A DNA stretch of 64,000 bases, taken from an uncultured Candidatus Saccharibacteria bacterium (GTDB lineage Bacteria; Patescibacteriota; Saccharimonadia; Saccharimonadales; Saccharimonadaceae). This document shows positions 1 to 64,000 of the stretch, piece by piece. The notes beneath the pieces are model-generated. The model saw only the letters and a program-made list of their open reading frames with translations, had not been told where the DNA came from and ran no database searches. The number at the start of each line of letters is the position of its first letter. Positions within the stretch are counted from its first letter, which is position 1. A program made the position numbers and the translations under genes. The stretch is taken from contig CAYOTX010000001.1 in assembly GCA_964407015.1 (NCBI GenBank), positions 1,708-65,707 on the forward strand, written 5' to 3'.

Positions 1-212
1 CCTATTTCGGATGAAAATCGGTACCCTGTAAATTGGCAGCCGATTTGGTGCCAGAAAAAAGACTTAAAACATTGACCAGCCACCGCTTATGCGGTGGTTT
101 TTCTTGGCAAGATAAGCTTAAGCATTTTACTTATGAAACTGGTTATGAAATAATGAAATTGGGTAGGACAAGTTCTTTAAAAGTCTAATCTAAATTTTAA
201 GGAGGTGAGGAT

Positions 213-689
213 ATGCAAGACTTGTTGGCCTTGAAAGCAGAATTGGAAAAACCTGGTATAGGCAAGCGTCGGCATAACCTTGCGGAAAAGTTCAAGGGAA
301 GAGCAGATGTACCCATAGAGTGGATCCAGGAATGGATCAACGCTAAATGGTATATACTGGGCTGCAAATATTTGTGGCTGGCGGCTATCAACGCCTGTAT
401 TGGCCGATCAGATGCTCCTCTTGGAATTATCGAGCAAGGGCTAAATAAAACTGACATGGATACTTTTAACGCCGCGATTAAGGCTTGCCGCGGACGCAAC
501 ATACCTTTTGAGGTAATAGCCTGCTGGTACGACACGCCCCGAAATACCATAATGCAGTTAGCAGCCATGAACGCATGTTTTGACAACCCAGATGTGCCAG
601 ATTGGTTCGCTAAGCAGGCGCTGCATAACCCCGACATTCGCGTACGACGGCTCGCCGAGAAACTCCTAGAAGAAAGCAATTCTAAATAG
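213..689 (+). CDS. HEAT/PBS-lyase-like helical repeat protein
   Basis: Repeating W..AA..AC.GR.D.P motifs; RBS GGAGGTGAGG before ATG; paralog of the next ORF. Confidence 0.6.
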   Translation: MQDLLALKAELEKPGIGKRRHNLAEKFKGRADVPIEWIQEWINAKWYILGCKYLWLAAINACIGRSDAPLGIIEQGLNKTDMDTFNAAIKACRGRNIPFEVIACWYDTPRNTIMQLAAMNACFDNPDVPDWFAKQALHNPDIRVRRLAEKLLEESNSK

Positions 690-704
690 ATTAGACTTAT
701 GGTG

Positions 705-730
705 TAGGGCTCGCTCTTAGCGGGCCCTAT
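705..730 (+). terminator. Hairpin TAGGGC...GCCCTA, probable terminator
   Basis: Inverted repeat tagggctcgc/gcgggcccta just after the stop; short U tail. Confidence 0.5.
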
Positions 731-816
731 TGACTTGGAGATATTTATCTGTTGTGATATAATTTTGATATAGTTCTTTAACAGTTTGGTTGGCCGGTAA
801 ACTTGGAGGTGATATT

Positions 817-1629
817 ATGACTAGTCTACAAGAGATAGAAAAGCAACTAAATAGCCATTTAAATTGCGAATGTTTAGCTGCAGCAGAAGCTTGTAAAAAT
901 ATTCGTGTACCAAAGCAAAAGATTCATACCTGGATTAAGGCCAAAAAATGGCCTTGGCGCCTGGCGGCAGTTTATGCCTGTTTTAATACGGGAGAAGTAG
1001 ATTTTGAGATTATCGAAAGAGGAGCGGAAGATAGAGATTACGACGTGCAGGATGCTGTGGCAGAACTTTGCCGTAATGTATCCTTGTGTATCCCTGTAGA
1101 AAAAATTGCCACCTGGATGAAATCCGAGAACGAAAATTTGCGTCGGGCGGCAATGTATGCCTGTGACTGGCGAAAGTATTCTGTGACCTGTGAAGTATTA
1201 AAGCTTGGCTTAAATGATAAAGATGGCGAAGTAGCAATAGCCGCAGCAAAAGCTTGCCAAGGGGCCGATGTGCCGTTTGAACAGATTTTGTCATGGGCAG
1301 AGTCTCCATCGTGGGCTGAGCGCCTAGCTTCTATATATGCCTGCATGGGGCGCAAAGATTTTTATCCGCTAGACATTCTTGAGAAAAAATTAACCGACAG
1401 CGATAATTTAGTGCACTGCACAGCGATAGAGGCATACACCTGTGCACCTATTTCCGCCCACAAGATTAGCAGCTGGGCAAAATCTGAAATCTGGCAAAAG
1501 CGTGCTGCCGCTATGATGGCTAGCATAGGTAGAGTAGATGTACCCGAAGAGATAGTTACGAAAGGACTAAAAGATCGCGAACATAAAGTTCGCAAATACG
1601 CTGGAAAAGCCACCGACCAAACTGAATAG
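817..1629 (+). CDS. HEAT-repeat protein
   Basis: About 7-8 repeats of W..R.AA..AC....V..E.I..GL.D.D..V; RBS GGAGGTG supports ATG at 817 over TTG at 790. Confidence 0.7.
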   Translation: MTSLQEIEKQLNSHLNCECLAAAEACKNIRVPKQKIHTWIKAKKWPWRLAAVYACFNTGEVDFEIIERGAEDRDYDVQDAVAELCRNVSLCIPVEKIATWMKSENENLRRAAMYACDWRKYSVTCEVLKLGLNDKDGEVAIAAAKACQGADVPFEQILSWAESPSWAERLASIYACMGRKDFYPLDILEKKLTDSDNLVHCTAIEAYTCAPISAHKISSWAKSEIWQKRAAAMMASIGRVDVPEEIVTKGLKDREHKVRKYAGKATDQTE

Positions 1630-1653
1630 GGCCTATAAATGGGCCCTATTTTT
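1625..1653 (+). terminator. Intrinsic terminator
   Basis: aatagggcc-tataaatg-ggccctatt followed by T run. Confidence 0.75.
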
Positions 1654-1826
1654 ATGAAATTTTTCTATCTATTAGGTTGATTTACCGCCTCTATTGACGG
1701 TGATCTTGATTTTTGGGGCGAAGTGTGGTATAATGGGGGTATATTAAATTAATTATCTACCCCTAAAAACTTACCGACAAACCATCTAAGAGTTTATCTA
1801 AGGTTATAGGGAAGAAAGGACAAAAT

Positions 1827-2153
1827 ATGGCAGAAACCAAAAAAGATGAAGGTCTCAAAATCCGTATTCGATTGAAGGCTTATGATCACCGTGTGATCGA
1901 CCAAAGTGCGCGACAAATCGTGGACACCGCTATCCGTACTGGGGCGAGCGTAAGTGGGCCAATTCCTCTACCTACTAAGCGCAGCACTTTTACCGTGGTA
2001 AAGTCACCACACGTATACAAGACTGGTGGTGAAGCTTTCGAAATGAAAGTACATAAGCGTTTGATCGATATTTCTAACGCTACCCCAAAAACAATTGAGA
2101 GCCTACAAAACCTCTCGCTCCCGGCTGGTGTGGATGCAGAAATTAAGATGTAA
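1827..2153 (+). CDS. rpsJ: 30S ribosomal protein S10
   Basis: [17 protein letters not shown]...GPIPLPT...KSPHV...[12 protein letters not shown]. Confidence 0.98.
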
Positions 2154-2161
2154 AAACCAAG

Positions 2162-2183
2162 ATCCCCCGAAAGGGGGATTTTT
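2162..2183 (+). terminator. Intrinsic terminator after rpsJ
   Basis: atccccc-gaaa-gggggat followed by TTTT. Confidence 0.85.
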
Positions 2184-2325
2184 GATGCAAGGCTAAAGAA
2201 TGATACGGTAAGTTGCAAAATTATATAAAATATGTTAATATATTATTAGTCCACCGATCTATATGTGGGCTATAGCTCTTTAGAAGTGGTGACCATTGTT
2301 TAACGAATTTTAAGGGGGTGAAGAA

Positions 2326-2859
2326 ATGAAAATAAAGAATGGTCAAAAAGTGTTTCTGCAAAAATACGAAGTGACATATATTATGCACGAGCTGAACTCA
2401 GTACCCGCCGGTATTGTTGAAGAGATTTTCAAAGATGGTAAGCCTTTTATAATGTCGGGGCCTATAGATGGGCAAGTATTTGCTTGCGTGTTTGAAAACC
2501 CTAAAGCTACAGAGTGGCTAATGGAACAAGACTGGATTGTGGATTATGATCAATACAAAAATGTTCCAGTAGCAGATCTGAAGGTATTGTGCGAGCAGCT
2601 GAAAAATGAGTATTCTTCTGGTGTAGGCAATTTTAATGCCAAAGATGATGCCTATCGTGAAAAACATTTTGATGAGCAAAATGAAAAGTTTAGCAATATG
2701 CGCCATAAGATATCTTCGCTTTATCTGATGATTGACCATCTGGAGAAGAAAACTAATTTCGTATTTCCAGACGAAATCTCTAATCACTCTATTTTTCAGA
2801 AAAACAACAAAAAGAAGTCGGGCTTTTTCGCCAGACTATTTGGTCGCGGCACCCAATAA
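2326..2859 (+). CDS. Hypothetical protein
   Basis: 177-aa ORF with RBS GGGGTG; no recognised motif. Confidence 0.6.
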   Translation: MKIKNGQKVFLQKYEVTYIMHELNSVPAGIVEEIFKDGKPFIMSGPIDGQVFACVFENPKATEWLMEQDWIVDYDQYKNVPVADLKVLCEQLKNEYSSGVGNFNAKDDAYREKHFDEQNEKFSNMRHKISSLYLMIDHLEKKTNFVFPDEISNHSIFQKNNKKKSGFFARLFGRGTQ

Positions 2860-2935
2860 TGGGTGCCTTTTTCTTGCCTGAAATAATTTAATAGCAACGG
2901 TGGCAGTTTTGGGGCGGAAGTGATATAATAGATGC

Positions 2936-4210
2936 ATGAGTAAGACCGCTAAATTTAAGAAGCGCTTTTATTTCGTGGCGGCGAAATATTTTCGGTATTT
3001 TGCAGATAAAACCCTAAAACGCTGGCAGCCACGCGTGATTGCAATTACTGGTTCGGCCGGAAAGACCACGATGCTAAACCTAATGGAGCACGAAATGGGC
3101 AAAAAAGCGCATTACTCGCACGATGCAAACTCTGCATTTGGGGTGAGTTTTGATATTTTGGGGCTTAAAGGTGTGCGTGGGTCGAAACTACGCTGGATAC
3201 ATCTATTTATAGCAGCACCATTTAAGGCGCTATTTTCGCGCCATAAGGAGAAATTTTATGTAGTGGAAATAGATGGCGAGCGCCCGCACGAGGCCGAGTT
3301 TTTGGCGAAATGGCTGAAGCCAGAAGTGACTATTTGGGTGTCTATTGGCAGGTCGCACGCGGTGCAATTTGAGAAAGAGGTGGAAGAAGGCAGATTTAAG
3401 AACCTAGATGAGGCGATTACGGCGGAATTTGCTAATTTACCACAAAATACCACCAAAAGAGTATATATAGATGCCAATTCTAAGATGATGAAAGCGGCTA
3501 CTAAAGATATTTCTGCTAAGGTGGTGCCGATTAATAAAAATATCATCAAGAAATATGTGGTTTACCCGGATTCTACGGATTTTACCTATGGCGACACCAC
3601 TTTTCATTTCAACCACCCCGAGCCAAAAGACATTGCTTTTAATCTGTTGGTATTGCAAGATTTGATGAAATATCTGAAATTGCCGTTTAAGTCTGATTTT
3701 TCAAACATTAAAATGGCGCCTGGGAGATGCTCGTATTTTAAGGGGAAGAAGGGGATAGATATAGTAGATAGTAGCTATAATGCGCACATGATTTCGATGG
3801 CATCGGTGCTGGATATGGCAAAGCGGATGCATGCCGAGAAAAAGTGGCTAGTGATTGGCGATATCGTAGACCAGGGGTCTACCGAGGCGGAAGAGCATAA
3901 AAAATTAGCACATTTAATCGCCGAAGTCGGGCCAGATAAGGTAATACTGGTAGGCCGGCGGACCAAAAAATATACTGCACCAGAGCTAAAGAAACTTGGC
4001 GTATCGGCAGTGGCGACTTTAGACCCGCGCAAGGCCTTGGAATATATAGAGAAGCGCTCACGCAGTACAGAGACGATTATCTTTAAGGGGAGCCAATACT
4101 TAGAATGGATTATTGAAAAGTTACTAGCCGACCCGAAAGATGCGAAAAAATTATGCCGGCGCGAAAAGGCAGCGGTACAACGGCGCAAAAGTTGGGGGCT
4201 AGATTCGTGA
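2936..4210 (+). CDS. Mur ligase, MurF-like
   Basis: AITGSAGKTT P-loop; DSSYNA and VIGDIVDQG resemble MurF DDSYNA and VLGDMLELG. Confidence 0.8.
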   Translation: MSKTAKFKKRFYFVAAKYFRYFADKTLKRWQPRVIAITGSAGKTTMLNLMEHEMGKKAHYSHDANSAFGVSFDILGLKGVRGSKLRWIHLFIAAPFKALFSRHKEKFYVVEIDGERPHEAEFLAKWLKPEVTIWVSIGRSHAVQFEKEVEEGRFKNLDEAITAEFANLPQNTTKRVYIDANSKMMKAATKDISAKVVPINKNIIKKYVVYPDSTDFTYGDTTFHFNHPEPKDIAFNLLVLQDLMKYLKLPFKSDFSNIKMAPGRCSYFKGKKGIDIVDSSYNAHMISMASVLDMAKRMHAEKKWLVIGDIVDQGSTEAEEHKKLAHLIAEVGPDKVILVGRRTKKYTAPELKKLGVSAVATLDPRKALEYIEKRSRSTETIIFKGSQYLEWIIEKLLADPKDAKKLCRREKAAVQRRKSWGLDS

Positions 4211-4247
4211 TTTTAGGATTTAGGTGCGATAAAAAAGGAGGTAAATA

Positions 4248-4928
4248 ATGGCGGATCTTTATATTATTCATGGGTGGACATATACGGTAGAGCCATGGAA
4301 AAATACTTTGGCTATGCTTCGCGATAACGGCATTAGCGTAAAGATGCTACATGTGCCGGGGCTAACCGAGAGATCCGACAAAGTTTACACGATAGATGAT
4401 TATGTGAAATGGGCGAACGAGAATATTCCAGATGGCGCAGTGGCGCTAGGGCATTCTAACGGGGGGCGGATTTTGCTGAATTTATGCGCAGATAACCCAG
4501 AGAAATTAAAATATCTGATTTTACTAGATGCGGCAGGAGTATACGAGCCATCTGCGCGAAAAAGATTAATAGAAAAAGTGGCGAAAATTGGTAAACCCCT
4601 AAAAAAAGTGCCAATTATAGATAAGGCATTTCACAAGATTACCGGTTCGACAGATTATTCGCGGGCGCCGAAAAATATGAAGCAAACCCTAGCGAATATG
4701 CTAGAATCAGACAAGAATTTAGATTTTAGTAAAGTTACTACTAAAACTTTTGTCCTATGGGGCAAGAAAGATACTACTACACCGCCGCGACAGGCCACTA
4801 CGATGTACGAAAAATTACCCAATGCCAAGCTAAAGTTTTATGCTAACTGGACACACGCACCGTATATTTCTAGCCCAGATGAATTAGCGCGTGCTCTAAC
4901 CGCCTTAATCAAAAGGATTAAGAAGTGA
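4248..4928 (+). CDS. Alpha/beta hydrolase
   Basis: HGW, GHSNGG nucleophile elbow, WGKKD, H-acid-base region near the C-terminus. Confidence 0.85.
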   Translation: MADLYIIHGWTYTVEPWKNTLAMLRDNGISVKMLHVPGLTERSDKVYTIDDYVKWANENIPDGAVALGHSNGGRILLNLCADNPEKLKYLILLDAAGVYEPSARKRLIEKVAKIGKPLKKVPIIDKAFHKITGSTDYSRAPKNMKQTLANMLESDKNLDFSKVTTKTFVLWGKKDTTTPPRQATTMYEKLPNAKLKFYANWTHAPYISSPDELARALTALIKRIKK

Positions 4929-6112
4929 AAAAACATTATTTCTTAGGTTCAGCAGCAAATTATAAGGGGAGATTATGGGCACATACTTTTGCTGTAGGGC
5001 TAGAAAAAGATCGCGGAGCGTTGCAAAGGTTTTTGTCGCAGAAGTACAGTGGCGAAGCAATTTTAACAAAAAATGGAAGATCTGCACTAGCTTTAGCGTT
5101 GAAAGCTTATTTTGAGCCGGGTGATGCGGTAATCGTGAACGGATTTACTTGTTATGCAGTTTATGAAGCGGTGAAAGCTGCTGGGCTAGTGCCGGTATGG
5201 GCGGATATTTCGAGTGGGGATCTAAACTATAATGCCACAACTTTAACCGCCGCTCTCCGGGCGGGTCCTGCCGTCGCAGCTTCCCCCACTGTGCTCGACT
5301 CGCGTCTGCGCGCAGCGGGGGACCCCCCAGCTCCGTCACCCACCCGTATAAAGCCGGTAGGCATCATCATTCAAAACTCGCTTGGTAACTCAGTAGATAT
5401 TGCCGCTATTGAAAAATTCGCCAAGCAGCATAACCTCACAATTATCGAAGACCTAGCGCACTGTGCTGGGGTGAAATATGCGGACGGGCGGGAGGTTGGT
5501 ACGGTGGGGGCGGCCGCGGCTCTATCTTTTGGCAAAGACAAGTCTATAGATACAATTTCTGGCGGGGCGGTGATCCTTCGTGACCCCTGTAAAACGGTAA
5601 TTGAAGCGCCTAGTAAACTTCCGAAAATTTCCGATACTTTAAGGGCGAGATTTTACCCGCTACTAGGTGCGGTAGCGCGAGGGCTATCTTATATTAAGCT
5701 AGGCGGAGCATTTATGCGGTGCCTGGTAAAAATCCACTGGGTAGAGAAGTCGGCTGACAATAAATTAGATCTAGAGCGGAAAATCGCCAAATTTGAAGCT
5801 AGATTAGCCCTAAAACAACTAAAAAATCTGAAGAAATCTGGCGAAGCACCAATACGGGAATTTTGCCTAGTGCGAAACAGAGCAGAAGTACTAAAAAAGC
5901 TGCAAGCTAGAGGCTACTATTTTGGCGGATTTTGGTATGAAAAACCAGTGTCTCCAGAACGATATTATAAAAAAGTGCATTTTCCAGAAGACAAATGCCC
6001 GGTAGCTACAGAAGTTGCTAAAAAAATCATCAATCTACCAACTTACTATAGTGAAAAAGATTTGGAGCCAGCGCGCAGAATCATAGCAGAATATATGGAG
6101 GGTGAAAAATGA
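4925..6112 (+). CDS. DegT/DnrJ/EryC1-family PLP-dependent aminotransferase with an internal GC-rich insertion
   Basis: IIEDLAH, LSFGKDK, C-terminal CPVA..VA..IINLPT; extra segment ALRAGPAVAAS...PSPTR. Confidence 0.85.
   Translation: MKKHYFLGSAANYKGRLWAHTFAVGLEKDRGALQRFLSQKYSGEAILTKNGRSALALALKAYFEPGDAVIVNGFTCYAVYEAVKAAGLVPVWADISSGDLNYNATTLTAALRAGPAVAASPTVLDSRLRAAGDPPAPSPTRIKPVGIIIQNSLGNSVDIAAIEKFAKQHNLTIIEDLAHCAGVKYADGREVGTVGAAAALSFGKDKSIDTISGGAVILRDPCKTVIEAPSKLPKISDTLRARFYPLLGAVARGLSYIKLGGAFMRCLVKIHWVEKSADNKLDLERKIAKFEARLALKQLKNLKKSGEAPIREFCLVRNRAEVLKKLQARGYYFGGFWYEKPVSPERYYKKVHFPEDKCPVATEVAKKIINLPTYYSEKDLEPARRIIAEYMEGEK
5258..5346. repeat. GC-rich inverted-repeat element inside the aminotransferase CDS
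   Basis: Ends cgggcgggt/acccacccg; shares gggtcctgccg, ttccccca, ggggg(a/t)ccccc and ccgtcaccc in the same order with 51684-51767. Confidence 0.7.
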
Positions 6113-7083
6113 ATTGGCAAGAAATAATTAAAAATTTTCCAGAGGCAAACTTTTTACAATCGCCAGCATATGGCAAGATGAATGAATTGCTCGGTGATAA
6201 AGTCATAGAGGAAGATTTCGGAGGAAAAGGACGCGCCCTGATCATAGTGCGAAATGCCAAGCGTGGGCGATACCTAGAAATCCCATGCGGGCCATTGCTA
6301 GATTATAAAGACAAAAAGACGGTAACAGCCGCGTTTGAAAAAATTGCCGAAATCGCTAAAAAAGAGAAGTGCGCATTCGTGCGGGTGCGGCCGCAACTGA
6401 TCAATACTCCAGAAAATTTGCAACTTTTGGCGGATTTGGGGCTGAAAAAATCGCCGATGCATCTAGCCGCGGAACATACAGTAATTATAGATTTGACGAA
6501 GCCAGAAGATGAACTGCTGGCCAATATGCGCCGGCAAACTAGATACGAAGTGCGCCGCGCTGCCAAGCAGGGGATTATGGTGGAAAAATCGCAAAGTGAA
6601 GAAATTTTTAAAGAATTCCGCAAGGTACAGGCTGAGACGGCCAAGCGGCAAGGGTTTGTGCCACCTAATCTGAAGACCCTAATGGCAGAAAGGGAAGCGT
6701 TTGACGATAAGATTGCGATTTATGTAGCGAAGACCGACGATGGCAAGCCAATTGCCTACGGCATGATTATCAAAGACGGCAAAGAAGGGGATTATTATGA
6801 GGCAGCTTCTACGGATTTACATCGTAAAATGCCTGGGGCGTATGCTTTGCTTTGGCAAGCGATGAAAGATTTGAAAGCCGAGGGCTATGAAAGGTTTAAT
6901 CTATGGGGGATTGCGCCGCCAGGGCAGCCAAATCACCGCTATGCCGGGGTGACCACCTTTAAAACAGGGTTTGGTGGCGAAGTGGTAGAATATGTGCCGG
7001 CACACGATATGGTAATTTCGAAAGCCAAGTATTTGAAAAATTGGCTGGTGGAAATAGCACGCAAAAAACGGAGGCATTTGTGA
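6109..7083 (+). CDS. FemAB/FemX-family peptidoglycan peptidyltransferase
   Basis: NFLQS, GPLLDY, RQTRYEVRRA, FNLWGI, FKTGFGG. Confidence 0.9.
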   Translation: MNWQEIIKNFPEANFLQSPAYGKMNELLGDKVIEEDFGGKGRALIIVRNAKRGRYLEIPCGPLLDYKDKKTVTAAFEKIAEIAKKEKCAFVRVRPQLINTPENLQLLADLGLKKSPMHLAAEHTVIIDLTKPEDELLANMRRQTRYEVRRAAKQGIMVEKSQSEEIFKEFRKVQAETAKRQGFVPPNLKTLMAEREAFDDKIAIYVAKTDDGKPIAYGMIIKDGKEGDYYEAASTDLHRKMPGAYALLWQAMKDLKAEGYERFNLWGIAPPGQPNHRYAGVTTFKTGFGGEVVEYVPAHDMVISKAKYLKNWLVEIARKKRRHL

Positions 7084-8099
7084 AAATAATAGAGATAGAA
7101 AGCCAGGCGAAGTGGGACGGATTTATCACTTCGCACCCGGAAGCGAACTTTTTGCAGTCGTGGGATTTTTACGAATTCCATAAAGCGCGTGGCAAAAAGG
7201 TAGTACGGCGTGCGGCGGTAAATGATAAAGATGAAATAGTAGCAGCTTATGCTGGGGTGGTAGAAACTGCCAAGCGTGGCACACATCTAGCCATTGCTGG
7301 TGGGCCAATTATAGACTGGGAAGATAAAAAGTTGGTGCGCGAGATTTTCAAAGATATTAGAGAAATAGGGAAAGGGGCGGGTTGTGCTTTTGTGCGAATA
7401 CGGCCACAGTTACCGCTTTCTGACAATTCCTTGAAACTGATGCAAGAATTAGAATTAAAAAAAGCGCCGATGTATTTATCAGTAGAATATGCTGGAATAT
7501 TGGACTTGAAGAAATCTCGGGAGGAGATTTTAGCGGGAGCATCGCAAGGGTTCCGCCGGAAACTTCGCAAGGCCGAGAAAAACGAAATAGAAATTACCGC
7601 CGATGCTGAGAAAAAATCCATTAAGGAATTCTGCGAGTTAGAAAAAAAGCACGCCGAACGACAAAAATACGTAGCGTTTTCTAGTAGTTTTCTTACCAAG
7701 CAATTTGATGCGTTTGCTAAAAATAATGAGGTATTAATATATACTGCGAAAAAAGATGGGGAGATTTTAGCACAGAATTTTATGATATTCTATGGGGCGG
7801 AAGCGAGCTATCATTATGGCGTATCTTCGCAGCTTGGCACAAAGTATTCGGCAGCACCACTACTCCATATGGCGGCGATGGACGAGGCCAGAAAACGCGG
7901 TTGCACGCGATATAATCTGTGGGGGATAGTGGGGCTAGACGAAAAAACGCACCGGTTTTACGGCGTAAGTGAATTTAAACGTTCATTTGGCTGTGAAGAA
8001 TTAAAATATACGCCAGCACATGATATGATTTTAAACCCGGTGAAGTACCAACTAACAAAAATAGTTGAAACTGCCCGTAAAAAAGTTAGGCATATATAA
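7080..8099 (+). CDS. FemAB/FemX-family peptidyltransferase (second paralog)
   Basis: NFLQSWDF, GGPIIDW, YNLWGI, FKRSFG; GTG at 7080 overlaps the previous stop. Confidence 0.9.
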   Translation: MKIIEIESQAKWDGFITSHPEANFLQSWDFYEFHKARGKKVVRRAAVNDKDEIVAAYAGVVETAKRGTHLAIAGGPIIDWEDKKLVREIFKDIREIGKGAGCAFVRIRPQLPLSDNSLKLMQELELKKAPMYLSVEYAGILDLKKSREEILAGASQGFRRKLRKAEKNEIEITADAEKKSIKEFCELEKKHAERQKYVAFSSSFLTKQFDAFAKNNEVLIYTAKKDGEILAQNFMIFYGAEASYHYGVSSQLGTKYSAAPLLHMAAMDEARKRGCTRYNLWGIVGLDEKTHRFYGVSEFKRSFGCEELKYTPAHDMILNPVKYQLTKIVETARKKVRHI

Positions 8100-8128
8100 G
8101 CCTGTTGTTGCTATGTTATAATTTTATT

Positions 8129-8878
8129 ATGACAAAATTAATCTGTAGTGATTTTGATAGGACTATTTATTTTAGAGATGATGAAGAACTGACTCACAGG
8201 AATTTTTTAGCGATACAAAGATGGCGGCATAATGGAAATATTTTCGCGGTGGCGACAAATCGTAGTTTCGTATCCGTAAAAAGACAACTACCGGAATTTA
8301 AAAATTATTTCGATTATCTGATTCTTGATAGTGGCTCTACAATTTTTAATACAGAAGGCGAGATATTTTGGTCTACGACCTTTAGCGAAACAACCTTGGA
8401 AGAGTTATTTAAAATCACAAGAGAATTGCCAGAGCAACCAGTAATCACTTTCTTTAATGCGACTGCGGAAGATTTTAGCTTTGAGCCGCTCGAAAAAATG
8501 ACGAAAATGCGTTTTTGGTTTAAAGATTACAATAATGGCTTGGCGTCTTTAGATATAGTAAAGACGATCAATAAAAAAACTTTTTTGACGAAATTTGATC
8601 GCTTAACTGATAACAAATCTGTACTTGGAGGATATATCGCGTTTCTTGACATAATACCCGAAACCGCTGGCAAAGAGGTAGCCGCAGATAAACTAGCAGA
8701 AATACTGGGCATAGAGAAGGGCCAAGTTTTTACTATCGGGGATGGGGAAAATGATATCAATATGATAAGAAAGTTTAATGGGTTTGCTATTAAAGATTCT
8801 TCAGCAGCGAAGTTCGATCTACAATTTAACAAAGTTGAGTCTTTAGAAAAATTAATAGATGAAAAAATAGGAGGATAA
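8129..8878 (+). CDS. Cof-like HAD hydrolase
   Basis: SDFDRT, VATNR, GKEVA, IGDGENDINM. Confidence 0.85.
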   Translation: MTKLICSDFDRTIYFRDDEELTHRNFLAIQRWRHNGNIFAVATNRSFVSVKRQLPEFKNYFDYLILDSGSTIFNTEGEIFWSTTFSETTLEELFKITRELPEQPVITFFNATAEDFSFEPLEKMTKMRFWFKDYNNGLASLDIVKTINKKTFLTKFDRLTDNKSVLGGYIAFLDIIPETAGKEVAADKLAEILGIEKGQVFTIGDGENDINMIRKFNGFAIKDSSAAKFDLQFNKVESLEKLIDEKIGG

Positions 8879-9310
8879 ATGCATATTATAGTAGGTGGAG
8901 TAATAGAAAAAGATGGAAAATATCTTTTAGTACAAGAAGCTAAAGAAAAGTGTTACGGCAAGTGGAACTTGCCAGCTGGGCATTTAGATACTAATGAGAC
9001 ACCGATAGATGGTGCCAAACGCGAAATTAGAGAAGAATGTGGTTGTGAGGTGAAAATAACTGGTATTTGCCAGATTGGCAACCAAAAGTCAAAAGGCGAT
9101 AATTTAGTATCTATAATTTTCACTACTAAATTAATAAGTGGTGAAATTAAATTTGACAAAAATGAGATTTTGAATGTAGGCTGGTTTAGCTACAAAGAAA
9201 TTATGAATATGCGGAGTGAGCTAAGAAGCGAGAGATTAATAGTGGGCGCGATAGATAATATACGAAATGGGATCGTCGCCCCAATGGAAATAGTTGAACT
9301 TGGCATCTGA
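8879..9310 (+). CDS. NUDIX hydrolase
   Basis: Nudix box PAGHLDTNETPIDGAKREIREECG. Confidence 0.9.
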   Translation: MHIIVGGVIEKDGKYLLVQEAKEKCYGKWNLPAGHLDTNETPIDGAKREIREECGCEVKITGICQIGNQKSKGDNLVSIIFTTKLISGEIKFDKNEILNVGWFSYKEIMNMRSELRSERLIVGAIDNIRNGIVAPMEIVELGI

Positions 9311-10119
9311 GCATATAGCGCAAACTAAATATATAAAAAGTTCGAGAGATAATATCGAAATAGCGCTAGATGAAAGATATAGCAAAAACTCCAGCGTATG
9401 CGTAATATTAGTCCACGGAATGGGCGAACATAAGGGAAGGTACAAAGATCTTCTTGAAAAAAATACATGGAGCAGATATTTCGATTGTGGCGCTAGATAT
9501 TAGAGGGCACGGCGAGAGCGGTGGAGAAAGGGGATACATAGATGATTTTAACGATTTTGTAGCCGACTTAGGTGATGTAATTTTTTACGTAAAAAATAAA
9601 TACCCCCACCTAAAAATAGCTCTGATGGGCCACTCTTTGGGCGGACTTATCGCTACTAGATATGCGGAAATGAAAGACGATGTTGATTTCCTCATTCTCT
9701 CTAACCCATTAGTAAAGTACCCTGTTTTGACTACCATATTTAGGGTTATCCCGTATAAATTGTTTGGTAATATCAAAATAAAGAAATTTAAAAGCGAGAG
9801 CCCGGAAATGTTAAAATACAGCTATTCCGATCCTTTAGCCTGCAATTATTTCTCTTTAAAGCTATTAGGTTGTATCTTTACGATTGGCGCCCCACTTACT
9901 TATGAAAATCTCGAGAAAGTGAGGATGCCAGTATTATTGTTGTGCGGAGAGGTAGACCCAATTCTTAATCCTAAAAGATTAGATACGGTCGAGTCACGTC
10001 TTGGATCTAAGGATAAAATATTAAAAACATACAGCGGAGTAAGACATCGTTTATTACAGAGCACCAGGAAAAATGAGGTAGTAGAATATATAATTAACTG
10101 GTTAAGAAATCACAGCTAG
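9294..10119 (+). pseudogene. Lysophospholipase/monoacylglycerol-lipase-like hydrolase split by a frameshift in an A7 tract
   Basis: VHGMGEH..RY lies in one frame, LDIRGHG and GHSLGG in another; the frames join if A7 at 9457-9463 is A6; start codon uncertain. Confidence 0.75.
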
Positions 10120-10183
10120 TTTAAGTTTTATTAATAGTTAACTTCATAAAAAAGTTAGGGTCCCAGAAAAGGTAGATGCAAAA

Positions 10184-10258
10184 ATGACTATACAAATTGA
10201 CCTTTTGTGTATCATCTTTTCCGGACGGAAACGCCGAAATAAAAAATCTACTAGATAA
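10184..10258 (+). CDS. Small peptide MTIQIDLLCIIFSGRKRRNKKSTR (candidate type I toxin)
   Basis: Homologous to 61113-61184; preceded by AAAGGT; hydrophobic N-half and basic C-half. Confidence 0.55.
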   Translation: MTIQIDLLCIIFSGRKRRNKKSTR

Positions 10259-10312
10259 TTCAATCTAGTAGACCAACCTTCTGGGAGAGTTTCCTAGAGA
10301 CTCTCCTTTTAT
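10241..10312 (-). ncRNA. Candidate antisense sRNA (two hairpins)
   Basis: TGtTATAAT at 10319-10327 on minus; hairpin with TCTAGG loop; terminator tctactag/ctagtaga plus U6. Confidence 0.55.
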
Positions 10313-10386
10313 GTTTTGATTATAACATAAACTATAAAAATACGAAAGAATTGTGTTATAATAAGCATAAGTAATAAAGGATTTTT

Positions 10387-10977
10387 ATGGCGAAATTGAA
10401 TCGCAAATATATAGACAAACATTGGTTAGTATTTATCTTAAGGGGTGCACTAGCGGGGGCATTTGGGTTTATTGCGCTATTTAGCGGAATGGCGAATATT
10501 GAGAGTATAGTGGCAGTAATCAGCGTGTTTTTGCTACTAATGGGCATAGTAGACTCGGTGGGGGCGCTGTATAATTCTACCAAAAAGCATGGCTGGATAA
10601 ACTCGGTGATAGATGCCGGAATAGATGTGGTGGCGGCAGTAGTGTTGCTGTTTTTCGCACGCAATGATTTAGTGACTAGCGTGATTATCTTATCTATCTA
10701 TACGATTTTGTCTGGTGTGATAGATATTTTCCATGGTTTTTTATCCACTGTGGATCCGACAGACCGGTTTATCCGCGTGTTGGTCGGTGCCTGTGGCTGT
10801 ATTATTGGGGCGGTAATACTAAATGCGGGAAGCTTTGAGATTACTACATTTATAAGATTCTTTGGGACATATATGCTGATAGTAGGGGTGACGAGCCTAA
10901 TTTATGGTGTGCATAACCGCGCACAAAACATAGAAGATAAGATAGCACGTAAACAGGCCCGAAAGAAGAAAAAATAG
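10387..10977 (+). CDS. HdeD/DUF308-like membrane protein
   Basis: About 6 hydrophobic segments; W..F.LRG.LA..FG pattern. Confidence 0.65.
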   Translation: MAKLNRKYIDKHWLVFILRGALAGAFGFIALFSGMANIESIVAVISVFLLLMGIVDSVGALYNSTKKHGWINSVIDAGIDVVAAVVLLFFARNDLVTSVIILSIYTILSGVIDIFHGFLSTVDPTDRFIRVLVGACGCIIGAVILNAGSFEITTFIRFFGTYMLIVGVTSLIYGVHNRAQNIEDKIARKQARKKKK

Positions 10978-11014
10978 ATTTCTTGTGCTATAATGAACCC
11001 ACAAGGAGATTAAA

Positions 11015-11893
11015 ATGTCAGCTGTAAAAAAAGCAATTATAACCGACGCTGGGTTTGCCAGTCGTTATTTACCAATTACTAAAACTATACCGAAAGCCAT
11101 GATCCCGATTGGCGCGAAACCGGTAATGCAACTGTGTGTGGAAGAATGTGTGGAAGCGGGAATCGAAGAAATTATCATTGTAGCGACGCCGAATACTAAA
11201 TCTAAAGAAATCTACGACGATTATTTTCATAACAAAGCAGACAATGTGAAAGCTTTGCTAGATAAGCAAGGGAAGTCCGAAAGGTTTGAGGCAGTAGAAA
11301 GGGTACTAAATTTTCCAAAAATTACTGTGATAGAGCAAGACCCAAGCTTGCCGTATGGCAATGGTTCGCCGATAGTGTCTGCCAAGGAATATGTAAAAGA
11401 CGAAGAAGCGTTTGTGGTGCTATATAGTGATGATTTGATTTTGGGTGAAGGCGATGTGAAGACTTTGGTCGAAGATTACGAAAAAGCGCCAGGTGCGAAG
11501 GGTGTGATTGCCGCGCAAGAAATGCCAGAAGAAGTATGGCATAAATACGGCATGATTGCCTTGAAAGAAAACGGCACTTTAAGCCATATTGTAGAAAAAC
11601 CAAAAACGCCAGACCTAGCACCGAGTAATTTGACTAGCTACGGGCGGTATTTACTGACGCCAGAAGTATTTGATTATCTAGTACCGTCTAATACTGGGCT
11701 AGACGGAGAGCTGTGGACGGTAGACGCAATTACAAAATTGGCCGAGCACGGCGATGTGGTAGTAGCGAAAAGTAAAGGTAAATGGATTACCACTGGTGAC
11801 CCGAAAAACTATTTCCTAGCGCACCTAGAATATGTACTAAATTACAGCGACTATGCCGACGAGGTAAAGAAAATCGTGGAAGCGACCAAATAA
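11015..11893 (+). CDS. galU: UTP-glucose-1-phosphate uridylyltransferase
   Basis: KAII..AGFASRYLPITKTIPKAMIPI, IVEKP, GRYLLTP. Confidence 0.85.
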   Translation: MSAVKKAIITDAGFASRYLPITKTIPKAMIPIGAKPVMQLCVEECVEAGIEEIIIVATPNTKSKEIYDDYFHNKADNVKALLDKQGKSERFEAVERVLNFPKITVIEQDPSLPYGNGSPIVSAKEYVKDEEAFVVLYSDDLILGEGDVKTLVEDYEKAPGAKGVIAAQEMPEEVWHKYGMIALKENGTLSHIVEKPKTPDLAPSNLTSYGRYLLTPEVFDYLVPSNTGLDGELWTVDAITKLAEHGDVVVAKSKGKWITTGDPKNYFLAHLEYVLNYSDYADEVKKIVEATK

Positions 11894-11925
11894 TTGGTGC
11901 TATAATAAAATAAAAGGAGAAAAAT

Positions 11926-12219
11926 ATGAATGTAGCTGAATGGATATTGGTAGTAATACTGAGTATTACGCTTTTGATTTTCTTGATTGTAGGAATCGTG
12001 CTGTTCGTGAAAATGATTGGCTTAAGTAAAGAAATGAAAAAAGTAGTAGTAGAGAGCCAAGATATTGCTAAAAATGCGAATGGAATCGTATCTAACGTAA
12101 AAGGCATGACCTCTATCGGTGGCACCATGGAAATGTTCGTGGATAAATACATCAATCCAAAGTTAAAGGAAAAAATTAAAGAAAGGAAAGAAGATGGCGG
12201 AAGAAAAGCAGAAAAATAA
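11926..12219 (+). CDS. Small membrane protein
   Basis: N-terminal TM helix followed by a coiled-coil-like segment. Confidence 0.6.
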   Translation: MNVAEWILVVILSITLLIFLIVGIVLFVKMIGLSKEMKKVVVESQDIAKNANGIVSNVKGMTSIGGTMEMFVDKYINPKLKEKIKERKEDGGRKAEK

Positions 12220-12541
12220 AAGCGGAGCAGGAAAGTTCTTTTTGGGGGCGGCACTCGGGGCTTTGGCTGGGGCAATAGCCGGAAAATTTGTGTCTGATAA
12301 AAAATGCGATAAATGTGATTGTGAAGAAAAATTAGACGAACTAGAAGACGAATTTGATGAAATAAAGGAAGACATCGCCGAGAAGGCAGAAGATGTAAAG
12401 GAAGAAGCTAAAGATAAGGCGAAGGAAATTAAGAAAAAGTCCGAAAAGGTAGGCAAAACCGTAGCCAGTGAAGCTAAGAAAGTGGGTAAAACGGTAGAAA
12501 AAAGCGCCAAGAAGGTAGAAAAGACTATCAAGAATGCCTGA
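12194..12541 (+). CDS. YtxH-like protein
   Basis: KFFLGAALGALAGAIAG followed by a charged helical tail. Confidence 0.65.
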   Translation: MAEEKQKNKSGAGKFFLGAALGALAGAIAGKFVSDKKCDKCDCEEKLDELEDEFDEIKEDIAEKAEDVKEEAKDKAKEIKKKSEKVGKTVASEAKKVGKTVEKSAKKVEKTIKNA

Positions 12542-15500
12542 AACGCAGCTAAAGCCTAGCGATTTCGTGCATCTACACAACCATACGCATTATTCTTTGC
12601 TGGATGGTTTGACTAAGGTACCCGAACTCGTAAAGTATGTAAAAGACCAGGGCATGGAAGCGGTGGCCGTCACAGACCACGGCACCATGTCTGGCCTAGT
12701 TGAGCTGTATAAAGAATGTAATGCGGCCGGAATAAAGCCTTTGCTTGGGCTAGAGGCCTATGTGGCGGCGCGTAAGATGACCGACAAAGACCCGGCGCAC
12801 GACAAGCAGAGGTTCCATATTACCCTAATTGCGATGAATAATAAGGGGTTTGAAAACCTTTGCCGGATAATGAGTAATGCTGAAGAGCATGGCAAGTACT
12901 ACAAGCCACGCACCGACCATGACGAACTACAGAAGTATAACGAGGGGATTATTTGCCTGTCTGGCTGTATGGGATCAGAGATTTCTGAAGCGATACGGGC
13001 CGGAGATGATAAAAGGGCATATGAATTAATAGACTGGTATAGTAATGTATTTAAAGACCGGTTTTACCTAGAGATGCAAGATCACGGCCACCCAAAATCT
13101 ACCACTCATTCTGCCGAGCAAAAAAAGGTAAATGACTGGCTAATGGCACATGCCGAAGAGCTAGGCTTGCCACTGGTGGTAACCTGTGATGCGCACTACC
13201 TCACTAAAGAAGACCAAGATGCGCACGAGGTGCTACTATGTATTGGTACGGCAGCGAATTTATCTGATACTAACCGCATGACTTTGAAGGATTACGACCT
13301 ACATGTGATACCGGCGACTGAAATTATAGAGCATTGGCAGGATACCTGCCCCGAAGCAGTCTTAAATACCAAACGAATAGCGGATAGATGCAATGTAGAT
13401 TTACAGCTGGGGCGGATTTTGATTCCAAAATTCCCGGTGCCAGATGGGGAGGACGAAAAAACTTACCTAGATAAATTAGTATTTCAAGGGCTAGTTTACA
13501 GATATGGTGGCAAAAAGTTGGAGGAAACTGTGGATCTAAGCGTAGAAGATTGCCGTAAGATTTTAGAAAAAGTAGACAAAGAGCGTGATGAAACACATAA
13601 AGTACTGCCTCGTATAGATTACGAGCTATCTGTGGTAGATAAAATGGGCTACAATGGATACTTCTTAATCGTGCAGGACTTTATTAACTGGGGTAAATCG
13701 CAGAGGATAGTGTATGGGCCGGGGCGTGGCAGCGCGGCGGGGTCTATTCTCGCGTATGCGCTCCGTATTACCGAGTTAGATCCGTTGAAGTATGATTTAC
13801 TTTTTGAGCGGTTTTTAAACCCAGACCGTATCTCGATGCCAGATATTGATACAGATATTCAAGATACGCGACGCGACGAGGTGATAGGATATTGTTCGAA
13901 CAAATATGGGTTTGATAGAGTATCTAATATTGCAACCTTTGGTAAAATGATGGCCAAAAACGCGGTGCGTGATGTGGCGCGAGTGCTAGAGGTGCCGTAT
14001 GCCGAGGCCGATAGGCTGGCTAAAATGGTACCAGACCCAGTGATGGGCCACCACGTACATTTAGCTGACGCGATAAAAGATGTGCCAGATTTAAAGCAAG
14101 AGTATGAGACTAACCCTACCTCTAAGGAGGTGATAGATTTTGCCTCGAGACTAGAGGGAACAATTCGTAACCATGGCGTACATGCTTGTGGGGTGATTAT
14201 TGCACCAGATGACCTAGTGAAATTTTTGCCTCTCGAAGTCTCTGCCAAGGGGCCGATTGCTGCGCAGTTCCCGATGGGCCAGGTAGAAGAGCTGGGACTT
14301 CTAAAAATGGACTTTTTAGGGCTGTCTAACCTGTCCGTAATTAATAATGCCCTCCGGATGATCAGGAAAGTTTACAATGATGATATAGATTTATCTAACT
14401 TACCGCTGGACGACCCAGAGACTTACGCGCTGCTTCAGCGGGCAGAGACTACTGGTGTATTCCAGCTAGAATCTGCCGGGATGAAGCGGTATCTGCGTGA
14501 CCTGAAGGCTTCTACATTTGAAGATATTATCGCTATGGTGGCGCTTTATCGCCCGGGGCCGATGCAGTTTATTGACTCTTTCATCAAACGTAAGCACGGG
14601 GAAGAGCCGATCACCTATCTGCACCCGGGGCTAGAAAATTCTCTGAAAAATACCTACGGGATTATGATTTACCAAGAGCAATTCATGCAGATATCGAAGG
14701 AATGGTGCGGGTTTACCGGTGGGCAGGCAGACACGCTACGTAAGGCGGTAGGTAAGAAGAAAATTGACTTAATGAAAAAGGTAAAGCCAGAGTTTATTAA
14801 GGGTGCTATAGAGATAGGTGGCGCTACAGAAGAAATTGCCGAGACATTTTGGAGCCAGCTGTTAGACTTTGCGAACTACTGCTTTAATAAGTCGCACGCG
14901 GCGTGCTATGCCCTGATTGCTTACTGGACAGCGTATCTAAAGGCGCACTATCCAGACGCCTTTATGGCAGCACTAATGACGGCAGATATGCGCTGGACAG
15001 ACCGCCTAGCCATAGAAATTGCCGAATGTAAGCGCATGGGGCTAAAGGTACTAGGACCAGATATTAACCAAAGTTATGGTGATTTTGGTATTGTGGGCGG
15101 CGAGAAAACGATTCGGTTTGGGCTGTCGGGCATTAAAAGTATGGGCAAAGCCCTAGTGGAAGATTATGTAATACCTGAGCGCGATAAAAACGGGCCGTTT
15201 AAATCTATCTGCGATTTTGCTAAACGCGTAGATAGTTCGAAGTTTAATAAAAAATCCTGGGAAGCGGCGATTAAGACCGGGGCGTTTGATAGCTTTGGAT
15301 ATTCGCGTTCTGATTTACTCTTTAATTTAGAGGCCATTCAGGCCTACGGGGCGAAAATTCAAAAAGATGTGGGCTCTGGGCAGACGGATTTGTTCGGCAT
15401 GATGGGTGAAGCAGGCGCAGTGCCAGAAGTAGAAATTAAAAAGGCACCAGTACAACACCCAGAGAAAGAGCAGCTACTATGGGAACGCGATTTGATGGGA

Positions 15501-16280
15501 TTATACTTATCTGCACACCCTTTGGACAAATACGATACCTATTTTGAAGAGCAAACCCACCCGATGAGTTTAATTACCGCAGAAAATAACAATAAAATGG
15601 TAACGGTGGGCGGCATTATCACGGCGGTGCGAACCATCTTGACCAAAAAAGGCGATAAAATGGCCTTCGTAAAAATGGAGAATAAGTCCGCCGAGACGGA
15701 ATTTATCGTATTTCCGAGTACTTTTGCGGAATATGGCGGTAAGCTAGAAGTAGATAACGTAGTACGGGTGCGGGGCAAGGTAAATGCTACGGACAAAGAG
15801 GGGAATATTACTTCCGACGTAAAGCTTCTGGCAGAGACGGTAGAATTGGTATCTGATGATGTGCTAGAAAATTATCAACCTACCGGCACTAAGCTTGCAG
15901 CGCCAACTTTAGCGCCAGACGTAGGCCGGCGCCGCCGAGGGAAGACTTCCGCCGAACGCGTATATAACAGTGGCAGCGGCGGGAACGGAGCGCGTAATGT
16001 TTCTCCGACAATAGATACACCGCGCGTACTAAAAGAGCCTCCCAAAGACCCACGGAAGGAAAGATTATATCTATTAATAGAAGATGCCAATGATACGGAT
16101 ACATTATCTGCTATCCGGCGGCTGGCAGATTTGAACCCTGGGTTTCAGGAAGTAGTGCTAGTACTGAAAGATGGCGAGCGGAAGCGGCCTTTACGAATGC
16201 CGTTTAAGATAGAAGTGTCGGATGATTTGATGGGGAAACTGAAGGATTTATTAGGGGAAGAGAAGGTAAAAGTAAACTAG
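12534..16280 (+). CDS. dnaE: DNA polymerase III alpha subunit
   Basis: PHP HLHNHTHYSLLDG; GPGRGSAAGS; RISMPDID; FNKSHAACY; OB-fold near the C-terminus; no intein-sized insertion seen. Confidence 0.98.
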   Translation: MPETQLKPSDFVHLHNHTHYSLLDGLTKVPELVKYVKDQGMEAVAVTDHGTMSGLVELYKECNAAGIKPLLGLEAYVAARKMTDKDPAHDKQRFHITLIAMNNKGFENLCRIMSNAEEHGKYYKPRTDHDELQKYNEGIICLSGCMGSEISEAIRAGDDKRAYELIDWYSNVFKDRFYLEMQDHGHPKSTTHSAEQKKVNDWLMAHAEELGLPLVVTCDAHYLTKEDQDAHEVLLCIGTAANLSDTNRMTLKDYDLHVIPATEIIEHWQDTCPEAVLNTKRIADRCNVDLQLGRILIPKFPVPDGEDEKTYLDKLVFQGLVYRYGGKKLEETVDLSVEDCRKILEKVDKERDETHKVLPRIDYELSVVDKMGYNGYFLIVQDFINWGKSQRIVYGPGRGSAAGSILAYALRITELDPLKYDLLFERFLNPDRISMPDIDTDIQDTRRDEVIGYCSNKYGFDRVSNIATFGKMMAKNAVRDVARVLEVPYAEADRLAKMVPDPVMGHHVHLADAIKDVPDLKQEYETNPTSKEVIDFASRLEGTIRNHGVHACGVIIAPDDLVKFLPLEVSAKGPIAAQFPMGQVEELGLLKMDFLGLSNLSVINNALRMIRKVYNDDIDLSNLPLDDPETYALLQRAETTGVFQLESAGMKRYLRDLKASTFEDIIAMVALYRPGPMQFIDSFIKRKHGEEPITYLHPGLENSLKNTYGIMIYQEQFMQISKEWCGFTGGQADTLRKAVGKKKIDLMKKVKPEFIKGAIEIGGATEEIAETFWSQLLDFANYCFNKSHAACYALIAYWTAYLKAHYPDAFMAALMTADMRWTDRLAIEIAECKRMGLKVLGPDINQSYGDFGIVGGEKTIRFGLSGIKSMGKALVEDYVIPERDKNGPFKSICDFAKRVDSSKFNKKSWEAAIKTGAFDSFGYSRSDLLFNLEAIQAYGAKIQKDVGSGQTDLFGMMGEAGAVPEVEIKKAPVQHPEKEQLLWERDLMGLYLSAHPLDKYDTYFEEQTHPMSLITAENNNKMVTVGGIITAVRTILTKKGDKMAFVKMENKSAETEFIVFPSTFAEYGGKLEVDNVVRVRGKVNATDKEGNITSDVKLLAETVELVSDDVLENYQPTGTKLAAPTLAPDVGRRRRGKTSAERVYNSGSGGNGARNVSPTIDTPRVLKEPPKDPRKERLYLLIEDANDTDTLSAIRRLADLNPGFQEVVLVLKDGERKRPLRMPFKIEVSDDLMGKLKDLLGEEKVKVN

Positions 16281-16395
16281 CCAGTCTAAATACCTATAAA
16301 AACTTCAAAACTTTCTTTTCTTTAACGATAAAATTACGCCAAAGTACGATAATCTCAAAACCAACCTTTTGTTTGCGCCTACGCTGGGCGGCAAT

Positions 16396-16558
16396 AACTT
16401 CAAAACTCATATTTTTCTCAGCGGTTGAAATGCGCGCCAAGATAATTTTTAGCAACACTAGGCGGCTCTCAAACTGGTACTGTCCAGTTTTCGAGCCGTA
16501 GAGTTGTAAAAATTATATGGGCGATTTCAAATGCTTCAAAAAAGAGAGTTTTGAAGTT
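16396..16558. repeat. Long nested palindromic element between convergent genes
   Basis: 13-bp perfect IR aacttcaaaactc/gagttttgaagtt with nested ttgaaat/atttcaa, cggctc/gagccg and aaactgg/ccagttt. Confidence 0.75.
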
Positions 16559-16590
16559 TGAGAAACCTGGGTTTTGATTATCCGCTAGAT

Positions 16591-18258
16591 TTATCTGGCG
16601 ATACAACGGAGAGTGGCCCCCCGTCGTCTATCCGTTGCATCTTTTATAAATATGCCATTCTGGGTGAAAGCGAAATCAAATGCACTATTATTATTAATGG
16701 TAGATGACCAGTAAAGCCCCTTTGCATCTAGCCCGTTAATAGACGCGCCATCTCCTATGTACCCAGACTTAATGAAATATAGTGGAGGAACTAAGACATC
16801 TGCGATAACATTCAAATTATATAGGTATTTTAGCCTAGCGAACTCATTAGTGGAATTAACCATGGCTTCAGATTGATTAGATATAGTGGACAATCTCCAC
16901 CCTTTAGGGCAAATAGAATTTTTGGGGTTATTAGATACATTATTTGATGTATCTTGTGTTAATGTGGAAGAATCATTGCTAGCAATTGCTACAGTCCAGT
17001 TATAATAATTACCCAATGATGAATGGCCAGTGTTAGTGCTATCGGTTTTATTGGCAGAATATGGTACGGTATTACTATCATTCCAGTCGTCCGCCCTAAT
17101 ACCCTCAAAACCCATAGTCTTCGCAGACATTGCTGGCGTCCAAGTAGTAATACCAGTATTCACATCGTAAGTATATCTACTCGCATAAGCGCCGACAAGC
17201 GAGTGGTCCGTAAGATCGGTATCGTTTGAAGTAAGTGATTTCATCACTTCTTGGCCTTGTTCGTTTGTATAAGCGACTAAATCTAAACCTAAGTTTTGCG
17301 TCATCCAGCAATGCCCATCTTGCAACTTGGCCACCCAGTATAACTTATTATCTCTAATATCTATTAGTTGAGTTTGTGAGGCTTCATCATATGAGCCTAC
17401 TGAATTACAAATATATGAGTTCATGTCTTGCATAGTATAATAAGTGCCGCTTTCTGTGTTAACTGGATTTTTGCCCTGTGATGCGTAAGCTTCGTTAAAG
17501 CCTAAATGGTTGTTGTTGCTACTGGGATGCACCATCAAGTACTTCACTTTCCCATTATAAGTACCAGCAGGCTGTACAGAACTAGCATAGACATCATAGG
17601 TAGTAGCAAAGTATGAACCAGTAATATCAGTATCTATAGTCATATTAGTACCAGAAGCTCTAGAGGCTACTAGTGTATAGTTATTTGGTACTACATTATA
17701 ATTATCGTAGTTATTTACGATAGTAGGAGGAGTAATAGCAATACTAGCACCAGTATCAGGATTAAGACCTGTGCCTATACCAGGAGCTAGTTTCATACCC
17801 CAAGATGATGGAGTAAGACTACTAGAGCTTCCTTCGTCATAAATACCAGTCTTAATATTATAACCATCATTATTACTACTAATTAAATCTGTATTACCAT
17901 CTATGTTATTACTACTACCTATAGCATAGATACTATAGCCATTATTATCATTACAATAAGCATTAACTCTAGTACTACCAATATCTACTGTATGAGTACC
18001 AGCATTAACATTAACTGTATGGGCTCTATCTATACTACTGCTCAAAGTACAAGCAGAAGAAATGGAGATGCTGAGGCTGTCTGAGCTGGTGTTATTATCT
18101 GCGGAGGAATGAGGAAGAGATAAGACTAGGGTAGAAATAATGAGCAATGGGATTAAAATAAGTAATATATTCCGGAATGAATAATAGAAGAAATCTGTGT
18201 AACTGCTTGCTTTATGATCTTTTTCTTTTATTTTAGATTTTGTAGTTCTATAGCCCAT
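16591..18258 (-). CDS. Secreted FISUMP (Fib_succ_major)-type protein A
   Basis: Signal/TM, WxL-like beta domain, DIRDNKLYWVAKLQDGHCWMTQNL, ICPKGWRL, YWSST...RC; SD AAGGTG fits ATG at 18258 (ORF track start 18267). Confidence 0.8.
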   Translation of the reverse strand: MGYRTTKSKIKEKDHKASSYTDFFYYSFRNILLILIPLLIISTLVLSLPHSSADNNTSSDSLSISISSACTLSSSIDRAHTVNVNAGTHTVDIGSTRVNAYCNDNNGYSIYAIGSSNNIDGNTDLISSNNDGYNIKTGIYDEGSSSSLTPSSWGMKLAPGIGTGLNPDTGASIAITPPTIVNNYDNYNVVPNNYTLVASRASGTNMTIDTDITGSYFATTYDVYASSVQPAGTYNGKVKYLMVHPSSNNNHLGFNEAYASQGKNPVNTESGTYYTMQDMNSYICNSVGSYDEASQTQLIDIRDNKLYWVAKLQDGHCWMTQNLGLDLVAYTNEQGQEVMKSLTSNDTDLTDHSLVGAYASRYTYDVNTGITTWTPAMSAKTMGFEGIRADDWNDSNTVPYSANKTDSTNTGHSSLGNYYNWTVAIASNDSSTLTQDTSNNVSNNPKNSICPKGWRLSTISNQSEAMVNSTNEFARLKYLYNLNVIADVLVPPLYFIKSGYIGDGASINGLDAKGLYWSSTINNNSAFDFAFTQNGIFIKDATDRRRGATLRCIAR

Positions 18259-18293
18259 ATGCATCACCTTGTTTAATTATCTTTATCTTTGTG

Positions 18294-18466
18294 ATGCCAT
18301 TTTGTGTAAACGGGGTATATTACAAAAATGGCACCGCAAGGGGTGCAATTACTAACAGCCAACATCCGAATTCGAACACAGCCGTAAAGTTCCTCGCGGT
18401 ACCATTTTTAACTGTGTTCGAGCTATTAAAATAACTCGGAATTTATTTAGTTGTTAGTAATTGCAC
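18294..18466 (-). ncRNA. Structured 5' leader RNA, copy 1
   Basis: 15-bp P1 GTGCAATTACTAACA/TGTTAGTAATTGCAC 4 nt after TGgTATAAT; invariant 23-mer at 18324-18346. Confidence 0.7.
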
Positions 18467-18509
18467 TTTTATTATACCATGCTAATGATTTTTGTGGTAT
18501 AATTTAGTT

Positions 18510-18580
18510 ATAAAAAGAGAAGCCCTCTAGGAAGACTTCTCTGGGTTGTTTTGATTAGGCTTTAAGGCCTAATCTTTTTT
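18510..18580 (+). ncRNA. Candidate antisense sRNA (two hairpins)
   Basis: TGgTATAAT at 18495-18503; hairpin agagaag..TCTAGG..cttctct; terminator gattaggc/gcctaatc plus T6. Confidence 0.6.
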
Positions 18581-18634
18581 CTTCGGTTTGTTGTCTTTGT
18601 CTCGGTTTATAATGATTAGTGCAAACTGAAACAT
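18569..18634 (-). CDS. Small peptide MFQFALIIINRDKDNKPKKKD (candidate type I toxin)
   Basis: SD AAAGG; TTGAAA-N18-TATAAT promoter (18792-18763); ~125-nt UTR homologous to the 60985-61110 region. Confidence 0.55.
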   Translation of the reverse strand: MFQFALIIINRDKDNKPKKKD

Positions 18635-18979
18635 TATTTAACCTTTCTAGGGCAACTTTAACTTACCTAGAATAGCCGTTTAGTGAGCCCTCACACAACC
18701 ACAAACTCTTTTAGGGCTTGCGTACTCTATGCCCATTAAACACCCGAAGCCAACCCGGCGCTATTATATGCACAGGTGCGAAAATATTTCAACCCCCCTG
18801 ACGATATAATGAAGCCATAAGAGGTTTTACCTCTGGAAAATTTCATATCACGCTTGCGGTAAAAATAAGCCTAGACGGAATAGAAGGGGGATTTATACGC
18901 GGTGATTCTAGATAGCCTAGATTTATCTCCCCAAATTTTTAGTTTCTAACAAAAACAAAAAAACGAAAGGAGAACGAAG

Positions 18980-19054
18980 ATGTCTATAAAGTTTAATCTT
19001 GTATTCAAATTCGGTTCTAAAACGAGAAAAATTACCATCCGTATAGAGTGGTAA
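18980..19054 (+). CDS. Small peptide MSIKFNLVFKFGSKTRKITIRIEW
   Basis: Strong SD AAAGGAG; 3' end overlapped by an antisense transcription unit. Confidence 0.55.
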   Translation: MSIKFNLVFKFGSKTRKITIRIEW

Positions 19055-19097
19055 TCCTTCTCCAAACCTATGGCAAGTTTCTAGAGCTTGCCTCTTG
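19025..19097 (-). ncRNA. Candidate antisense sRNA (two hairpins)
   Basis: TTGACA-N17-TATACT at 19131-19103; hairpin ggcaag-CTCTAGAA-acttgcc; terminator attacca/tggtaat plus U run. Confidence 0.6.
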
Positions 19098-19159
19098 ATA
19101 TAAGTATAAGTGACATTGCAAGAGATGTCAAGATTGCGCGCTAGTGATATAATAGAGGA

Positions 19160-19576
19160 ATGAAGAAGAAAAAGACCCCAGATATGGTGACGGTGAACCG
19201 TAAGGCGCATTTTGATTATGCGCTAGGCGATGAGCTGACGGTGGGAATGAGTCTGGCGGGGCCAGAAGTGCGGGCGATACGCGACCACCATGTGCAGCTT
19301 AAAGGATCTTTTGTGACGATAAGAAATGATGAACTGTGGCTGAATAATTTGACACTCGGTGCAGAAACGGCACGAAATATCAAACTACTAGCCACTAAAA
19401 AACAAATTGTGGCACTAGAACGTGAAAAAGTAGCGGGATCTACCATTGTGCCGGTGAAGTTGCTGGGCGGTGGGCGCCATATAAAATTAGTGATAGCGGT
19501 AGGTAAGGGCAAGAAAAAATACGATAAGCGTGAAACTATTAAAAAGCGCGATATAGAGCGGGGGAGATACGCGTGA
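19160..19576 (+). CDS. smpB: SsrA-binding protein
   Basis: NRKAHFDY, L.G.EVRAIR, GKGKKKYDKRETIKKRD. Confidence 0.95.
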   Translation: MKKKKTPDMVTVNRKAHFDYALGDELTVGMSLAGPEVRAIRDHHVQLKGSFVTIRNDELWLNNLTLGAETARNIKLLATKKQIVALEREKVAGSTIVPVKLLGGGRHIKLVIAVGKGKKKYDKRETIKKRDIERGRYA

Positions 19577-20355
19577 GAATATTTTCGTGGAATGTGAATG
19601 GACTAAGGGCGGTAATAAATAAAGGCGCGCTACAAGCGTTTATCACAAAAGAGCAGCCAGATATTTTGTGTTTGCAAGAAACTAAAGCAAAGCCGGGACA
19701 GGCGGAAGTGGATTTGCCGGAATACGAGGAGCTATGGAATTCGGCAGAGCGAGCGGGGTATAGTGGCACAGCAATATTTACAAAAATTAAGCCGCTAAGC
19801 GTAAAAAATGCATTGCCGGTGGAAGAAGATTTTGCAGACCAATTTGGTGATCCGCTAAACGAAGGGCGGGTGCAAACGGTAGAGTTTGAGAAATTTTATT
19901 TAGTGAATATTTATACGCCAAATTCTAAACGAGGATTGGAAAGATTGGGTCTACGGGGAAAAAAGTGGGATCCGGCGGTACGAAATTATTTGAAGGGGCT
20001 AGAGAAGCATAAGCCGGTGGTGGTGTGCGGAGATTTTAATGCGGCGCATACCGAGATAGATTTAGCGCGGCCAAAGGCAAATCACCATAATGCTGGCTTT
20101 ACGGATGAGGAACGGCAAGGAGTGAGTAATTTACTAGATGCTGGGCTGGTGGATACATTTAGAATTTTGCACCCGGAAGTGCAAAGATATACTTGGTGGA
20201 GCCATTGGGGGCATGCGCGCGAAAACAATGTAGGGTGGCGGATAGACTATTTCTTTATTTCAGAAAGTTTGCGGAAGAATTTGAAAGACGCGGAAATTTA
20301 TGAGAATTATATGGGCTCGGACCACTGCCCGATTTCGATTGAACTGGAGTTTTGA
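19573..20355 (+). CDS. xth: Exodeoxyribonuclease III / AP endonuclease
   Basis: SWNVNGLRA, LQETK, GDFNAAH, WRIDYF, SDHCP. Confidence 0.95.
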   Translation: MRIFSWNVNGLRAVINKGALQAFITKEQPDILCLQETKAKPGQAEVDLPEYEELWNSAERAGYSGTAIFTKIKPLSVKNALPVEEDFADQFGDPLNEGRVQTVEFEKFYLVNIYTPNSKRGLERLGLRGKKWDPAVRNYLKGLEKHKPVVVCGDFNAAHTEIDLARPKANHHNAGFTDEERQGVSNLLDAGLVDTFRILHPEVQRYTWWSHWGHARENNVGWRIDYFFISESLRKNLKDAEIYENYMGSDHCPISIELEF

Positions 20356-21137
20356 TGGACTATTTTGAGAAGATCGAGAGTAGCCCATACGAAGATTTGT
20401 ATTGGAATATACCAGAAAAAAAGCAAGGCGCAGTAAATGTAATAGGCGGGAATGGGCAAAGTTTTCGTACAGAAGTGAAGGTGGCGGAATATTTAGCGGG
20501 GAATTATCCAGTGGAAACAGTGAATACGGTATTGCCGGAAGTGCTAAAAAATAAATTGCCGCCGGTGGAGAATTTTAAGTTTTTGCCAGCTACGGAAGGT
20601 GGGACTTTTAGTGGGGAAGGTTTGGCAGATGTGATAAATGGGGCGGATTTTAATTTGATAATTGGGGATTTATCTAAAAATGCGGTGACGGGCAAGGCTG
20701 TAACGAGCGCGTGCGAAGCTAGCGAAAAGCCGATTGTAATTACGCGCGATACGGTAGATCTAATCGCGGAAAATGGACCAGAAAAAGTATTGATGAATGA
20801 AAATATGATAATTTTTGGATCTTTGGCGCAGATGCAAAAGATATTACGCGCGGTGTATTATCCAAAAATGTTGCTTTTGTCGCAGTCTTTGGTGCAGGTA
20901 GTGGAAGTGCTACATAAATTTACTTTGAGCTATCCCGTAGGTATAGTGACTTTACATAATGGGCAGATATTGGTGGCGAAAGATGGCATAGTAAAAGCGG
21001 TGCCGATGGAAAAATCTGGCTATTCGCCGATCATGTTGTGGAGTGGAGAGCTTGCAGCTAAAATTGTGGCGCTAAATTTGTATAATCCGAATAGTTTTAT
21101 TGGTGCTACTATAGCAGCCATACTACAGATTAGATAA
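20352..21137 (+). CDS. Hypothetical protein, distant YjeF/ribokinase-like fold possible
   Basis: G.V.VIGG near the N-terminus; weak recognition only. Confidence 0.45.
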   Translation: MMDYFEKIESSPYEDLYWNIPEKKQGAVNVIGGNGQSFRTEVKVAEYLAGNYPVETVNTVLPEVLKNKLPPVENFKFLPATEGGTFSGEGLADVINGADFNLIIGDLSKNAVTGKAVTSACEASEKPIVITRDTVDLIAENGPEKVLMNENMIIFGSLAQMQKILRAVYYPKMLLLSQSLVQVVEVLHKFTLSYPVGIVTLHNGQILVAKDGIVKAVPMEKSGYSPIMLWSGELAAKIVALNLYNPNSFIGATIAAILQIR

Positions 21138-21287
21138 TTTAAATATTTATAGCGGTATCGCTTCACGCCAGGAAATTTTATCGAAATTTTTTAACGGAAA
21201 AACTAGATTTCTGAATCTTCGATTTTCTTAAAATTTCTCAAAAATTTCTTAAGTTTGCTCAATGCTATAAAATATTTAAATTATCTA
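21131..21287. repeat. Inverted-repeat-bounded intergenic element
   Basis: 23/24-bp IR tagataatttaaatatttatagc / gctataaaatatttaaattatcta (one indel). Confidence 0.7.
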
Positions 21288-21316
21288 GTGGCATGCATAT
21301 ATGCTATGATAAAAGT

Positions 21317-23170
21317 ATGAAATTGAAACGCTTATTTTTAGGTGCGGTGTTGACACTAATATTTTCACCAATTAGTAATACTTTTGCCGGTGTGCAAGAT
21401 TTTTATTTTGAAGATTTTACGGCGGATTATTATTTGAGTAAAGACGAAGAAGGAATTTCGCATCTAAAAGTGGTAGAAAATGCAACAGCCGAATTCCCGA
21501 ATCATAAACAGAACAAAGGGATTTGCCGGCAAATACCATTTACGAACCAAAACGGAGAAAATATAACTCTGCCAAATTTGACGCAGGCAAATATTAAAGT
21601 TACGCGAAATGGAGCAGCTGAGCCAATTTATAGTATCGAAAAAGATAGTGGGTATTATAATGTGTGCACTGGAACAGAAAAATATGTACTAGGGGAGCAA
21701 GTGTATGGATTTGAATATGAATTTGATAAAGTGGTAACAGATTTTGGGAATTATCAGGAACTTTATTGGGATACAAATGGTAATGGTGCGACGCAGAAGT
21801 TCAATAAAGTAACAGCCAGAGTACATCTAGATGACACGGATTGGTGGACGGGCGAGAGCTGGTGCTATGTAGGGCGCTACGGCGAAAGTGGACAAGATAG
21901 GTGCAAAATGACAAAGCTAGAAGACGGAGTAGAATTTGTAGCAACGAAACTTAAAGCGTACGAAAACTTAACATTTGATATAGAATTGAAACCCGGGAGC
22001 TTCGTAGTGCCGGAACCAGAAGAAAACTACATTTATGTGTGGATATTGGCGGGGTTAATTACAATTTGTATAGCGGCAATACTACTAGCAATGCGAAAAT
22101 TTATGAAGACGCGCGAAAAGGCAAAGTATTATAAAAGTATATTTGTAAAGCCAGAGTATCAGCCAAATCTAAAATATAGCTTACCAGAAATGGCAGAAAT
22201 ATATATTGGCAAGAAAAAGGATGCAAAAGTGGCAATGTTGCTAGAACTAGTGGTAAAGCGAAAAATTGAACTCATAAAAGGCGAGAAGAAAAAGTGGAGC
22301 ATTAAAGTAAAAAACTTAAATGGTGTAGAAAAAGAGTATATTAACCTGCTAGAAATATTAAAAGGTGGGTCGCAAGTAGCGGTGGGGAATATGATAGAAA
22401 TAAAAACGCATACGGCAAACAGTAAACTAATTGCGTTAAGAGAAGCTATGGAGGAGAAGGTAGAAAGTGATTTGAAGGAAGACGATCTGGCTACTGATAA
22501 ATGGCGGTACGGAGCCAAAAATGGTGGGTTTTTAAATACTTTAGTATTAACAATTATAATGACGCCAGTAATGGTAATGATTGGCGTATTTGTGCTAGGT
22601 ATATTAGAAGGTGCATTAGGGCTTGACGGAGCCTATGGTGGCAAAATGGTGTTTATGGAGTATTTCTACCCAGTAGCATTTTTAATAATTGTACTGACAG
22701 TATTTATTACAACATGGCTTCTGGGGGAAGCAAAAAAATATGCAACCTACACACTGAAAGGCCTGGAAGCATCGCGATATATGGACGGGTTAAAACTGTA
22801 TATTAAAATGGCGGAAGCAGAGCGAATGAAAATGCTGCAAAGTGTGGAAGGGGCAGATACTTCGGCGGAAGGAATTGTAAAGTTATACGAAAAACTATTA
22901 CCGTATGCAGCGGTGTTTGGACTGGAAGAAAGTTGGATGAACGAGATGAAAGAGTATTGTAAAGTGAAAGAAATAGCGGAGCCAGATTATTTGATGACTG
23001 GAATTGCGGTAGCAGAATTATCACGCACAATGCGAATGACATCTAACGCCATAAGAACAGCTACGGTGATGTCTGGCTCAGGTGGTGGGTCTTCTTCTGG
23101 GTTTTCCGGTGGTGGGGGCGGGGGATTTTCTGGTGGCGGTGGAGGGGGCGGGGGATTTGGAGGAAGATAA
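21317..23170 (+). CDS. DUF2207-type membrane protein
   Basis: Signal peptide, ELYWDTNG, KLLPYAAVFG, Gly/Ser tail GGGFSGGGGGGGGFGGR. Confidence 0.85.
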   Translation: MKLKRLFLGAVLTLIFSPISNTFAGVQDFYFEDFTADYYLSKDEEGISHLKVVENATAEFPNHKQNKGICRQIPFTNQNGENITLPNLTQANIKVTRNGAAEPIYSIEKDSGYYNVCTGTEKYVLGEQVYGFEYEFDKVVTDFGNYQELYWDTNGNGATQKFNKVTARVHLDDTDWWTGESWCYVGRYGESGQDRCKMTKLEDGVEFVATKLKAYENLTFDIELKPGSFVVPEPEENYIYVWILAGLITICIAAILLAMRKFMKTREKAKYYKSIFVKPEYQPNLKYSLPEMAEIYIGKKKDAKVAMLLELVVKRKIELIKGEKKKWSIKVKNLNGVEKEYINLLEILKGGSQVAVGNMIEIKTHTANSKLIALREAMEEKVESDLKEDDLATDKWRYGAKNGGFLNTLVLTIIMTPVMVMIGVFVLGILEGALGLDGAYGGKMVFMEYFYPVAFLIIVLTVFITTWLLGEAKKYATYTLKGLEASRYMDGLKLYIKMAEAERMKMLQSVEGADTSAEGIVKLYEKLLPYAAVFGLEESWMNEMKEYCKVKEIAEPDYLMTGIAVAELSRTMRMTSNAIRTATVMSGSGGGSSSGFSGGGGGGFSGGGGGGGGFGGR

Positions 23171-23172
23171 GA

Positions 23173-23817
23173 TTATTTCTTCTTAGCTTTTTTGGTAAGT
23201 TCTTTTTCGATGTCTACAGCATCACGGGAAATATTTTTACGGCGCTGGCGCAAGAAGAACCAAGTGAAGACAAAAGTTAAACATCCAGCAGCAAAACCAA
23301 TATATTTAACTGGGTCTGGCCAATTGGTAGCAAAAAGGGTGACAGCATTTAAAATACCGAGACACAGCGTGTAGCCATAGCGCCGGGTCAAAATAATTTT
23401 TTTGGCAAGTGGGAAATTCTTTTTAGTTAGAGAATTCGTCGTACAGTTATCTGGATGACCAAAGAATTTGCCATAGACGATGAGTTCGATACTACCGCAA
23501 ATAACGACGTAGTAAATAATGGCGATGAGGCCAACGATCCAATTGATTCTGAGGGCGACAAAGAGAACCTGAGCGGCGGCAAGGAGAACATCGGAAACCA
23601 TATCGTAAAGTGCGGCATATTTGCGATATTTCGGAGTTTTATTTTTGGGAAATGGCCATTTTTTAGCGCAAGTTCCGTCGAAGGCGTCGGTGAGGACTGC
23701 TGCAAAAAACATTAGAAAGACCGCTTCGGCTGAACCGCTACTTGTGAAACAACAATAAAAAATGACAAGTGCTAAAATGAATCTTGATAGTGTAAGTAAA
23801 TCTGCTAAGTATTTCAT
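23173..23817 (-). CDS. CDP-alcohol phosphatidyltransferase
   Basis: ADLLTLSR; D.FDG..A...ALYD..SD motif. Confidence 0.8.
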   Translation of the reverse strand: MKYLADLLTLSRFILALVIFYCCFTSSGSAEAVFLMFFAAVLTDAFDGTCAKKWPFPKNKTPKYRKYAALYDMVSDVLLAAAQVLFVALRINWIVGLIAIIYYVVICGSIELIVYGKFFGHPDNCTTNSLTKKNFPLAKKIILTRRYGYTLCLGILNAVTLFATNWPDPVKYIGFAAGCLTFVFTWFFLRQRRKNISRDAVDIEKELTKKAKKK

Positions 23818-25046
23818 AAGTTTATTATATCACTAAAGTATTTTTCTAAGATTTTAATACGATTGGAAATTAACGCTTCGTTGCGATTTTTTAACATAAT
23901 TTTGCTCATTTGTTGGATTTTTTCTGGATGCTGGAGTAAATTGTTCAAAGCTTTTGTCATTTGGATGGGAGTGGGGCCAGCGCTTAAAATATAGCTGTCT
24001 TTAGGAACAATTTCTTGCATATCCGGATCGCAAATAAAGGCTGGTACGCCGGCGGCTTCGGCTTCTACTAAGGTCATGGGATAATTGTCAAAATTGTAGG
24101 AAGCCAATACGTCCAAATGGGATTTTAGAATGGCACTTTGGACAGTAGTGAATTTGGCATTGCCGTGGAAAGTGACGCTTAAATTATGTTTGGTGACATA
24201 ATGTTTGGCTTTCTTAAGGTCGGCGCCACCGCCGTAAACGTCTAAATGGTACTTGCCATTAACTTGGTTTAAGGCTTGCAGAAACGGCATAATGCGTTTT
24301 TCACCAGAAAGGCGAGAATGCCAAATTATTTTGAGTGGCTCGCCGGGATTTAGGCTTTTAATGGTAGGGTTGGTTGGGAAATTTTGATCCGGATAGCCGT
24401 TGGGGAAGATTTGGATTTTGTGTTTGACGCCGTAACGAGCAAGTTTTTTGGCAAAGTGGTGGGAGGGGGTGATGACGTAGTCGGCATAATTGGCGTGGTT
24501 TACCATCATGGTCCACATTTTGGCTTTGGCGGTGGTGTCGGCTAAGTAATCATCGCGGTGGATTTTGATAGGATGGGGAATATACCAAGAGTGGAACCAA
24601 TTGAGGAGTGTGGCTACAATGGTGCGAAATCCAAAAGGAATAATATTGGTAACTCCCATATCTTCGCGACCATGCATCACTTGAACGGTGGGGATGTGGA
24701 GTTTTTTGCCAAGATTGAGTCCGGTGATAGAGCAACCGGATTCGTAATGTATATAATATATATCAAAATTTTTGATTTCTGGATGCTCGCGAAGAAGCCA
24801 TTTTTCAATGATTTTGGGGCGGCGAGAGATGGGTGTAACGCCACGAATAAGCCAACGGCAAGAAGGCACAGGGAAAATTGAACTCTTGGCAAGTTTTTGC
24901 CGTTCTTCTAGGGTTTTGGGATAGCTAGTGCTAAAAATATAGACAGTGTGGCCAGCTTTTTCTAAAGCAGCTTTTTGGGCATTGATGGAAGAAGTGATGC
25001 CGCCGGTGAGATCTAAGTAGCAATCTGAAAAAATCGCAATTTTCAT
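23814..25046 (-). CDS. GT4 glycosyltransferase (diacylglycerol glucosyltransferase-like)
   Basis: MKIAIFSDCY...GGI..SI; HSRLSGEK; DNYPMTLVEA. Confidence 0.85.
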   Translation of the reverse strand: MKIAIFSDCYLDLTGGITSSINAQKAALEKAGHTVYIFSTSYPKTLEERQKLAKSSIFPVPSCRWLIRGVTPISRRPKIIEKWLLREHPEIKNFDIYYIHYESGCSITGLNLGKKLHIPTVQVMHGREDMGVTNIIPFGFRTIVATLLNWFHSWYIPHPIKIHRDDYLADTTAKAKMWTMMVNHANYADYVITPSHHFAKKLARYGVKHKIQIFPNGYPDQNFPTNPTIKSLNPGEPLKIIWHSRLSGEKRIMPFLQALNQVNGKYHLDVYGGGADLKKAKHYVTKHNLSVTFHGNAKFTTVQSAILKSHLDVLASYNFDNYPMTLVEAEAAGVPAFICDPDMQEIVPKDSYILSAGPTPIQMTKALNNLLQHPEKIQQMSKIMLKNRNEALISNRIKILEKYFSDIINL

Positions 25047-25095
25047 ATTTTTATTTTAACATGTAGCGTGCTATAATCGTAACATTAACAATTTA

Positions 25096-25184
25096 ATATC
25101 AAGAAGGGGCGAGGGAACGGCCTGGTGACCCCCTACCAACCTAGCTAGACCAAGGTGGTAAATCCGACCAGAAAGGAAAGATAT
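25096..25184 (+). promoter_or_regulatory. SAM riboswitch (SAM-I superfamily)
   Basis: ATATCAAGA..GAGGGAACGGCC..TGA.CCCC..CAACC...AAGGTGGTAAATCC...GATAT directly upstream of metK. Confidence 0.9.
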
Positions 25185-26145
25185 GTTCTATAGAACTGCG
25201 GAGAGCGTTTCTCCGAAACACCCAGATAAATTATGTGACCAAATAAGTGATGCGATACTGGATGCGTATTTTGAAAAAGATCCAAATGCGCGCGTAGCGG
25301 CAGAGGCTTGTGGCGGGCACGGCGTAGTGTTTGTAACTGGTGAGATTACATCTGAGGCGGATGTGGATATTCCGGCCATAGTGAAACGAATTGCCGGAGA
25401 TGGCATAGAGGTGCATACCAAAATTGTGAAGCAGTCGCCAGAAATTGCGCAAGGCGTAGATACTGGTGGGGCGGGCGATCAGGGCATAATGATAGGCTAT
25501 GCGTGTGATGAAACGCCGGAAATGTTGCCGCGCGAAGTAGTGCTGGCACGTCGGCTAAACCAGTATATATATGAAAAGTACCCATTTGATGGCAAAACGC
25601 AGATTACAATAGCGCCAGATGTAAGTATTGATTCTATTGTGGCGAGTTTTCAAAATGCACCACGTGAAGAATTAGAGAAATTAGTGCGAGAATTTATAGA
25701 AAAGGAAAAGTTGACTGGGAAGTTAGAACTGCATATTAATCCGGCTGGGGATTGGCAACAAGGTGGCTTTGATGCGGATACGGGTCTGACCGGGCGGAAA
25801 CTAATAGTAGATAACTATGGGCCACGGGTGGCGATAGGTGGAGGATGCTATTCTGGTAAAGATCCATCTAAGGTGGATAGGAGTGCAGCGTATATGGCAC
25901 GGCGAATTGCGGTGAATTATTTAAGAAAACGCAAGGCGCATGAAGTGTTGGTGCGGCTAGCATATGCGATTGGCTATGCTGAACCTTTGGAAAAAACGGT
26001 AATCGTAGATGGTAAAGCTGAGGAAATAGAAGGATACGATCTTACGCCAAATGGAATTATAAAATATTTGGATTTGAAGCGACCAATTTACGAAAAAACT
26101 GCGCGGTGGGGGCATTATGGCGAAGGGTTCGACTGGGATAAATAG
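25183..26145 (+). CDS. metK: S-adenosylmethionine synthetase (compact form)
   Basis: AESVSPKHPDKLCDQISD, GAGDQG, DTGLTGRK, GKDPSKVDRSAAY. Confidence 0.97.
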   Translation: MFYRTAESVSPKHPDKLCDQISDAILDAYFEKDPNARVAAEACGGHGVVFVTGEITSEADVDIPAIVKRIAGDGIEVHTKIVKQSPEIAQGVDTGGAGDQGIMIGYACDETPEMLPREVVLARRLNQYIYEKYPFDGKTQITIAPDVSIDSIVASFQNAPREELEKLVREFIEKEKLTGKLELHINPAGDWQQGGFDADTGLTGRKLIVDNYGPRVAIGGGCYSGKDPSKVDRSAAYMARRIAVNYLRKRKAHEVLVRLAYAIGYAEPLEKTVIVDGKAEEIEGYDLTPNGIIKYLDLKRPIYEKTARWGHYGEGFDWDK

Positions 26146-26151
26146 TTTTTA

Positions 26152-26180
26152 AAAAATCGTCTCGAAAGAGACGATTTTTT
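26152..26180. terminator. Bidirectional terminator
   Basis: aaaaaatcgtctc-gaaa-gagacgatttttt. Confidence 0.85.
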
Positions 26181-26194
26181 GATTGTCGCATGAT

Positions 26195-26224
26195 TGGTGG
26201 GGGTTAATTAACCAGGTTTTAACA
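26195..26224 (+). repeat. Motif M, copy 1 (cassette boundary)
   Basis: TGGTGGGGGTTAATTAACCAGGTTTTAACA, identical to 27155-27184. Confidence 0.85.
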
Positions 26225-26274
26225 TGTTACAAAAATGAGATACGAGATAATTTGATTATTTATATCTCGAATAA

Positions 26275-26943
26275 CTAGTTATTAATATTTTTGATACCAA
26301 CTTCTGGAATCATAACATCCGCAGGAGTGTCGATAATAAAACGAATCAGACGAGCAACTTCTTTAGTATCAACTCCGTTAGCCATATTCTTTTCAATGTT
26401 TAGTTTCTTAAACATATCGATCTTCATCATTCCCGGCATAACATCGGTGACTCGAATGCCGTATTTTGCGAGCTCGTCTTGAAGGGATTTCGTAAAGCCA
26501 GTAACTCCCCATTTTGTAGCATTATAGACCACGCGTTCTGCTTTGTGATTGATGCCAGCTTGAGAATTAATATTGATAATTAATCCGTCGCCGTTTTTCT
26601 TCATTTCTGGAATAACTGCCTTGGAGCAGTTTATTACGCCGAGTAGATTTACTTTGACTACTGCTTCAATACGATCAACATCGTTTGTGCCTAGTTCTTC
26701 CTGAATCCATAAGCCAGCGCAATTAATAAGAACATCAATCTTGCCAATTTTTTCTGTAATTGTTTTAACGGACGCGTAGTTAGTCACGTCACAAACATAG
26801 TAATCGCAACCTGCTTCACCGGCGACATCTTTTAACTTCGCTTCATTAGTCGCAAGAATGGTAACTTTATTATCTTTTGATAAATTTTCGGCTAAGGTTT
26901 TACCCAAGCCATCACTACCGCCAGTTATAACAATGCTTTTCAT
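26275..26943 (-). CDS. SDR-family oxidoreductase
   Basis: TGGSDGLG, NCAG, YNATK. Confidence 0.9.
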   Translation of the reverse strand: MKSIVITGGSDGLGKTLAENLSKDNKVTILATNEAKLKDVAGEAGCDYYVCDVTNYASVKTITEKIGKIDVLINCAGLWIQEELGTNDVDRIEAVVKVNLLGVINCSKAVIPEMKKNGDGLIININSQAGINHKAERVVYNATKWGVTGFTKSLQDELAKYGIRVTDVMPGMMKIDMFKKLNIEKNMANGVDTKEVARLIRFIIDTPADVMIPEVGIKNINN

Positions 26944-26989
26944 TTTTAATACCTTTGATAACTTACTGCAATTATATCATAAAAACTCC

Positions 26990-27184
26990 GGACCAAATTG
27001 TGGGGGATTTAACAGACGAAATTATAGAAGTAAATTATAATTTTTGGCATATTTTTGCCTAAAAAATGGCATAAAAAATACCCTCTATTTTTATGAGGGA
27101 TTTAACAGACATTCATAGATTACGAAATAGTTGAAAAACATTCTATAACCTGAATGGTGGGGGTTAATTAACCAGGTTTTAACA
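26990..27184 (+). repeat. Repeat R1 (~165 bp) joined to motif M, copy 2
   Basis: Aligns along its length with 29686-29852; contains two GGGATTTAACAGAC direct repeats. Confidence 0.85.
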
Positions 27185-27228
27185 GGTTATAGAGAAGATT
27201 TATATCAAAAAATGGTATAATAGTATAT

Positions 27229-27633
27229 ATGGAAAAGACATTTGATTTCTTAAAAAACCGAACCAAAGTTAATTTTGTATCGACCATCGATGGTGACAAG
27301 CCCAGTTGTCGTCCTTTTGGTGATCCAATTCTTTTTGATAATCATATATACGCTCTGACGAATGCTAAGAAAAATGTGGCCAAGCAGATTGCTAAGAACA
27401 ACAGTGCCTGCATAGTGGCTTATGACGGCGAAAACTGGATTCGCATCAATTGCCAAATGATTGACGAAAGCAATAATATTGAAGCCAAGAAGGCTATTAT
27501 CGCGGAATTCGATTGGGCGAAAGAAGCCGGCTACACCTTAGATGCTCCAGATTTTGTTCTCTATCGTCTAGCTAATGCAAAGTCCACTATTTACGACGAA
27601 GACGGCAAAATATTAGCAGAGGAAGAGTTCTAG
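27229..27633 (+). CDS. Pyridoxamine 5'-phosphate oxidase-like flavin-binding protein
   Basis: VSTIDGDKPSCRPF...K.V.KQI..N pattern. Confidence 0.75.
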   Translation: MEKTFDFLKNRTKVNFVSTIDGDKPSCRPFGDPILFDNHIYALTNAKKNVAKQIAKNNSACIVAYDGENWIRINCQMIDESNNIEAKKAIIAEFDWAKEAGYTLDAPDFVLYRLANAKSTIYDEDGKILAEEEF

Positions 27634-27828
27634 AGATTTAACGGAGAGACAATATTCTTAATAGCCTAATACCGGCCATGAGCAGGAGATATACTAGTTC
27701 AGAGGCCTTCCGTTTACAGGGGTAGTAATTGACATTTTTAGGAAAGTGTGCTATAATTATGTTAGCGGTAGGTATTTTGATGACCGTGAATCATTTACAT
27801 AGTCTGATTTAAAAAGGAGGGGGTCTTT

Positions 27829-28938
27829 GTGAGGCCTACAATTGTAGCACAAAAAATTGACGAGGTTGACCTGCACATCACTCGCATATGCAACGGGCGC
27901 TGCCCGTATTGCTATGTCGATGATGGTGGCGAAAGCAACCCACTGTTCGAGCGGTTGCCGCAATTTGGTGAGACCGCAACCCTAAAGAAGATTATCCAAA
28001 ACATTCGAAATGCGGCAGCAGCGGAAAACCTTGTGTTTGTCGGGGGTGACCCTTGTCAACATCCCGATTTAGCCGAGTTGCTCCGCTTTGCCAGCGAAGA
28101 TGTTGGCGGTATGGCTGTTTGCGTTCTATCCAACACGCACCTCTACAAGAAAAATGGGCAGTCTGTCCCGATCGAAACCATCGTGCCCTACGTTTCAGAG
28201 TTGGATTTTACCCTGCACGGGATCGGTACGGCACATGATGCGATTAATGGTAACTGCGGTGCCTACGAGCATGGGATGCGTCAGCTGAAGGCCTATATGC
28301 GGGCTCGCGGCGATGCTGACAAAGGTGTGGCCATTGTGCTCAATTTTATTCCGTATACCATGCAGCATATCGAAGAGATAATGAGGAGCGTAATCATGGA
28401 GCTGCAGATGGATCCTCAGCGCGACTACTTCATGGTCCAGAGGATTGCAAAAACCGGACGAGCCTGCAAAAGCTATAACCGATGGATGATCCAGCATGAC
28501 CTGCTGGTAAAAGCACTGGGTACGATTGAAGTTATCAACCGTGAACTGGGCTTCGAAACGAAGCTTGATGCCGTGGACGCATTTCCCTGGTGTGCTATTC
28601 CGGAACAATACAGGTACATGCTGACTCCCGGTGGCTGTAAATGGGGCCGTCCCGGCGGAGTCCTCTCTGTGGTTCAGAACGGTGGCATCCAGAGGTGCGC
28701 ATTGAGTGAAAGGATTTTGGGCAATTTCCTTGAGATTGATATGCCTGAGACTTTTACTCAATTCATGACGGAAAATCCGGTGCTGCAGCAGTTTCGCGCA
28801 CATCGGCACCTGGATTTAAAGTGTCTGCCCTGCAATCTGTTGGATAAGTGCGGTGGCGGTTGCGTGATTGCGGCCGGTGGGGGTGACCCCTACAAGAACG
28901 ATACCGTTCGCACTGGTCACGATTATCTCGCAGATTAA
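27829..28938 (+). CDS. Radical SAM protein with SPASM-like C-terminus
   Basis: CNGRCPYC, GGDP, C-terminal C..C....C.GGC; visibly higher GC than neighbours. Confidence 0.9.
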   Translation: MRPTIVAQKIDEVDLHITRICNGRCPYCYVDDGGESNPLFERLPQFGETATLKKIIQNIRNAAAAENLVFVGGDPCQHPDLAELLRFASEDVGGMAVCVLSNTHLYKKNGQSVPIETIVPYVSELDFTLHGIGTAHDAINGNCGAYEHGMRQLKAYMRARGDADKGVAIVLNFIPYTMQHIEEIMRSVIMELQMDPQRDYFMVQRIAKTGRACKSYNRWMIQHDLLVKALGTIEVINRELGFETKLDAVDAFPWCAIPEQYRYMLTPGGCKWGRPGGVLSVVQNGGIQRCALSERILGNFLEIDMPETFTQFMTENPVLQQFRAHRHLDLKCLPCNLLDKCGGGCVIAAGGGDPYKNDTVRTGHDYLAD

Positions 28939-29118
28939 CAAAAACGCCGCGCCCATTTAGGGCGCGGCTCTTTCATATTAAGGGAAATTGAGGTAGCTAA
29001 TCATGTTTGTACGGTGATGAGAGGTGGATGAACCTCGCTTCGCTCGGTGCGAACCCCGGGCTCGAGCCTGCATCTATCAGAAATTAAATAAAGAGCCTGT
29101 GGCTCTTTCTCCAATTTC

Positions 29119-29148
29119 TGGTGGGGGTTAATTAGCCAGGTTTTAACA
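29119..29148 (+). repeat. Motif M, copy 3
   Basis: TGGTGGGGGTTAATTAGCCAGGTTTTAACA (1 mismatch to the other copies). Confidence 0.85.
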
Positions 29149-29203
29149 ATATATAGAGAAAGCTTGCGAGAAAGACTAAAAGTACTGTATACTATAAATA
29201 GTA

Positions 29204-29683
29204 TGAATAATCCTACAAATAATGCAGCTGGACGTTTTAGAACTATAGCCGCGGCGCTCGTGTTGCTAACGAGAGAAACTGAAGATGGAACTGAGTATCT
29301 TTTGCAAAAAAAGACAAAACACTGGTTTTGCTGATGGCATGTGGGATTTTTCGGCTTCTGGACATGTAGAAAAAGATGAACCGATGGCTGCAACGGTGTG
29401 TCGTGAAGCCAAAGAAGAAGTTGGCGTTGATATTTTACCAAATGATATTGAGTTTATGGGGTTACTACACTCTTTTGGCGACGATGGCGAACCAAGATTT
29501 TTAGGTTGTTTTAAAGTAAATAATTATTCTGGTGAGATAAAAATAGGTGAGCCAGAAAAAATTGCAGAGCTAAAGTGGTTTAACGAAAATAATTTACCAG
29601 ATAACATTATAGATTCACGAAAGAAGGCGCTTGATAGATTTAAAAAAGACGGAGTTTTTTATCAAGAATTTGGTTGGGATTAA
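29204..29683 (+). CDS. NUDIX hydrolase (start uncertain)
   Basis: WDFSASGHVEKDEPMAATVCREAKEEVG Nudix box; the ORF-track ATG at 29285 gives an N-terminus that does not look like NUDIX, so an upstream start near 29204 or a frameshift is possible. Confidence 0.7.
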
Positions 29684-29685
29684 TT

Positions 29686-29852
29686 GGGCCAAATAGTTGG
29701 GGATTTAACGGATGAAATTATAGAGGTAAAATATGGTTTTTGGCATGTTTTTACCGCAAAAAACAGCATAAAAATAACCCTCTATTTCTGTAAGGGATTT
29801 AACAGGCATTTATAGGTTACGGAATAGTTGAAAAAACATTTCATAAACCGTT
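29686..29852 (+). repeat. Repeat R2 abutting the tRNA-Leu 3' end
   Basis: Homologous to R1 (26990-27154). Confidence 0.85.
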
Positions 29853-29939
29853 TGGTGGGCGAGGAGGGACTTGAACCCTCACGACCTTGCGATCACAAGA
29901 TTTTGAGTCTAGCGCGTCTACCAGTTCCGCCACTCGCCC
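29853..29939 (-). tRNA. tRNA-Leu(CAA)
   Basis: GGGCGAGTGGCGGAACTGGTAGACGCG...CT-CAA-AA...long variable arm...GTTCAAGTC...CCCACCA. Confidence 0.95.
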
Positions 29940-29986
29940 ATATCTTTATTTTAACATATTTTGGTGAATTATGCTATAATTTTATT

Positions 29987-31198
29987 ATGGATTCGGAAAA
30001 AGGTGGGCTATCTTCTAGAGACGTACAGAGGCAGACGGCCGCGCAAATCGCTAGGAAAAAGGTGCTAGCGGCTTATGCTCAGTCGGCCAAAAAAGCGGCG
30101 AGCAATCCAGAAAATAACGATGCTCACCTAAAAAATGAACCCGTAGCACCGAAGATTAATTCAGAATCGTGGAAAAAGTATCATTCGGCATGGCAAGATT
30201 ATTATCAAAAATATTATAGTGATTATTACTCTAAAGCGGCTCGGACCTATATAGAAAAAGAGCGCTTAAAAGACGCTCGCGAGAAGGCAGATGAGGAGGA
30301 AATATTAAGCTCGCTAGCCCGCAATAGTGCCAAAACCGATAAAAAGGCCGGGCTATCATTGACAGAGGAAAAATCCAAAGGAAGCGCGTCTTTTTCTTCC
30401 GAAAATGAAGATATTAAAAGTAGACTTCGAAAAACTATTCGGAAAAAAGCCACCGAAAGCGCCAAAAAATCTAGGCGACGACGGCACTGGATACCAGTGC
30501 TGGCTGGGGTAGCAGTGGTGTTATTAATACTGTTTTTGCAATACAACCGGCTGATTTTTGCGCCGATTATGGCCTATGTGTCGCCCGGCAATGTGCCAGC
30601 CTCGGGTATAGAGGCAATAGACCCTACAGTAACACAGACAGTATCGGCAGATCCGCGGCTGATAATCCCTAAACTAAATATAGATGTGCCGATACGCTTT
30701 GAGGTACCTTTAGACGGCGTAATGAGCGCGATGAATAATGGGGTGGCGCATTACCGTATTGCTGGGGCTAGCGCATACCCGGGTGAAATTGGCAACCTAG
30801 TGATTACGGGGCATTCGGCGGGTGATATTTATAGCTCTAACCCATACAAATATATCTTTTCGGGGCTAGAAAGGCTGGAAGACGGCGACTTGATTTATGT
30901 GAACTATAATTCGGTGCGCTATACTTACCGTGTGATTAAAAAAGAAGTGGTAGAGCCAAGCAATGTGGCGGCCCTAGTAGTGGAAACTAATAAGCCCCTA
31001 ATTACCTTGGTGACCTGTACTCCACTTGGCACCTCTAGGTATCGCTTGCTAGTGACTGGCGAACAAATCTCACCGAGTTACGAAGGAGCAGAGAGCGCGG
31101 AAGACTTACCAACGATAGACCAAAATGATAGTGATGCTTTACCTTCCAATGAACCTTCTTTCTTTGAAGGGATTTGGAACTGGATGACAGGGAATTAA
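29987..31198 (+). CDS. Sortase with extended N-terminus
   Basis: ITGHS, LITLVTCTPLG, YRLLVTG; TM before the catalytic domain; the ORF-track start overlaps the tRNA, so ATG 29987 is used. Confidence 0.9.
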   Translation: MDSEKGGLSSRDVQRQTAAQIARKKVLAAYAQSAKKAASNPENNDAHLKNEPVAPKINSESWKKYHSAWQDYYQKYYSDYYSKAARTYIEKERLKDAREKADEEEILSSLARNSAKTDKKAGLSLTEEKSKGSASFSSENEDIKSRLRKTIRKKATESAKKSRRRRHWIPVLAGVAVVLLILFLQYNRLIFAPIMAYVSPGNVPASGIEAIDPTVTQTVSADPRLIIPKLNIDVPIRFEVPLDGVMSAMNNGVAHYRIAGASAYPGEIGNLVITGHSAGDIYSSNPYKYIFSGLERLEDGDLIYVNYNSVRYTYRVIKKEVVEPSNVAALVVETNKPLITLVTCTPLGTSRYRLLVTGEQISPSYEGAESAEDLPTIDQNDSDALPSNEPSFFEGIWNWMTGN

Positions 31199-31201
31199 TT
31201 G

Positions 31202-32620
31202 TTATTTGTCTAATGATTCACGCACTAAATAATTGTCGCTAAAATAGTATAGCCATTTGTCGCCAGTGATAGCGGCGGGGAAGTGACTAGCAACATTTTT
31301 GGCGATAGAACGGCGATTAAGACCGTCGTAGTCGTAGACGATAAGCTCGCCCTCGGCTACTGAATAAAACATGTCGTTGTCTAGCCAGCCGAAATTTTCG
31401 CTATCTATAGACCAGTCTAGTACAGAGGTGGATTCCATATCTAGGGTAGCAATTTGAGCACCCTTGGTCATAGTGATAAATTCACCGCTGTGGCCTACCT
31501 CTATGGTATCGGGTATAAAGGAAAGCTCAAAACTAGAGATTTCAGAGAAATCTTCTTTTTTGTAAAGCGTAGCTATGTTGTCTTCTAGAATGGTGATGTA
31601 TTTATCGTCGTAAAACTTGCTCATTACGACTTTGGTTGGGGCAGAAGTGGTTTTAAGCTCGGTAATTTTACTGTCTCCGATTTTGATAATACCTACATAA
31701 TAGCTTGGGGCTTCAAGCGACGAATCTGTAGCAGAAAAGATAATTTCGTTGTTGTTGTAATGGTCGAAATAGTTGACATTTTCTACAAGTACGGCCGAGA
31801 GAGATTTATTGCCGAGGTCGATCTTGTGTAAGTTACCATCCTGAATGGCTAGTAAATTATTAGAAGAATTGTCTAGGATTTGGATTTCACTAAAATTGCT
31901 ACTACCAAACTCTTTGTTGAGATTGATGCTTTTGTCGGGATTTTTCACATCTAGAAGCACCCATTCTTTACCGGCGTCGGTGGCCACCTCAAAGAGCGCG
32001 TGGCTAGCATTGTAATCCCAGCTAATGTCTAGAATACGGCCGGTAAATAAGCCTTTTTCAGCGCCCTCGGCTAAACTGACACTAGAAAATAGATCTGCAA
32101 CGTCTATTTTAGTTGGTGTGACAGTGTCACTATCTAAATTGACCAGGCTCCATTCGGTGGTATCGTTGATTAGTAGGAATAAGTTATGATCTGGCGAGGC
32201 CGAGACAAGCGTAGTACCACTAACATCTAGCATATTTTCAGGGGTGCGGTCGGTAGGGAAAAGGCGGGGGTAGTGAATACGGTAAAGTAAACCCTCGGAA
32301 ATGTTGATAGTTTTAGACCAAGAATCGTATCCCTCTTTGGAAAGAGAAATGGTATGTTCGCCAACTGGCAAGACTTTAGAAGTATTAGTGCGCTGCAGCC
32401 AAGAAGAGCTACCGTCTATATAAATGTCGGCGCCGGTAGGAATGGAGGAAATTTGCAGCAAACCTTGGCGCTCTACTTTAAAATCAGAATTAAGCCAGTA
32501 GCCAGAAACCATAAAAGCCAAAACAACTACCGTCATAACAACGGCGATCACCATAATAGCTTCCGAAACAATAACTCTAAGGCTTTGACGCCGTTTGGCT
32601 TTATCGGGATCCATATACAT
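31202..32620 (-). CDS. PEGA-domain protein
   Basis: N-terminal TM; ISSIPTGADIYIDG...ISLSKEGY..W. Confidence 0.8.
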   Translation of the reverse strand: MYMDPDKAKRRQSLRVIVSEAIMVIAVVMTVVVLAFMVSGYWLNSDFKVERQGLLQISSIPTGADIYIDGSSSWLQRTNTSKVLPVGEHTISLSKEGYDSWSKTINISEGLLYRIHYPRLFPTDRTPENMLDVSGTTLVSASPDHNLFLLINDTTEWSLVNLDSDTVTPTKIDVADLFSSVSLAEGAEKGLFTGRILDISWDYNASHALFEVATDAGKEWVLLDVKNPDKSINLNKEFGSSNFSEIQILDNSSNNLLAIQDGNLHKIDLGNKSLSAVLVENVNYFDHYNNNEIIFSATDSSLEAPSYYVGIIKIGDSKITELKTTSAPTKVVMSKFYDDKYITILEDNIATLYKKEDFSEISSFELSFIPDTIEVGHSGEFITMTKGAQIATLDMESTSVLDWSIDSENFGWLDNDMFYSVAEGELIVYDYDGLNRRSIAKNVASHFPAAITGDKWLYYFSDNYLVRESLDK

Positions 32621-32705
32621 ATTATAACATAAAAAGCATAAAAATTAGCTCTTGCGTTTTCGCGCTGGAAATAGTATTATAGGTATAGATAAAAGCGAGG
32701 TAAAA

Positions 32706-33566
32706 ATGCAAAAATCAGATACTAATGTGGCTAAAACTGTCCGTCGTAAAGTGCAGACTTCTACCACGCTGAATAGAAAATACGTAAAAAGGCCGGTAAA
32801 AAGTACCGACGTGATGGTATCGATCAAGCGCAGTCCTAAAGTAAAGCGTTTTGATACTCCGGCACCAGTTACTAAGAAGATGCAGGAAGACCAACCAATA
32901 GCGCCTAGCATAGTGCACCCAATGCAAGCTGCAGCGATTACAAAAATGCAAAGCCGTACTACGGCCCCTGTAGCTAAAAAAATGACGGCGAAAGAACTAA
33001 AGGATCAGGCAATCCAAAGAGCTCTAGCAAGCGCGTCAAAAACTTCCGAAAATATGGATGCTAAGAAGACTAAAAAGTCTAAAAAGGCACCAAAACTACA
33101 CTTTGGATTAGGTAGAGTAGTACTAGCCCTTTCTTGCGCAGCGGCAGCGGTGTTCGCAATTGTGTATTTTGTGAATTTAAATATGCCAGATATCTCGATG
33201 CGAGTAGCGGCCATGCAGACTGGCATAGAGGCTACTTACCCTAGCTATGTACCACGTGATTTTAGTTTATCGGATATCACTTCAGAAAACGGTAAAGTAG
33301 TTTTGAGTTTTAAAAATTCCGGTACGGGTGATGCATTTTCATTAACCGAGGAAACTTCTTCATGGGATTCGAACGCGCTTTTGGCGAATTTCGTCAAAGA
33401 TGAATACGGGGATAATTATACTACCGTGCGTGAGCAAGGGCTGACTATATATATTAGTGGCGGCGGTGATGCAGCTTGGGTAAATGGCGGAGTAGTATAT
33501 AAGATAGACTCTACGGCTGGCGCACTAACTAAGAAACAAATTAACACCATAGCGACATCGTTATAG
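32706..33566 (+). CDS. Membrane-anchored protein (DUF4367-like C-terminus)
   Basis: Basic N-terminus, TM, PSYVPRDF. Confidence 0.55.
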   Translation: MQKSDTNVAKTVRRKVQTSTTLNRKYVKRPVKSTDVMVSIKRSPKVKRFDTPAPVTKKMQEDQPIAPSIVHPMQAAAITKMQSRTTAPVAKKMTAKELKDQAIQRALASASKTSENMDAKKTKKSKKAPKLHFGLGRVVLALSCAAAAVFAIVYFVNLNMPDISMRVAAMQTGIEATYPSYVPRDFSLSDITSENGKVVLSFKNSGTGDAFSLTEETSSWDSNALLANFVKDEYGDNYTTVREQGLTIYISGGGDAAWVNGGVVYKIDSTAGALTKKQINTIATSL

Positions 33567-33648
33567 TCTTGGATTTTCTTTTCTAAAAGCTCAATAAAAA
33601 AACCAGCTTAAAAATTAAGACGGGAGCGGATTCCGTTTTAATCTTGGG

Positions 33649-35088
33649 CTAAATGCTTCGGGTGACAGCGTTGAGCCGAGCCAAGGTAATTTCGCGTCCT
33701 AGCACTTCCATGGTAAGGTTGAGGGCCGGGCTAAACGGCGCAAAACTGACAGCAATACGGATAAGACTAAAGAGTTCGGCAGGTTTTTTGCTAGTTTCGG
33801 CAAGGAGTTCGTTGAGGGCTTCTTGCAAAGTGTCGGCATTCCAATCTTCGAGATCGGTAAGTTTATTAATGGACTGTTTTAATAGATTCTCTAGCTCAGC
33901 TTCGGAAAGTTTTTTGAGGAATTTGTTATTGATGAGCATGTCTAAATCTATACGCGGGTCTTCGAAGAAGTAAGTAGTCATTTCGCGTAGATCAGAAAGA
34001 GTTTTCAGGCGATCGTAGATAATGGAAAGGACCTTGAGTTTATATTCATCGGAAAAATCTTTGGCGATTTCGGGCCAGAAATTAGCGGTGCGAGCATAGA
34101 GTGCTTCGGCGCCTTGCTCAGTATAGATACGGCGGATCCATTGACCGTTAAGCCAAAGTAATTTCGTCTCGTCATAGCGAGCGCCAGAAGTCTGGATGCG
34201 ATCTAGGGAAAAGTTTTTAATTAGCTCGTCTTTAGTGTAAACTTCCTGCTCGGTGCCGTCGTTCCAGCCAAGGCAGGCAAGGTAGTTTAGCATAGCTTCA
34301 GCCAGTACGCCATCGTCGCGATATTCAGTGACAGATTTGGCACCGTCGCGCTTGCCAAGTTTTTTATTGCCTTGGGGGGCTAGAATATGCGGCAGGGAAA
34401 CTAGCTTTGGCAGAGTAAGATTTAGAGCCTCATAAAGCGCTAGATAATTTGGCGTACTAGAAAGATATTCTACACCGCGCATCACGTGGGTGACGCCCAT
34501 TTCGGCATCGTCTACAATGTGGGCAAAGTTGTAAGTAGGGTAGCCGTCTTTTTTGATTAAAATAATATCGTCTAATACCTCGGGGCCGGCATGCATGTCG
34601 CCCATGACTTCGTCGTGCCAGGTGTAGGACTTAGGCTCAGCCTTGAACCGTAGTGGCATACCCAGCTCCCATTCGGGAGTATCTTCGGGGCGGAAGTTGC
34701 GGTACAAGAACGGTACCTTTTCTTTATTACATTTTTCACGATATGCAGCGATTTTTTCGGGTGGGGTAGGGTCGGCATAGGCACGACCGGACGCAATTAG
34801 TTTACGCGCCCATTTGTGATAATTTTCCATACGTTCACTTTGGAAATATGGGCCATTTGGGCCGCCCACGATAGGGCCTTCATCCCAATTTAGGCCAAGC
34901 CATTCTAGAGTATTTTCAATTAGCTCGGTGGCACCCTCTACATAACGGGCGCGATCAGTGTCTTCGATACGCAAAATCATCTTGCCGTTATTTTGCCGGG
35001 CAATCAGATATGGGTAGATAGCCGAACGCACATTGCCGATATGAATATACCCCGTAGGGCTAGGGGCAAACCTAGTGATAATTTCCAT
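33649..35088 (-). CDS. gltX: Glutamate-tRNA ligase
   Basis: TRFAPSPTGYIHIG, LRIEDTD, KKLGKRDG. Confidence 0.97.
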   Translation of the reverse strand: MEIITRFAPSPTGYIHIGNVRSAIYPYLIARQNNGKMILRIEDTDRARYVEGATELIENTLEWLGLNWDEGPIVGGPNGPYFQSERMENYHKWARKLIASGRAYADPTPPEKIAAYREKCNKEKVPFLYRNFRPEDTPEWELGMPLRFKAEPKSYTWHDEVMGDMHAGPEVLDDIILIKKDGYPTYNFAHIVDDAEMGVTHVMRGVEYLSSTPNYLALYEALNLTLPKLVSLPHILAPQGNKKLGKRDGAKSVTEYRDDGVLAEAMLNYLACLGWNDGTEQEVYTKDELIKNFSLDRIQTSGARYDETKLLWLNGQWIRRIYTEQGAEALYARTANFWPEIAKDFSDEYKLKVLSIIYDRLKTLSDLREMTTYFFEDPRIDLDMLINNKFLKKLSEAELENLLKQSINKLTDLEDWNADTLQEALNELLAETSKKPAELFSLIRIAVSFAPFSPALNLTMEVLGREITLARLNAVTRSI

Positions 35089-35106
35089 ATATTTATTATA
35101 ACATAT

Positions 35107-36063
35107 TTATATGGTTTCTTCTTCGTCCTCATCGTCGTCTTTTTTGCGCTTGGCGAGGATGAAGAAAACAATACCAGTGCCAGCAACCACAGAAGCCGTA
35201 GCTGCTAGTGCAGTAGTGAGCATTGAGCCCTCATAGATATTAGAGCTGGATACTTCAGTGGCACCCTGTGGCGGAGTGTAGCCTTCGTATGCACTAGTGT
35301 TGTCGCCTGGGGTGACTTGAGTAGTGGTTTCGGTGGTAGCGGTAGCACCACTGCCCCTAGTGGTGGTGTAAGTGTATGCCGTAGCGTTAGCGGTAGAGTT
35401 GTATTCTGCGGTTCGTTCTGTGCTAGGCCCAACTGGGGTAGGATCGTTGCCAGAAGGCGCCGGCAAAGGACTACCGCTAGTGCCAGATACCACACTAATA
35501 ACTACTGTACCAGAGTAAGTACCGGAAGCTTGCGAAATATCAGCTTTAGAGCCAAAATAAACATCCTGCGAGCCAGAAGCTGCGGAGCTGTTAGACAAAA
35601 TAGTGATCGGCGCAGCGGTCGAATTTACCATAGGCAGGTAAGTGCCGTTGCGCTCACCGTCTGTTATAGAGTAGCCCCAATGGTTAGCCACGAATGCGCT
35701 ACAATTAGGGTCACTACTACCGGCACAGGTATAAGAATTTCCAGAGCCTATAGTAGGGATGGTGGTATTGTTTTTTGATGAGTGCGAGAGTGCGGTGCTG
35801 GTGCCGCTAGTAGTCATGCCGGCAGTAAAACCACTAGCATTATTAGATGTAACACCTACAGTAACCTTGTTGCGCAAAAATTCGCCGACTTCACCCTCAG
35901 CCCAGGTACTAGGGGTAGTAACAGATACAGAAAGAATTTCTTGGACGTTGACTTGGAAATTAGTATTTTCGGCCGAAGCAGAAAGTGAATGCGGTGGGAA
36001 GATAAAGAATAGAGCACCAACAGAGGTGCATACCAGTGCAGCTCTAAAAATCTTCTTAAGCAT
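35107..36063 (-). CDS. Surface protein: signal peptide, WxL-like beta domain, Pro/Thr linker, C-terminal TM plus basic tail
   Basis: MLKKIF...ASA signal; NNASGFT, WGYS, SGTYSGTVV shared with the FISUMP proteins' N-domain; PPQG...TM...KRKK. Confidence 0.75.
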   Translation of the reverse strand: MLKKIFRAALVCTSVGALFFIFPPHSLSASAENTNFQVNVQEILSVSVTTPSTWAEGEVGEFLRNKVTVGVTSNNASGFTAGMTTSGTSTALSHSSKNNTTIPTIGSGNSYTCAGSSDPNCSAFVANHWGYSITDGERNGTYLPMVNSTAAPITILSNSSAASGSQDVYFGSKADISQASGTYSGTVVISVVSGTSGSPLPAPSGNDPTPVGPSTERTAEYNSTANATAYTYTTTRGSGATATTETTTQVTPGDNTSAYEGYTPPQGATEVSSSNIYEGSMLTTALAATASVVAGTGIVFFILAKRKKDDDEDEEETI

Positions 36064-36128
36064 ATTTTTATTATAGCACAACCATAATAATTTTGTGTTA
36101 AAATAAATATAAGTAATTTGGAGTGAAA

Positions 36129-37403
36129 ATGGCATTAGTGGAAAACTCGGCAAATACAAATGAAGCTATCAAAAAGGGTGTATCGTTAAACGATAGATTG
36201 TCTGATGAGGCGCCTAAAGGAGCGCTGCATTCTGATGGCCAGCAAAAATTAGATAAAAAACATTTGGCTTTTCTGATTTCTGGCATAGTGGGGTTTGTTG
36301 GGGGTATAGCATGCTTACTAATTGGGATTTTTGGCGTGGGAAGTGCCGCAGCGGAAGCTGCTTTTCCAAAAATAGGTACGGATACCAAAAATGACACTTT
36401 TAGCGATTTAACTGGCGAACCATTGGCAGACGCTTCACTAAAAACTGCGCCGGCGTATTGTATCCAGACGCCAAATGGCACCGATGGCGCACGGCCACAG
36501 GCCGGGCTAAACGAAGCCGGTGTAATATTTGAAGCAATCGCCGAGGCCGGCATCACTAGATTTGCCGCAATTTATCAAAATCCGAACTCGGCAGTGATTG
36601 GACCGATAAGATCTTTGCGCATATATTATCTGCAATGGGACACCCCGTTTGATTGCACCATAGTGCATGCTGGCGGAGCGGCTGATGCCTTAGCGGCAGT
36701 AGCGTCGGGTGGATATAAAGATTTATCAGAAGATTACACCTATATGTACCGTGGCACTTATGGCTCTAGACTATGGAATAATTTGTTTACTACTTCGGCA
36801 TATTTAAAACAATATAGTACAGACCACGGATATGACACGTCAAACATTAAAGGCTTTACCCGGATGACGCCAGATGAGGCCAATAAATCAAGGGTGGGCG
36901 CTAATGCCAAAGAAAAATTGAATATCGTGAAAAGCACAACTGCAGACACATCCGAAACGGTAGCAGGTGTGAATAGTATTACCCTAAACCTAGGTGGCTG
37001 GGCAGATTTTAATGTACATTACGATTATAATGCCGAAACTAATACTTATTTTAGAAGCTATGCGTCTGGGACGCCACATGAAGTATACGCGTGTGATGCG
37101 GTAGATCTGGGTGAAAAGAATCCAGAAGATGTATGTAGCCTAACCCAGATGAATCCTTCTGTAGTAATTGCCATGGTAGTACAAGAAGGGAAAGCATCGG
37201 ACAACTATCATGAGGATATCGACACCATCGGCACCGGCGATGCGTATATTTTCCAAAATGGCACAGTAATTGAAGGGACTTGGGCGAAGGGCGATGTAGA
37301 TCAGCAAATTAAGTTCTTTGGCGAAGATGGATCGGAGGTTTCTTTGGCGCCTGGGCAAACAATTGTCTCGGCGGTACCAGCCTATGGAAGTGTTGAATAT
37401 TAG
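36129..37403 (+). CDS. DUF3048-family protein
   Basis: ARPQAGL, EAIAEAGITRFAA, GPIRSLR. Confidence 0.85.
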   Translation: MALVENSANTNEAIKKGVSLNDRLSDEAPKGALHSDGQQKLDKKHLAFLISGIVGFVGGIACLLIGIFGVGSAAAEAAFPKIGTDTKNDTFSDLTGEPLADASLKTAPAYCIQTPNGTDGARPQAGLNEAGVIFEAIAEAGITRFAAIYQNPNSAVIGPIRSLRIYYLQWDTPFDCTIVHAGGAADALAAVASGGYKDLSEDYTYMYRGTYGSRLWNNLFTTSAYLKQYSTDHGYDTSNIKGFTRMTPDEANKSRVGANAKEKLNIVKSTTADTSETVAGVNSITLNLGGWADFNVHYDYNAETNTYFRSYASGTPHEVYACDAVDLGEKNPEDVCSLTQMNPSVVIAMVVQEGKASDNYHEDIDTIGTGDAYIFQNGTVIEGTWAKGDVDQQIKFFGEDGSEVSLAPGQTIVSAVPAYGSVEY

Positions 37404-37477
37404 ATAAATTTGTGTTAAAATAGTGGTAGTAGCTCCTGAAGAAATTTGCCGAGCAAACTTCTTGCGGAACTACATTC

Positions 37478-37554
37478 GGCTCCTTCGTCTAGTGGTCCAG
37501 GACGTCTGGTTCTCATCCAGAAAATCGCGGGTTCGACTCCCGCAGGAGTCACCA
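37478..37554 (+). tRNA. tRNA-Glu(CTC)
   Basis: GGCTCCT acceptor stem, TCTGG-TT-CTC-AT-CCAGA anticodon arm, GGTTCGACTCC, ends ACCA. Confidence 0.95.
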
Positions 37555-37716
37555 CAAACGAAAGTAGACCCGAAGGGTCTAGTTTTGTTTGTGGTAGGTT
37601 CTGTAAGAACCGAGGCCGCGAAGCGGGTTCGCTCGTGGTAGGAGTTGAGCAAAAAGAAAGTAAACTTTCTTTTTCGAAACGACGCCCCACGAATTAGCGA
37701 GCGTAGCGAGACAAAA

Positions 37717-37737
37717 TCCCGCAGGAGTCACCACAAA
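37717..37737 (+). repeat. Duplicated tRNA-Glu 3' end (att-like)
   Basis: TCCCGCAGGAGTCACCACAAA identical to 37538-37558. Confidence 0.85.
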
Positions 37738-37764
37738 ATATAGCCTTAAAATGAGGCTTATATT

Positions 37765-39741
37765 TTAGCCACTTCTCATACATCGCACAGAGAGCCCGTA
37801 GAACTTCTTACTGTCGATGCAACTGTTGCCGGTGCCCCAGAAAGTCAGGTACCACGCATGGTTATTGGCGTACCGGGTGCTAGACCACCAGTACCCACCA
37901 CTCCCGACATTACGTTGAGAACCGGAGTAGAAGTTGCCAACAGTGTTCAAAGAACCATTATTAACTAGCGCCGTTCTAAACGTACTGTTTTTAATTTCTA
38001 AATCGCCTGAACCATACGTCAGCAATGCCCACCCAGCCGGACAAATAGAACCTAGCGCATAGCCATCGTTCGTCAATGTAGCGTCAGTATCTGACGTCGG
38101 ATCTGAGCACTGGTACGGATTCGCTATGGCTGCATACCAGTTATAGAAATACTCACCATTTTGATTACCTACAGTCATTATAGCTTTACAATAATAATCC
38201 TGGTCGGCAGAAGCCCAAGCTTCCGTAGGCAAAGTAAATGAAGTTTTTGTAACGCTTTTATTAGTATTTGGGTCTATATAAGTTACACCACCAGCCTTGA
38301 TGTCTGAATCGCCAGTCTTCAAAGTCATTCCACTTGCTACGGCTAAGTTGCTTAATATAAAGCAGAAACTGCTGTTACCACTAGTAATATAATTTACACC
38401 GTAGGCCTTACCGTCTCTAGCATCGTACTTTGTGCCAGCACAGCTTGCACTAGTGTTGGTAGTGGCTTGCAATGTATTAGCATTAAAGTTCCAAATGGCA
38501 TAGTATGTTATATCGTCTGTAGGAGTTATTCCTGTTGTTACAGCTGCGCCGGTGCCATCCGCCTTTACATTCCATTCTTTAAAACTAGTATAGCAATCTG
38601 CTCCGTTACACTGAGTATTTGGTTTAGTTATTGTAGGTAAAGTAGTCACTGTCCCATATGTTACGGTACTATCTGGCAAGTTAGTTCCAGAATAATTACT
38701 ATCCCAAGTTACCATATATGGGCGCCACATAGCGTAGAGTGTAATATTTGTATTACTAGTAGTTTGGTTTAATGTATATGCTAGATTACTTCCATCACCA
38801 TTTGGGTTGTAAGTAGTACCACTACAACTATCTATATTGTCAGTTTCTACTGGTTGCATACTACACCAACCTAGGAACTTACGACCAGTCCTAGTTGGCA
38901 CTGTGTTTGGTAATGTTACTATAGTATCATTTGTGCTACTGCCTAAGTCGTCTGGTAGGTTACTTACCGTCCCTTCTTCTGCATTACCTTTATTGAAGGT
39001 TATTTCATACGGTATAGGATTAGCCACAGCAGTAATTACAAAAGTATTAGTATATGAACCTTTAGGGATATCTGTACCTACTCTAGCGCCTATAGCCATA
39101 TTGTAGTTGTTAGCGGTTTCTGGGTTAGCTGTATCTGTAGCATCTAAAGTGATGGGTGTGGTAGTGGTAGGAGCTGGTAAGTAGTTAGTACTTTCTGATG
39201 TGCTTAGTTTGGTAAGTGTATAGCCCCAAGTATTGTTATACTGAATATTACTGTTACCCGAGAAGGCTTGCTCTGTAATACCGGCACTAGTTACCCCCTC
39301 TACCGTACCAATAGAAGAAATCCTGCCTATAATAGTCTGTTCATTGCCTTCTCCTGATGTTTGCACTAGATTAGCTGCATCTGCTTCATCACTACTAGCT
39401 GCTATACCTAGTGTATAGCCAGCAAAGTAGTTAGTAGTAGCACTTATGGTACTACTAGCAGTATCAGACTTAGCAAAAGTACCTGTGGTAGAGATTGGTT
39501 TTAAGTCTAAAGAAATACTATTAGCTATAGCGACATTGAGAAATGGGTCTGTAGCAAAGGTAGGATTACCAAATATAAATAAGCTAGACATTAGGCTGAC
39601 GGTAACCAACAATAGAATAGATGGGCAAAATAAGCGAGGTCGTAGTGCCAACGGAAGAAGTGAAAAGCCGTTGGCACTAAAACACCGCTTATTATTATCT
39701 TTATTTGCACCTATACTGTTATTTTGTGAAATATATTTCAC
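37765..39741 (-). CDS. Secreted FISUMP-type protein B with InlB-B/Flg_new-like repeats
   Basis: Signal, WxL-like domain, two F.GW/F.EW...LYA.W repeats, ICPAGW, WWSST...SVRC. Confidence 0.8.
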   Translation of the reverse strand: MKYISQNNSIGANKDNNKRCFSANGFSLLPLALRPRLFCPSILLLVTVSLMSSLFIFGNPTFATDPFLNVAIANSISLDLKPISTTGTFAKSDTASSTISATTNYFAGYTLGIAASSDEADAANLVQTSGEGNEQTIIGRISSIGTVEGVTSAGITEQAFSGNSNIQYNNTWGYTLTKLSTSESTNYLPAPTTTTPITLDATDTANPETANNYNMAIGARVGTDIPKGSYTNTFVITAVANPIPYEITFNKGNAEEGTVSNLPDDLGSSTNDTIVTLPNTVPTRTGRKFLGWCSMQPVETDNIDSCSGTTYNPNGDGSNLAYTLNQTTSNTNITLYAMWRPYMVTWDSNYSGTNLPDSTVTYGTVTTLPTITKPNTQCNGADCYTSFKEWNVKADGTGAAVTTGITPTDDITYYAIWNFNANTLQATTNTSASCAGTKYDARDGKAYGVNYITSGNSSFCFILSNLAVASGMTLKTGDSDIKAGGVTYIDPNTNKSVTKTSFTLPTEAWASADQDYYCKAIMTVGNQNGEYFYNWYAAIANPYQCSDPTSDTDATLTNDGYALGSICPAGWALLTYGSGDLEIKNSTFRTALVNNGSLNTVGNFYSGSQRNVGSGGYWWSSTRYANNHAWYLTFWGTGNSCIDSKKFYGLSVRCMRSG

Positions 39742-39761
39742 TGCTCACCTTTCTGTTTTAC

Positions 39762-39919
39762 TTCGCAGTGCCTACCTCCTATAAAAATGGCACCGCAAGG
39801 GGTGCTAATTCTCATCAACCTAATCAAGTTTATCAGGCAGTGATACCTTACGGCGCCATTTAACTGTCTGATAAACCTACATTATAAAAATAACTTGATT
39901 TATTAATGAGAATTAGCAT
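39762..39919 (-). ncRNA. Structured 5' leader RNA, copy 2
   Basis: P1 TGCTAATTCTCAT/ATGAGAATTAGCA after TACAAT; invariant 23-mer at 39783-39805. Confidence 0.7.
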
Positions 39920-40073
39920 TTTAATTGTACCGTGCTTTTGAAATATACACAAGGCTTTTTGCCGAAACTCAACGATTTTTCATTGACTTTTTGGCTGAAG
40001 TGTGGTATAATTAGGGTATAGGGCTAGTGACAAGGGCTCTATCTTTTTTTAGTTTTTATGTTATAATAGGGTT

Positions 40074-41426
40074 ATGAAACGCTTACCAATAGTAGCATTA
40101 ATCGGCCAGACCAATGCTGGAAAATCTAGCATTTTAAATAGAATGGCGCATAAAAATATCGCGATTGTGGCCCGCGAAGAGGGTACCACGCGCGATAATG
40201 TGATGGCTACTATTGATGATTCTTTTATTTTGATAGATACAGCCGGCCTGAAAGACCCGAACGATGATTTTGAAGCGTCTATTCAAGACCAAATTGCGGA
40301 CGCTATAGACGCAGCAGATGTAATACTGGTAACGCTAGATTCATCAAAATATTTCGATCACAAAGATGCAAAAATCGCCAAAGATGCTTTAAAATCTAAA
40401 AAACCAGTATATTTGGTGCTCAACAAATGTGACCTGGGCGAATCTTTGCCGGTTACTGAGTTTCGCGCGCTGGGTATTGCACCAGAGAATATTTACTATG
40501 TTTCGGCTACTACGGGACAAGGGATAAATAAGCTTAAAAATGTTTTGCCAAAAGGCAAGGTTAACACGGATACCGACGCGTTAAAAATCGCTTTAATCGG
40601 CCGGCCGAATGTAGGCAAGTCTAGCTTATTTAATACCCTCGGCAAAAAGCAGCAGGCCATAGTGTCGAGCCGGCAGGGCACTACGCGCGATGTTAACCGC
40701 GTACAGATCAAATACAAGGGCAGGGAATTAGAGATTTTGGACACAGCGGGGCTGCGCAAGCCTGGCAAGCGCGAAGTAGGGATTGAGAAATTCTCGGCGA
40801 TTCGTACCTTGGCGGCAATAGAAGAGGCCGACATCTGCTGCCTGCTAATAGATTCTACCGAGCCACATAGTAAATTAGACCAGTCGCTAGCCGGGCAGAT
40901 CGTAGAAGCGGGTAAGGGCATTATTATGGTAGTGACGAAATCCGATTTACTAGATGATGCCACCCCTACAAATTACTTCGGTGAAGAAAATGTAGGTAAC
41001 CGCACAGCGGCAGATTTCTTGATAGACGCTTTGGAAAAAGATTTTGACTTTTTGCCATATGCGCCGGTGTTAATTACAAGTTCAGAAACTGGCGAAAATG
41101 TAACGCAGCTATTTGAGTTGGCGCTTGAAATAGACCAAAACCGCCATACCAAGATTAAAACTTCAGACCTCAATAAGATTTTGAATGAAGCAATAGTGTC
41201 GCACCCACCAGCAGGGCTGAAAAATACACGACCAAAGCCAAAATACATCGTACAAACCGATATTTGCCCGCCATGGTTTGTGGTACATGGGCACGAAATG
41301 GGGCTGCTGCACTGGTCGTGGAAACGATTTCTAGAGCGCAAGATTCGGGAAAAATATCCGTTTATGGGCACGCCGATTATGTTCTCTTATCGTAGCGATG
41401 ATTCTGGTAAAAAATCTGAGCATTAA
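40074..41426 (+). CDS. der: Ribosome biogenesis GTPase Der
   Basis: Two G domains (GQTNAGKS, GRPNVGKS; TTRD twice; DTAGL twice). Confidence 0.95.
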   Translation: MKRLPIVALIGQTNAGKSSILNRMAHKNIAIVAREEGTTRDNVMATIDDSFILIDTAGLKDPNDDFEASIQDQIADAIDAADVILVTLDSSKYFDHKDAKIAKDALKSKKPVYLVLNKCDLGESLPVTEFRALGIAPENIYYVSATTGQGINKLKNVLPKGKVNTDTDALKIALIGRPNVGKSSLFNTLGKKQQAIVSSRQGTTRDVNRVQIKYKGRELEILDTAGLRKPGKREVGIEKFSAIRTLAAIEEADICCLLIDSTEPHSKLDQSLAGQIVEAGKGIIMVVTKSDLLDDATPTNYFGEENVGNRTAADFLIDALEKDFDFLPYAPVLITSSETGENVTQLFELALEIDQNRHTKIKTSDLNKILNEAIVSHPPAGLKNTRPKPKYIVQTDICPPWFVVHGHEMGLLHWSWKRFLERKIREKYPFMGTPIMFSYRSDDSGKKSEH

Positions 41427-41539
41427 CTCTTTTAAATATCCGCAAAATATAGTATAATATTGATAAGGTGGGAGCAGATTTGGCTCTCATTTTTCGTAAG
41501 AAAATAGACCTTGTACATTTACAAAAAAGAGGAATATGA

Positions 41540-43144
41540 ATGTTGAAAGGTCAGAAGTTTTATATAATCGACACCAATATTTTGGTTGACTATGTCGATG
41601 TGATACCATCACCTGATAACCCAGGGGTAGCGCTCGAGAAACCCACCATTGATTTAACCGGAGCTCATCTGGTAATACCATCGGTAGTAATTAGCGAGCT
41701 GTCTAGCTTTAAGCGCGAAAAAAGCGAGCGAGGCAAAGCAGCCAGGACGGTGCTCAAAAGGATACGCCAAATGGTGGAATCTAATCCCACACCAGCTGCA
41801 GGCCAAGCTTACCAACTTGAAGCGCCGATCGAAATTAAAGAGAGGAAACAATTAATTTCTATTTTGCCGGTGCACAAAAAGTTTAAAGATACCTCGCCGT
41901 TTAGCCCTTCAAAAGACGATATGGACGGCCAGATTATCTTGGCAGCAATTGCTGCGTCTTTTATTGCGGAAGAGCTGCCTATTGACGGCACCGCCGAAGC
42001 TAGCGACTTTTTAAAACCGCGGGGTGCGGACGTAACCGTACTTACCAACGACAACGGCCTGGCTACACGCGCCAGAAATAGGGGTCTCAAAACAGATCGC
42101 TATGGCTATAAGTATCCAGATCCGTATACCGGCAGGAGAGATTTGGTCGTACCCAAAGATTTGCTGACTGAATTCTTTGCTATGCACCGAATTGAGCTGG
42201 CAGATTGGGAAGATTATATGCCCGAGCAGCCCAAGCTCATAGCGAATGAGTTTATCGTAATGAGGCTTGAAAACGAAAAGGATTACCCGGCCGATTACGA
42301 CCCGAGGAATGATCCGTATTTTTCTAATATTGGCAGATACGATGCCGAGGAACAGGCCATTGTAGGCTTGGAGCATGTTAGAAACTTTCCGGTTTACCCA
42401 AAGAATAATGGCCAGGCAATTTATGCTGAAGCCCTGATGCTGCCAAATATTGCAGCCGTAGTCTGCACTGGCCCGGCTGGTTCGGGCAAGACTTATATGT
42501 CTACCATCTATGGCTATAAATCTTGCGTAGACGAACGCTTTATCGGCGTGACGGTAGTGCCATGCGAAAGTCACAGCACCATTGGCGCATTGCCGGGAGA
42601 TTTGGACGAAAAAATGGATCCTGATGTGCAGCCGCTAAAAAATGCCCTGCGCAATTACCTAATCAGCGAAGACAAAACTTTCCAGAAAAAGTTTGCCAAA
42701 CTCGGCAACAAATCTGATAGCAAAGCTGACCCGGAGCCATTTTACGCTCCAGAAGAAAAGACGAAAAAATCTATCAAGACCGAGCTGGCCGAGCGAGTGG
42801 AATTGATTTGGGGTAATTGGTTTTCTAATATCCCGATCGAAAATGCGCGTGGTCGCGATTTTGCTTGCGAACTTGCGATTTACGACGAGTTCCAGGACCA
42901 AAGCGCAATGCAGGCCGACACTTTAATTAAGCGTATCGGTAAAGACGGTAAAATTGTGCTGACTGGTGACATCCAGCAGATTCATGCGCCGTATTTAGAT
43001 CAGTCTAACAACGGCCTGGTATATGCTTCGCGTCTACTAATGGACAACACTATGGTGGCACAAGTGCATTTTACCGAAGATGAAGTCGTACGGCATCCGC
43101 TAGTTAAAGAGGTAGCCAGACGACAGAAAGATAAGAAATTATAA
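41540..43144 (+). CDS. PIN-PhoH family protein
   Basis: IDTNIL PIN motif; GPAGSGKT; RGRDF...DEFQ; LTGDIQQI. Confidence 0.9.
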   Translation: MLKGQKFYIIDTNILVDYVDVIPSPDNPGVALEKPTIDLTGAHLVIPSVVISELSSFKREKSERGKAARTVLKRIRQMVESNPTPAAGQAYQLEAPIEIKERKQLISILPVHKKFKDTSPFSPSKDDMDGQIILAAIAASFIAEELPIDGTAEASDFLKPRGADVTVLTNDNGLATRARNRGLKTDRYGYKYPDPYTGRRDLVVPKDLLTEFFAMHRIELADWEDYMPEQPKLIANEFIVMRLENEKDYPADYDPRNDPYFSNIGRYDAEEQAIVGLEHVRNFPVYPKNNGQAIYAEALMLPNIAAVVCTGPAGSGKTYMSTIYGYKSCVDERFIGVTVVPCESHSTIGALPGDLDEKMDPDVQPLKNALRNYLISEDKTFQKKFAKLGNKSDSKADPEPFYAPEEKTKKSIKTELAERVELIWGNWFSNIPIENARGRDFACELAIYDEFQDQSAMQADTLIKRIGKDGKIVLTGDIQQIHAPYLDQSNNGLVYASRLLMDNTMVAQVHFTEDEVVRHPLVKEVARRQKDKKL

Positions 43145-43325
43145 CTCTATTTTCTCCTTTTCTGGGGCCCCGCTATGTTATGTGGCGGGGCTTTTTCGTG
43201 GTTTATTTGGATAAGATTTTGATAGTTTGTCTGGGCAGGATATGGCTTTGGGGTTGCCTGAATAGGGACGGTTTTAGTGGTTTACTCAGGTAGGGACGAT
43301 TTTGGCGGTATGGTATAATACAGAT

Positions 43326-43847
43326 ATGAAACTAATAGTAGGGCTAGGCAATCCAGGGGCGCGATATAATTTTACACGGCATAATTTTGGGTTTTTGGCG
43401 CTAGATTTCTATTTTAAGCGGTATAACCTTACTTGGGGGGACAAACCGCGCTACGGGGCTTTGTGGAGCCGTAAAGGCGATGTGTTGTTTATTAAACCAC
43501 AGGATTTTTACAATGAAAGTGGGCGAGCGGTGCAAGAATTTGTGCGGTTTTACAAGATTCCGCTATCTGATATTTTGGTGATTTGCGATGATTTTAACCT
43601 AGATTTTGGGCGGATGCGTTACCGAGCACAGGGGTCAGCCGGGGGAAATAATGGGCTAAAATCGGTAATTTCAACATTAGGCACAGCTGAATTTGCTAGA
43701 TTAAGATTAGGCACAGGGAATGATGAGTTGCGCAATAAAATGGGGGATATGGATTTTGTGCTGTCTAAATTTACCTCAGAGGAAAAGGTAAAATTGCCAG
43801 AGATTTTGGGGGAAGTGGTGGGGAAGATTGACGAGATTATCGCTTAG
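43326..43847 (+). CDS. pth: Peptidyl-tRNA hydrolase
   Basis: MKLIVGLGNPG..Y..TRHN.GF; GSAGGNNGLKS. Confidence 0.97.
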   Translation: MKLIVGLGNPGARYNFTRHNFGFLALDFYFKRYNLTWGDKPRYGALWSRKGDVLFIKPQDFYNESGRAVQEFVRFYKIPLSDILVICDDFNLDFGRMRYRAQGSAGGNNGLKSVISTLGTAEFARLRLGTGNDELRNKMGDMDFVLSKFTSEEKVKLPEILGEVVGKIDEIIA

Positions 43848-44121
43848 TTTGAATCTCAAAACTCGTATTTCTGTTTAGCAGTTTTGCGGCACACAGCGTA
43901 CAAACCTATTGACTTCTGTCGTCGGGACTAAAAACAGAGAATATGAAGCTGCAATTGGCGAAGTATAAAACTTATGTTTTTACACTTTCTTTTGCAAATG
44001 TAAAAAATATGCTACAATAGTACAGGAATTTATTAGAAATCGTAGTTGACATTGTGATAAAACTATGATATTATAAGTAAAATTAACAATATTAACAGTA
44101 GTGGGACAAGGAGACCTATTG

Positions 44122-45150
44122 ATGGAGCAAAATGCGGAAATCCTCGAAAATGCAATCTCTGGCAGTCTAAAAATCATTGAACAAGACCGCGAAAAAGAAA
44201 TTATTTCTAGGCGATTTGGGCTGACCGGAACAAAAGAAACCCTTGAACAAATTGGCGAAATGTTGTCAATTACTAGGGAACGAGTTAGACAACTCGAAAA
44301 GGCAATTCTTATTCGTCTCCAAATTTCCGCTGAGGAGAATCAAATCCCAGAACTTGCCCCTGCTGAAAAACTTTTGGTACGTAATCTGACTGAAATGGGT
44401 CGCGTAGCTAAGATTTCTGACCTCGCTGACAAAGTTTATGGAAGGGAAACCACCGCGTCCGAAAAGACCGGCATTTATTTTATAGCGACTTTTTCTAAGA
44501 GTTTAACTGTAGTAGAAGAAAACGATCGCTACCATGCAGCAGTGGGTATTGCCGAATACGGCGATAGCAAGGCAATTCGCGAAAAAGTAGACGAAATCGT
44601 GAAGGTGATTAAAGATAACAAAAAGCCAATGACTATCGACGAGCTTGACAATAAGCTAGATTATGAGCACCCTAACTATATTAAAGCCGTGGCGTCAATA
44701 TCTAAGCTACTTGCTACTCTAAACGGCGTGTGGGGCCTTGCCAAATGGCCGGCAGTAAACCCAAAGAATATTCGTGATAAGATTTTTGTGATACTAGAGA
44801 CTAGAAAAGAGCCAATGCATTTTTCGGATATTGCGGCGGAGATTGCTAAGAGTAATTTCAAACGCAAGAATGTAACAATCCAGGCAATTCATAACGAACT
44901 AATCAAAGACGACCGTTTCGTGCTAATCGGGCGGGGAATTTATGCGCTAAGTTCGTGGGGATACAAGAAGGGAACCATCTCCGATATTATTAAATCTATC
45001 CTGGAAAAGGCCGGTAAGCCATTAACGCGTGAAGAGATAGTAAAACAGGTGCTGAAAGTACGCAAGGTAAAGGAGACCACGATACTATTAAATTTGCAAA
45101 ATAAGGCGTTATTTAAGAAAGTTGATAAAAACTCTTATACTTTGGCCTAG
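44122..45150 (+). CDS. Sigma70 region 4 plus HARE-HTH protein
   Basis: TLEQIGEMLSITRERVRQLE; TIQAIHNELIKDDRFVLIGRGIYAL; RBS AAGGAG supports ATG 44122. Confidence 0.8.
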   Translation: MEQNAEILENAISGSLKIIEQDREKEIISRRFGLTGTKETLEQIGEMLSITRERVRQLEKAILIRLQISAEENQIPELAPAEKLLVRNLTEMGRVAKISDLADKVYGRETTASEKTGIYFIATFSKSLTVVEENDRYHAAVGIAEYGDSKAIREKVDEIVKVIKDNKKPMTIDELDNKLDYEHPNYIKAVASISKLLATLNGVWGLAKWPAVNPKNIRDKIFVILETRKEPMHFSDIAAEIAKSNFKRKNVTIQAIHNELIKDDRFVLIGRGIYALSSWGYKKGTISDIIKSILEKAGKPLTREEIVKQVLKVRKVKETTILLNLQNKALFKKVDKNSYTLA

Positions 45151-45167
45151 TGTGGTAGAATAATTAT

Positions 45168-48100
45168 ATGGAACAAGTCATACATTTTATTTTAATGCCT
45201 ATCTTCTGGATTCCGGTGGTGGGGATACTGGCGTTTTTGACTTACCGGAATTATAAGAAGTTGAACACCCTGAAAGTGCTAAATGTGGATTCGGTACTTT
45301 TGATGCTAGAAATTCCGCGCACCAATGATAAAAAGGAGCTGGCGGCCGAGCAATTATTTGCGTCGCTTCACGGGATTTTGAGAGATAAAAGGGAATTAAA
45401 GAATAGTGGCGGAGTGCAAGAGCATTTATCGTTTGAAATTGTGTCTACCGCAGGGCAAATACGGTTTTACGTGTGGGTACCAAAAGTGCTACAAAGTTTT
45501 GTAGAGGGGCAGATTTATTCGCAATACCCAACTGTACAAATCTACAAAATGAATGAAGACTATGCCGATGGACGCAATAAGTACCCGGTGAGTTATTCTA
45601 CAGAGTTAGGCCTAATAGACAACGAAGCTTTACCGATTAAAACTTTTGACACCTTCGAGGTGGACCCACTGGCGGGTATTACTGGGACATTGGCGAAACT
45701 TAGCCCGGATAATTCTGAAGAACTCTGGGTTCAAATATTGGCGCGCCCGATTCCGGATGATTGGCACAAAAACACCACAGATAAGTGGATTCGACGCATC
45801 AAATCTGGCAAAAAATCGCTTTTTGCAGGTACCGGCATAGATTGGACCTGGATAGCAGAGGCGATTGGTGCGCTGTTTCGCCCACCGGCAGGGGGTACAG
45901 GGTCTGATGTAAAAGTAGAGCTATCTGAGCGCGACAAAAACCGCATCGCCAAGGCAGAAGAAAAGGCCACAAAGCTGGGCTATGAGGTAAAAATCCGCCT
46001 GGCCTACTTAGGGCAAAACCAAACTGATGCAAAGCTTAATATGCAAGCCCTAGTCGGAACCTTTAAGCAGTATAATTCTACGAATTTGAATGGGTTTAAG
46101 CAAATAGGCGGCTCGTTTAATCCTAGTGACCTAGATGCCTATAAAATGCGACAATTTTCTAGCCGCGGGTTTATCTTGAATATCTCCGAGCTGGCTAGCG
46201 TGTATCATTTGCCACATACATCAGTAGAGACGCCAAATATCGTGTGGGCCTCCTCCAAAACTGCTGAGCCACCAGCAAAACTACCGGTATTAACTGGCGA
46301 GGTTTCTAACGATGAAAATATTTCGGCCTTTGGGTTAACGAATTTCCGTGGAATTAACCATCAGTTTGGCTTGCTGCGTCGCGATAGAAGCCGTCATGTA
46401 TATATTATTGGACAAACAGGGGCAGGGAAAAGCGGTATGTTGGAGCTTTTGGCTCTCTCTGATGTATTCTACAACCAAGGGTATTGTATTATTGATCCGC
46501 ACGGGGATTTTGCAATAGATAACTTGCGGTTCGTACCTGAATCTCGTGTAAAAGATGTAGTGTATTTTAACCCAGCGGATACAGCCTTCCCTGTGGCGTT
46601 TAACCCGTTAGAGATTACTGATCCCGCCCGCAAGCCGAACATTTGTTCGGAAGTAATAGGGGTGCTAAAACGGATGTTCGGCGACTCTTGGGGGCCGAGG
46701 CTAGAGCATATCTTGCGCTATACTTTGTTGGCGCTTCTAGATAGGCCAGAGACTACACTACTCGATATTTCTAGACTTCTGACTGATAAAGAATTCCGCA
46801 AGGAAACTTTGGATTATTGTAAAGATGTGACGGTGCTACAATTCTGGAAGCATGAGTTTGGCCAATGGAACGAGAAACAGGTGAATGAATCTATTGCACC
46901 GGTACTTAATAAGGTGGGCGCCTTTACTGCCAACCCAATTATCCGTAATATTATTGGGCAACCAAAATCTTCGTTTGATATCCGCAAAATCATGGACGAG
47001 GGAAAGATATTGGTAGTAAACCTTTCTAAGGGACTAATCGGGGAAGACAACGCAGGGATTTTGGGTGCATTCTTGGTGACTAAGGTACAGCTGGCAGCAA
47101 TGTCGCGCTCTGATATCCCTGACGTAGCAGACCGGCGACCATTTTACTTATACGTGGATGAATTTCAGAACTTTGCTACAGATTCGTTTGCCGTAATCCT
47201 CTCCGAGGCGCGTAAATACGGCCTGAATTTGACAGTGGCGAACCAATACGTAGCCCAGATGACCGATAGCGTGCGTGACGCGGTATTTGGCAACGTAGGT
47301 ACAACCATCAGTTTCCGGGTATCCGCTGACGATGCGCCGATATTAGTAAAGCAATTCGAGCCGACTTTTGAAGAAAGCGATATTATTCAGCTAAATAACC
47401 GGCACTTCGTGATTTCGATGATTATTAACGGCGAGAAGGTACCGGCTTTCTCGGCTACTACCCTTTCTATCCCAGACACACCAAAGGATAACTTTGATGC
47501 GATTATTGCACACTCGCGCGAAAATTACGCTCGCCCAAGGATGGAGGTAGAAGCGGAGATTCGCGAGACGATCGAGCAGTCTGAAAAATATAAAAAGAAT
47601 TTGTCCGACTCTGGGCGCCAAGAGGAGCCACGCCTAGTGATAAATAATGCTGAACAGCCAGTATTTAGGCCAGTAATGCGTGAGAAAAAAGAGTTTTCTA
47701 CTTCTATTCGTACCAACGGCCCAAGTTTCTCTTCCGAACAAAAACCGAACTTAAGATACCAGACTACTCCGCAAGCGGATTTTCGCAAACAAAATCTTAG
47801 CCCAAATGCTGCCGAAGGTAAAGAAAGATTAGGGTTGAAAGATTTGGCAAAATTAGTAGCAGAAAACCAGGGAAACAGTGCAGAGAAAAAGGTAGACACT
47901 GCGCCGGCGTCCGCTAAAAAGGGAAAGACTAATAATAAAAATAAGAGACGTAACGACAGAAAGGGGAAGAAACATCCTGGAAAGTCGCACAATAATGCAA
48001 ATGCGAATATTACAGAGAGAGATAGAGCAATTCCCCCTGTTAAGCCGAACATAAATGCTAGCAACAATCAGATTCATTCTGCCTCTGTTAACCCAGAGGT

Positions 48101-48236
48101 AGAATACCAAGAAAAATCAGTGGTAGATATAAAGCCGTCTCATAATTCTCTACCCCTGTCTACCCCTGTTAAGCACACAGAAGATTTTGCCAGTAAGGAT
48201 AACTCTGTAGATGGATTTTTATCTATAAAACATTAA
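45168..48236 (+). CDS. VirD4/TraD-like (HerA-FtsK superfamily) ATPase
   Basis: HVYIIGQTGAGKS, IDPHGD, LYVDEFQN, EARKY; long disordered C-terminus. Confidence 0.85.
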   Translation: MEQVIHFILMPIFWIPVVGILAFLTYRNYKKLNTLKVLNVDSVLLMLEIPRTNDKKELAAEQLFASLHGILRDKRELKNSGGVQEHLSFEIVSTAGQIRFYVWVPKVLQSFVEGQIYSQYPTVQIYKMNEDYADGRNKYPVSYSTELGLIDNEALPIKTFDTFEVDPLAGITGTLAKLSPDNSEELWVQILARPIPDDWHKNTTDKWIRRIKSGKKSLFAGTGIDWTWIAEAIGALFRPPAGGTGSDVKVELSERDKNRIAKAEEKATKLGYEVKIRLAYLGQNQTDAKLNMQALVGTFKQYNSTNLNGFKQIGGSFNPSDLDAYKMRQFSSRGFILNISELASVYHLPHTSVETPNIVWASSKTAEPPAKLPVLTGEVSNDENISAFGLTNFRGINHQFGLLRRDRSRHVYIIGQTGAGKSGMLELLALSDVFYNQGYCIIDPHGDFAIDNLRFVPESRVKDVVYFNPADTAFPVAFNPLEITDPARKPNICSEVIGVLKRMFGDSWGPRLEHILRYTLLALLDRPETTLLDISRLLTDKEFRKETLDYCKDVTVLQFWKHEFGQWNEKQVNESIAPVLNKVGAFTANPIIRNIIGQPKSSFDIRKIMDEGKILVVNLSKGLIGEDNAGILGAFLVTKVQLAAMSRSDIPDVADRRPFYLYVDEFQNFATDSFAVILSEARKYGLNLTVANQYVAQMTDSVRDAVFGNVGTTISFRVSADDAPILVKQFEPTFEESDIIQLNNRHFVISMIINGEKVPAFSATTLSIPDTPKDNFDAIIAHSRENYARPRMEVEAEIRETIEQSEKYKKNLSDSGRQEEPRLVINNAEQPVFRPVMREKKEFSTSIRTNGPSFSSEQKPNLRYQTTPQADFRKQNLSPNAAEGKERLGLKDLAKLVAENQGNSAEKKVDTAPASAKKGKTNNKNKRRNDRKGKKHPGKSHNNANANITERDRAIPPVKPNINASNNQIHSASVNPEVEYQEKSVVDIKPSHNSLPLSTPVKHTEDFASKDNSVDGFLSIKH

Positions 48237-48541
48237 ATATGGGGTGAGATTAAGATATCTTTAAAAGATCCGGGTTTAGGCAGAAATAAACCCGGATTTT
48301 TACAGAAAGAAACAAAAACATGCAAAAATCTGCAGCCAACCAGAAAAATAAGTAATTTTTGGACGAACAAGCAATCGTCTTTTTTATATAGTTTTAATGT
48401 CGCACAATGTAGATTTTAAGACATTACGGTTATGGTTTTTAGACGGCTAAGTTATCATCTTTTGCAGGCAAGTTTTTCCTGACAGGCGGGAATTACGACT
48501 AAAATCGTTTTTCGACTAGCTGTAGTCCTTATTTTAGTTAC

Positions 48542-48781
48542 AGTCATAATTCTTATTTCAGGAGCCGGACTTGGCAGTTGATAATTTCTGCAAAATCCGG
48601 CAGACGCTCGCGTCTTACTCGTCGACTGCAGTATTTTCTATATAGAGACTCAACCTGGGGCCCAATATAATGCAATGATTTTTACAAAAATTCTCAGGTT
48701 GGACGCTCACGTAACTGGGATTTTGTAGAAATTGACAACGGGCCAAATCAATTTTATGCTCCTGAAATAAGAATTATGACT
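48542..48781. repeat. 240-bp long hairpin with 24-bp perfect terminal IR
   Basis: agtcataattcttatttcaggagc / gctcctgaaataagaattatgact with nested inner IRs. Confidence 0.8.
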
Positions 48782-49109
48782 ATAAAAAATCTTCTAGCTT
48801 GGTGCATTTAGGCTAGTTTTATAGATTTTGGTGGATTTTTCGGGTTTTTGGCCGAATTTGGGCTAAATTTGCGAATTTGACAATTCCCTTAGTTTATTTC
48901 CCTTTTTTATGATTATCCCTGTTTTTGGTCGGGGCGTTGGTATTATTCGTTATTTTGATTACCATTTTTGCCGAACAAAAACCGAACAGGAATAGGAAAT
49001 TATAGAATTGCAAATACCAGAACAAAACCCGAACGCTTCCCTATTCCCTACCTCTAGTCTATGGCTCAGAGGGAGGTGATTGATGTTTGCTCTGGAGGGC
49101 AGTTCAGGG

Positions 49110-50831
49110 TCAGCGAGCGAGGCAGCGGATTGAACCTCCAATGAATCTGGCTTCAGGAACGGCTGGTTGCCCAGTGCCAGAATTAAAAAATAAATAATAA
49201 GCGACAGAACTGTCTTTAGTTGTAGTAGACCAATAAGTGCCACTCCGCAGAGCTCCATTTAGTGATTTACTTGCATAAAAATAGCCAGATCTGACGAGCC
49301 AAGTGGGTGATTTTCTGATATTGTTAAACCCGTTTGCGGCATAAGTATCGTCAGTTTTAGATGTGGTGATACCTTGTTGAAACAATAGCTCCCCAAATTC
49401 ATAAACGGATTTGTCACTATTGGTTGCTATGGGTAATCGCCAGCCTTTTGGGCAAATAGAGTTAGCGGCATTGGTGTAGTTAATATTAAAGCCATTTGAG
49501 TTATTAGAAGCAATAGCTACTGTCCAGTTATAATAATTACCTACATGATAATGTCTACAGTCTGCTTTTGCATGATCATCGTCTATGCATGCTTGTAGGG
49601 AAGTATATTTTATGTCGTCAGCGGTAGTATTCGAGGCGTAAAAATATGTATCCCCACCTTCAGCAGAAGTTGGAGCAACATTGTTTCTGTTCCATCCATC
49701 TGCCGTATTATTATCATAATCTACAATTATATTCCCTGTAGTAGTCCCCGGATTCCAAGTCCATACACCATTATTTTCGCTATAACCATAGGCTGTACTG
49801 TAAATGCCACTACCGGATGCGGTAGTACTAATATCTGTATTCTCTGAGGTTAATGGGCTTGTATTTGGACCATTGATGTCTAAATCTAGGTTTTGTGTCA
49901 TCCAACAATGGTTATCTTTTAGTTTAGTGACATAGTAGATATTATGGTCTCTAGTGTCTACTAATCTAGCAGTAGTAGATTCACCGGTATTAAGTACAGA
50001 GTTGCAAATATCACTAGTCATATCTTGCATAGCATAGTATGAGCCTTCGCTATCTTGATATGCTTTCTGTTTGCCAGCCATAGCAAAGGCCGCATCTATG
50101 TCATTAATAGTACTAGGTGCATTAGTGTTTGGATGAGTTAGGACGTACTTTACTTTACCAGTATATGTACCAGCTGGCTGTGCAGAACTAGCATATATAT
50201 CATAGGTAGTAGTAAAGTATGAACCAGTAATATCTAAATCTACATTTGGGTTCATATTAGTCCCAGAAGCCCTAGAAGCTACCATAGTATAGGTATTAGG
50301 GACTACATTATAGTTATTATAGCCATTATTGGCGGTAGGGGGAGTACGCTCACTTTCAGACCCTGTGCCAGTACCGGGCGTAATCTTCATTCCCCAAGAA
50401 GATACAGTACTTCCACTACTATATATACCAGTCTTAATATTATAGTCACTACTTAGACCACTTACTACTAGGTCTGTATTGCCGTCTATATTATTACTAT
50501 TACCTACAGCATATATATTATAGCCATTATTATCATTACAGAATACCCCTACTTTAGTAGTACCAATATTCTCTCTATGTAATCCACCACCTTCAAAAGT
50601 AGCTACATGTGGCGTTAATTCTGTGGCGCTAATTGTACAAGAAACAGGAAGGTTAAGAGTGACACTATCTACTCTAGTGGCATCGCCAGAAACGCTGCCT
50701 TCTGCGGAGCTATGCGGCAAAGATAAAATCAATGCGGAAACAATAACTAGGGGAATACTAATGAAAAGAATATTACGGAAGGCTTTATAGAAGAAGTCTG
50801 TATAGTTGTTTGTTTGGCTTTTGTGACTCAT
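49110..50831 (-). CDS. Secreted FISUMP-type protein C (close paralog of A)
   Basis: YTDFFY..FRNIL...SLPHSSA; DTRDHNIYYVTKLKDNHCWMTQNL; ICPKGWRLP; YWSTT...IRC. Confidence 0.8.
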   Translation of the reverse strand: MSHKSQTNNYTDFFYKAFRNILFISIPLVIVSALILSLPHSSAEGSVSGDATRVDSVTLNLPVSCTISATELTPHVATFEGGGLHRENIGTTKVGVFCNDNNGYNIYAVGNSNNIDGNTDLVVSGLSSDYNIKTGIYSSGSTVSSWGMKITPGTGTGSESERTPPTANNGYNNYNVVPNTYTMVASRASGTNMNPNVDLDITGSYFTTTYDIYASSAQPAGTYTGKVKYVLTHPNTNAPSTINDIDAAFAMAGKQKAYQDSEGSYYAMQDMTSDICNSVLNTGESTTARLVDTRDHNIYYVTKLKDNHCWMTQNLDLDINGPNTSPLTSENTDISTTASGSGIYSTAYGYSENNGVWTWNPGTTTGNIIVDYDNNTADGWNRNNVAPTSAEGGDTYFYASNTTADDIKYTSLQACIDDDHAKADCRHYHVGNYYNWTVAIASNNSNGFNINYTNAANSICPKGWRLPIATNSDKSVYEFGELLFQQGITTSKTDDTYAANGFNNIRKSPTWLVRSGYFYASKSLNGALRSGTYWSTTTKDSSVAYYLFFNSGTGQPAVPEARFIGGSIRCLAR

Positions 50832-50866
50832 ATATGTATTACCCTGTTTAAGTTTCTAGTCATTGT

Positions 50867-51048
50867 GGCGCCATTTTGTGTAAACGGGGTAGTAATACAA
50901 AAATGGCACCGCAAGGGGTGCAATAACAAGTTATTTATACCAGCATAGAGCCCATACAAAACTTGGTCCTTACGGCGCCGTTTTATTTTATATGAACCCT
51001 ATTATGGTATAAAAATGCGCTGGCTTATTAAATAAATTGTTATTGCAC
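50867..51048 (-). ncRNA. Structured 5' leader RNA, copy 3
   Basis: P1 GTGCAATAACAA/TTGTTATTGCAC after TGcTATACT; invariant 23-mer at 50899-50921. Confidence 0.7.
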
Positions 51049-51090
51049 TTTTAGTATAGCACAATTATTTTGCTTTGTGTGAAAAAATGG

Positions 51091-51795
51091 CTATTTCCAA
51101 TAGGCTTTGTGGGGGAGGCGGACGTCTATATACTGGAATTCAGTAATTCCCTGGCCCGATAGATAGCGGAGCATACGGTCGGCATCTTCTACCGAAACGG
51201 CCGTGGGGCGATCTATAAACATTTTTATGTAACCACTGTAACCATCGAGGTAAAAATCTATTTCACGGACGGCGCCGGCCGGTAATACTGCCCTGGTTGG
51301 TTGATAACCAAGCGCACGAAAGTCCACTTCGGCCTGGCCGATATAATCTTTCATGCGACTAGTGATTTTGCCACTGGTGGCGGCAGCATCTTCGTCTACC
51401 ACTTCGATAGTGGGTTGATAGGTAGGCTCTGGCTCTTCTACTATAAGCTGATCCTCCCCTCCCCGAAAGAAAATAAAATATATTGCCGCCAGAATAGCTA
51501 CCAAAACAATAAAACCGAAACTCACGAAAAAAACTCGTAGATGACTTTTGCGCTTATCTTTCTGGCGAGCAAGTTCGCGTTCGTTGGCGGTCTCGAGTTT
51601 TTCCCTTTGTTCGCCGATGGTGCGGCCAGCACGCAAAGTAGATTTGCGGTTTATGCTACGACGAGTTGGCCGCAAAGCAACTTCGGGACGGGTCCTGCCG
51701 GCTTCTTCCCCCAAAAAATTGCGTTGCAATTGTTCTGGGGGTCCCCCTTCAGCCGTCACCCGTCCCGATTTATTTTTCTTTAGAATACCCACCAC
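51091..51795 (-). CDS. FtsQ/DivIB-like protein
   Basis: Position after murG; TM; C-terminal QYIDVR. Confidence 0.65.
   Translation of the reverse strand: MVGILKKNKSGRVTAEGGPPEQLQRNFLGEEAGRTRPEVALRPTRRSINRKSTLRAGRTIGEQREKLETANERELARQKDKRKSHLRVFFVSFGFIVLVAILAAIYFIFFRGGEDQLIVEEPEPTYQPTIEVVDEDAAATSGKITSRMKDYIGQAEVDFRALGYQPTRAVLPAGAVREIDFYLDGYSGYIKMFIDRPTAVSVEDADRMLRYLSGQGITEFQYIDVRLPHKAYWK
51684..51767. repeat. 84-bp inverted-repeat element inside the FtsQ-like CDS
   Basis: 10-bp perfect TIR cgggacgggt/acccgtcccg; homologous blocks with 5258-5346. Confidence 0.7.
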
Positions 51796-51803
51796 AAATT
51801 CCT

Positions 51804-53039
51804 TTACGCTTCTTCCAAAATTATTTCGGCTAGGCGCTTGGCGGCGTCAGAACGAGCTTCTTTGGCGAGGCAATCGGCCATATCGGCGCGGAGGCGTGGA
51901 GATTTAACTAGGTGACGAATTTCTTCCAATAATTTATTAGGGTCAGCCATCATGTCGGCATCTTTGATGACCAGGGCGGCTTTAGCTTGCTCTAATCTCT
52001 CGGCGTTTTTGACCTGGTGACCGCCAGGCAGGCGTTCAAATGGCACTAAAATGGTAGCTTTTTTAAGCGAGGCCATTTCCGCAATAGTAGTAGCGCCGGC
52101 GCGAGAAACTACCACGTCGGCGGCGCCCATTAATTCGTTCATAGTGGTGTTAAATTCCCACATCCTAAAATTGGATTCTAGGTTAGCCTTTTCCCAGTTT
52201 TCATATTTTTTGAGATCGACCATATTTTCGTAATGTTTGCGACCGGCAACCAAGCCCACAGAAGTAAATTTTAATAATTCTGGTAAGATTTGGCGAGTGG
52301 CCTCATTGAGGTTTTCTGAACCTTGGGAGCCGCCAGTAATTACCACTAAAGGTTTTTCGGCATTGAAAGAAAAGGCTTTTTTGAGCGAAAGCTGCTTGGC
52401 GGGACTGACCGGCTTGAATTCTGAACCAACTGGTATACCAGTCCAAACGTAGTTAGGGTGTTTTTCTAAAATATCCTCAGTGAGCGGCATACCAAAAGCG
52501 ACTTTTTTAGCTTTCCGCATAAGTAAGCGATTAGCTAGGCCTGCTACTACATCAGATTCGTGGATAATGTAAGGGATACGAAAAAGGCGCGCAATGAGGC
52601 CGACTGGCAAGCAAACATAGCCGCCTTTGAGAAAAATAATATCAGGACGGGAAGATTTTTTGATAAGCCGGAAAAATGCGGTAAAAATACCAAAAACAAA
52701 ACCGAAGAAGCCAATAACATTGCCAAAGATTAAATCTTTTAGCGTGATATCTAGATGTACGAAATAATCTTTAAAAGACCAACCCGAATAACGATGGAAT
52801 TTCCCTGCCGGGATGCGGCGCACGCGAATGTATGGGCCCTTGCCGCGGTGTTCGGATTTGTTTTCTTCGCCCCAAGAAACACCGATTTCGGTGGTGAGTT
52901 TGGTGACGTTTTTATAATATTTGAAATCAGTCCAAAATTCTACACCTATACGAGGTTTTTGACTGAGAATTTCACGAACTACGGCGACCGCTGGAGTGAT
53001 GTGCCCCCCGGATCCCCCGCCGACTACTAATATCTTCAT
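51804..53039 (-). CDS. murG: UDP-GlcNAc:lipid I GlcNAc transferase
   Basis: GGGSGGHITP, GGYVCLP, HESD, GGSQGS, SRAGA. Confidence 0.95.
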   Translation of the reverse strand: MKILVVGGGSGGHITPAVAVVREILSQKPRIGVEFWTDFKYYKNVTKLTTEIGVSWGEENKSEHRGKGPYIRVRRIPAGKFHRYSGWSFKDYFVHLDITLKDLIFGNVIGFFGFVFGIFTAFFRLIKKSSRPDIIFLKGGYVCLPVGLIARLFRIPYIIHESDVVAGLANRLLMRKAKKVAFGMPLTEDILEKHPNYVWTGIPVGSEFKPVSPAKQLSLKKAFSFNAEKPLVVITGGSQGSENLNEATRQILPELLKFTSVGLVAGRKHYENMVDLKKYENWEKANLESNFRMWEFNTTMNELMGAADVVVSRAGATTIAEMASLKKATILVPFERLPGGHQVKNAERLEQAKAALVIKDADMMADPNKLLEEIRHLVKSPRLRADMADCLAKEARSDAAKRLAEIILEEA

Positions 53040-54204
53040 TTCTAATTACCTCCCTACTAGTATAACATGAAAGTTGGCAAACTTCACCAATAGCAAAAGC
53101 AATAAAGATCATGCTGGTGCCACCATACGAAAGAAGCGGTAGAGTGATACCAGTAACCGGCACGAGGCTGGTCATTGCCATGATATTAACTACTACCTGT
53201 GCTAAAGTCCAAGAAAAAACACCAATGACAAGTAGACGATTATAGAAATCAGCAGTGCCCTCGGCGACTTTGAGCATGCGAAGCAGCATTACGCCAAAAA
53301 TGGCAATGATAATAAATAAACCAACAAAGCCGAAAGTTTCGCCCATAATAGCAAAGACTGAGTCGTTGATAGATTCTGGCAAATAGCCGGTAGCCTGAAC
53401 AGAATTTCCTACTCCCACGCCGAACATACCGCCAGTGCCAATAGCTAGCATAGCGTTTTCTACGTGATAGGTAGAGTCGGTACTCTCACCGCCAGTAAGA
53501 GTGGTGAGCCAAGCATCTACACGTTGCATACGGTGAGAAGATGTAGCTACCGAGCCGACTGCTACGGCTAATACTACGGCTAGCATAATGAGATATTGCC
53601 GGGCTGGTACGCCAGAAATAAGTAGTGTGCCGAAGATAATGGCGATAAGAGCTACACCAGTACCAAGGTCGCCCTGCGCGATCACCACTAGGAAAAGCGA
53701 AAGACCGCAAACAATGAGAAGTGGTAGCCAAAATTCGCGCCATTTGCCGACGACTCCCTCTTCCCTCTTGCGGGAAAGGAAATCTGCGAGATAAAATACC
53801 ATAGCGAGTTTTAATAGTTCGGCAGGCTGAAAACTGAGACCGCCGAAATTAAACCAGCGACATTCGCCGAGTTCGCATTTGACGAGCGACGAATGTGCCA
53901 TGGCTAATATCCAAAGTAAACCAGATAAAACTAGCGCAATAATCATCAACGGCTTGGCGCATTTTTTGACATATTTATATGGTATCCACTTGAACGCGGC
54001 AAAAAAGGCCAAGAGTGACAAACCTACCGAACGTAACTGACCGATGAAAAAGAAATTAGAGTCGTAATCGGTGCCATAAGTACTGTTTAAAACATTGGCG
54101 CGCATAGGACCGATAGCATAAATTACAATCAGGCCGAGTGCCATAAGGCCTAGCGTAGAAAATAAAATCACTAAGTCGGATTTATGTTTTCTGATGGTGG
54201 GCAT
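53029..54204 (-). CDS. ftsW: SEDS protein FtsW
   Basis: FQPAELLK, QGDLGT, LPESINDSVFA, LPLLSYGGTS; within the dcw cluster; ATG 54204 used. Confidence 0.85.
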
Positions 54205-55229
54205 TAAATGGCGCCTCCGGTAGCGGCAATAAAGACTCCGAGAATAGCACAAACACCAGCGATAATCCAAAAGCGCATCACAATTTTAGCCTCGCCCCAA
54301 CCTTTGGCTTCTAGGTGATGGTGTAGTGGCGCAGAAATAAAAACTTTTTTATGGAAGAATTTTTTTGAAACTAATTGGATAAGGCTAGAGCTAGTTTCTA
54401 CCACGAAAGGCAAACCAATAATCGGCAGAAGTAGGAACGAATTGGTCATCATAGAGACTACACCAAGGCCGGCACCCAGGGCAAACGAGCCAGTGTCGCC
54501 CATCATAAAGCGGGCAGGCGGTACATTAAACCAAATATAAGAGAGTAGCCAACCAACTACCGTAAGGCAAAAACCGAAAAGTAAGATATTGCCCTGGAAA
54601 AGCGCAATCACACCATAGGCGCCATAAGCCATCATGGCGAGGCCACCAGAGAGGCCATCTAGGCCATCAGTAATATTAACAGCGTTAGAGGTAGCTACTA
54701 CGGCAAAGGCAAAAATTAGCATCACCCAAACCCCGCCTATGGTAAAATCGCCCACAAATGGCACTAAAATATCCGTCCAGCCAAGTTTGAAAGCAAAGAA
54801 CCAACCTAAAGTAAGGCCTACGGCAGAAATCAAAAAGAATTTAACTGGGCCGCGCAGGCCTGCGGCACCTTTGCCAGAGCCAAAAACATTGATCATATCA
54901 TCGAGCATACCAACTAGCGCCCCACCCAGAAAACCGGCGAGCGGTAGCCAAGTTTGCCCACGATCTAAATTAAAAATACAGGTGGTAGCAGTAACCGATA
55001 TAATACCGACAAGCCCGGCCATGGTTGGGAAAACGCGCTTGAATTTGTGGGCATGAAGCTTGGTCATAATTGGCAATTCTTTACCATCTACTGTGGTTTG
55101 TTTTTGTTTTTTCCAGAATTTATACTTGTAAGCAAAGTGGGTATAAATAGGCGTAAATAGCATAGAAAACAAAAATCCAGCCAGTGCAAGTAATAATCCA
55201 TAAAATACTTCGTCGTTGATATTTCCCAT
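54204..55229 (-). CDS. mraY: Phospho-N-acetylmuramoyl-pentapeptide transferase
   Basis: PTMAG, NAVNITDGLDGL, FMGDTGS, APLHHHLE. Confidence 0.96.
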   Translation of the reverse strand: MGNINDEVFYGLLLALAGFLFSMLFTPIYTHFAYKYKFWKKQKQTTVDGKELPIMTKLHAHKFKRVFPTMAGLVGIISVTATTCIFNLDRGQTWLPLAGFLGGALVGMLDDMINVFGSGKGAAGLRGPVKFFLISAVGLTLGWFFAFKLGWTDILVPFVGDFTIGGVWVMLIFAFAVVATSNAVNITDGLDGLSGGLAMMAYGAYGVIALFQGNILLFGFCLTVVGWLLSYIWFNVPPARFMMGDTGSFALGAGLGVVSMMTNSFLLLPIIGLPFVVETSSSLIQLVSKKFFHKKVFISAPLHHHLEAKGWGEAKIVMRFWIIAGVCAILGVFIAATGGAI

Positions 55230-55230
55230 T

Positions 55231-56970
55231 TTATACCTTTGGTTTAATTTTTAAATAATTGATTACGTAGTTTGATAAACTGTCGAAGAAACTACCGGCA
55301 TGCTTAGTGCCGTCCATGTATTGCCCTTCTCCCCACATTTTAACCATTATCACGTATTTTGGCAACTCCCCTTCTGGCCCGACAAAGCCAATGTACGTAC
55401 CAACTGTTTCGCTCATAGTGTCATCGTATGCTCCGTCGCGAATTACCTGGGCAGTGCCAGACTTACCACCGATAGAATAGCCTGGCTTATCTATGCCGCC
55501 GCTAACCTTGTAACCGCGGTTGTTTACCAGCATACTACGCATCATGGCACTAGTATTATCGGAAAGAATTTTGTCTTCTACGACATCGGTACGAGTTTGC
55601 TTGACTAATTCCCCATTTTCCAAAGTGCCCTCAACAATAGTAGGAGAATGATAAGTGCCGCCATTTACTACGGCAGAAAAGGCGGTGGCCACCTGGATCA
55701 TAGTAAGCCCAAGGTTTTGGCCAAAAGTCATATTGGCATAGACAGAATCGCGACCCCAGCCTTCGTTAGGATCAGGAATATAGCCTTCTGCCTCGATTAA
55801 TTCAATACCAGTAGCCTGACCCAAACGAAACTTATTATAATAATAGTCGTAAAGTTTTTCACGCCCTTGCTGAGTAATAGCACCAGGATTACCGCCGAGA
55901 AGTTTGAGCGCATAGATTGAGCCGGTATTGAGCGACCAGTAGAGTGCAGTACGCATATCGATGGTGCCATAAAGCGACGAACGTTGTTCGGCGTTTTTGA
56001 TTTTCCAGCCGTCGATAATTTCATAACCTTCGTTGAAATAAGTAGTGTCGGGCGTCATGACGCCTTCATTAATAGCAGCAGAAAAGGAAAAATTCTTACA
56101 AACCGAAGCTGGCTCGTATGGAACTTCGGTGGTGTAATTCATGTAGGCTGAAGCATCCTTGACATCGCCGTAATTAGCTGGGTCGTAATTTGGCATATTA
56201 GCCATAGCCAATACTTCACCAGTATTTGGGTCCATGATAATAGCGGCGGCATTGGTAGCAGGAGTATTATTAATAGTAGCGGCAGTGATTTCTTCTACGC
56301 CTTTTTGTAGGCCCCTATCTATAGTGAGCACAATATTTTGACCATCTTCGGCGGGGATTTTAACATTATCGTTACCAATTGAGAGGGCTACTTTATTAAC
56401 ATCGGCGGTGGCTTTAAGTATGCCGTCTTTGCCAGATAGTAAATTATTAAGTGAGCCCTCTACGCCGTATTGACCTAGGCCGTCGGCATTAACAAAGCCA
56501 AGCAAGCCAGAGGCCATTTCGCCCTCGGGGTAGACACGCTGGTTATTTTTTTGGAACCAAATAGCGCCAAGATTTTCTTCGGCAATTTTGTTGGCGAGGT
56601 CGCGCGGAACGTTTTTGGCTACGATAGAATAGCGCAATCCTTCAGTATTATAAACTTCATCTAAATCCACCACGATATAATCTTTGGCGTAAGTTTCTAG
56701 GGCATGCTTGATTCCCTCTTTGTCGGTGACGGAAGGGTCGATAATAATTTGGTAAGTAGTTTGGTTTAGTACTACAGGCACCGGCTCACCATCATCCATC
56801 ATATAAATTTCACCGCGCTTAGCTACGATAGTCTCTAGTAAAGTATGGGCTTCGTCGGCCTTGGCTACCCAGGCATCGTGCTCGATAATTTGAATGAAAA
56901 ATAGCCGTACCAAAATAATGGCAAGGGCTATCAAAACGACATTTTTCAAAATTTTAATCCGGCGAGGCAT
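55231..56970 (-). CDS. Class B penicillin-binding protein (FtsI-like)
   Basis: RGEI, YEPASVCK (SxxK), SLN, KSGTAQ; start chosen at the ATG of MPRRIK, exact start uncertain. Confidence 0.88.
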   Translation of the reverse strand: MPRRIKILKNVVLIALAIILVRLFFIQIIEHDAWVAKADEAHTLLETIVAKRGEIYMMDDGEPVPVVLNQTTYQIIIDPSVTDKEGIKHALETYAKDYIVVDLDEVYNTEGLRYSIVAKNVPRDLANKIAEENLGAIWFQKNNQRVYPEGEMASGLLGFVNADGLGQYGVEGSLNNLLSGKDGILKATADVNKVALSIGNDNVKIPAEDGQNIVLTIDRGLQKGVEEITAATINNTPATNAAAIIMDPNTGEVLAMANMPNYDPANYGDVKDASAYMNYTTEVPYEPASVCKNFSFSAAINEGVMTPDTTYFNEGYEIIDGWKIKNAEQRSSLYGTIDMRTALYWSLNTGSIYALKLLGGNPGAITQQGREKLYDYYYNKFRLGQATGIELIEAEGYIPDPNEGWGRDSVYANMTFGQNLGLTMIQVATAFSAVVNGGTYHSPTIVEGTLENGELVKQTRTDVVEDKILSDNTSAMMRSMLVNNRGYKVSGGIDKPGYSIGGKSGTAQVIRDGAYDDTMSETVGTYIGFVGPEGELPKYVIMVKMWGEGQYMDGTKHAGSFFDSLSNYVINYLKIKPKV

Positions 56971-57004
56971 CGAAACAGCCGGGTTGGTTACCAGATGCTG
57001 GTAA

Positions 57005-57346
57005 TTAGTCCGCGACATACCCCGTAACCGTGGCGTCTTCCATGGCCGCGGCAACGGTGCTGTTTTTCGCCGTAGCAACAGAATTCAGACGCGCTTTTTC
57101 CACTGCGAGATCATCTTTTTTAGCATTCATTTCGGTGATTTCATCTTCAACTTTGGAAATTTCGTAATCAAAACTGGTGGCTTTGGTACTTTCAGCCACA
57201 TAAATGAGTCCAAAAATTAGGGTAAGCATGCTAACTATCACAATTTGAGAGATTGAGCCCAGACTTCTTTTAGTATGGCGGACGGTATTATGGTTACGGG
57301 CAAAACTGTTTCCTGTATTTCGCCTAGTAGTATATGTTTGTTGCAT
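57005..57346 (-). CDS. FtsL-like septum protein
   Basis: Single TM plus coiled coil, directly upstream of the PBP. Confidence 0.65.
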   Translation of the reverse strand: MQQTYTTRRNTGNSFARNHNTVRHTKRSLGSISQIVIVSMLTLIFGLIYVAESTKATSFDYEISKVEDEITEMNAKKDDLAVEKARLNSVATAKNSTVAAAMEDATVTGYVAD

Positions 57347-57579
57347 TTTTCCTCGCTGATGTTTGTTTTTGTTTTATTTTATTTTTTGATTTGGTTTTCG
57401 TCTTAGTCCGGGAACTGCTTGCCTGGCAGAGCTATAAGTAACCTAGCAAGAGTTCCCGGGAAGGTCATACACTTCACACTCTCTGTGAAAACTCTATTTG
57501 GCGGACCACACTCGGCCCATGTCACTAGTCACGGAACACCGGGCAGAGTCTTGTTTTTTGCTCTGCCCGGGAAGGGAGA

Positions 57580-57645
57580 CTAGCGGAAATGTACCTTAAC
57601 TTTTTGGGCGCGGGATTTGTTCGCGACTACGATTTGTTTTGGCAT
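57580..57645 (-). CDS. Small ORF MPKQIVVANKSRAQKVKVHFR
   Basis: Strong SD AAGGAGG 5 nt upstream; not in the ORF track. Confidence 0.5.
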   Translation of the reverse strand: MPKQIVVANKSRAQKVKVHFR

Positions 57646-57678
57646 ATTGCCTCCTTTTGTTTTATGTTTTTATTTTTA

Positions 57679-58551
57679 TCAATTCCGCGTTGCAACTCGT
57701 AATTTTGCACTACGCGCACGCGGGTTGATAACTAACTCCTGTTTTTCCGCAACGATGGGCTTTTTGGTGATGATTTTTAATTCAGACTCTTCGCCAAAGC
57801 TGGAAACTTCTTTGAAATAATCTTTGACCAACCGATCTTCTAGGCTATGGAAGGTAATGATGCCGACGCGACCGTTTTGATTTAGTAATTTCGGTAGCAG
57901 GGGCAAGGTCTTTTCGATTTCGCCGAGTTCGTCGTTGACGGCGATACGAATAGCCTGAAAGACGCGGGCTGCAGGGTGGGTTTTAGAATACTTGGATTTA
58001 CTGAGGATAATATTAGCAAGCTCTTTGGTACTCTTGATCGGTCGGTGGTGGACAATTTCGCGAGCTAGCAACTTTGCGCGGCCAGGCTTTTCTTCACCAA
58101 ACCTAGTGAAAATACCTGCTAGTTCCCTTTCGCTATAATGATTTACAATATCATCCGCCGAGAGGGCCTGACTTTGATCCATCCGCATGTCCAGCGGGCC
58201 GTCGTGTTTAAACGAAAAACCACGCTCATCCATATCTATTTGCGGAGAAGAAACTCCAAAATCCGCTAATATTATATCAAAAGTTTTTCCACACTCGGTA
58301 AGCTGTAGCACCGCACTATAAAAATCTTCGTTAATAATGGTAATCTCAGGTGGAAATTTGCGCTCTAAGTAATCAGCGGAAAATTTATCCCGATCTACCA
58401 GGACGGAGTTTTTATAATTCTGTGTTACATCCAAAATTTTGCTAGCGTGCCCGCCATAGCCTGCGGTAAGATCTAAATATGCTTCACCGGGCTGGGGGTC
58501 TAGGCTGACTAAAACTTCCGATAATAATACAGGGATATGTAATCTCTCCAT
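57679..58551 (-). CDS. rsmH: 16S rRNA m4C1402 methyltransferase
   Basis: HIPVLL.EV, DLTAGYGGH, DFGVSSPQ, LDMRMD, NPRARSAKLR. Confidence 0.96.
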   Translation of the reverse strand: MERLHIPVLLSEVLVSLDPQPGEAYLDLTAGYGGHASKILDVTQNYKNSVLVDRDKFSADYLERKFPPEITIINEDFYSAVLQLTECGKTFDIILADFGVSSPQIDMDERGFSFKHDGPLDMRMDQSQALSADDIVNHYSERELAGIFTRFGEEKPGRAKLLAREIVHHRPIKSTKELANIILSKSKYSKTHPAARVFQAIRIAVNDELGEIEKTLPLLPKLLNQNGRVGIITFHSLEDRLVKDYFKEVSSFGEESELKIITKKPIVAEKQELVINPRARSAKLRVATRN

Positions 58552-59191
58552 ATCTTTATTATACAACGTTTGAGATCGTTCAACTAGAAACTACGGCGGG
58601 TTTGTTTTTGTATGATTTTTATTTATTGCACAATATATCCACCACAATTTGGTTGGTTTGCGCGAAGCAAGCCATAGATTGTGGCCGTTGAGAGACTTAT
58701 TGTGTTTCGATCTCACGATCATATAGAGTTTTATTGGGAGGTGTGTTTAAGAAAAGAGCGCACGATTTTGGTTTCGCATCTCGCTAATATTAATGCGCGC
58801 CAGAGCTCCTAGATGATCGATCTCAAACTTTTTTAATGTACGACTTTTGTTTAGCGTTTTTGTTTAATTATTCGCTGATTTAAGTTTATGATAATTTTCA
58901 ACAAAATGCAAGAGCTTTTTTGGACTTTTTTATTTTGGGAGTTTTTCACAAATGTGGAAAACTCCCCTGTTAATTTCCCGAACAAAGCTGGTTGAAATTC
59001 TGTGGTTTTGTGGTGTGATAACCGAACAGTTCCCTGTTCTATGGCTTGGCTTTCTCTGTTATATTCTGTTATGCTTGACTTTTTAGCTTAAGTGTGATAT
59101 AATTATGTTATGGTGGGGGTTTTGTGGCCCTAATCGCTTCTAGCGATTATTTTTTATATGGTATAATGTAGGAAATAAGTGGAGATAATAC

Positions 59192-60199
59192 ATGGAAAAT
59201 ACTGATCCTATAAAGGAAAGTAATGCGACCGAACCGTTTGATATCTTTCTCTGGGCGAACGAGATTGATGAAGTAAAAAACAACGTTTCGGCGGAGCTGT
59301 TTTTATTTAACAAAAATTACACACCGTACAAGATTAAATATTCAGATAAACTGACCGGTGCAGTGAAATCGATGTTCATGCAAGAGGCGGTGCATTATAT
59401 TATAGAGGAAGCGGACAAGGGCCTAGAGGTACGCGATTATGAAAGAGCAGACGGCGAGGAAAAAGTAATTTACCGCACTTCCCTTTCCAAGGTTGGCCGC
59501 GCCGAAACTTTAATCCACTTGATTGAAAATGAGTATAAAGATATAGATTATTTCTCTGAAAACGAGTATGACTTTAAGAAGGTCAAGGGCATTATTGCGA
59601 AGTTTACTTACCCGGGCGAAGACGGGATGAAGACTTTCTATATTGCGAAGATTTTGCCGGCTTCAGCAGCGCTGAAGGGGGCGACATCTTGGGAGATTAA
59701 CGGCGAGAGTTTTGAACCGTTCTCTGCCGAGATTGCACTCAAGATGCCAGAAGATAACCAGGTGGCAATAGTGGATGGCACGATTATCGTGTTTAACCAA
59801 GCTAAATTTGAGAATTTGTTCCAATATGATTATAAATCGCAGGTGATTGCCGAGGCAAAGGCAAAAGAGTTAACCGAAAAATATAAACTATCTTTTGCAG
59901 AGGGGTTGACCTTAGATGTACTGTTAGCAGACAAAAAGCCAATTCTTAAAAAAGTCCAGGCTATGGATATTGCTGAAGAAATGCCACAGGATAAATTGCT
60001 AGATTACGCGGATGAGATGCAATTAGAGTTAATGACGGACGATGATGGCTCTATTATTATCATGGATGATAAAGATCTTACGATGTTTGTGAATTTGCTC
60101 AATGAAGATTATTATGTATCGCCGGTAAATGGCAAGCGATATGAAATTAAATCTAAAAAATTACTCGGCGAGCCGGATGGTGAACCACCGAGAGGATAG
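59192..60199 (+). CDS. DUF4868/KwaB-like protein
   Basis: C-terminal FVNLLNEDYYVSPVNGKRYEIKSK resembles the DUF4868 pattern. Confidence 0.65.
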   Translation: MENTDPIKESNATEPFDIFLWANEIDEVKNNVSAELFLFNKNYTPYKIKYSDKLTGAVKSMFMQEAVHYIIEEADKGLEVRDYERADGEEKVIYRTSLSKVGRAETLIHLIENEYKDIDYFSENEYDFKKVKGIIAKFTYPGEDGMKTFYIAKILPASAALKGATSWEINGESFEPFSAEIALKMPEDNQVAIVDGTIIVFNQAKFENLFQYDYKSQVIAEAKAKELTEKYKLSFAEGLTLDVLLADKKPILKKVQAMDIAEEMPQDKLLDYADEMQLELMTDDDGSIIIMDDKDLTMFVNLLNEDYYVSPVNGKRYEIKSKKLLGEPDGEPPRG

Positions 60200-60234
60200 A
60201 AAATAAGCCCCGTTTTGGGGCTTATTTTTATTTG

Positions 60235-60771
60235 TTATTTCTCTATCTCAAAATAAGTACTATCTATAAAATTATTTTCGCCGAGGGTTTCGAAGGTTTT
60301 TTGTAAATCTGATTTTGCAGCGGCGACAGAGTCGTTGGCAGCAAGATTGGATTCTATTTTGGCATAGTAGCCTGGTTGGGTTTCAATTTTGTCTAGATAA
60401 ATATATGTACCTTCACCCATCTTAAGATCTTGGCGGCGACGCGATACTTCCCCGGCTGGCTTAAAACCAAGCTGCAGAATAATATTTACAGTGTTTTCGT
60501 AATCTTTAATACTGGTTTCTTCTACCACGTCTATACCGGAATCTTCGATGTGGCGGCGCAGGATGAGCGAATATTTGGGCGGTTTGTCTACTGCTTTCAT
60601 TTCGGTGCGCATTACTAGGCGCGGCAGATTCATCCCCCGTTTGTAGCCACGTGGTACATATACTCTGTCGTGCTGCCAATAAATAGCTGAAAAATCTAAA
60701 TCAATATCAGAAAGCTTTTCTTCAAACTTATCACGGCTGGTAAGTTTACATTTCAAGATTACCTTTTTCAT
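60235..60771 (-). CDS. CYTH-like protein
   Basis: QHDRVY, LILRR, V.RRR, YLDKI..., IE pattern. Confidence 0.65.
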   Translation of the reverse strand: MKKVILKCKLTSRDKFEEKLSDIDLDFSAIYWQHDRVYVPRGYKRGMNLPRLVMRTEMKAVDKPPKYSLILRRHIEDSGIDVVEETSIKDYENTVNIILQLGFKPAGEVSRRRQDLKMGEGTYIYLDKIETQPGYYAKIESNLAANDSVAAAKSDLQKTFETLGENNFIDSTYFEIEK

Positions 60772-61112
60772 AGGCTAATTATAACACATTCTGTTTGGGG
60801 AATTTTAGTGTGGGTGAAAAATTGGAAAATTTAAAATTTTATACATTCTGTTATTGCTAAAAATAAGCAAAGCGAAATAAATTTTAAGCCTAGGCAGTTT
60901 GTGATAAAATTGTTGTTCGCGCGGCAAAATATTTTTGTGCGGGTGGGGGTTGAAATTATGAATAGAGTGTGCATATACTATAGGCGGGTTGACTTCGGAG
61001 TTTAATGGGCTAGAGTTCACAAGCTTAAAAATGTATTTAGGTTTGCGGTTGTGTGAGGGTCCATTAAACGGCTATTCTAGGCGAGCTAGGATCCTAGGAA
61101 GGAGATAATTAA

Positions 61113-61184
61113 ATGACCATACAGATTAATCTGCTATGTATCATCTTTCCAAATCGGAAACGCCGAAGTAAAAAATCTAGTTAG
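61113..61184 (+). CDS. Small peptide MTIQINLLCIIFPNRKRRSKKSS (candidate type I toxin)
   Basis: SD AAGGAG; TTGAAA-N18-TATACT promoter at 60950-60979; homologous to 10184-10258. Confidence 0.6.
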   Translation: MTIQINLLCIIFPNRKRRSKKSS

Positions 61185-61246
61185 CTACAAAGCTAACTAG
61201 ACAACCCAAAACTTAGAGAAGTCGTCCTAGAAGGCTTCTCTTTTAT
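61170..61246 (-). ncRNA. Candidate antisense sRNA (two hairpins)
   Basis: TAGACA-N17-TACAAT at 61281-61253; TCTAGG-loop hairpin; terminator tctagttagc/gctaactaga plus U6. Confidence 0.6.
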
Positions 61247-61258
61247 GCTTTGATTGTA

Positions 61259-62881
61259 TCACGAAATTATCTCTATGTCTACAATACGAGCCTCGGCAGA
61301 TTTTATACCGTTGAAATCATTCTCCATTAGTTTAATCAGTGGCACTATTTTATCTTCCGAGGTAAGACTTAGCCACTGCTCTGGAGCATAGAAAGCGACG
61401 AGTTTTAGATTATTACCTTTTCTATCCCTAATATCTAGGCGGAGGTGATTTTGTTCGGTGCCCATGCGAGAAATATTAACGATATCTACTTCCGGCAAGC
61501 GGAAAATCGGTTCTTCGTTCCCTGCACCGAAGGGCTCTAGGGATTTTAGCTCTTCTAGAAATTGCAGAGATAAATCAGAAAGGTTCGCGACATCTAGATC
61601 GGCTTGCTGTTTAAGATATTTTGTTTGATCCACCAGATGTAAGCTTTTATAGTAATCGTTGATTTTCTCGCGAAATGCATAGAGCTGCTTGCTATCCACC
61701 CGCACACCAGCGGCGCCAGCGTGGCCACCACCGCCAATGATAGAATCCTTGGTATAGTCTAGAGCTTTGGCCAAGCTAAAATCGCCAAAGCTACGGCCAG
61801 AGCCCTTAAAAATACCATTTTCTACCTCTGATAGTACAAAAGCTGGACGCTGAAATTCTTCCACTAAACGGCCGGCAATAATCCCCAAGATGCCTTCGTG
61901 CCAAGAGCCGGTCTCTATAATTACTGGATTATCCGAAACGCCGCGGGTGGAAATTTCTTTGATAGCGGCTTGCTGCTCAGTTTTGCGTTTTTTGTTGAGG
62001 TCTTCTAACTGTTCGGCGAGAGCGGCGGCATCAGTAGGAGAAGTAGCACGAAGCAGGTCTAGCGAAAGATGGGCAGACTTCAGCCGGCCGGCGGCGTTTA
62101 ATCTTGGGCCAATCTGAAAACCGATGCTTTCGGCAGTTAAATTTTTTACTCGGGCGCGAGTCATTAATTCTTTTAGGCCAGCGCGGCGAGTTTTTTCTAA
62201 AACCTTGATGCCGTAATAACCAAGAATACGGTTTTCGCCAGTGAGAAGCATATTGTCGCAGATGGTGCCGATCAGCACTAAATCTAGCAGCCACTTCTCT
62301 TGGCCGGCCGGGATGAGACTTTTTTGCACTAAGCCTTGCGCCACCTTAAAGGCCACGCCCACACCGGCAAGGTCCCTCAGGCCATTTACAGCGGCAAAAT
62401 CTGGGCGCTTAGGATTTACTACAGCCAGAGCCTCTGGTAATTCGTCACCACATTCATGATGATCCGTGACGATAGTATCTATATTCAAAGTATTTAGCTC
62501 ATCTATAATGGCATGGTTGCGAGAGCCGCAGTCTACCGTAATCACCAAGGTAACTCCCTGTTTTTTGGCGCGAGAAATTAAGCGCGGGCTCATGCCGTAA
62601 CCATCCGCAAAACGGTCTGGCAACATAATATCTATATTTTCAGGATTGGCGCCGGCCAGGGTAAGCGCATCCGCCATTACGGTACTAGCGGTAACGCCAT
62701 CTACATCGTAATCACCATAGATTAAAATCTTCTCGTTCTCTGCTATAGCTTGATTAATTCTGTCTGCCGCCTTATCTAAATCCGGCAAAATGAATGGGTC
62801 AGTAAGATTTTCGTATCTAGGGGCTAAAAAACTACGGTCTAGCCCACGCGCTTCTAGTAAGCGTTCAAATAATTTACTCAT
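61259..62881 (-). CDS. recJ: ssDNA exonuclease RecJ
   Basis: GDYDVDG, DCGS, TDHHE, GPRLNAAGR, GGGHAGAAG. Confidence 0.96.
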   Translation of the reverse strand: MSKLFERLLEARGLDRSFLAPRYENLTDPFILPDLDKAADRINQAIAENEKILIYGDYDVDGVTASTVMADALTLAGANPENIDIMLPDRFADGYGMSPRLISRAKKQGVTLVITVDCGSRNHAIIDELNTLNIDTIVTDHHECGDELPEALAVVNPKRPDFAAVNGLRDLAGVGVAFKVAQGLVQKSLIPAGQEKWLLDLVLIGTICDNMLLTGENRILGYYGIKVLEKTRRAGLKELMTRARVKNLTAESIGFQIGPRLNAAGRLKSAHLSLDLLRATSPTDAAALAEQLEDLNKKRKTEQQAAIKEISTRGVSDNPVIIETGSWHEGILGIIAGRLVEEFQRPAFVLSEVENGIFKGSGRSFGDFSLAKALDYTKDSIIGGGGHAGAAGVRVDSKQLYAFREKINDYYKSLHLVDQTKYLKQQADLDVANLSDLSLQFLEELKSLEPFGAGNEEPIFRLPEVDIVNISRMGTEQNHLRLDIRDRKGNNLKLVAFYAPEQWLSLTSEDKIVPLIKLMENDFNGIKSAEARIVDIEIIS

Positions 62882-62882
62882 T

Positions 62883-63173
62883 TTAGCCTATAGTTTTGCT
62901 CGGCTTGCTGCCCTTTTGGCTTTTAATGACGATACTTTGAAGCTCTTTTAAGATTGGGAATTGTTTGTTGGTCTGGTAGATTTTGGTTTTACCCTTTTTA
63001 GTAACGATAAGGAACTTACCTTCGGCCATGCGGTTTAGCTCCCTCTGGATATTACCTGGATCTTCTTTAATGAGCTTAGCCAAGCCACGAACGTGAGTCT
63101 TAAAGTCTGGATATTTAGCAAAAACCACGATAATTTTGCGGCGCACCCGAGAAGTGACAAATATATCTAACAT
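62883..63173 (-). CDS. Winged-helix (ArsR-like) protein
   Basis: HVRGLAKLIKEDPGNIQRELNRM HTH-like segment. Confidence 0.65.
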   Translation of the reverse strand: MLDIFVTSRVRRKIIVVFAKYPDFKTHVRGLAKLIKEDPGNIQRELNRMAEGKFLIVTKKGKTKIYQTNKQFPILKELQSIVIKSQKGSKPSKTIG

Positions 63174-63252
63174 ATTACCTCGCTTAATCTCTCACTATTA
63201 TAGCACGTAAAGTGTAAAAAATACAACAATTTGGATGAGGCCTTAATTCACC

Positions 63253-63375
63253 ACATAATTCACCGTATTTCGGAAGATCCGCAATGTGATAATATATTTT
63301 ATCACATTGCTCCGCCCCTACGGCGGCAAAATCATAGATTTTGCCTTTATGTTCCTCAATACTGGTGAATTATGT
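63253..63375. repeat. Cloverleaf-like palindromic element
   Basis: 12-bp outer IR acataattcacc/ggtgaattatgt enclosing 12-bp and 9-bp hairpins. Confidence 0.7.
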
Positions 63376-63415
63376 AGCAATATCTTAGCCCTACCCCATA
63401 TGCTATAATGAATAT

Positions 63416-64000
63416 ATGTTTTACGAGGTGATACCGGGGAAGGTGTTTAATAAGGCTGGTGGTGTGCTAACCTATGAGTCTGATAATTCCCTGGTACCGG
63501 GGCAGATTGTAGTGGTACCACTAGGGCGCGGCAAGGTAGTGGGCGTGGTCAGTAAAAAAGTTGCGCAACCGAATTTTGCTACAAAAAAGATTTTGCAAGT
63601 TTTGTATTCAAAGCCACTGTCAATGCACTTAGTAGCAACGGCGCAATTTGTAGCCGACTACTACCAGGTGCCATTAGCTAGCACTCTAGGCTTGATACTG
63701 CCAAACGGCGTTGATAAGAGACGGCGAAAAACCGAACAAATGTTCGGGAACATGTTTGAAACCGAACAAACTGCCGCAGATGCGGAAATTCCACTCAATC
63801 AGCCCCAGAAAAATGCGCTAGAAGCCCTAAAAAAGGCTCCAGGAGCCACGAAACTACTACATGGCGTGACCGGAAGCGGTAAAACCAATATATACCTTAA
63901 AATGGCTAAAAATGCCCTTCTAGCGCAAAAATCTACTATACTTTTGGTACCAGAAATCGCATTAACGGGGCAACTTGTTCGGGTTTTTACGGAATATTTT
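63416..64000 (+). CDS. priA: Primosomal protein N' (5' part, truncated by the window end)
   Basis: LTY...GQIVVVPLG; LLHGVTGSGKT.IY; LVPEIALT. Confidence 0.93.
   Translation, partial: MFYEVIPGKVFNKAGGVLTYESDNSLVPGQIVVVPLGRGKVVGVVSKKVAQPNFATKKILQVLYSKPLSMHLVATAQFVADYYQVPLASTLGLILPNGVDKRRRKTEQMFGNMFETEQTAADAEIPLNQPQKNALEALKKAPGATKLLHGVTGSGKTNIYLKMAKNALLAQKSTILLVPEIALTGQLVRVFTEYF

Follow-up and report, generated by a model that had tools for sequence, protein, structure and literature searches.

The window analysed here, a stretch of 64,000 nucleotides, comes from an 828-kb genome assembly of 55 contigs (42.7% G+C) that probably represents a Candidatus Nanosyncoccus, one of the Saccharibacteria of ruminant guts. 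A cell-wall cluster of Mur-ligase-like, alpha/beta hydrolase, DegT and FemAB-family genes occupies positions 2936-7083, and its gene order is kept in metagenomic relatives. The DegT gene of this cluster (Table 1) encodes a protein whose PF01041 match spreads 179 residues over 150 profile positions, and within it lies an 89-nt segment, 5258-5346, with 76% G+C, as against 44% for the gene without the segment. An earlier reading of the sequence alone (the sequence-only reading) had described this as a GC-rich segment of about 89 bp, bounded by a near-perfect 9-bp inverted repeat and adding roughly 29 atypical residues without breaking the frame. The description proved accurate: the segment and its paired arms are real, the reading frame is open across it, the residue count is exact, and the ends lie within 4 nt of those of the covariance-model match described below (C1:6961-7057 in contig coordinates). 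The whole repeat copy, hereafter copy 1, codes for approximately residues 111-142 of the protein, and the 29 residues that are surplus relative to empty alleles are RAGPAVAASPTVLDSRLRAAGDPPAPSPT.

Table 1. Coordinates of features in the window.
Feature	Position	Strand	Remarks
DegT/DnrJ/EryC1/StrS-family PLP aminotransferase, 395 aa, mosaic allele	4925..6112	+	Pfam PF01041, E 2e-29
Hairpin repeat copy 1 (subtype A apex)	5254..5350	+	in frame in the DegT gene; covariance-model match, E 4e-16
Outer stem 5' arm, CGGGCGGGT	5258..5266	+	pairs with 5338-5346 at 8 of 9 positions; conserved CCT bulge next to it
Outer stem 3' arm, ACCCACCCG	5338..5346	+	pairs with 5258-5266 at 8 of 9 positions
SAM riboswitch	25093..25187	+	Rfam RF00162, 55.6 bits
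tRNA gene	29856..29939	-	Rfam
tRNA gene	37478..37551	+	Rfam
234-codon membrane-protein ORF, downstream of murG	51091..51795	-	from the ORF list; shorter form without Pfam match
Hairpin repeat copy 2, short A/T-rich apex (like subtype B)	51681..51770	+	covariance model E 1.3e-12; nhmmer E 1.2e-12
murG (glycosyltransferase family 28), upstream neighbour of copy 2	51804..53039	-	Pfam PF04101, PF03033

The insert in DegT proteins

Modelling of the DegT protein with AlphaFold, a check proposed along with the sequence-only reading, gave a mean pLDDT of 78.7 and a pTM of 0.83, and placed insert residues 117-139 in a low-confidence loop (pLDDT <50) between the helix at 104-113 and the strand at 144-150. 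Alignment with orthologues, likewise proposed, showed the 29-residue insertion to be missing from close relatives: at the protein level it is absent from 8 of the 11 congeneric DegT orthologues, including the closest one (79% identity), and metagenomic homologues at 88-89% identity are also insert-free. The genome with the closest DegT among those sampled, that of Ca. N. alces (G004), contains no copy of the repeat detected by the covariance model.

Some orthologues do hold material at this position. In congener G006, a decayed GC-rich insert that the covariance model no longer detects lies at the same loop (L002, ~1830-1950), while only the first 15 nt of the repeat, CGGACGGGTCCTGCC, are left at the site in G013 (L005, ~1490-1510); both traces are probably remnants of older repeat copies. 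The DegT proteins of L007 and L009 have extra residues at the insert site, as seen at the protein level, and an orthologue of 71% identity has a related insert at the same site. The sequence-only reading had regarded sharing of the segment by distant orthologues as evidence against an insertion, and this 71%-identical protein touches on that point. However, because the orthologues at 88-89% identity are empty and other alleles hold a different hairpin family, we read the DegT site as a hot spot that has been occupied repeatedly and reshuffled by recombination, and not as the seat of an ancestral segment.

Alleles of the DegT loop

Among metagenomic homologues with 75-94% identity, the DegT loop is found in at least four allelic states: it holds the present repeat (or a related form, as in the 71%-identical orthologue), a second hairpin family in either of two orientations, a short linker, or nothing. 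The second hairpin family, unrelated to the first, is seen in metagenomic alleles P0010 and P0022 (L178:570-800 and L179:570-815). Its 68-nt core is an exact reverse complement between the two DegT allele types, and of its outer stem only the inner part has flipped along with the core, a pattern that indicates inversion of the core through recombination between the stem arms.

The window allele can be compared column by column with the empty allele P0011 and the element-bearing allele P0002. It agrees with them at 94/96 and 84/95 positions, respectively, in the N-terminal columns 1-100; at 4/15 and 15/15 in the left insert flank (columns 101-115); at 85/99 and 99/100 to the right of the insert (columns 161-260); and at 80/81 and 74/81 in the C-terminal columns 331-412. 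The central tract, which holds the repeat copy, and the two gene ends have different alleles as their nearest relatives. Because the allele is a mosaic of this kind, copy 1 most likely came into the gene on a homologous-recombination tract, and with arrival by this route, the presence of the repeat does not follow phylogeny. A recombination tract fits a naturally competent lineage (PMC10633639).

A repeat family within the genome

Profile searches, with an nhmmer profile built from the genome's own copies and a covariance model built from ten full copies, took up the suggestion that further copies be sought genome-wide and yielded 10 full and 2 decayed copies. The full copies have E values of 1e-12 to 2e-21 with nhmmer (1.8e-19 for copy 1) and 1e-12 to 2e-19 with the covariance model. 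The sequence-only reading had noticed that four blocks recur in the same order at 51684-51767, and this holds for GGGTCCTGCCG, CCCCC, GGGGGWCCCC and CCGTCACCC. Single short blocks are marginal by themselves, with two matches appearing in 7-8 of 100 shuffles of the window, but as a whole unit the second segment is a true relative, one of the ten full copies with nhmmer E values of 1e-12 to 2e-21.

That second segment, copy 2 (C1:53388-53477), lies between murG and the gene that follows, and is antisense to the genes around it. It makes up codons 9-38 of the downstream membrane-protein ORF if translation starts at the GTG at 51795, and belongs to the 5' leader if the alternative TTG start at 51666 is used. 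Four full copies are in frame within genes, namely those for DegT, MnmA, Tgt and MurB. Comparison with solved structures shows about 30 extra residues exactly at the repeat in both Tgt and MurB, the case of MnmA being less clean, and the Tgt insert is missing in five congeners with 82-89% Tgt identity. One decayed copy is in a P-type ATPase gene and the other in a FemAB-like gene. The other full copies lie between genes or at gene starts: between murG and the next gene, between prfA and prmC, between thrS and a miaA-like gene, and upstream of an iscU-like gene.

Two of these junctions have features of their own. At the copy downstream of thrS (C12:20601-20690), the miaA-like ORF has no ordinary start codon near its conserved N-terminus, and its sole in-frame ATG is in the repeat apex; as judged from the sequence, the repeat may supply the start codon. 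The junction of the genes for RF1 and PrmC is occupied both in this genome (G000, C10:27373-27466) and in a congener (L020, G006:C13:15587-15671), with the copies in opposite orientations relative to the genes.

Architecture of the hairpin

The repeat core is about 80-93 nt long (90 nt in subtype A), and every copy in the genome folds as one long hairpin with a z score of -3.4 to -7.3 on either strand; as RNA, copy 1 folds at -44.8 kcal/mol (z -3.35). On the C-rich strand, the outer stem reads GRCGGGT / ACCCGYC and usually has 3-5 further pairs. Inward of it come a conserved 3-nt CCT bulge and a second, covarying stem. The hairpin also has an asymmetric internal loop, with AGTTT opposite TCCCCCCAG, followed by a CCCCC/GGGGG helix and an exchangeable apex that in this genome is either a 29-nt GC-rich or a 24-nt A/T-rich hairpin. 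At 9 of the 24 predicted pairs both sides have changed with pairing kept, and the genome copies show no variation in the CCT bulge, the C5/G5 helix or the loops. In a search of the whole window, Rfam 15 gave no gathering-score match to the repeat, and what both copies matched at E values up to 10 was noise. The same search identified the SAM riboswitch and the two tRNA genes listed in Table 1.

Placement in genes and reading frames

Twenty-seven copies were sampled from 21 further congeners, together with flanks of 1.5 kb. Of these, about 13 are deep within long ORFs and the remainder at gene junctions, and across the copies as a whole, approximately half are in frame in conserved genes, at variable loops, with the rest at junctions between operon genes. 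Where ORFs overlap at a junction copy, each belongs to a gene of its own (Tdk/Tmk, EF-P/FtsJ, RF1/PrmC and Map/FtsA), which rules out that such copies mark split genes.

Both frames without stops are in use among antisense intragenic copies, and two or more frames among sense copies. The third antisense frame has a TGA in 28 of 36 copies and is not used by intragenic copies. With several frames and both orientations in use, only an open frame is needed, and no particular peptide. The core length is a multiple of three in 13 of 16 intragenic and 10 of 19 intergenic copies, a difference that amounts to a trend only (p 0.15). The combination of varied frames and intact ORFs argues that the repeat is read through as a tolerated loop, and against its excision or bypass.

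Strand bias

Thirty-eight copies have a clear context. Of these, 31 run antisense to the genes that hold or flank them (p 1e-4), and in 29 the C-rich strand coincides with the strand that is G-rich locally (p 0.002); the sample is small, the copies are partly non-independent, with some on shared contigs and some orthologous, and the 3-kb GC skew used here is a rough proxy for replication strand. Cross-tabulation gives 22 antisense copies at positive and 9 at negative skew, and 7 sense copies at positive and none at negative skew. Among the 31 antisense copies, 22 are associated with a C-rich coding strand, more than the 36% expected; copies concentrate in genes with such a coding strand, and the C-rich strand of the repeat is then the template strand. 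The GC skew of the genome is itself very strong, with contig means of up to +/-0.28.

The antisense bias and the skew bias have to be treated as two effects. A pure replication rule would produce mostly sense copies, because 64% of the long ORFs in the genome have a G-rich coding strand, and a pure transcription rule would produce mostly negative signed skew. Avoidance of stop codons was considered as a cause of the antisense bias and ruled out, since in most copies the C-rich strand has no stop in any of its frames. The copy strands along one complete Solirubrobacterales chromosome, read from coordinates with an unmapped origin, show no obvious replichore switch. Taken as a whole, the strand bias hints that copies insert into single-stranded DNA while it is exposed, or survive on it.

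Distribution among genomes

The covariance model detects 1-21 copies in 25 of 61 congener genomes, and more than 150 copies in congeners altogether. Copies are gained and lost between close relatives: in an orthologous gene of ~900 codons, G013 and G017 share an insertion site (L016/L017) at which the copies have different apexes and lengths (81 vs 87 nt), and G017 has a second copy 0.6 kb from the shared site that is missing in G013. Among other Patescibacteria, at least 9 of 300 genomes, in 8 genera, have 1-3 copies, with few candidates scored per genome.

When all GTDB species were scanned with a pattern, matches were numerous in Saccharibacteria and, contrary to expectation, also in Solirubrobacterales and other metagenome-assembled genomes (MAGs). 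Scored with the covariance model, which here provides lower bounds, Solirubrobacterales genomes have at least 5-17 copies each, a deltaproteobacterial MAG at least 42, a Chloroflexota MAG at least 20 and a Microgenomates MAG at least 9, and a Streptomyces control genome has none. Since a pattern this GC-rich is estimated to have a few hundred chance matches over all high-G+C genomes in the collection, the case for a cross-phylum family rests on features that the search did not enforce, on the multi-copy state and on taxonomic concentration. The MAG copies share the full architecture, including the CACCCGC 3' end and the complementarity of the second stem, neither of which was part of the search pattern; a pattern match in Streptomyces has neither. 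The pattern and the model behind the high-G+C copies were both derived from this Saccharibacteria genome, and homology rests on both. One Solirubrobacterales locus codes for a Wzy_C O-antigen-ligase-like protein with two in-frame copies in opposite orientation. A single match in a viral contig was set aside, as it lacks the 3' end and resembles chance similarity in a GC-rich coding region.

Actinomycetota are the host phylum of cultivated Saccharibacteria. The high G+C content of the repeat and its look-alikes in Actinomycetota point to a horizontal acquisition, on sequence grounds. We found no published description of the repeat in the literature on palindromic repeats and MITEs of Saccharibacteria and Patescibacteria, and the family is apparently undescribed so far.

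Candidates for a mobilising activity

The Y1 transposase domain Y1_Tnp (PF01797) is absent from all 25 carrier genomes, this one included, and the 6 of 61 congeners that have PF01797 are all repeat-free. Reverse-transcriptase domains (RVT_1) are found in 21 of 25 carriers vs 22 of 36 non-carriers (Fisher p 0.09), and one carrier with 14 copies (G012) has no reverse transcriptase. Reverse-transcriptase genes of ~380-400 codons are present in 43 of 61 congeners, with this genome's at C47:282-863, and in G021 one of them lies ~1 kb from a repeat copy. Paired copies at one deltaproteobacterial and one Solirubrobacterales locus have no transposase or parent element between them, only ordinary genes: a transporter gene, and an O-antigen ligase gene with two in-frame copies.

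The sequence-only reading had also raised a target duplication, and none was seen at the DegT site. Nor did the Tgt and L016/L017 sites reveal a target-site duplication, and no microhomology was seen at any of the three; the sequences compared are 80-90% identical, and a duplication of 1-3 nt could escape notice at this distance. Because the flanking linkers are hypervariable, the boundaries of the inserts cannot be fixed to the base. The mobility of the repeat is inferred from its distribution, as no enzyme that could mobilise it came to light and no insertion event was observed between nearly identical genomes.

Interpretation

We consider it likely that the segment in the DegT gene represents one copy of a hairpin-forming DNA repeat that is dispersed and non-autonomous, and either selfish or neutral. 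Such an insert would be transcribed and translated with its host protein as a disordered surface loop rich in Pro, Gly, Ala and Arg, as the intact frames suggest, and it would be kept since it is harmless. New copies would be rare, each produced by an activity that acts in trans and recognises its target as a folded single strand; this type of activity is suggested by the covarying stems, the conserved unpaired bases, and the double strand bias to the template strand of lagging-strand genes. From strain to strain, the repeat would spread mainly through homologous recombination of the flanking gene segment.

A wider and more tentative version of this proposal, which we think less probable than not on present comparisons, is that the copies in Saccharibacteria, Solirubrobacterales, Chloroflexota, the deltaproteobacterial MAG and Microgenomates belong to one pan-bacterial class of coding-tolerated hairpins. 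The conserved asymmetric fold, with its CCT bulge, C-rich internal loop and CCCCC/GGGGG helix, might then be the substrate of a widely distributed putative single-stranded-DNA activity at replication forks and transcription bubbles, and the repeat might be passed between actinobacterial hosts and their Saccharibacteria epibionts and then from strain to strain via natural transformation.

Covarying stems and conserved loops are also what would be expected of a structured RNA module that acts in cis and is selected in the transcript, for instance for processing, for stabilisation or as a hairpin bound by a protein, and whose intragenic copies are by-products. The antisense orientation of most copies, which stop-codon avoidance does not explain, and the position of many copies exactly between adjoining operon genes would suit this explanation. 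However, a module serving the transcript would have to be reconciled with a presence in only 25 of 61 congeners, in 1-21 copies and with no fixed gene association, with the approximately half of copies that are within unrelated coding regions, and with the occurrence of both orientations at the RF1-PrmC junction in two genomes. The missing Rfam match and the independent GC-skew bias also speak against it, and we regard an RNA module as unlikely.

More doubtful still is that the repeat is an element of the REP/REPIN or IS200/IS605 type, moved as single-stranded DNA by an HUH Y1 transposase (RAYT or TnpA) encoded in the genome. Its hairpin form, covarying stems and conserved extrahelical bases, the fact that neither terminal inverted repeats of the cut-and-paste type nor a target duplication was seen, and an orientation bias compatible with a lagging-strand template would all be in keeping with this mode of transfer, but PF01797 is not found in any carrier, and no transposase lies between the paired copies at the two loci. 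The repeat also has no GTAG tag, and at 80-93 nt it exceeds the 20-40 nt of REPs (PMC3733652).

The host proteins would be free of the loop if the repeat were removed or skipped in RNA or in translation, through intron-like excision or programmed ribosomal bypass. GC-rich palindromic inserts are bypassed by ribosomes in yeast mitochondria, and the hairpin described here is very stable. But the frame is open in every intragenic copy examined, the core length is divisible by three in 13 of 16 such copies, the antisense intragenic copies are confined to the two frames without stops, and no copy divides a gene into two frames. As there is also no match to the ribozyme or intron families of Rfam, we judge excision or bypass very improbable. 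That the segment is an ordinary lineage-specific protein loop resembling 51684-51767 by chance, as the marginal standing of each short block within the window might have allowed, is refuted by the ten full copies in the genome with E values down to 2e-21 and the more than 150 in congeners, by the contrast of 76% with 44% G+C, and by the missing segment in orthologues of 88-89% identity.

Saccharibacteria genomes are among the smallest and most streamlined in bacteria. Yet foreign-looking loops of 30 residues are present here in essential enzymes that build the cell wall or modify tRNA. [quoted passage not shown] The repeat could serve as a marker of gene flow between epibionts and hosts, and the positions of its copies as a natural map of the loops in which conserved enzymes tolerate an insertion. 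For annotators and structure predictors it carries a warning, as GC-rich islands of this kind are not sequencing errors or frameshifts. Its strand bias, together with the lack of a known transposase, makes it a tractable case for the study of how transposase-less palindromic repeats spread.

Comparison with known systems

The sequence-only reading had proposed a coding-tolerated MITE or REP family in this lineage, by analogy with the palindromic elements of Rickettsia. A coding-tolerated palindromic family does exist in the lineage, in 25 of 61 congeners, but it does not conform to a strict definition of either MITE or REP, and the same architecture is multi-copy in Solirubrobacterales and in other phyla.

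Among described systems, the repeat comes nearest in its behaviour to the Rickettsia palindromic elements RPE-1 to RPE-10 (Ogata et al. 2000), as they are summarised in PMC10969869 and PMC3733652. These have in common with the present repeat that they are dispersed palindromic repeats of about 100 nt (about 100-150 nt for the RPE kind) in a small, host-dependent genome, that they are often in frame in unrelated housekeeping genes at fold-compatible positions, and that no transposase has been identified for them. The Saccharibacteria repeat differs in that it belongs to another phylum, is GC-rich in an AT-rich genome and has a marked strand bias; it also uses several frames and both orientations with no conserved peptide, and has look-alikes in several phyla. 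Neither the DegT protein nor the repeat-encoded peptides matched any of the NCBIfam repeat-element families, a comparison with RPEs at the peptide level. Since no sequence or peptide relationship was found in the NCBIfam and Rfam searches, we file the repeat with the RPE kind and not in an RPE family.

REPs and REPINs, and the CGTC- and GTAG-tagged palindromes, are likewise hairpins with variable, covarying stems that are sometimes intragenic (PMC3733652). CGTC repeats also occur without a dedicated transposase (PMC3733652), and the outer stem of the present repeat often ends in ..CCCGTC(C/G)A. REPs are 20-40 nt long with 8-9-bp stems and are mostly extragenic, and GTAG REPs travel with RAYT genes (PMC3733652), whereas the Saccharibacteria repeat is an 80-93-nt, three-helix hairpin with no GTAG tag that is intragenic in about half of its copies and whose carriers have no Y1 transposase. 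In contrast to MITEs, it yielded no terminal inverted repeats matching an insertion sequence, no target-site duplication and no parent element. With MITEs and the ERIC and BOX repeats, it nevertheless shares its small, non-autonomous, structured and multi-copy character and the occasional in-frame fusion to an ORF (PMC10969869).

Follow-up and report, generated by a model that had tools for sequence, protein, structure and literature searches.

A structured RNA leader family with switch-like architecture ahead of surface-protein genes in gut Saccharibacteria

The described RNA elements that come closest to the leader reported here are attenuators of the trp type, with their 1:2/2:3/3:4 pairings, and pseudoknotted riboswitches such as the fluoride (crcB), ZTP, preQ1, and SAM-II riboswitches. 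These lie at the 5' end of the transcript, directly after the promoter. Two conserved pairings of one segment exclude each other, a 3' tail is paired with a hairpin loop (an H-type or "HLout" pseudoknot), a U run follows, and the Shine-Dalgarno sequence (SD) may be masked. The pseudoknot helices of the four riboswitches are 4-8 bp long. In the hok fold-back and in the L5-L13 kissing loop of the cobalamin riboswitch, a far loop or end is base-paired to part of the expression platform, which holds the mRNA in one state. In the leaders of E. coli ompA, B. subtilis aprE and ermC, and S-layer genes, which include mRNAs of abundant surface proteins, the 5' end sits in a stable helix. Knowledge of gene regulation is close to nil for Saccharibacteria and other CPR bacteria, which have few recognisable regulators and depend on attachment to host bacteria.

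The leader that we studied shares these arrangements, its predicted 5' end lying in a helix too, and the segment with two partners is its tail. Unlike the pseudoknots of the fluoride, ZTP, preQ1, and SAM-II riboswitches, its pseudoknot is about 15 bp long and closes a rod of about 39 bp through a hinge. Where attenuators have a nested hairpin at the U run, the leader has the pseudoknot itself, and the alternative partner of the tail lies 3' of the U run, a position that excludes the role of a classical antiterminator. It also differs from attenuators and riboswitch platforms in being present many times on one paralogous gene family and in having no Rfam match; we recognised neither a conserved junction that looks like a ligand pocket nor a leader peptide in it. 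Compared with the ompA, aprE, and ermC hairpins, it is far larger, and it adds a covarying long-range pseudoknot, an invariant tail with a U run, and an alternative partner. Its architecture is not that of hok or of L5-L13, the sequences are unrelated, and it stands before up to 32 paralogous genes in one tiny genome.

We also considered the T-box (RF00230). Its hallmarks are a Stem I with a specifier loop, an antiterminator with a 7-nt UGGN bulge, and aminoacyl-tRNA synthetase or amino acid genes downstream. The loop of one copy, UGGUACCGCG, resembles the T-box consensus, and the leader has a long stem with a functional distal loop. We rejected this candidate: that copy has no RF00230 match even at E < 10, the family consensus of the loop (AAUGGCRCCGNRAGG) pairs contiguously with the tail and leaves no 7-nt bulge, there is no specifier loop, and the downstream genes are neither aminoacyl-tRNA synthetase nor amino acid genes but encode FISUMP surface proteins or adhesins.

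The leader family and the genes behind it

The window is the whole stretch of DNA that was analysed, 64,000 nt from an uncultured Candidatus Saccharibacteria bacterium (C1:1708-65707 of an 828-kb assembly that is 98.8% complete). Run look-ups place this organism in animal gut metagenomes. An earlier note on the window, made from its letters alone, described three leaders on the minus strand, and they are where it placed them: P1 begins at 18466, 39919, and 51048, each time 4 nt after a -10 hexamer (TATAAT, TACAAT, and TATACT), and the invariant 23-mer GCACCCCTTGCGGTGCCATTTTT occurs exactly three times, with 0 expected in shuffles (Table 1). What the note took for a family of three is much larger. 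The 18-nt core of the tail has 32 exact occurrences in the whole 0.83-Mb genome, with zero mismatches, and there are more than 200 copies across relatives. Many of the 32 leaders are at contig ends, so this repeat breaks the assembly. The Logan contigs from bovine-gut metatranscriptomes cover only the repeated tail block and break there.

The stems cannot be aligned by sequence (MAFFT with RNAalifold on the 32 copies missed the rod), and we used a covariance model (CM) of a single sequence with iteration. The first model, from one copy, collected 28 copies in the own genome, and the second was built from those 28. The leader family occurs in only one genus of Saccharibacteria from animal guts, whose genomes have between 0 and 32 copies; some of the records are labelled Ca. 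Nanosyncoccus. Of the 36 other genomes in this genus, 21 match the second model, at 1 to 22 copies per genome. Outside the genus, a single copy turned up in another family of the order, and 23 further families gave no match. A strict loop...tail pattern, run on one genome per GTDB species, matched more than 114 stretches. Among the 80 matches listed, all but one (79) are MAGs of Candidatus Saccharibacteria, recovered from the guts of ruminants, pigs, mice, and other hosts; the exception is an "Agathobaculum sp." contig from an isolate assembly. A complete promoter and leader (72.7 bits) is present at L187, on the 73-kb contig NZ_JBQKJR010000011.1 of "Agathobaculum sp. LCP25S3_E8," an assembly labelled as a Firmicute; the surroundings have 44% GC over 1.25 kb. 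This locus suggests a Saccharibacteria contig within the Agathobaculum assembly, from co-culture or contamination, rather than transfer. There is also a weak, partial match in genome G015 (L054:322-445, plus strand; 38 bits, model positions 1-134, tail absent), on the opposite strand from a full copy and about 60 nt away, which may be a diverged or decayed leader.

The 32 own copies are built alike. An extended -10 promoter (TGnTAYAAT) is followed, after 4-5 nt, by a long hairpin, then by the tail with AUUUUU, a downstream block, and a gene for a membrane-anchored protein of 490-690 aa. The promoter, rod, loop, tail, and U run are found in every copy; further 3', the leaders fall into lineage-specific classes. 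Among the 32 own copies, a conserved block sits between the AUUUUU run and the surface-protein gene. The -10 hexamer lies 4-5 nt ahead of the model start in 126 of 175 copies, and a TG extension is present in 119 of the 175. In nearly all copies, the predicted 5' end coincides with the start of P1 or lies only a few nt from it.

Table 1. Features of the three leader copies in the window
Feature	Position	Strand	Basis
Copy 1, extended -10 promoter TGgTATAAT	18471..18479	-	sequence
Copy 1, rod hairpin (P1-P2-U-rich bulge-P3-apical loop), at or next to predicted transcript start	18343..18466	-	MFE fold, CM matches, covariation
Copy 1, apical-loop arm of pseudoknot, AAAAAUGGUACCGCGAGG	18392..18409	-	duplex with tail, -28.9 kcal/mol
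Copy 1, invariant tail CCCUUGCGGUGCC and AUUUUU run	18324..18342	-	
Copy 1, region 3, downstream second tail partner, ACACAAAAUGGCAUCAC	18291..18306	-	
Copy 1, SD AAGGUGA and probable ATG (18258)	18256..18270	-	
Copy 1, gene for 558-aa FISUMP protein	ORF 16591-18267	-	
Copy 2, -10 hexamer TACAAT	39924..39929	-	
Copy 2, rod hairpin (apical-loop arm 39846-39861)	39802..39919	-	fold, CM matches
Copy 2, tail and U run	39783..39801	-	
Copy 2, region 3, second tail partner, GGCACUGCGAAG, with AGGAGG inside	39761..39772	-	duplex, -18.5 kcal/mol
Copy 2, SD AAAGGUGAG and GTG start	39739..39752	-	
Copy 2, gene for 658-aa FISUMP/Flg_new protein	ORF 37765-39741	-	
Copy 3, -10 hexamer TATACT	51053..51058	-	
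Copy 3, rod hairpin (apical-loop arm 50968-50984)	50918..51048	-	fold, CM matches
Copy 3, tail and U run	50899..50917	-	
Copy 3, region 3, ACACAAAAUGGCGCCAC	50865..50881	-	tail-duplex table
Copy 3, SD CAGGGUAA and ATG start (50831)	50829..50845	-	
Copy 3, gene for 573-aa FISUMP protein (TIGR02145, 53.8 bits, above cut-off)	ORF 49110-50831	-	

Most copies precede the gene of a surface protein with a FISUMP (Fib_succ_major, TIGR02145) domain. The note had the leaders heading FISUMP adhesin genes, and the proteins agree: those in the window match the domain with E = 6e-7, 2e-4, and 4e-14, one of them above the curated cut-off, and 103 of 128 downstream ORFs belong to one BLAST-linked family whose members have N-terminal signal anchors and end in the FISUMP domain. 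These genes do not need the leader everywhere. FISUMP genes are present in 37 of 41 genomes of the genus, including four without leaders (G011, G012, G017, and G020), and the leaderless genes have a promoter, a plain 5' UTR of 15-40 nt, and an SD. Because congeners have FISUMP genes without it, the leader is a lineage-specific addition, with a putative regulatory role, that expanded with the paralogs; it is not a general requirement. In the four genomes just named and in G031 (loci L234-L245), the FISUMP genes have short, unstructured 5' UTRs directly behind TGnTATAAT; G020 alone has 45 FISUMP domain matches and zero leaders.

The earlier note did not recognise a known riboswitch class, and nor does Rfam 15. 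At the gathering score, the whole window gave no leader match, only two tRNAs and a SAM riboswitch elsewhere. At E < 10, copy 1 gave only miRNA-like noise, and these spurious matches reflect a hairpin that involves a segment downstream of the U run (region 3, below). Eleven further leader loci gave nothing at E < 0.01. A literature search brought up no relevant paper that links Saccharibacteria to structured RNAs, riboswitches, untranslated regions, or small RNAs. This family of structured leader RNAs is real and strongly supported, is built like a switch, and has no public description; its mechanism, as given below, is a proposal.

The SAM riboswitch (SAM-I, RF00162; 55.6 bits, above gathering) is at 25093-25187 on the plus strand, directly 5' of ORF 25183-26145, so classical riboswitches do occur in this reduced genome. 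Just upstream of the copy 1 promoter, at 18516-18574, are two back-to-back canonical hairpin-plus-U terminators, one per strand, which give an example of what ordinary intrinsic terminators look like in this genome.

The rod, the pseudoknot, and the second partner of the tail

The same fold recurs in every copy: P1, an A-rich internal loop, P2, a U-rich bulge on the 5' strand, P3, and an apical loop with the conserved sequence given above, with an MFE of roughly -45 to -60 kcal/mol. P1 is 15-20 bp in the own genome, and the internal loop is A-rich on its 5' side. Across 166 copies, the rod is 39 bp long (interquartile range 37-42), with about 24 bp below the bulge and about 15 bp above it, and the bulge is strongly one-sided, with median lengths of 15.5 nt (5' strand) and 0 nt (3' strand). 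That the leaders fold alike despite different stem sequences, as the note had it, is upheld by covariation. In the 28 own-genome copies, all 39 of the modelled pairs show compensatory changes, 93.7% of cells are paired (33-42% with slid partners), and the covariation score is 0.94 (about 0.08 when slid); the alignment was fitted by the CM, so these figures lean towards the modelled structure, but an effect of this size leaves us in no doubt about the predicted rod. The MFE stems of the 32 copies contain 170 G-U pairs against 11 A-C 1x1 mismatches, so the selected fold is that of sense-strand RNA and not a DNA palindrome.

A U run (TTTT) lies in the bulge of 114 of the 166 copies. This run forms the loop of a small side hairpin with varying stems in about a quarter of copies (34 of 142, compared with 3 in shuffles). 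The U run and the A-rich loops are the only conserved unpaired elements of the leader. The linkers are short: about 3 nt from P3 to the pseudoknot arm (L1), about 6 nt back to P3 (L2), and about 1 nt from P1 to the tail (L3). As only 1 nt links the base of the 39-bp rod to the tail, loop and tail cannot meet unless the rod folds back. In such a model, the one-sided bulge would be the obvious hinge, and the helices would form a closed ring, in which the 5' end of the transcript sits at the junction of P1 and the pseudoknot. We tried the correlation of P1 and P3 lengths (rho -0.50) as a test of ring geometry and dropped it: the correlation comes partly from how the bulge is assigned, and only the total length of the rod is clearly constrained.

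The helix between the loop and the tail, also proposed in the earlier note, is 15 bp long and covaries across genomes. In 73 copies from about 20 genomes, 94.9% of its cells can pair, and double (compensatory) changes, 95 cells in all, occur at 11 of its 15 pairs; slid controls gave 2-6 pairs and 3-16 cells. For example, columns 125/221 are G-C (43) or A-U (23), columns 128/219 are A-U (38) or G-C (26), and columns 117/228 are U-A (38) or C-G (17). The mean duplex energy is -26.1 ± 2.0 kcal/mol, compared with -9.3 for shuffled loops and -20.9 for tails of other sequence types (p = 1e-27). Within the own genome, the tail is identical in 32 of 32 copies and the rods are fully diverged. All of the loop variants there fit the invariant tail by way of transitions (28 one-sided changes stay paired and 3 cells are broken), and these differences are wobble-compatible only on the sense strand, which is the asymmetry that had led the note to RNA pairing. 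In G023, individual copies have their own compensated changes in loop and tail. Together, the identical tail and the compensated changes imply that pairing in cis is the primary constraint, rather than a fixed sequence that is recognised in trans. We also tried a tetraloop, CC-GNRA-GG, as an account of the apical loop. It fits the own genome (GUAA, GCGA, GAAA, and GCAA) and fails in relatives, which have ACGA, AUGA, or UCAA and keep the pairing with the tail, so the pseudoknot explains the variation better.

The tail has another partner. According to the earlier note, the invariant block could instead fold into a 5-bp hairpin, GCACC with GGUGC, that resembles a terminator. A terminator scan does pick up this hairpin, but only 78% of its cells are paired, and it covaries weakly. 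The idea of an alternative partner stands, and the better-supported one is a segment 3' of the U run, which the note had only in its entries for copies 2 and 3. This segment, region 3, starts at a median of 20 nt past the end of the model, and its duplex with the tail reaches 18 bp. Examples are UGGCACCGCAAGGGG at L052, where 15 of 15 positions are complementary to the tail, and AACGGCACCACGAGGGG at L054. In 143 copies, the best duplex between tail and downstream sequence averages -19.5 kcal/mol, against -13.0 for shuffled downstream sequence and -18.1 for tails of foreign types (p = 5e-8). At variable positions of the tail, the pair table shows U-A/C-G, C-G/U-A, and A-U/G-C exchanges; the table is derived from duplex optimisation and leaves unpaired cases uncounted. 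In the G029/G036 lineage, the downstream segment pairs with the 3' end of P1 as well, and the two covary (GAACACCC and GGGUGUUC; GAACGCCC and GGGCGUUC). Region 3 is not obvious in some lineages, for example in several copies of G023. Two mutually exclusive, conserved pairings of one segment, here with the loop and with region 3, are the signature of a switch, as in attenuators and riboswitches.

How the leader might act

We lean towards the view that the leader is a cis-acting switch in which the pseudoknot state leads to premature termination, to a hidden ribosome site, or to both. The leader RNA would be made from its own extended -10 promoter, and its first 125-150 nt or so would fold into the rod, with the 5' end paired. 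The one-sided, U-rich bulge of about 16 nt would then serve as a hinge, so that the apical loop could fold back, pair over about 15 bp with the tail directly after P1, and close the RNA into a ring-like pseudoknot. In this OFF state, the helix of loop and tail next to U5 may act like the stem of an intrinsic terminator, and region 3 would be left free to mask the ribosome-binding site in many copies. In the ON state, something would keep the loop from the tail, polymerase would read through, the tail would pair with region 3, and the ribosome site would open. If there is a trigger, the agent that blocks the loop could be a protein, an RNA in trans, a ligand, or simply the kinetics of folding. 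The genes behind the leader are adhesin-like rather than metabolic.

As for the output, we favour termination: forming the pseudoknot would end transcription prematurely, with the upstream arm of the terminator supplied by the distant loop. The U5 run adjoins the loop-tail helix and is invariant (162-166 of 166 positions), yet only its first two or three U's have conserved A partners in the flank of the loop. Since U5 is more conserved than those partners, it is kept for a reason beyond pairing in the pseudoknot. An invariant U5 after a strong helix appears to fit the U tract of an intrinsic terminator, and such a helix running into U5(G/A)U looks like one. The nested hairpin before the U run has only 5 bp; the strong helix there, at -26 kcal/mol, is that of the pseudoknot. 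Yarnell and Roberts reportedly found in 1999 that a duplex upstream of a U tract can release RNA polymerase even if it is formed with an oligonucleotide in trans, which would make a terminator of this kind plausible in principle. Our literature search turned up no precedent for a pseudoknot-type terminator, and we know of none. The specific picture of a "pseudoknot terminator," in which the upstream arm comes from about 100 nt away, the tip of the rod folds in through the U-rich hinge, and the ring closes at the RNA exit channel, is a bet that we would expect to lose. If it were true, a single factor that masks the loop, or stochastic folding, could act on all of the roughly 30 leaders that share loop and tail, and so switch every adhesin of an epibiotic CPR bacterium, a repertoire that takes up about 6% of the genome, jointly or gene by gene.

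Might the switch be purely translational? The U run would then serve only in the pseudoknot helix, or in a U-A-U triplex that includes the U-rich bulge, and the choice between the pseudoknot and the hairpin of tail and region 3, in full-length mRNA, would set access to the SD. There is some evidence for this. When we folded from the tail to the start codon, the mean accessibility of the SD was 0.56 with the tail free and 0.49 with the tail locked, and it opened by more than 0.15 in 41 copies and closed in 13 (p = 3e-7). The difference is present in all three copies in the window (0.69 and 0.39 for copy 1, 0.80 and 0.59 for copy 2, and 0.78 and 0.42 for copy 3), and the tail and the SD, GUGAGGU, are alternative partners for region 3, ACGGCCUCACG, in some lineages. 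But the computed effect is modest on average and missing from many copies, conservation is higher for the U tract than for its pairing partners, and in 9 of the 32 own leaders a GC-rich, hairpin-rich insert of about 150 nt lies between the conserved leader or region 3 and the SD. Because such inserts are tolerated, we argue that the core decision and its output are upstream of them. We think that a switch acting on translation only is improbable. A constitutive role, with no on/off decision, seems doubtful too, if a little less so: the paired 5' end or the ring could protect the highly expressed mRNAs of these surface proteins from decay that depends on the 5' end, or the leader could be a site where RNase III matures them. 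Hairpins at the 5' end are established stabilisers (ompA, aprE, and ermC), P1 nearly always begins at the predicted 5' end or a few nt from it, and the long duplexes (24 + 15 bp in the rod and up to 18 bp between tail and region 3) would suit RNase III, which is encoded in 39 of 41 genomes of the genus and keeps processing or stability in play as a rival. On the other hand, a stabiliser needs no covarying 15-bp helix between loop and tail, no exclusive second partner, and no invariant U5, and the leaderless relatives manage their FISUMP genes without it.

It seems very unlikely that the element works as DNA, whether as a palindrome of the MITE or REP kind or as an inverted repeat at which recombination or inversion gives phase or antigenic variation of adhesins. 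It is true that it is present in many copies and breaks the assembly at many contig ends, that loop and tail form an imperfect inverted repeat in the DNA, and that paralogous families of surface proteins often recombine. However, the strands are strongly asymmetric in their G-U and A-C counts, the loop-tail differences allow wobble pairs on the sense strand only, the element has a fixed place between promoter and gene and always the same orientation, and we saw no copy with the segment between the repeats inverted. The both-strand symmetry and the variable orientation and context of MITE or REP elements are not found here.

If the leader is a switch in cis, as we prefer, it would give a handle on how epibionts control or vary their adhesins, and it would be a candidate for an unusual mechanism of attenuation, with a long pseudoknot in place of the terminator hairpin. 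One RNA design stands before up to 32 surface-protein genes, and its structure is among the best supported by covariation without experiments. It could also serve as a natural regulatory part for the emerging genetic tools of Patescibacteria, and it is a clean new family for Rfam.

The inserts that precede the SD are of three sequence types, for example C2:5690-5925(-), C3:26092-26270(+), and C11:19290-19440(+); loci that have them include L048, L033, L035, L024, L036, L045, L029, and L041. None of them matches Rfam. They look like small mobile or modular RNA elements.

As to partners in trans, we ruled out binding of Hfq to the AU5G motifs, as there is no Hfq in the 41 genomes of the genus. 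A search of the own genome for a trans partner with tail-like or anti-tail-like sequence found only one hairpin, at C20:6176-6232 on the plus strand. It stands alone in an intergenic region, with no rod or gene attached. Its 5' arm, CCCUUGCGGUGUC, is tail-like, its 3' arm, AAUGGCACCGUAA, is loop-like, and a U run follows. This hairpin is probably the remnant of a leader, and possibly a small RNA.

Follow-up and report, generated by a model that had tools for sequence, protein, structure and literature searches.

A probable type I toxin–antitoxin-like module of a multi-copy family in Saccharibacteria

The locus at 18.5 kb of the window (the whole stretch of 64,000 nt that was analysed) is probably a type I toxin–antitoxin (TA)-like module and a member of a multi-copy family present in one family of Saccharibacteria. 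The source genome (G000, about 0.8 Mb, Saccharibacteria, Candidate Phyla Radiation, CPR) carries at least nine copies of this module of about 350–450 bp, each composed of a cationic peptide of 21–25 residues coded on a tightly folded mRNA and of a predicted opposing small RNA (sRNA). For a genome of about 0.8 Mb, this is a notable investment. More than 70 copies were gathered, both from metagenomes and from about 27 species of Saccharibacteria of the ruminant gut (Ca. Nanosyncoccus and its relatives), and 71 of them were parsed and used for the counts of ORFs and promoters. An undescribed type I TA-like family in a CPR genome had been proposed in a sequence-only reading of this DNA, and the proposal is now well supported, with features conserved in 70+ copies and with no match in Rfam, Pfam, or NCBIfam and no link in the literature searched; a TA function is suggested by the same comparisons. 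The more than 70 natural variants are unusually rich comparative data and already outline a testable RNA mechanism: 5'-3' closure and docking of the leader on the terminator loop of its own mRNA, both backed by covariation, would be joined by an sRNA that copies the leader.

Modules of the window

The peptide mRNA of the 18.5-kb module is coded on the minus strand. Its promoter is TTGAAA-N18-TATAAT (18792..18763), with the layout GGGGTTGAAAT...TATAAT in most copies, and it is followed by a structured 5' leader of about 122 nt (~18756..18635) that is 78% identical over 116 nt to the leader of the 61-kb module. The promoter, the UTR of about 125 nt homologous to the one at 61 kb, and the 21-aa ORF had all been described in the sequence-only reading, and all are present. 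The leader is arranged in the order fold-back strand GGGTTGGCTTCGG (18756..18744), helix P2 around a variable hairpin, invariant GUGUGAGG, helix P3, element E1 (TTCTAGG, 18672..18666), and Shine–Dalgarno sequence (SD). The ORF (18634..18569) codes for the type 2 peptide MFQFALIIINRDKDNKPKKKD of 21 aa; it has a paralog on C14 and an ortholog, MFQIALIIVNRNKDDKPKKK..., in another species, with synonymous changes. CCGAAG (18586..18581), the 3' partner of CUUCGG according to covariation, lies within the 3' end of the ORF, and CAACCC (18548..18543) pairs, in the minimum free energy (MFE) folds, with GGGUUG at the 5' end of the mRNA. Hairpin 1 (18553–18574, both strands) is preceded on the mRNA strand by an A-run of Lys codons and followed on the plus strand by TTTTTTCTTC, and it represents the predicted terminator of the antisense sRNA. 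Hairpin 2 (18542..18516, both strands), followed by TTTTAT on the minus strand, is the mRNA terminator and also the first hairpin of the predicted sRNA; its loop has the sequence CCUAGA in the mRNA and would have UCUAGG in the predicted sRNA. On the plus strand, the extended -10 box TGGTATAAT (TGgTATAAT, 18495–18503) and the hairpin with its T-run predict an RNA of about 70 nt (18510–18581), consisting of hairpin 2', GGGUUG, hairpin 1', and a U-run.

The mRNA of the 61-kb module is coded on the plus strand (60950..61247). It has a promoter at 60950–60979, a leader at ~60986–61112 (5' strand 60986–60998, E1 61075–61081), the ORF MTIQINLLCIIFPNRKRRSKKSS at 61113–61184, CCGAAG at 61163–61168, CAACCC at 61202–61207, hairpin 1 at 61175–61202, and hairpin 2 at 61215–61241. 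The antisense unit on the minus strand (61169..61281) has the promoter TAGACA-N17-(TG)TACAAT at 61281..61253 and a predicted sRNA at ~61246..61169, with the terminator at 61202..61175 followed by TTTTTAC. At least five other species have orthologs of this module at the same site adjacent to recJ.

The 10.2-kb module (10184..10327, plus strand) is without the long leader. Its ORF, MTIQIDLLCIIFSGRKRRNKKSTR, is at 10184–10258, hairpin 1 at 10247–10272, and hairpin 2 at 10283–10306; on the opposite strand, 10319–10327 reads as the antisense extended -10 box TGTTATAAT. It was the top match of covariance model R1, with 92.5 bits. The 19.0-kb module (18980..19131, plus strand) is divergent and of type 3, with the ORF MSIKFNLVFKFGSKTRKITIRIEW at 18980–19054, hairpin 2 with a UCUAGA loop at 19072–19092, and the opposing promoter TTGACA-N17-TATACT at 19131..19103 on the minus strand. 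The stop codon is replaced in its paralog on C7, and MEIEFYFKFVRKPKTKKVTLVVKDEG is the peptide of a related module in L148. All four modules of the window (10.2, 18.5, 19.0, and 61.2 kb) have the TCTAG(G/A)A loop, earlier attributed to the first sRNA hairpin.

Peptide ORF and occurrence of the family

Loss of the ORF among homologous loci had been set beforehand as an observation against the TA-like reading. The ORF is 21–27 codons long in all 71 parsed copies, well inside the small-ORF range (<60 aa) of type I systems, and a search with a leader-only pattern found 22 copies, 20 of which have an SD and an ORF of 22–27 aa. Changes in codons 5–10 (I-N-L-L-C-I) are almost solely synonymous, and the other two reading frames are closed in 19–20 of 20 copies. 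Judged from these substitutions, the small, conserved ORF is shown to be under coding constraint. A MITE-like or non-coding repeat was ruled out by the coding signature together with the conservation of the promoters. CCGAAG and the A-run are conserved at the nucleotide level despite being read in two frames.

Type I toxins are usually hydrophobic and have a transmembrane helix, and in a few families they are nucleases. The hydrophobic stretches had been noted as short for membrane toxins, and this holds for the family: no segment of transmembrane length occurs in the peptides, whose longest uncharged run is 5–14 residues. All are cationic, with a net charge of +3 to +8, and in several the beta hydrophobic moment is high, as in amphipathic beta strands. 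In a search of four peptides against Pfam and NCBIfam at E ≤ 10, nothing but a chance match to DMA was obtained.

A peptide-pattern search of 185,579 species genomes gave 50 matches, all of them in Saccharibacteria or Ca. Nanosyncoccus. With covariance model R1, 41 of the 101 genomes searched in the genus were positive for the module (one to six copies per genome), as were 4 of the 95 genera of the family. Outside the family, R1 found no module in a sample spanning the order that was searched under strict filters (about 10 candidates per genome). A DNA search of 200 genomes of the family gave a match in genome G174 only; the other genera are visible with R1 and not with the DNA search. The peptide-profile search of 400 genomes of the order gave no credible match beyond G000, and the peptide family is therefore narrow. 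Several loci are syntenic between species, which would be expected equally of a domesticated TA module and of a housekeeping gene for a small protein.

A small-protein gene other than a toxin, under cis-antisense control and with the sRNA and the folded mRNA only tuning the level of the peptide, is a possible explanation, if a rather doubtful one. Such a product could be, for example, a membrane-, ribosome-, or nucleic acid-associated cationic micro-protein, or a peptide acting on the host bacterium of the epibiont. The charge and short uncharged runs of the peptides and the amphipathic beta-like character of several of them agree with this explanation, as do the ordinary genes around the modules and the copies kept at the same locus between species (e.g., next to recJ), which suggest vertical inheritance and purifying selection. 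Against it stand the many paralogs per 0.8-Mb genome with at least three unrelated peptide types on one RNA chassis, the patchy presence in the genus, the swapping of peptide cassettes at one syntenic site, the truncated copies that keep the sRNA part, and a translation lock that is unusually elaborate. Housekeeping micro-proteins rarely show these properties, whereas TA modules typically do, and a type I TA-like module is the preferred reading of the locus.

Antisense signals and folding of the mRNA

The convergent two-hairpin sRNA of about 70 nt with its own -10 box and terminator was another element of the sequence-only reading; the RNA itself is a prediction, and its signals are present and conserved in the 71 copies. 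An antisense promoter was identified in all 71, either as TGnTAnnnT or as a -35 and -10 pair. The -10 box TGNTANNNT occurs in 51 of the 71 copies and ends 5–15 nt from hairpin 2, against a background of 3%. In the remaining 20 copies, a TATAAT-like hexamer is retained at this position, and several of these have a -35 box; copies without TG often have a TTGACA-like -35 box at 17 nt.

It is quite improbable that there is no antisense RNA and that hairpins 1 and 2 are merely the 3' structure or terminator of the mRNA, with ATTATAnCA as a sense signal or the edge of a repeat. Hairpin 2 is indeed plausible as a sense-strand terminator, but the U-run after hairpin 1 is on the antisense strand only, the promoter motif is oriented antisense at a fixed distance from hairpin 2 and far above its background, copies without TG have the -35 box, and homology between the copies stops directly after the -10 motif. 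RNA data were available as unstranded Logan contigs of metatranscriptome runs. In rumen runs labelled RNA, contigs extend over the module mRNAs and not over the flanks, which is consistent with transcription of the modules; these contigs are unstranded, with possible DNA carry-over, and strand and transcript ends are unreadable in them. Runs labelled 'RNA?' cover also the recJ flank and are uninformative.

The pairing of the mRNA 5' end with CCGAAG and CAACCC, claimed earlier for both the 18.5-kb and the 61-kb modules, was recovered: GGGTTGGCTTCGG pairs with both motifs in the MFE folds of the two mRNAs (z = -4.7 and -6.7, respectively). The CUUCGG:CCGAAG part covaries, with CTTTGG accompanied by CCAAAG and CTTCGT by ACGAAG (0 of 2000 shuffles); such compensatory fold-back variants were first met in G174. 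Complementarity of GGGUUG:CAACCC is kept, with weak covariation (156 of 2000 shuffles). From full-length mRNAs, the 5'-3' helix was missed by RNAalifold, as two reading frames are in use at the 3' end and MAFFT aligns this region wrongly. The program suggested a pairing of 4 bp (GGUU:GACC) at the start codon, in which no copy varies, and brought helix P3 to light. In hairpins 1 and 2, 19 of 20 pairs are changed on both sides (10/10 in hairpin 1, and 9/10 covarying in hairpin 2); the hairpin cells are 83% paired vs. 37–53% with the partner slid, and none of 500 shuffles equalled this.

The partner of element E1 in covariation is the loop of terminator hairpin 2 in the same mRNA. The copies fall into four concordant classes with no discordant copy, a concordance equalled by 0 of 10,000 and 0 of 2000 shuffles; the pairing is formed in 94%, and four of its seven pairs are changed on both sides. 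Helix P2 is 97% paired, and seven of eight pairs of the inner hairpin that it encloses covary. Helix P3 is 98% paired, has compensatory changes, and ends just 5' of the SD. P2 and P3 are conserved helices that cross or alternate. The E1–terminator-loop covariation and the second covarying leader helix before the SD are new findings. The covariation of the 5'-3' pairing and of the terminator hairpin, together with the end of P3 before the SD, constitutes the built-in translation control expected of type I mRNAs, in which a terminator stem-loop is combined with SD sequestration and/or long-distance 5'-3' pairing.

The 18.5-kb module does have the TTCTAGG...CCTAGAA hairpin that had been proposed next to the SD. 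As a conserved local hairpin of E1 with an SD-proximal arm it was rejected, as 1098 of 2000 shuffles do as well, and an SD-occluding local stem as a trait of the family lacks covariation support; TTCTAGG covaries with the terminator loop instead. The SD is invariant among the copies. Although a strong duplex between the sRNA hairpin-2 loop and the SD and translation-start region is predicted for the G000 clade (-13 to -17 kcal/mol), this pairing was also rejected as a conserved mechanism, with 1339 of 2000 shuffles doing equally well.

That the leader is a sensor (a riboswitch, a thermometer, or an RNA bound by a protein) through which the peptide responds to a signal, with the antisense RNA secondary, is the least probable explanation. 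In its favour, the invariant leader segment, the crossing or alternating P2 and P3, and the long-range loop contact exceed the needs of most toxin leaders, but no Rfam family matches, some intact copies (10.2 kb and C1:67 kb) do without the leader, ligand-related genes are not linked to the modules, and sensing would be compatible with a type I TA-like module and not exclusive of it.

Probable mechanism and comparison with known systems

In a type I TA-like module of this kind, a sigma-70-type promoter would give an mRNA of about 250 nt encoding a peptide of 21–27 residues that has a basic tail and is hydrophobic or beta-prone over a short N-terminal part. In the closed mRNA, the 5' end GGGUUG/CUUCGG would pair with CCGAAG and CAACCC flanking hairpin 1, and E1 (UUCUAGG) would pair with the loop of terminator hairpin 2, while P2 and P3 would form a pseudoknot or switch ending just 5' of the SD. 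The convergent sRNA of about 70–85 nt would start at the extended -10 promoter just outside hairpin 2 and end at hairpin 1, with its U-run templated by the Lys-codon A-run of the ORF, and would be fully complementary to the last ~80 nt of the mRNA. The closed mRNA would be poorly translated. The sRNA would pair with the 3' region of the mRNA and, having a hairpin-2 loop identical in sequence to E1, would compete with the leader for the terminator loop. The duplex would then be cut by RNase III and peptide synthesis would stay off; if the sRNA were lost or the mRNA processed, a cationic peptide, presumably harmful, would be made. As the sRNA and the leader share their 3' target sites, binding of the sRNA could also open the mRNA and not silence it.

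Tentatively, the family could represent a new CPR class of type I-like modules, in which an antitoxin RNA mimicking the leader is combined with cationic beta-strand or beta-hairpin micro-peptide effectors as interchangeable cassettes. The leader would dock on its own 3' end by the 5'-3' helix and by a kissing contact between E1 and the terminator loop and lock translation, and the sRNA, having the GGGUUG of the leader and the E1 loop, would compete for the 3' sites and switch the mRNA between a locked, stable state and a duplexed, degraded state. The effectors on the one RNA chassis would be cationic beta micro-peptides of 19–30 aa and not transmembrane helices. If this is true, the modules of an obligate epibiont with a 0.8-Mb genome might serve abortive defence against phages or dormancy.

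The narrow range of type I TA systems is suspected to be an artefact of searching. They were reported only from Proteobacteria, Firmicutes, Tenericutes, and as one cyanobacterial candidate (PMC12390103), and the family described here would extend them to the CPR; in the literature searched, no paper ties type I TA to Saccharibacteria or CPR. Rfam gave no family at the gathering score in the whole window and only noise at E ≤ 10 in 18300–19200 and 60900–61300; fstAT reached 17.6 bits vs. a gathering score of 72, elsewhere (18876–18949), and ctRNA_pND324 reached 18.6 vs. 45. No similarity was found to Hok, Ldr, Fst, TxpA, BsrG, Ibs, TisB, ShoB, AapA, other known type I families, or the antitoxin RNAs of Rfam. 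The peptides are unlike all known type I toxins and could point to a mode of toxicity, or a micro-protein function, that is new.

Antisense RNAs overlapping on the 3' side and long-distance 5'-3' pairing are listed determinants of type I TA mRNAs (PMC8594479). As in TxpA/RatA, BsrG/SR4, and related 3'-overlapping systems of Bacillus (Firmicutes), the peptide gene and the predicted antisense gene are convergent, and the antisense RNA would lie on the 3' side and overlap the end of the ORF (PMC8594479). The expected mode is cleavage of an extended duplex by RNase III, an enzyme that the genome encodes. Unlike in these systems, the predicted sRNA is only about 70–85 nt long and lies wholly inside the mRNA, the peptides of 21–27 aa have no transmembrane segment, the 5'-3' fold-back and the leader–terminator-loop contact are added, and there is no similarity in sequence or profile. 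Hok/Sok and AapA1/IsoA1 (Proteobacteria, Epsilonproteobacteria) share the long-distance 5'-3' pairing that closes the full-length mRNA (PMC8594479), but their antisense targets the 5' or translation-initiation region, whereas here it would target the 3' end, the strand with which the 5' end pairs; activation by 3' processing is a feature of those systems, and there is no homology. Convergent transcripts (the antisense one predicted) sharing the structure of the terminator region, a terminator-loop contact, and short motifs repeated in the leader and the 3' hairpin (here containing CUAG) recall Fst/RNA II (par, pAD1, Enterococcus), but the covarying contact is here intramolecular, between E1 and its own terminator loop, the loop of the predicted sRNA copies E1 and does not complement the leader, and the peptide is unrelated. 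MsoT1/MsoA1 of Microcystis aeruginosa is likewise a candidate outside the three classical phyla recognized by de novo criteria (PMC12390103). It is from another phylum and without similarity; growth-inhibition data in E. coli exist for MsoT1, whereas the Saccharibacteria family has far stronger comparative support, from covariation.

One more conserved block was recognized by sequence comparison upstream of the peptide-mRNA promoter of the 18.5-kb module (18800..18880, minus strand), composed of the -10-like TGATATGAA, the hairpin AGAGGTAAAACCTCT, and a YTTATGC motif. A small ORF of 9 aa in this block is present in three G000 copies and not conserved elsewhere, and it was rejected. The block itself precedes the -35 box in the G000 copies on C11, C8, C7, and C1:67 kb, and also in other species.

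Layout of the modules and their predicted antisense units

The window spans C1:1708-65707 of a genome of 828 kb in 55 contigs, and related records give its genus as Candidatus Nanosyncoccus, a ruminant-gut Saccharibacteria (TM7-G3) lineage. The module at 18.5 kb had been proposed in a sequence-only reading as type I toxin-antitoxin (TA)-like, with a promoter, a leader, a 21-aa ORF, an opposing -10 box, and hairpins, all of which were located. On the minus strand, the promoter TTGAAA-N18-TATAAT (18792..18763) is followed by a leader of about 122 nt with the 5' end GGGTTGGCTTCGG, an SD with the ORF MFQFALIIINRDKDNKPKKKD (18634..18569), an A-run, hairpin 1 (18574..18553) with CAACCC next to it, and hairpin 2 (18542..18516), then TTTTAT. 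The plus strand has an extended -10 box, TGGTATAAT (18495-18503), directed towards hairpin 2, and TTTTTTCTTC after hairpin 1; together these predict a nested antisense RNA (sRNA) of about 70 nt within the 3' end of the mRNA. The 61-kb module (plus strand) has the homologous leader claimed for it, codes for the peptide MTIQINLLCIIFPNRKRRSKKSS, and its antisense unit has the promoter TAGACA-N17-TG-TACAAT and a terminator. The 10.2-kb module has the same layout without the long leader, and the 19.0-kb module is a divergent form with the peptide MSIKFNLVFKFGSKTRKITIRIEW, opposed by TTGACA-N17-TATACT.

The -10 box and terminator of the putative sRNA gene recur throughout the family. In 51 of 71 copies, 5-15 nt separate the end of the sequence TGNTANNNT from the base of hairpin 2, against a background rate of 3% in the source genome. 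The remaining 20 have a TATAAT-like hexamer in this position, in several cases with a TTGACA-like -35 box at 17 nt (e.g., loci L081, L043, L051, and L085). Homology between copies stops directly after the antisense -10 box, a U-run follows hairpin 1 on the antisense strand only, and the sRNA part is retained in truncated or ORF-less copies.

RNA runs were examined as unstranded Logan contigs. In four RNA-labelled runs, the contigs are confined to the mRNA of the 61-kb module (60949/60993 to 61165/61207), recJ and the upstream gene being uncovered. Two RNA-labelled runs cover the ORF and leader at 18.5 kb, and two cover the leader of the type 3 peptide; runs labelled 'RNA?' cover the flanks too and are uninformative. 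These contigs, from which the strand is not readable, support transcription of the module region.

Covariation of RNA pairings and conservation of the ORF

When 51 distinct 3' halves were aligned with plain MAFFT, 19 of the 20 hairpin pairs had changes on both sides, and 83% of cells were paired versus 37-53% with the partner slid (0/500 shuffles as good). The closing of the mRNA 5' end onto its 3' end, also part of the earlier proposal, appears in the MFE folds of both long mRNAs (z = -4.7 and -6.7). Its helix CUUCGG:CCGAAG covaries, as CUUUGG occurs with CCAAAG and CUUCGU with ACGAAG, plus G-U intermediates (0/2000 shuffles); GGGUUG:CAACCC keeps its complementarity with scarcely any variation (156/2000).

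Directly after CAUUAAAC lies the leader element E1 (TTCTAGG in the window), whose sequence complements the loop of the same mRNA's terminator hairpin (hairpin 2). Element and loop change together: UCUAGG with CCUAGA in 41 copies, CCAGG or UCCAGG with CCUGGA in 11, CCGGG with CCCGG in two, and GCUAAGU with ACUUAGC in two, with zero discordant copies (0/10,000 and 0/2000 shuffles as good). In a full-length alignment of 26 sequences, this pairing is 94% formed, with both sides changed in four of seven pairs. As E1 covaries with the mRNA terminator loop, the first loop of the predicted sRNA has the same sequence as E1. A local hairpin of TTCTAGG beside the SD, proposed in the sequence-only reading, did not hold as a conserved stem of E1 with the SD-proximal arm, no covariation being found (1098/2000 shuffles). 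Predicted duplexes between the sRNA loop and the region of the translation start are strong within the clade of the source genome; across the family, this pairing has no support from covariation (1339/2000).

Immediately 5' of the SD lies helix P3 (GGUGAYC:GGUURCC; 98% paired, compensatory changes). This helix and helix P2 (GUUUAGUGG:CCAUUAAAC; 97% paired) cross each other or form in alternation. Both are conserved, with the invariant GUGUGAGG between them. In alignment A5 they occupy columns 100-106/133-139 versus 23-32/105-113 with two columns in common, of which column 105 covaries with both partners; the same leader region in the window is about 61058-61064 with 61089-61095. The shared, crossing columns imply that the leader either forms a pseudoknot or switches between two conformations beside the SD.

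The ORF, on whose conservation among homologous loci the earlier proposal depended, has 21-27 codons in 71/71 parsed copies. In the leader-only set, changes in codons 5-10 (I-N-L-L-C-I) are nearly all synonymous (ATT/ATA/ATC, AAT/AAC, CTG/TTG/CTT, CTA/TTA, TGT/TGC), non-synonymous changes cluster at codon 4 and codons 11-13, and the two alternative frames are closed in 19-20 of 20 copies. Judged by its codons, the ORF is a real gene. Its 3' end, where CCGAAG and the A-run are kept as nucleotides despite two reading frames (..RRSKKS.. and ..APKKKS..), is also under RNA-level constraint.

Probable mechanism and comparison with known systems

Type I TA-like control is probably the mechanism of the module, as the sequence-only reading had it with a caveat on peptide function. 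The peptide mRNA would lock itself, the nested antisense RNA would form a duplex with the last ~80 nt of the mRNA and lead to its decay by RNase III, which the source genome encodes, and the sRNA would compete against the leader for shared 3' sites. A 3'-side overlapping antisense RNA and 5'-3' long-distance closure are both counted among the determinants of type I TA mRNAs (PMC8594479); the module layout has the former in common with TxpA/RatA and BsrG/SR4 of Gram-positive bacteria, and the latter with Hok and AapA1. The main rival, in which the same RNA control acts on a micro-protein that is not toxic, is less likely. The peptides fall outside the usual criterion for type I toxins: their longest uncharged run is 5-14 residues, so the earlier remark that the hydrophobic stretches are short for membrane toxins was justified, and their net charge is +3 to +8, several having a high beta hydrophobic moment. 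The module has no match in Rfam, Pfam, or NCBIfam. Apart from one cyanobacterial candidate, reports of type I TA systems come solely from Proteobacteria, Firmicutes, and Tenericutes (PMC12390103), and no paper linking them to Saccharibacteria or CPR was found in the literature searched.

Distribution of the family and neighbouring features

With blastn, more copies were found in the source genome at C1:67 kb and on contigs C11, C8, C14, and C7, at least nine in total. Those on C8 (end, 36212) and C14 (end, 21187) are cut off by the contig ends; the repeats thus interrupt the assembly, and there may in fact be more than nine copies. A degenerate pattern covering codons 1-11 of the type 1 peptide, searched in one genome per species (185,579 species), gave 50 matches, all in Saccharibacteria or Ca. 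Nanosyncoccus (~27 species, often 3-7 copies each). A leader-only pattern matched 71 metagenome contigs, 22 of them real modules, and in 20 of these 22 an SD is followed by an ORF of 22-27 aa that belongs to the family. Relatives of type 2 and type 3 peptides were also found elsewhere. The covariance model R1, built on the module 3' half, recovered six copies in the source genome. Within the genus it detected the module in 41 of 101 genomes, within the family in 4 of 95 genera (three besides its own), and in an order-wide sample with strict filters it detected none. Modules of other genera keep the layout with different peptides (MKKISILWGLIAFEFYSKRKSTR, MIKELKLLFGLITIKFYPKNRTR, MTICLKWWRVEVKLGIRVTKNKKSQRR, MTITIRVWIVELRIRIRFV). 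At one such site (L172, G693:C1:97.9-98.6 kb) they are in tandem, and the downstream one, with an apparent GTG start, encodes MTITIRVWIVELRIRIRFV, a strongly alternating hydrophobic/basic peptide. At a syntenic site, C1:67.0-67.3 kb of the source genome (L010) has a leaderless type 1 copy, while L084:7100-7620 of another species has a type 2 peptide with full leader, a contrast which points to probable cassette exchange among paralogous modules.

Upstream of the peptide-mRNA promoter is a conserved block, about 70-110 nt long (window 18800-18880, minus strand; also L011, L012, L009, L010, and L084) with ..TATTCCGCCTAGGCTTAAAATAACCGCAAG.., a -10-like TGATATGAA/TATAAT, the hairpin AGAGGTAAAACCTCT, and the motif AAAACAYTYATGC; a 9-aa ORF inside it is not conserved. 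It might bind a protein, or act as a second promoter from which a longer precursor mRNA is made. A structured leader with a long stem (18270-18470, minus strand) precedes a 558-aa gene (16591..18267); it has a TGGTATAAT promoter of its own, which lies back to back with that of the sRNA. The gene has no Pfam match, and the C-terminus of its product resembles, by eye only, a Fibrobacter paralogous domain. The gene at 59192-60199 (plus strand), which precedes the 61-kb module by about 0.8 kb, has a KwaB-like domain (PF16162, E = 5.7e-8); KwaB belongs to the Kiwa anti-phage defence. A SAM-I riboswitch (RF00162) was identified at 25093-25187 (plus strand), with 55.6 bits, above the gathering score.

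Follow-up and report, generated by a model that had tools for sequence, protein, structure and literature searches.

The module and its neighbourhood

The DNA analysed here, called the window, is a stretch of 64,000 nt from the 0.83-Mb genome (43% G+C, 98.8% complete) of an uncultured Candidatus Saccharibacteria bacterium. Saccharibacteria are tiny epibiotic bacteria with genomes of ~0.8 Mb. Between a gene for a surface protein and smpB, the window holds a small open reading frame (ORF) whose end is overlapped by a predicted antisense small RNA (sRNA) gene, together with an inverted module of a second type, here called type A (Table 1). An earlier note on this sequence had described the ORF as preceded by a strong Shine-Dalgarno (SD) sequence and opposed by a TTGACA-N17-TATACT promoter driving a two-hairpin RNA, the whole lying between a FISUMP gene and smpB. 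All of these elements were found in place, the FISUMP similarity scoring below its cut-off. No Pfam family matched the surface protein at E ≤0.001.

Table 1. Coordinates of the features of the locus (positions in the window; + and - denote strands)
Feature	Position	Strand	Basis or remark
Gap holding the module	890 bp		between the minus-strand surface-protein gene (16591-18267) and smpB (19160-19576)
Surface-protein gene	16591-18267	-	558 aa; weak FISUMP domain (TIGR02145, 30.2 bits against a cut-off of 41.65)
Inverted type-A module	18500..18882	-	promoter 18792..18763; ORF 18634..18569 (MFQFALIIINRDKDNKPKKKD); sRNA on + strand, ~18510-18582
5' UTR hairpin GGGGG...CCCC	18886..18932	+	predicted fold; stem pairs counted on 48 homologues
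5' UTR hexamer UCUAGA	18907-18912	+	complementary to the loop of the 3' hairpin of its own mRNA
Shine-Dalgarno AAAGGAG	18966-18972	+	read from the sequence; 7 nt 5' of the ATG
ORF, 24 codons, MSIKFNLVFKFGSKTRKITIRIEW	18980-19054	+	translation; divergent subtype of a 24-28 aa peptide family
Predicted antisense sRNA, ~75 nt	19018..19096	-	5' hairpin with loop CUCUAGAAA, linker AUAGGUUUGGAG, terminator hairpin
sRNA terminator hairpin	19024..19062	-	followed by a U-run at 19017-19023
Two-strand hairpin	19072..19092	both	serves the mRNA as 3' hairpin (loop UUUCUAGAG, hexamer 19080-19085) and the sRNA as 5' hairpin
sRNA promoter TTGACA-17-TATACT	19131..19103 (-35 19131..19126, -10 19108..19103)	-	11/12 consensus match
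smpB	19160-19576	+	PF01668, 110.9 bits

The module lies 105 nt upstream of smpB, on the same strand, and the arrangement is kept in another genome of the genus, G500. A promoter-like site for smpB (19125-19153, plus strand; ATGTCA-17-TATAAT with a TG) overlaps the -35 box of the opposing sRNA promoter (19126-19131), so that the two promoters may interfere with each other. Neither tmRNA nor any other known RNA was detected beside smpB by ARAGORN and Rfam searches of the window and region. The motif CTCTAGRA occurs seven times in the window against 2.7 expected occurrences. Another motif, near TTCTATTCCG(C/T)CTAGGCTTA(A/T)TTTTACC, was seen at the upstream edge of modules of both peptide classes and in either orientation relative to the promoter: in the window (18846-18880, reverse complement), on contigs C7, C8 and C11 of the same genome (G000) and at loci L042, L071 and L073. 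It may represent a module boundary or an insertion site.

A multi-copy family in one genus

Judged from the sequences, the module family is not a product of chance, and its conservation in relatives is the strongest evidence for this. BLAST searches with a relative's copy of the module found matches in 50 of 201 genomes of the genus (Candidatus Nanosyncoccus in the NCBI nomenclature), with up to five copies per genome in many genomic contexts, and no convincing match in other genera of the class. A DNA profile run on the fetched loci distinguished 53 full and 25 partial modules. With a peptide profile, matches were obtained in 10 of 36 genomes of the genus; outside it, the same profile applied to 364 genomes of the class gave a single marginal match, interrupted by an internal stop. 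The genomes that carry the module are recorded as metagenome-assembled genomes of Candidatus Saccharibacteria or Candidatus Nanosyncoccus from the guts of sheep, goat and buffalo. Genes of 24-28 codons and RNA genes of ~72 nt are too short for standard gene callers and therefore look like intergenic sequence. In the open-access literature, no paper was found that treats type I toxins, antisense RNAs or small proteins in Saccharibacteria, Patescibacteria or the Candidate Phyla Radiation.

The flanks of the copies are diverse: the 34 upstream sides form 27 clusters and the 37 downstream sides form 23. The module therefore moves, or is acquired and lost, irrespective of the sequence around it. 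The window genome itself has a second copy, on contig C7, with 91% identity to the first, confined to 18880-19137. When contig-end artefacts were excluded, 22 partial copies remained; they are truncated at the 5' side, and ~17 of them extend from the middle of the ORF to the sRNA promoter, that is, they consist essentially of the sRNA gene alone. Damage to the ORF was also found in the family, as frameshifts (L036, L085) and as loss of the stop codon in the C7 copy.

Two further observations concern the variety of the family. A loose tandem array on contig C1 of genome G372 (164906-167904; L009, L021) packs several full and partial copies into 3 kb, and the ORF of one of them begins with GTG. 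A sub-group comprising L045, L048, L066, L076, L089 and their relatives has another 5' hairpin (CGGGAAT...ATTTCCCG), two or three CUAG motifs and another leader, and still obeys the rule of loop complementarity described below.

The peptide

The family consensus, MEIEFYFKFxRKPKTKKVTVVVE, describes peptides of 24-28 aa that align cleanly, with insertions and deletions in whole codons. The subtype in the window, ...FGSKT[RK]KITIRIEW, is also found in three other genomes (G500, G450 and G456), and the window ORF differs from its G500 orthologue by one conservative residue change. In the N-terminal half, outside the overlap with the sRNA, third codon positions are the most variable and pairwise pN is 0.22 versus a pS of 0.75; the ATG and the A-GGAG core of the SD are invariant or nearly so. 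As far as these alignments can tell, the ORF is a real gene and its peptide is under purifying selection.

The peptide has a mean GRAVY of -0.53, 40% charged residues, a net charge of +2 and no uncharged run longer than five residues. Over the first nine residues, the hydrophobic moment is 2.62 at beta periodicity versus 0.57 at alpha periodicity, in agreement with the beta-like alternation of hydrophobic residues that had been noticed earlier, and the sequence suggests two amphipathic strands with a lysine-rich turn between them. By composition and moments, the membrane-spanning segment that is typical of Hok, Fst/Ldr, TxpA, BsrG, Ibs, TisB and AapA is absent. Searches of Pfam and NCBIfam with the window peptide, two relatives and a type-A peptide returned no family at E values up to 10.

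The antisense RNA gene

The RNA predicted to start at ~19096 consists of GGCAAG-CUCUAGAAA-CUUGCC (a 6-bp stem with a 9-nt loop), a linker and a 17-bp hairpin followed by GUUUU. Its overlap with the message takes in the final ~12 codons of the ORF as well as the mRNA's 3' hairpin. The predicted minimum free energy is -27.2 kcal/mol (z = -4.36), and none of 200 shuffled sequences folded as well. The gene is conserved across the family. A promoter matching the consensus at 9 or more of 12 positions was found at the same place in 65 of 78 copies, with a -35 box that is mostly TTGAC(N), a -10 box that is mostly TATAAT or TATACT and a spacing of 16-18 nt. In 64 of the 65 promoter-bearing copies, a run of at least five T residues follows the hairpin on the minus strand; on the plus strand no T-run follows it. 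In the extended terminator stem of the window subtype, two G-U pairs of the minus strand become A-C mismatches on the plus strand. The predicted sRNAs of the family are 65-80 nt long (median 72) and fully complementary to the 3' region of the mRNA. The stem of the first hairpin covaries strongly, for instance with 22 CG and 18 UA pairs at one position and 24 GC, 7 CG, 5 AU and 2 UA at another. No Rfam family reached its gathering score in the window.

In many copies (L035, L024, L007 and L058 among them), the -10 box of the sRNA lies in the loop of a perfect palindrome of 12-14 bp (CCTGCTACCAT...ATGGTAGCAGG), a feature that the window copy does not have. A DNA-binding protein might use such a palindrome as its operator, or the palindrome might form a hairpin that stabilises the 3' end of the mRNA.

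Covariation between the loops at the two ends of the message

Two hexamers of the form NCUAGN', located on the same strand in the 5' UTR and in the loop of the 3' hairpin, were found to be mutually complementary across 48 full modules. Eight combinations (UTR/3' loop) occur, the most common being UCUAGA/UCUAGA (25 modules), UCUAGA/UCUAGG, which contains one G-U pair (nine), and UCUAGG/CCUAGA (nine); CCUAGA/UCUAGG, ACUAGG/CCUAGU and GCUAGA/UCUAGC were found once each. All six pairs can form in 46 of the 48 modules and five of six in the other two. The combinations GCUAGA/UCUAGC and GCUAGG/CCUAGC were found in two copies outside the alignment. Over the 48 modules the kissing helix is 98.6% paired, and the value falls to 60% or less when one partner is slid along the alignment. 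The variation is in the outer pairs, with 36 AU and 11 GC at pair 35-279, and 34 UA, nine UG, one AU, one CG and one GC at pair 30-284. For the structure as a whole, none of 500 shuffles matched the pairing, the covariation score or the count of cells with double changes.

On a tree built without the hexamer columns, the UTR hexamer underwent at least six changes, and both independent A-to-G changes at its last position were accompanied by a U-to-C change in the partner. The compensatory changes counted on the tree are consistent with a kissing helix; the independent events number ~6-8, too few for a significant sign test at single positions. The covariation signal is the same whether the 5' loop pairs with the 3' loop or the 5' loop is identical to the sRNA loop for some other reason. 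Being complementary to the 3' loop, the sRNA loop has the sequence of the UTR hexamer. Direct pairing of the UTR loop with the sRNA loop was also considered and rejected: in modules with asymmetric hexamers it would mostly comprise four or five pairs (six in the UCUAGG class, with two G-U wobbles), and the pairing of the UTR with the 3' loop of the mRNA stays at five or six pairs in these modules. This poor pairing with the UTR therefore argues that the sRNA mimics the UTR and does not target it, so that the two would compete for the 3' loop. Another candidate, a small local stem displaying the UTR hexamer, was dropped; stems of 3 bp or more can form in every copy, and 86% of shuffled controls form them as well.

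The resemblance between the sRNA and the 5' end of the message extends beyond the loop. The sRNA linker (GGUUUGGAG in the window) repeats the conserved 5' end of the canonical mRNAs (GGGUUGGAG), and folds of single sequences predict pairing of the 5'-terminal GGGUUGGAG with the CCAACC linker that follows the stop codon. This predicted helix rests on single folds, the 5' end being almost invariant and the linker aligning poorly.

Promoter and leader of the canonical message

Twelve copies were examined upstream of the ORF. In 11 of them a promoter, GGGGGTTGA-N17-TATAAT, is followed by the 5' end GCGGGTTGGAG and a leader of ~85 nt that lies 5' of the GGGGGG hairpin; promoter and leader together occupy ~130-150 bp, and the message predicted from this promoter to the 3' hairpin is ~300-340 nt long. 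RNAalifold, applied to 28 leaders and to 27 full-length messages, paired the leader segment UAUAGAUUCCCC with GGGGGGAUUUAUA. Over the 28 sequences this helix between the leader and the hairpin arm is 95.8% paired, against at most 67% with the partner slid, and it shows few double changes. The C-rich strand of the hairpin pairs with the SD in seven of nine single-sequence folds, with probabilities of ~0.7-1.0 that are mostly near 1; counted by alignment column, 76% of the cells of this anti-SD:SD helix are paired. When the leader was removed from the folded sequence, the G-rich and C-rich strands paired with each other and the SD was open.

The window copy is the exception among the 12, having neither promoter nor leader. 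Compared with the C7 copy and the syntenic G500 locus, its homology ends at 18880-18882; from 18882 onward the G500 locus is 85.6% identical. Upstream of this breakpoint, G500 has 193 nt containing the promoter, the leader and a short flank, where the window has 382 nt containing the inverted type-A module. No promoter-like site matching at least 9 of 12 positions was found on the plus strand between 18330 and 19120. Because the promoter and leader of the family have been lost, the window copy probably has an ORF with little or no expression, guarded by an sRNA gene that is live. For the same reason, the outcome that the earlier note had named as refuting its reading, an ORF that is not translated, may apply at this locus.

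The C7 copy (7457-7707, L002) has the full promoter and leader. Its stop codon has changed from TAA to CAA, so that the ORF runs on through the 3' hairpin and has 43 codons instead of 24; the change keeps a G-U pair in the terminator stem of the sRNA. Thus, both copies in the window genome deviate on the side of the ORF and both keep the sRNA gene.

Type-A modules and cross-talk

The type-A modules encode peptides of 20-21 aa, such as MTIQINLLCIIFPNRKRRSK and MFQFALIIINRDKDNKPKKKD. The loop rule applies to them too: their UTR hexamer is UCUAGG and their 3' loop has CCUAGA, compared with UCUAGA/UCUAGA in the class B copy of the window. In the earlier note the ORF studied here had been assigned to a distinct peptide family using a common sRNA architecture and was judged not obviously homologous, in peptide and UTR, to the other three. 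The distinct class stands: the class B DNA profile detects two copies in the genome and no type-A module. So does the common plan, in which a small ORF is met by a convergent two-hairpin sRNA and the loops are centred on CUAG. The two classes are not unrelated, the promoter and leader start GGGGGTTGAAA-N17-TATAAT-GCGGGTTGG being common to type A and the canonical class B copies.

Cross-talk between the classes through the common loop had also been considered possible, but the loop is not a handle of that kind. The bases flanking the core of the loop covary, within each module, with the 5' UTR hexamer of the module's own mRNA. Non-cognate kisses could form, with one wobble between the type-A sRNA loop and the class B 3' loop and with five pairs between the class B sRNA loop and the type-A loop; complementarity is lacking between the hairpin stems of the two classes, and therefore such a kiss could not extend. 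Cognate sRNA-mRNA duplexes have energies of -146 and -132 kcal/mol, by construction, and the search for a duplex of the class B sRNA with the type-A mRNA gave a result no better than shuffled sequences (z = -0.17). The type-A sRNA on the class B mRNA gave z = -3.5 by laying its U-rich terminator tail on the purine-rich SD-AUG region, with long internal loops; the tail (18568-18582, plus strand) can pair with 12 of 13 bases of the SD-to-AUG region (18968-18982, plus strand). This match is probably the generic complementarity of a U-tail to a purine tract.

A model for the module and its alternatives

Taken together, we consider it probable that the locus is one of the many copies of a genus-wide module laid out as a 3'-overlapping type I toxin-antitoxin pair, in which, at this position, the ORF is probably silent and the sRNA gene is intact. 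The steps by which such a module might work are drawn from covariation and folding. In a canonical copy, a sigma-70-type promoter would give rise to a message of ~300-340 nt, in which a long leader is folded and a strong SD precedes an ORF of 24-28 codons, and a convergent consensus promoter would give rise to an antisense RNA of ~72 nt, fully complementary to the 3' end of the ORF and to the 3' hairpin and terminated intrinsically within the ORF. The leader of the full-length mRNA would pair with the G-rich strand GGGGGGAUUUAU, freeing the C-rich strand to cover the SD, and the hexamer loop of the 5' UTR would kiss the loop of the 3' hairpin, leaving the message closed, untranslated and shielded. 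The sRNA, whose loop is identical to the 5' loop, would compete for the 3' loop, zip into a duplex of ~75 bp and block or destroy the message. RNase III is encoded in the genome, and Hfq was not detected in it. From the complementarity and the presence of RNase III, we infer that the antisense RNA would prevent synthesis of the peptide.

What the peptide does is a separate question. It may be, and we propose it tentatively, that the module represents a new class of true type I toxin-antitoxin system, the first from the Candidate Phyla Radiation, in which the toxin is a soluble cationic beta-hairpin peptide and the 5' end of the mRNA copies the recognition elements of its own antitoxin (the loop hexamer and the GGUUGG linker), which would make the message untranslatable and resistant to the antitoxin until it is processed. 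A somewhat unlikely alternative is that the peptide is a harmless small protein, for example a beta-hairpin binding nucleic acids or ribosomes, whose level is tuned by a cis-antisense RNA, the likeness to a toxin-antitoxin pair being one of layout only. The soluble-looking, highly charged and net positive character of the peptide, which lacks a membrane-spanning stretch and matches no known toxin family, would suit such a protein, and purifying selection suits any functional protein. However, the module is multi-copy and patchy and sits in varied contexts, damaged ORFs are frequent, 22 copies have been reduced to the sRNA gene and the mRNA is predicted to be heavily locked; these features suggest a dangerous product or a selfish element and not a housekeeping regulator.

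It is improbable, though compatible with the toxin-antitoxin layout favoured above and not opposed to it, that the sRNA is the functional product here, and perhaps generally, the ORF being a decaying remnant and the sRNA acting in trans on the C7 paralogue or on other RNAs with CUAG loops. The near-consensus sRNA promoter beside an ORF with no recognisable promoter, the frequency of copies consisting of the sRNA gene and the identity of the C7 paralogue, high enough for the window sRNA to pair with most of its target region, point in this direction; the intact ORF, SD and 5' hairpin of the window, with the one conservative change from G500, argue against long neglect. Finally, that the ORF and hairpins form a leader or attenuator of smpB is highly improbable despite their position upstream of that gene on the same strand, the retention of this arrangement in G500 and the lack of a plus-strand terminator after the 3' hairpin, given that other copies have at least 23 different downstream contexts, that smpB has a promoter-like site of its own and that the conserved terminator works on the minus strand only.

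If the toxin-antitoxin layout is real, a conserved, multi-copy peptide gene guarded by an antisense RNA would represent elaborate RNA control without Hfq in reduced genomes. If the peptide is indeed a toxin, the type I repertoire would gain a peptide class without a membrane helix. The module would also offer a compact and testable RNA device in which an antisense regulator is mimicked by the 5' end of its own mRNA.

Comparison with known type I systems

T1TAdb describes type I systems as a toxin ORF of 20-60 aa on an mRNA of 150-400 nt, with an antisense RNA of 60-200 nt that pairs with the toxin mRNA (PMC8594479). In the module the ORF encodes 24 aa (24-28 in the family), the canonical mRNA is predicted at ~300-340 nt, the window copy having no promoter, and the sRNA is predicted at 65-80 nt, all within these ranges. 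A long-distance interaction between the 5' and 3' ends, typical of type I toxin mRNAs in T1TAdb, has its counterpart in the 6-bp helix of the modules. For another such feature, an SD sequestered by an anti-SD sequence, seven of nine single folds predict the pairing and 76% of alignment cells are paired, with RNAalifold choosing the partner helix between leader and arm. By comparison with Rfam, Pfam and NCBIfam, in which it has no match, and with a peptide that is not hydrophobic, the module belongs to no described family.

The closest likeness in layout is to the systems of Gram-positive bacteria. TxpA/RatA, BsrG/SR4, BsrE, YonT and SprG/SprF have similar module sizes and a similar convergent arrangement overlapping at the 3' end, and in bsrG/SR4, txpA/RatA, bsrE/SR5 and yonT/SR6 of B. 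subtilis the overlap with the antisense RNA lies at the 3' end of the mRNA and takes in the end of the ORF, as it does here (PMC8594479). First contact in this group is made between loops, as proposed for the module, and binding of SR4 at the 3' end of bsrG alters the pairing around the distant SD and promotes decay of the RNA (PMC3834814). Unlike this group, whose peptides are hydrophobic and membrane-associated, the module encodes charged, beta-amphipathic 24-28-mers, and it has no sequence or Rfam similarity to its members. Further, its 5' UTR carries a copy of the sRNA loop that covaries with the 3' loop, a feature that the abstract on SR4 does not mention for bsrG (PMC3834814).

The proposed self-locked message follows the logic of hok/Sok of plasmid R1 and aapA1/IsoA1 of Helicobacter pylori, which have an inert, folded full-length mRNA, sequestration of the SD, a kissing-loop antitoxin and cleavage by RNase III (PMC5416894; PMC8594479). 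The antisense RNAs of hok/Sok and aapA1/IsoA1 are located within the mRNA or at its 5' side, and activation occurs by 3' processing, whereas the antisense RNA of the module lies at the 3' end. In the module, the contact between the two ends is a 6-bp loop-loop pairing supported by covariation, the terminal helix is predicted and the locking elements are at the 5' side.

The par locus of pAD1 resembles the module in its convergent transcripts (RNA I, which encodes Fst, and RNA II), in a terminator region common to both and in an interaction initiated by loops. Fst, however, is a membrane peptide, unlike that of the module, and fstAT, the best-scoring Rfam family in the region, reached 17.6 bits against a gathering score of 72 (E = 4.3). 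The two also differ in what the 5' end of the message offers to the antisense RNA: RNA II pairs with 5' direct repeats of RNA I, whereas the 5' element of the module is identical, and not complementary, to the sRNA loop.
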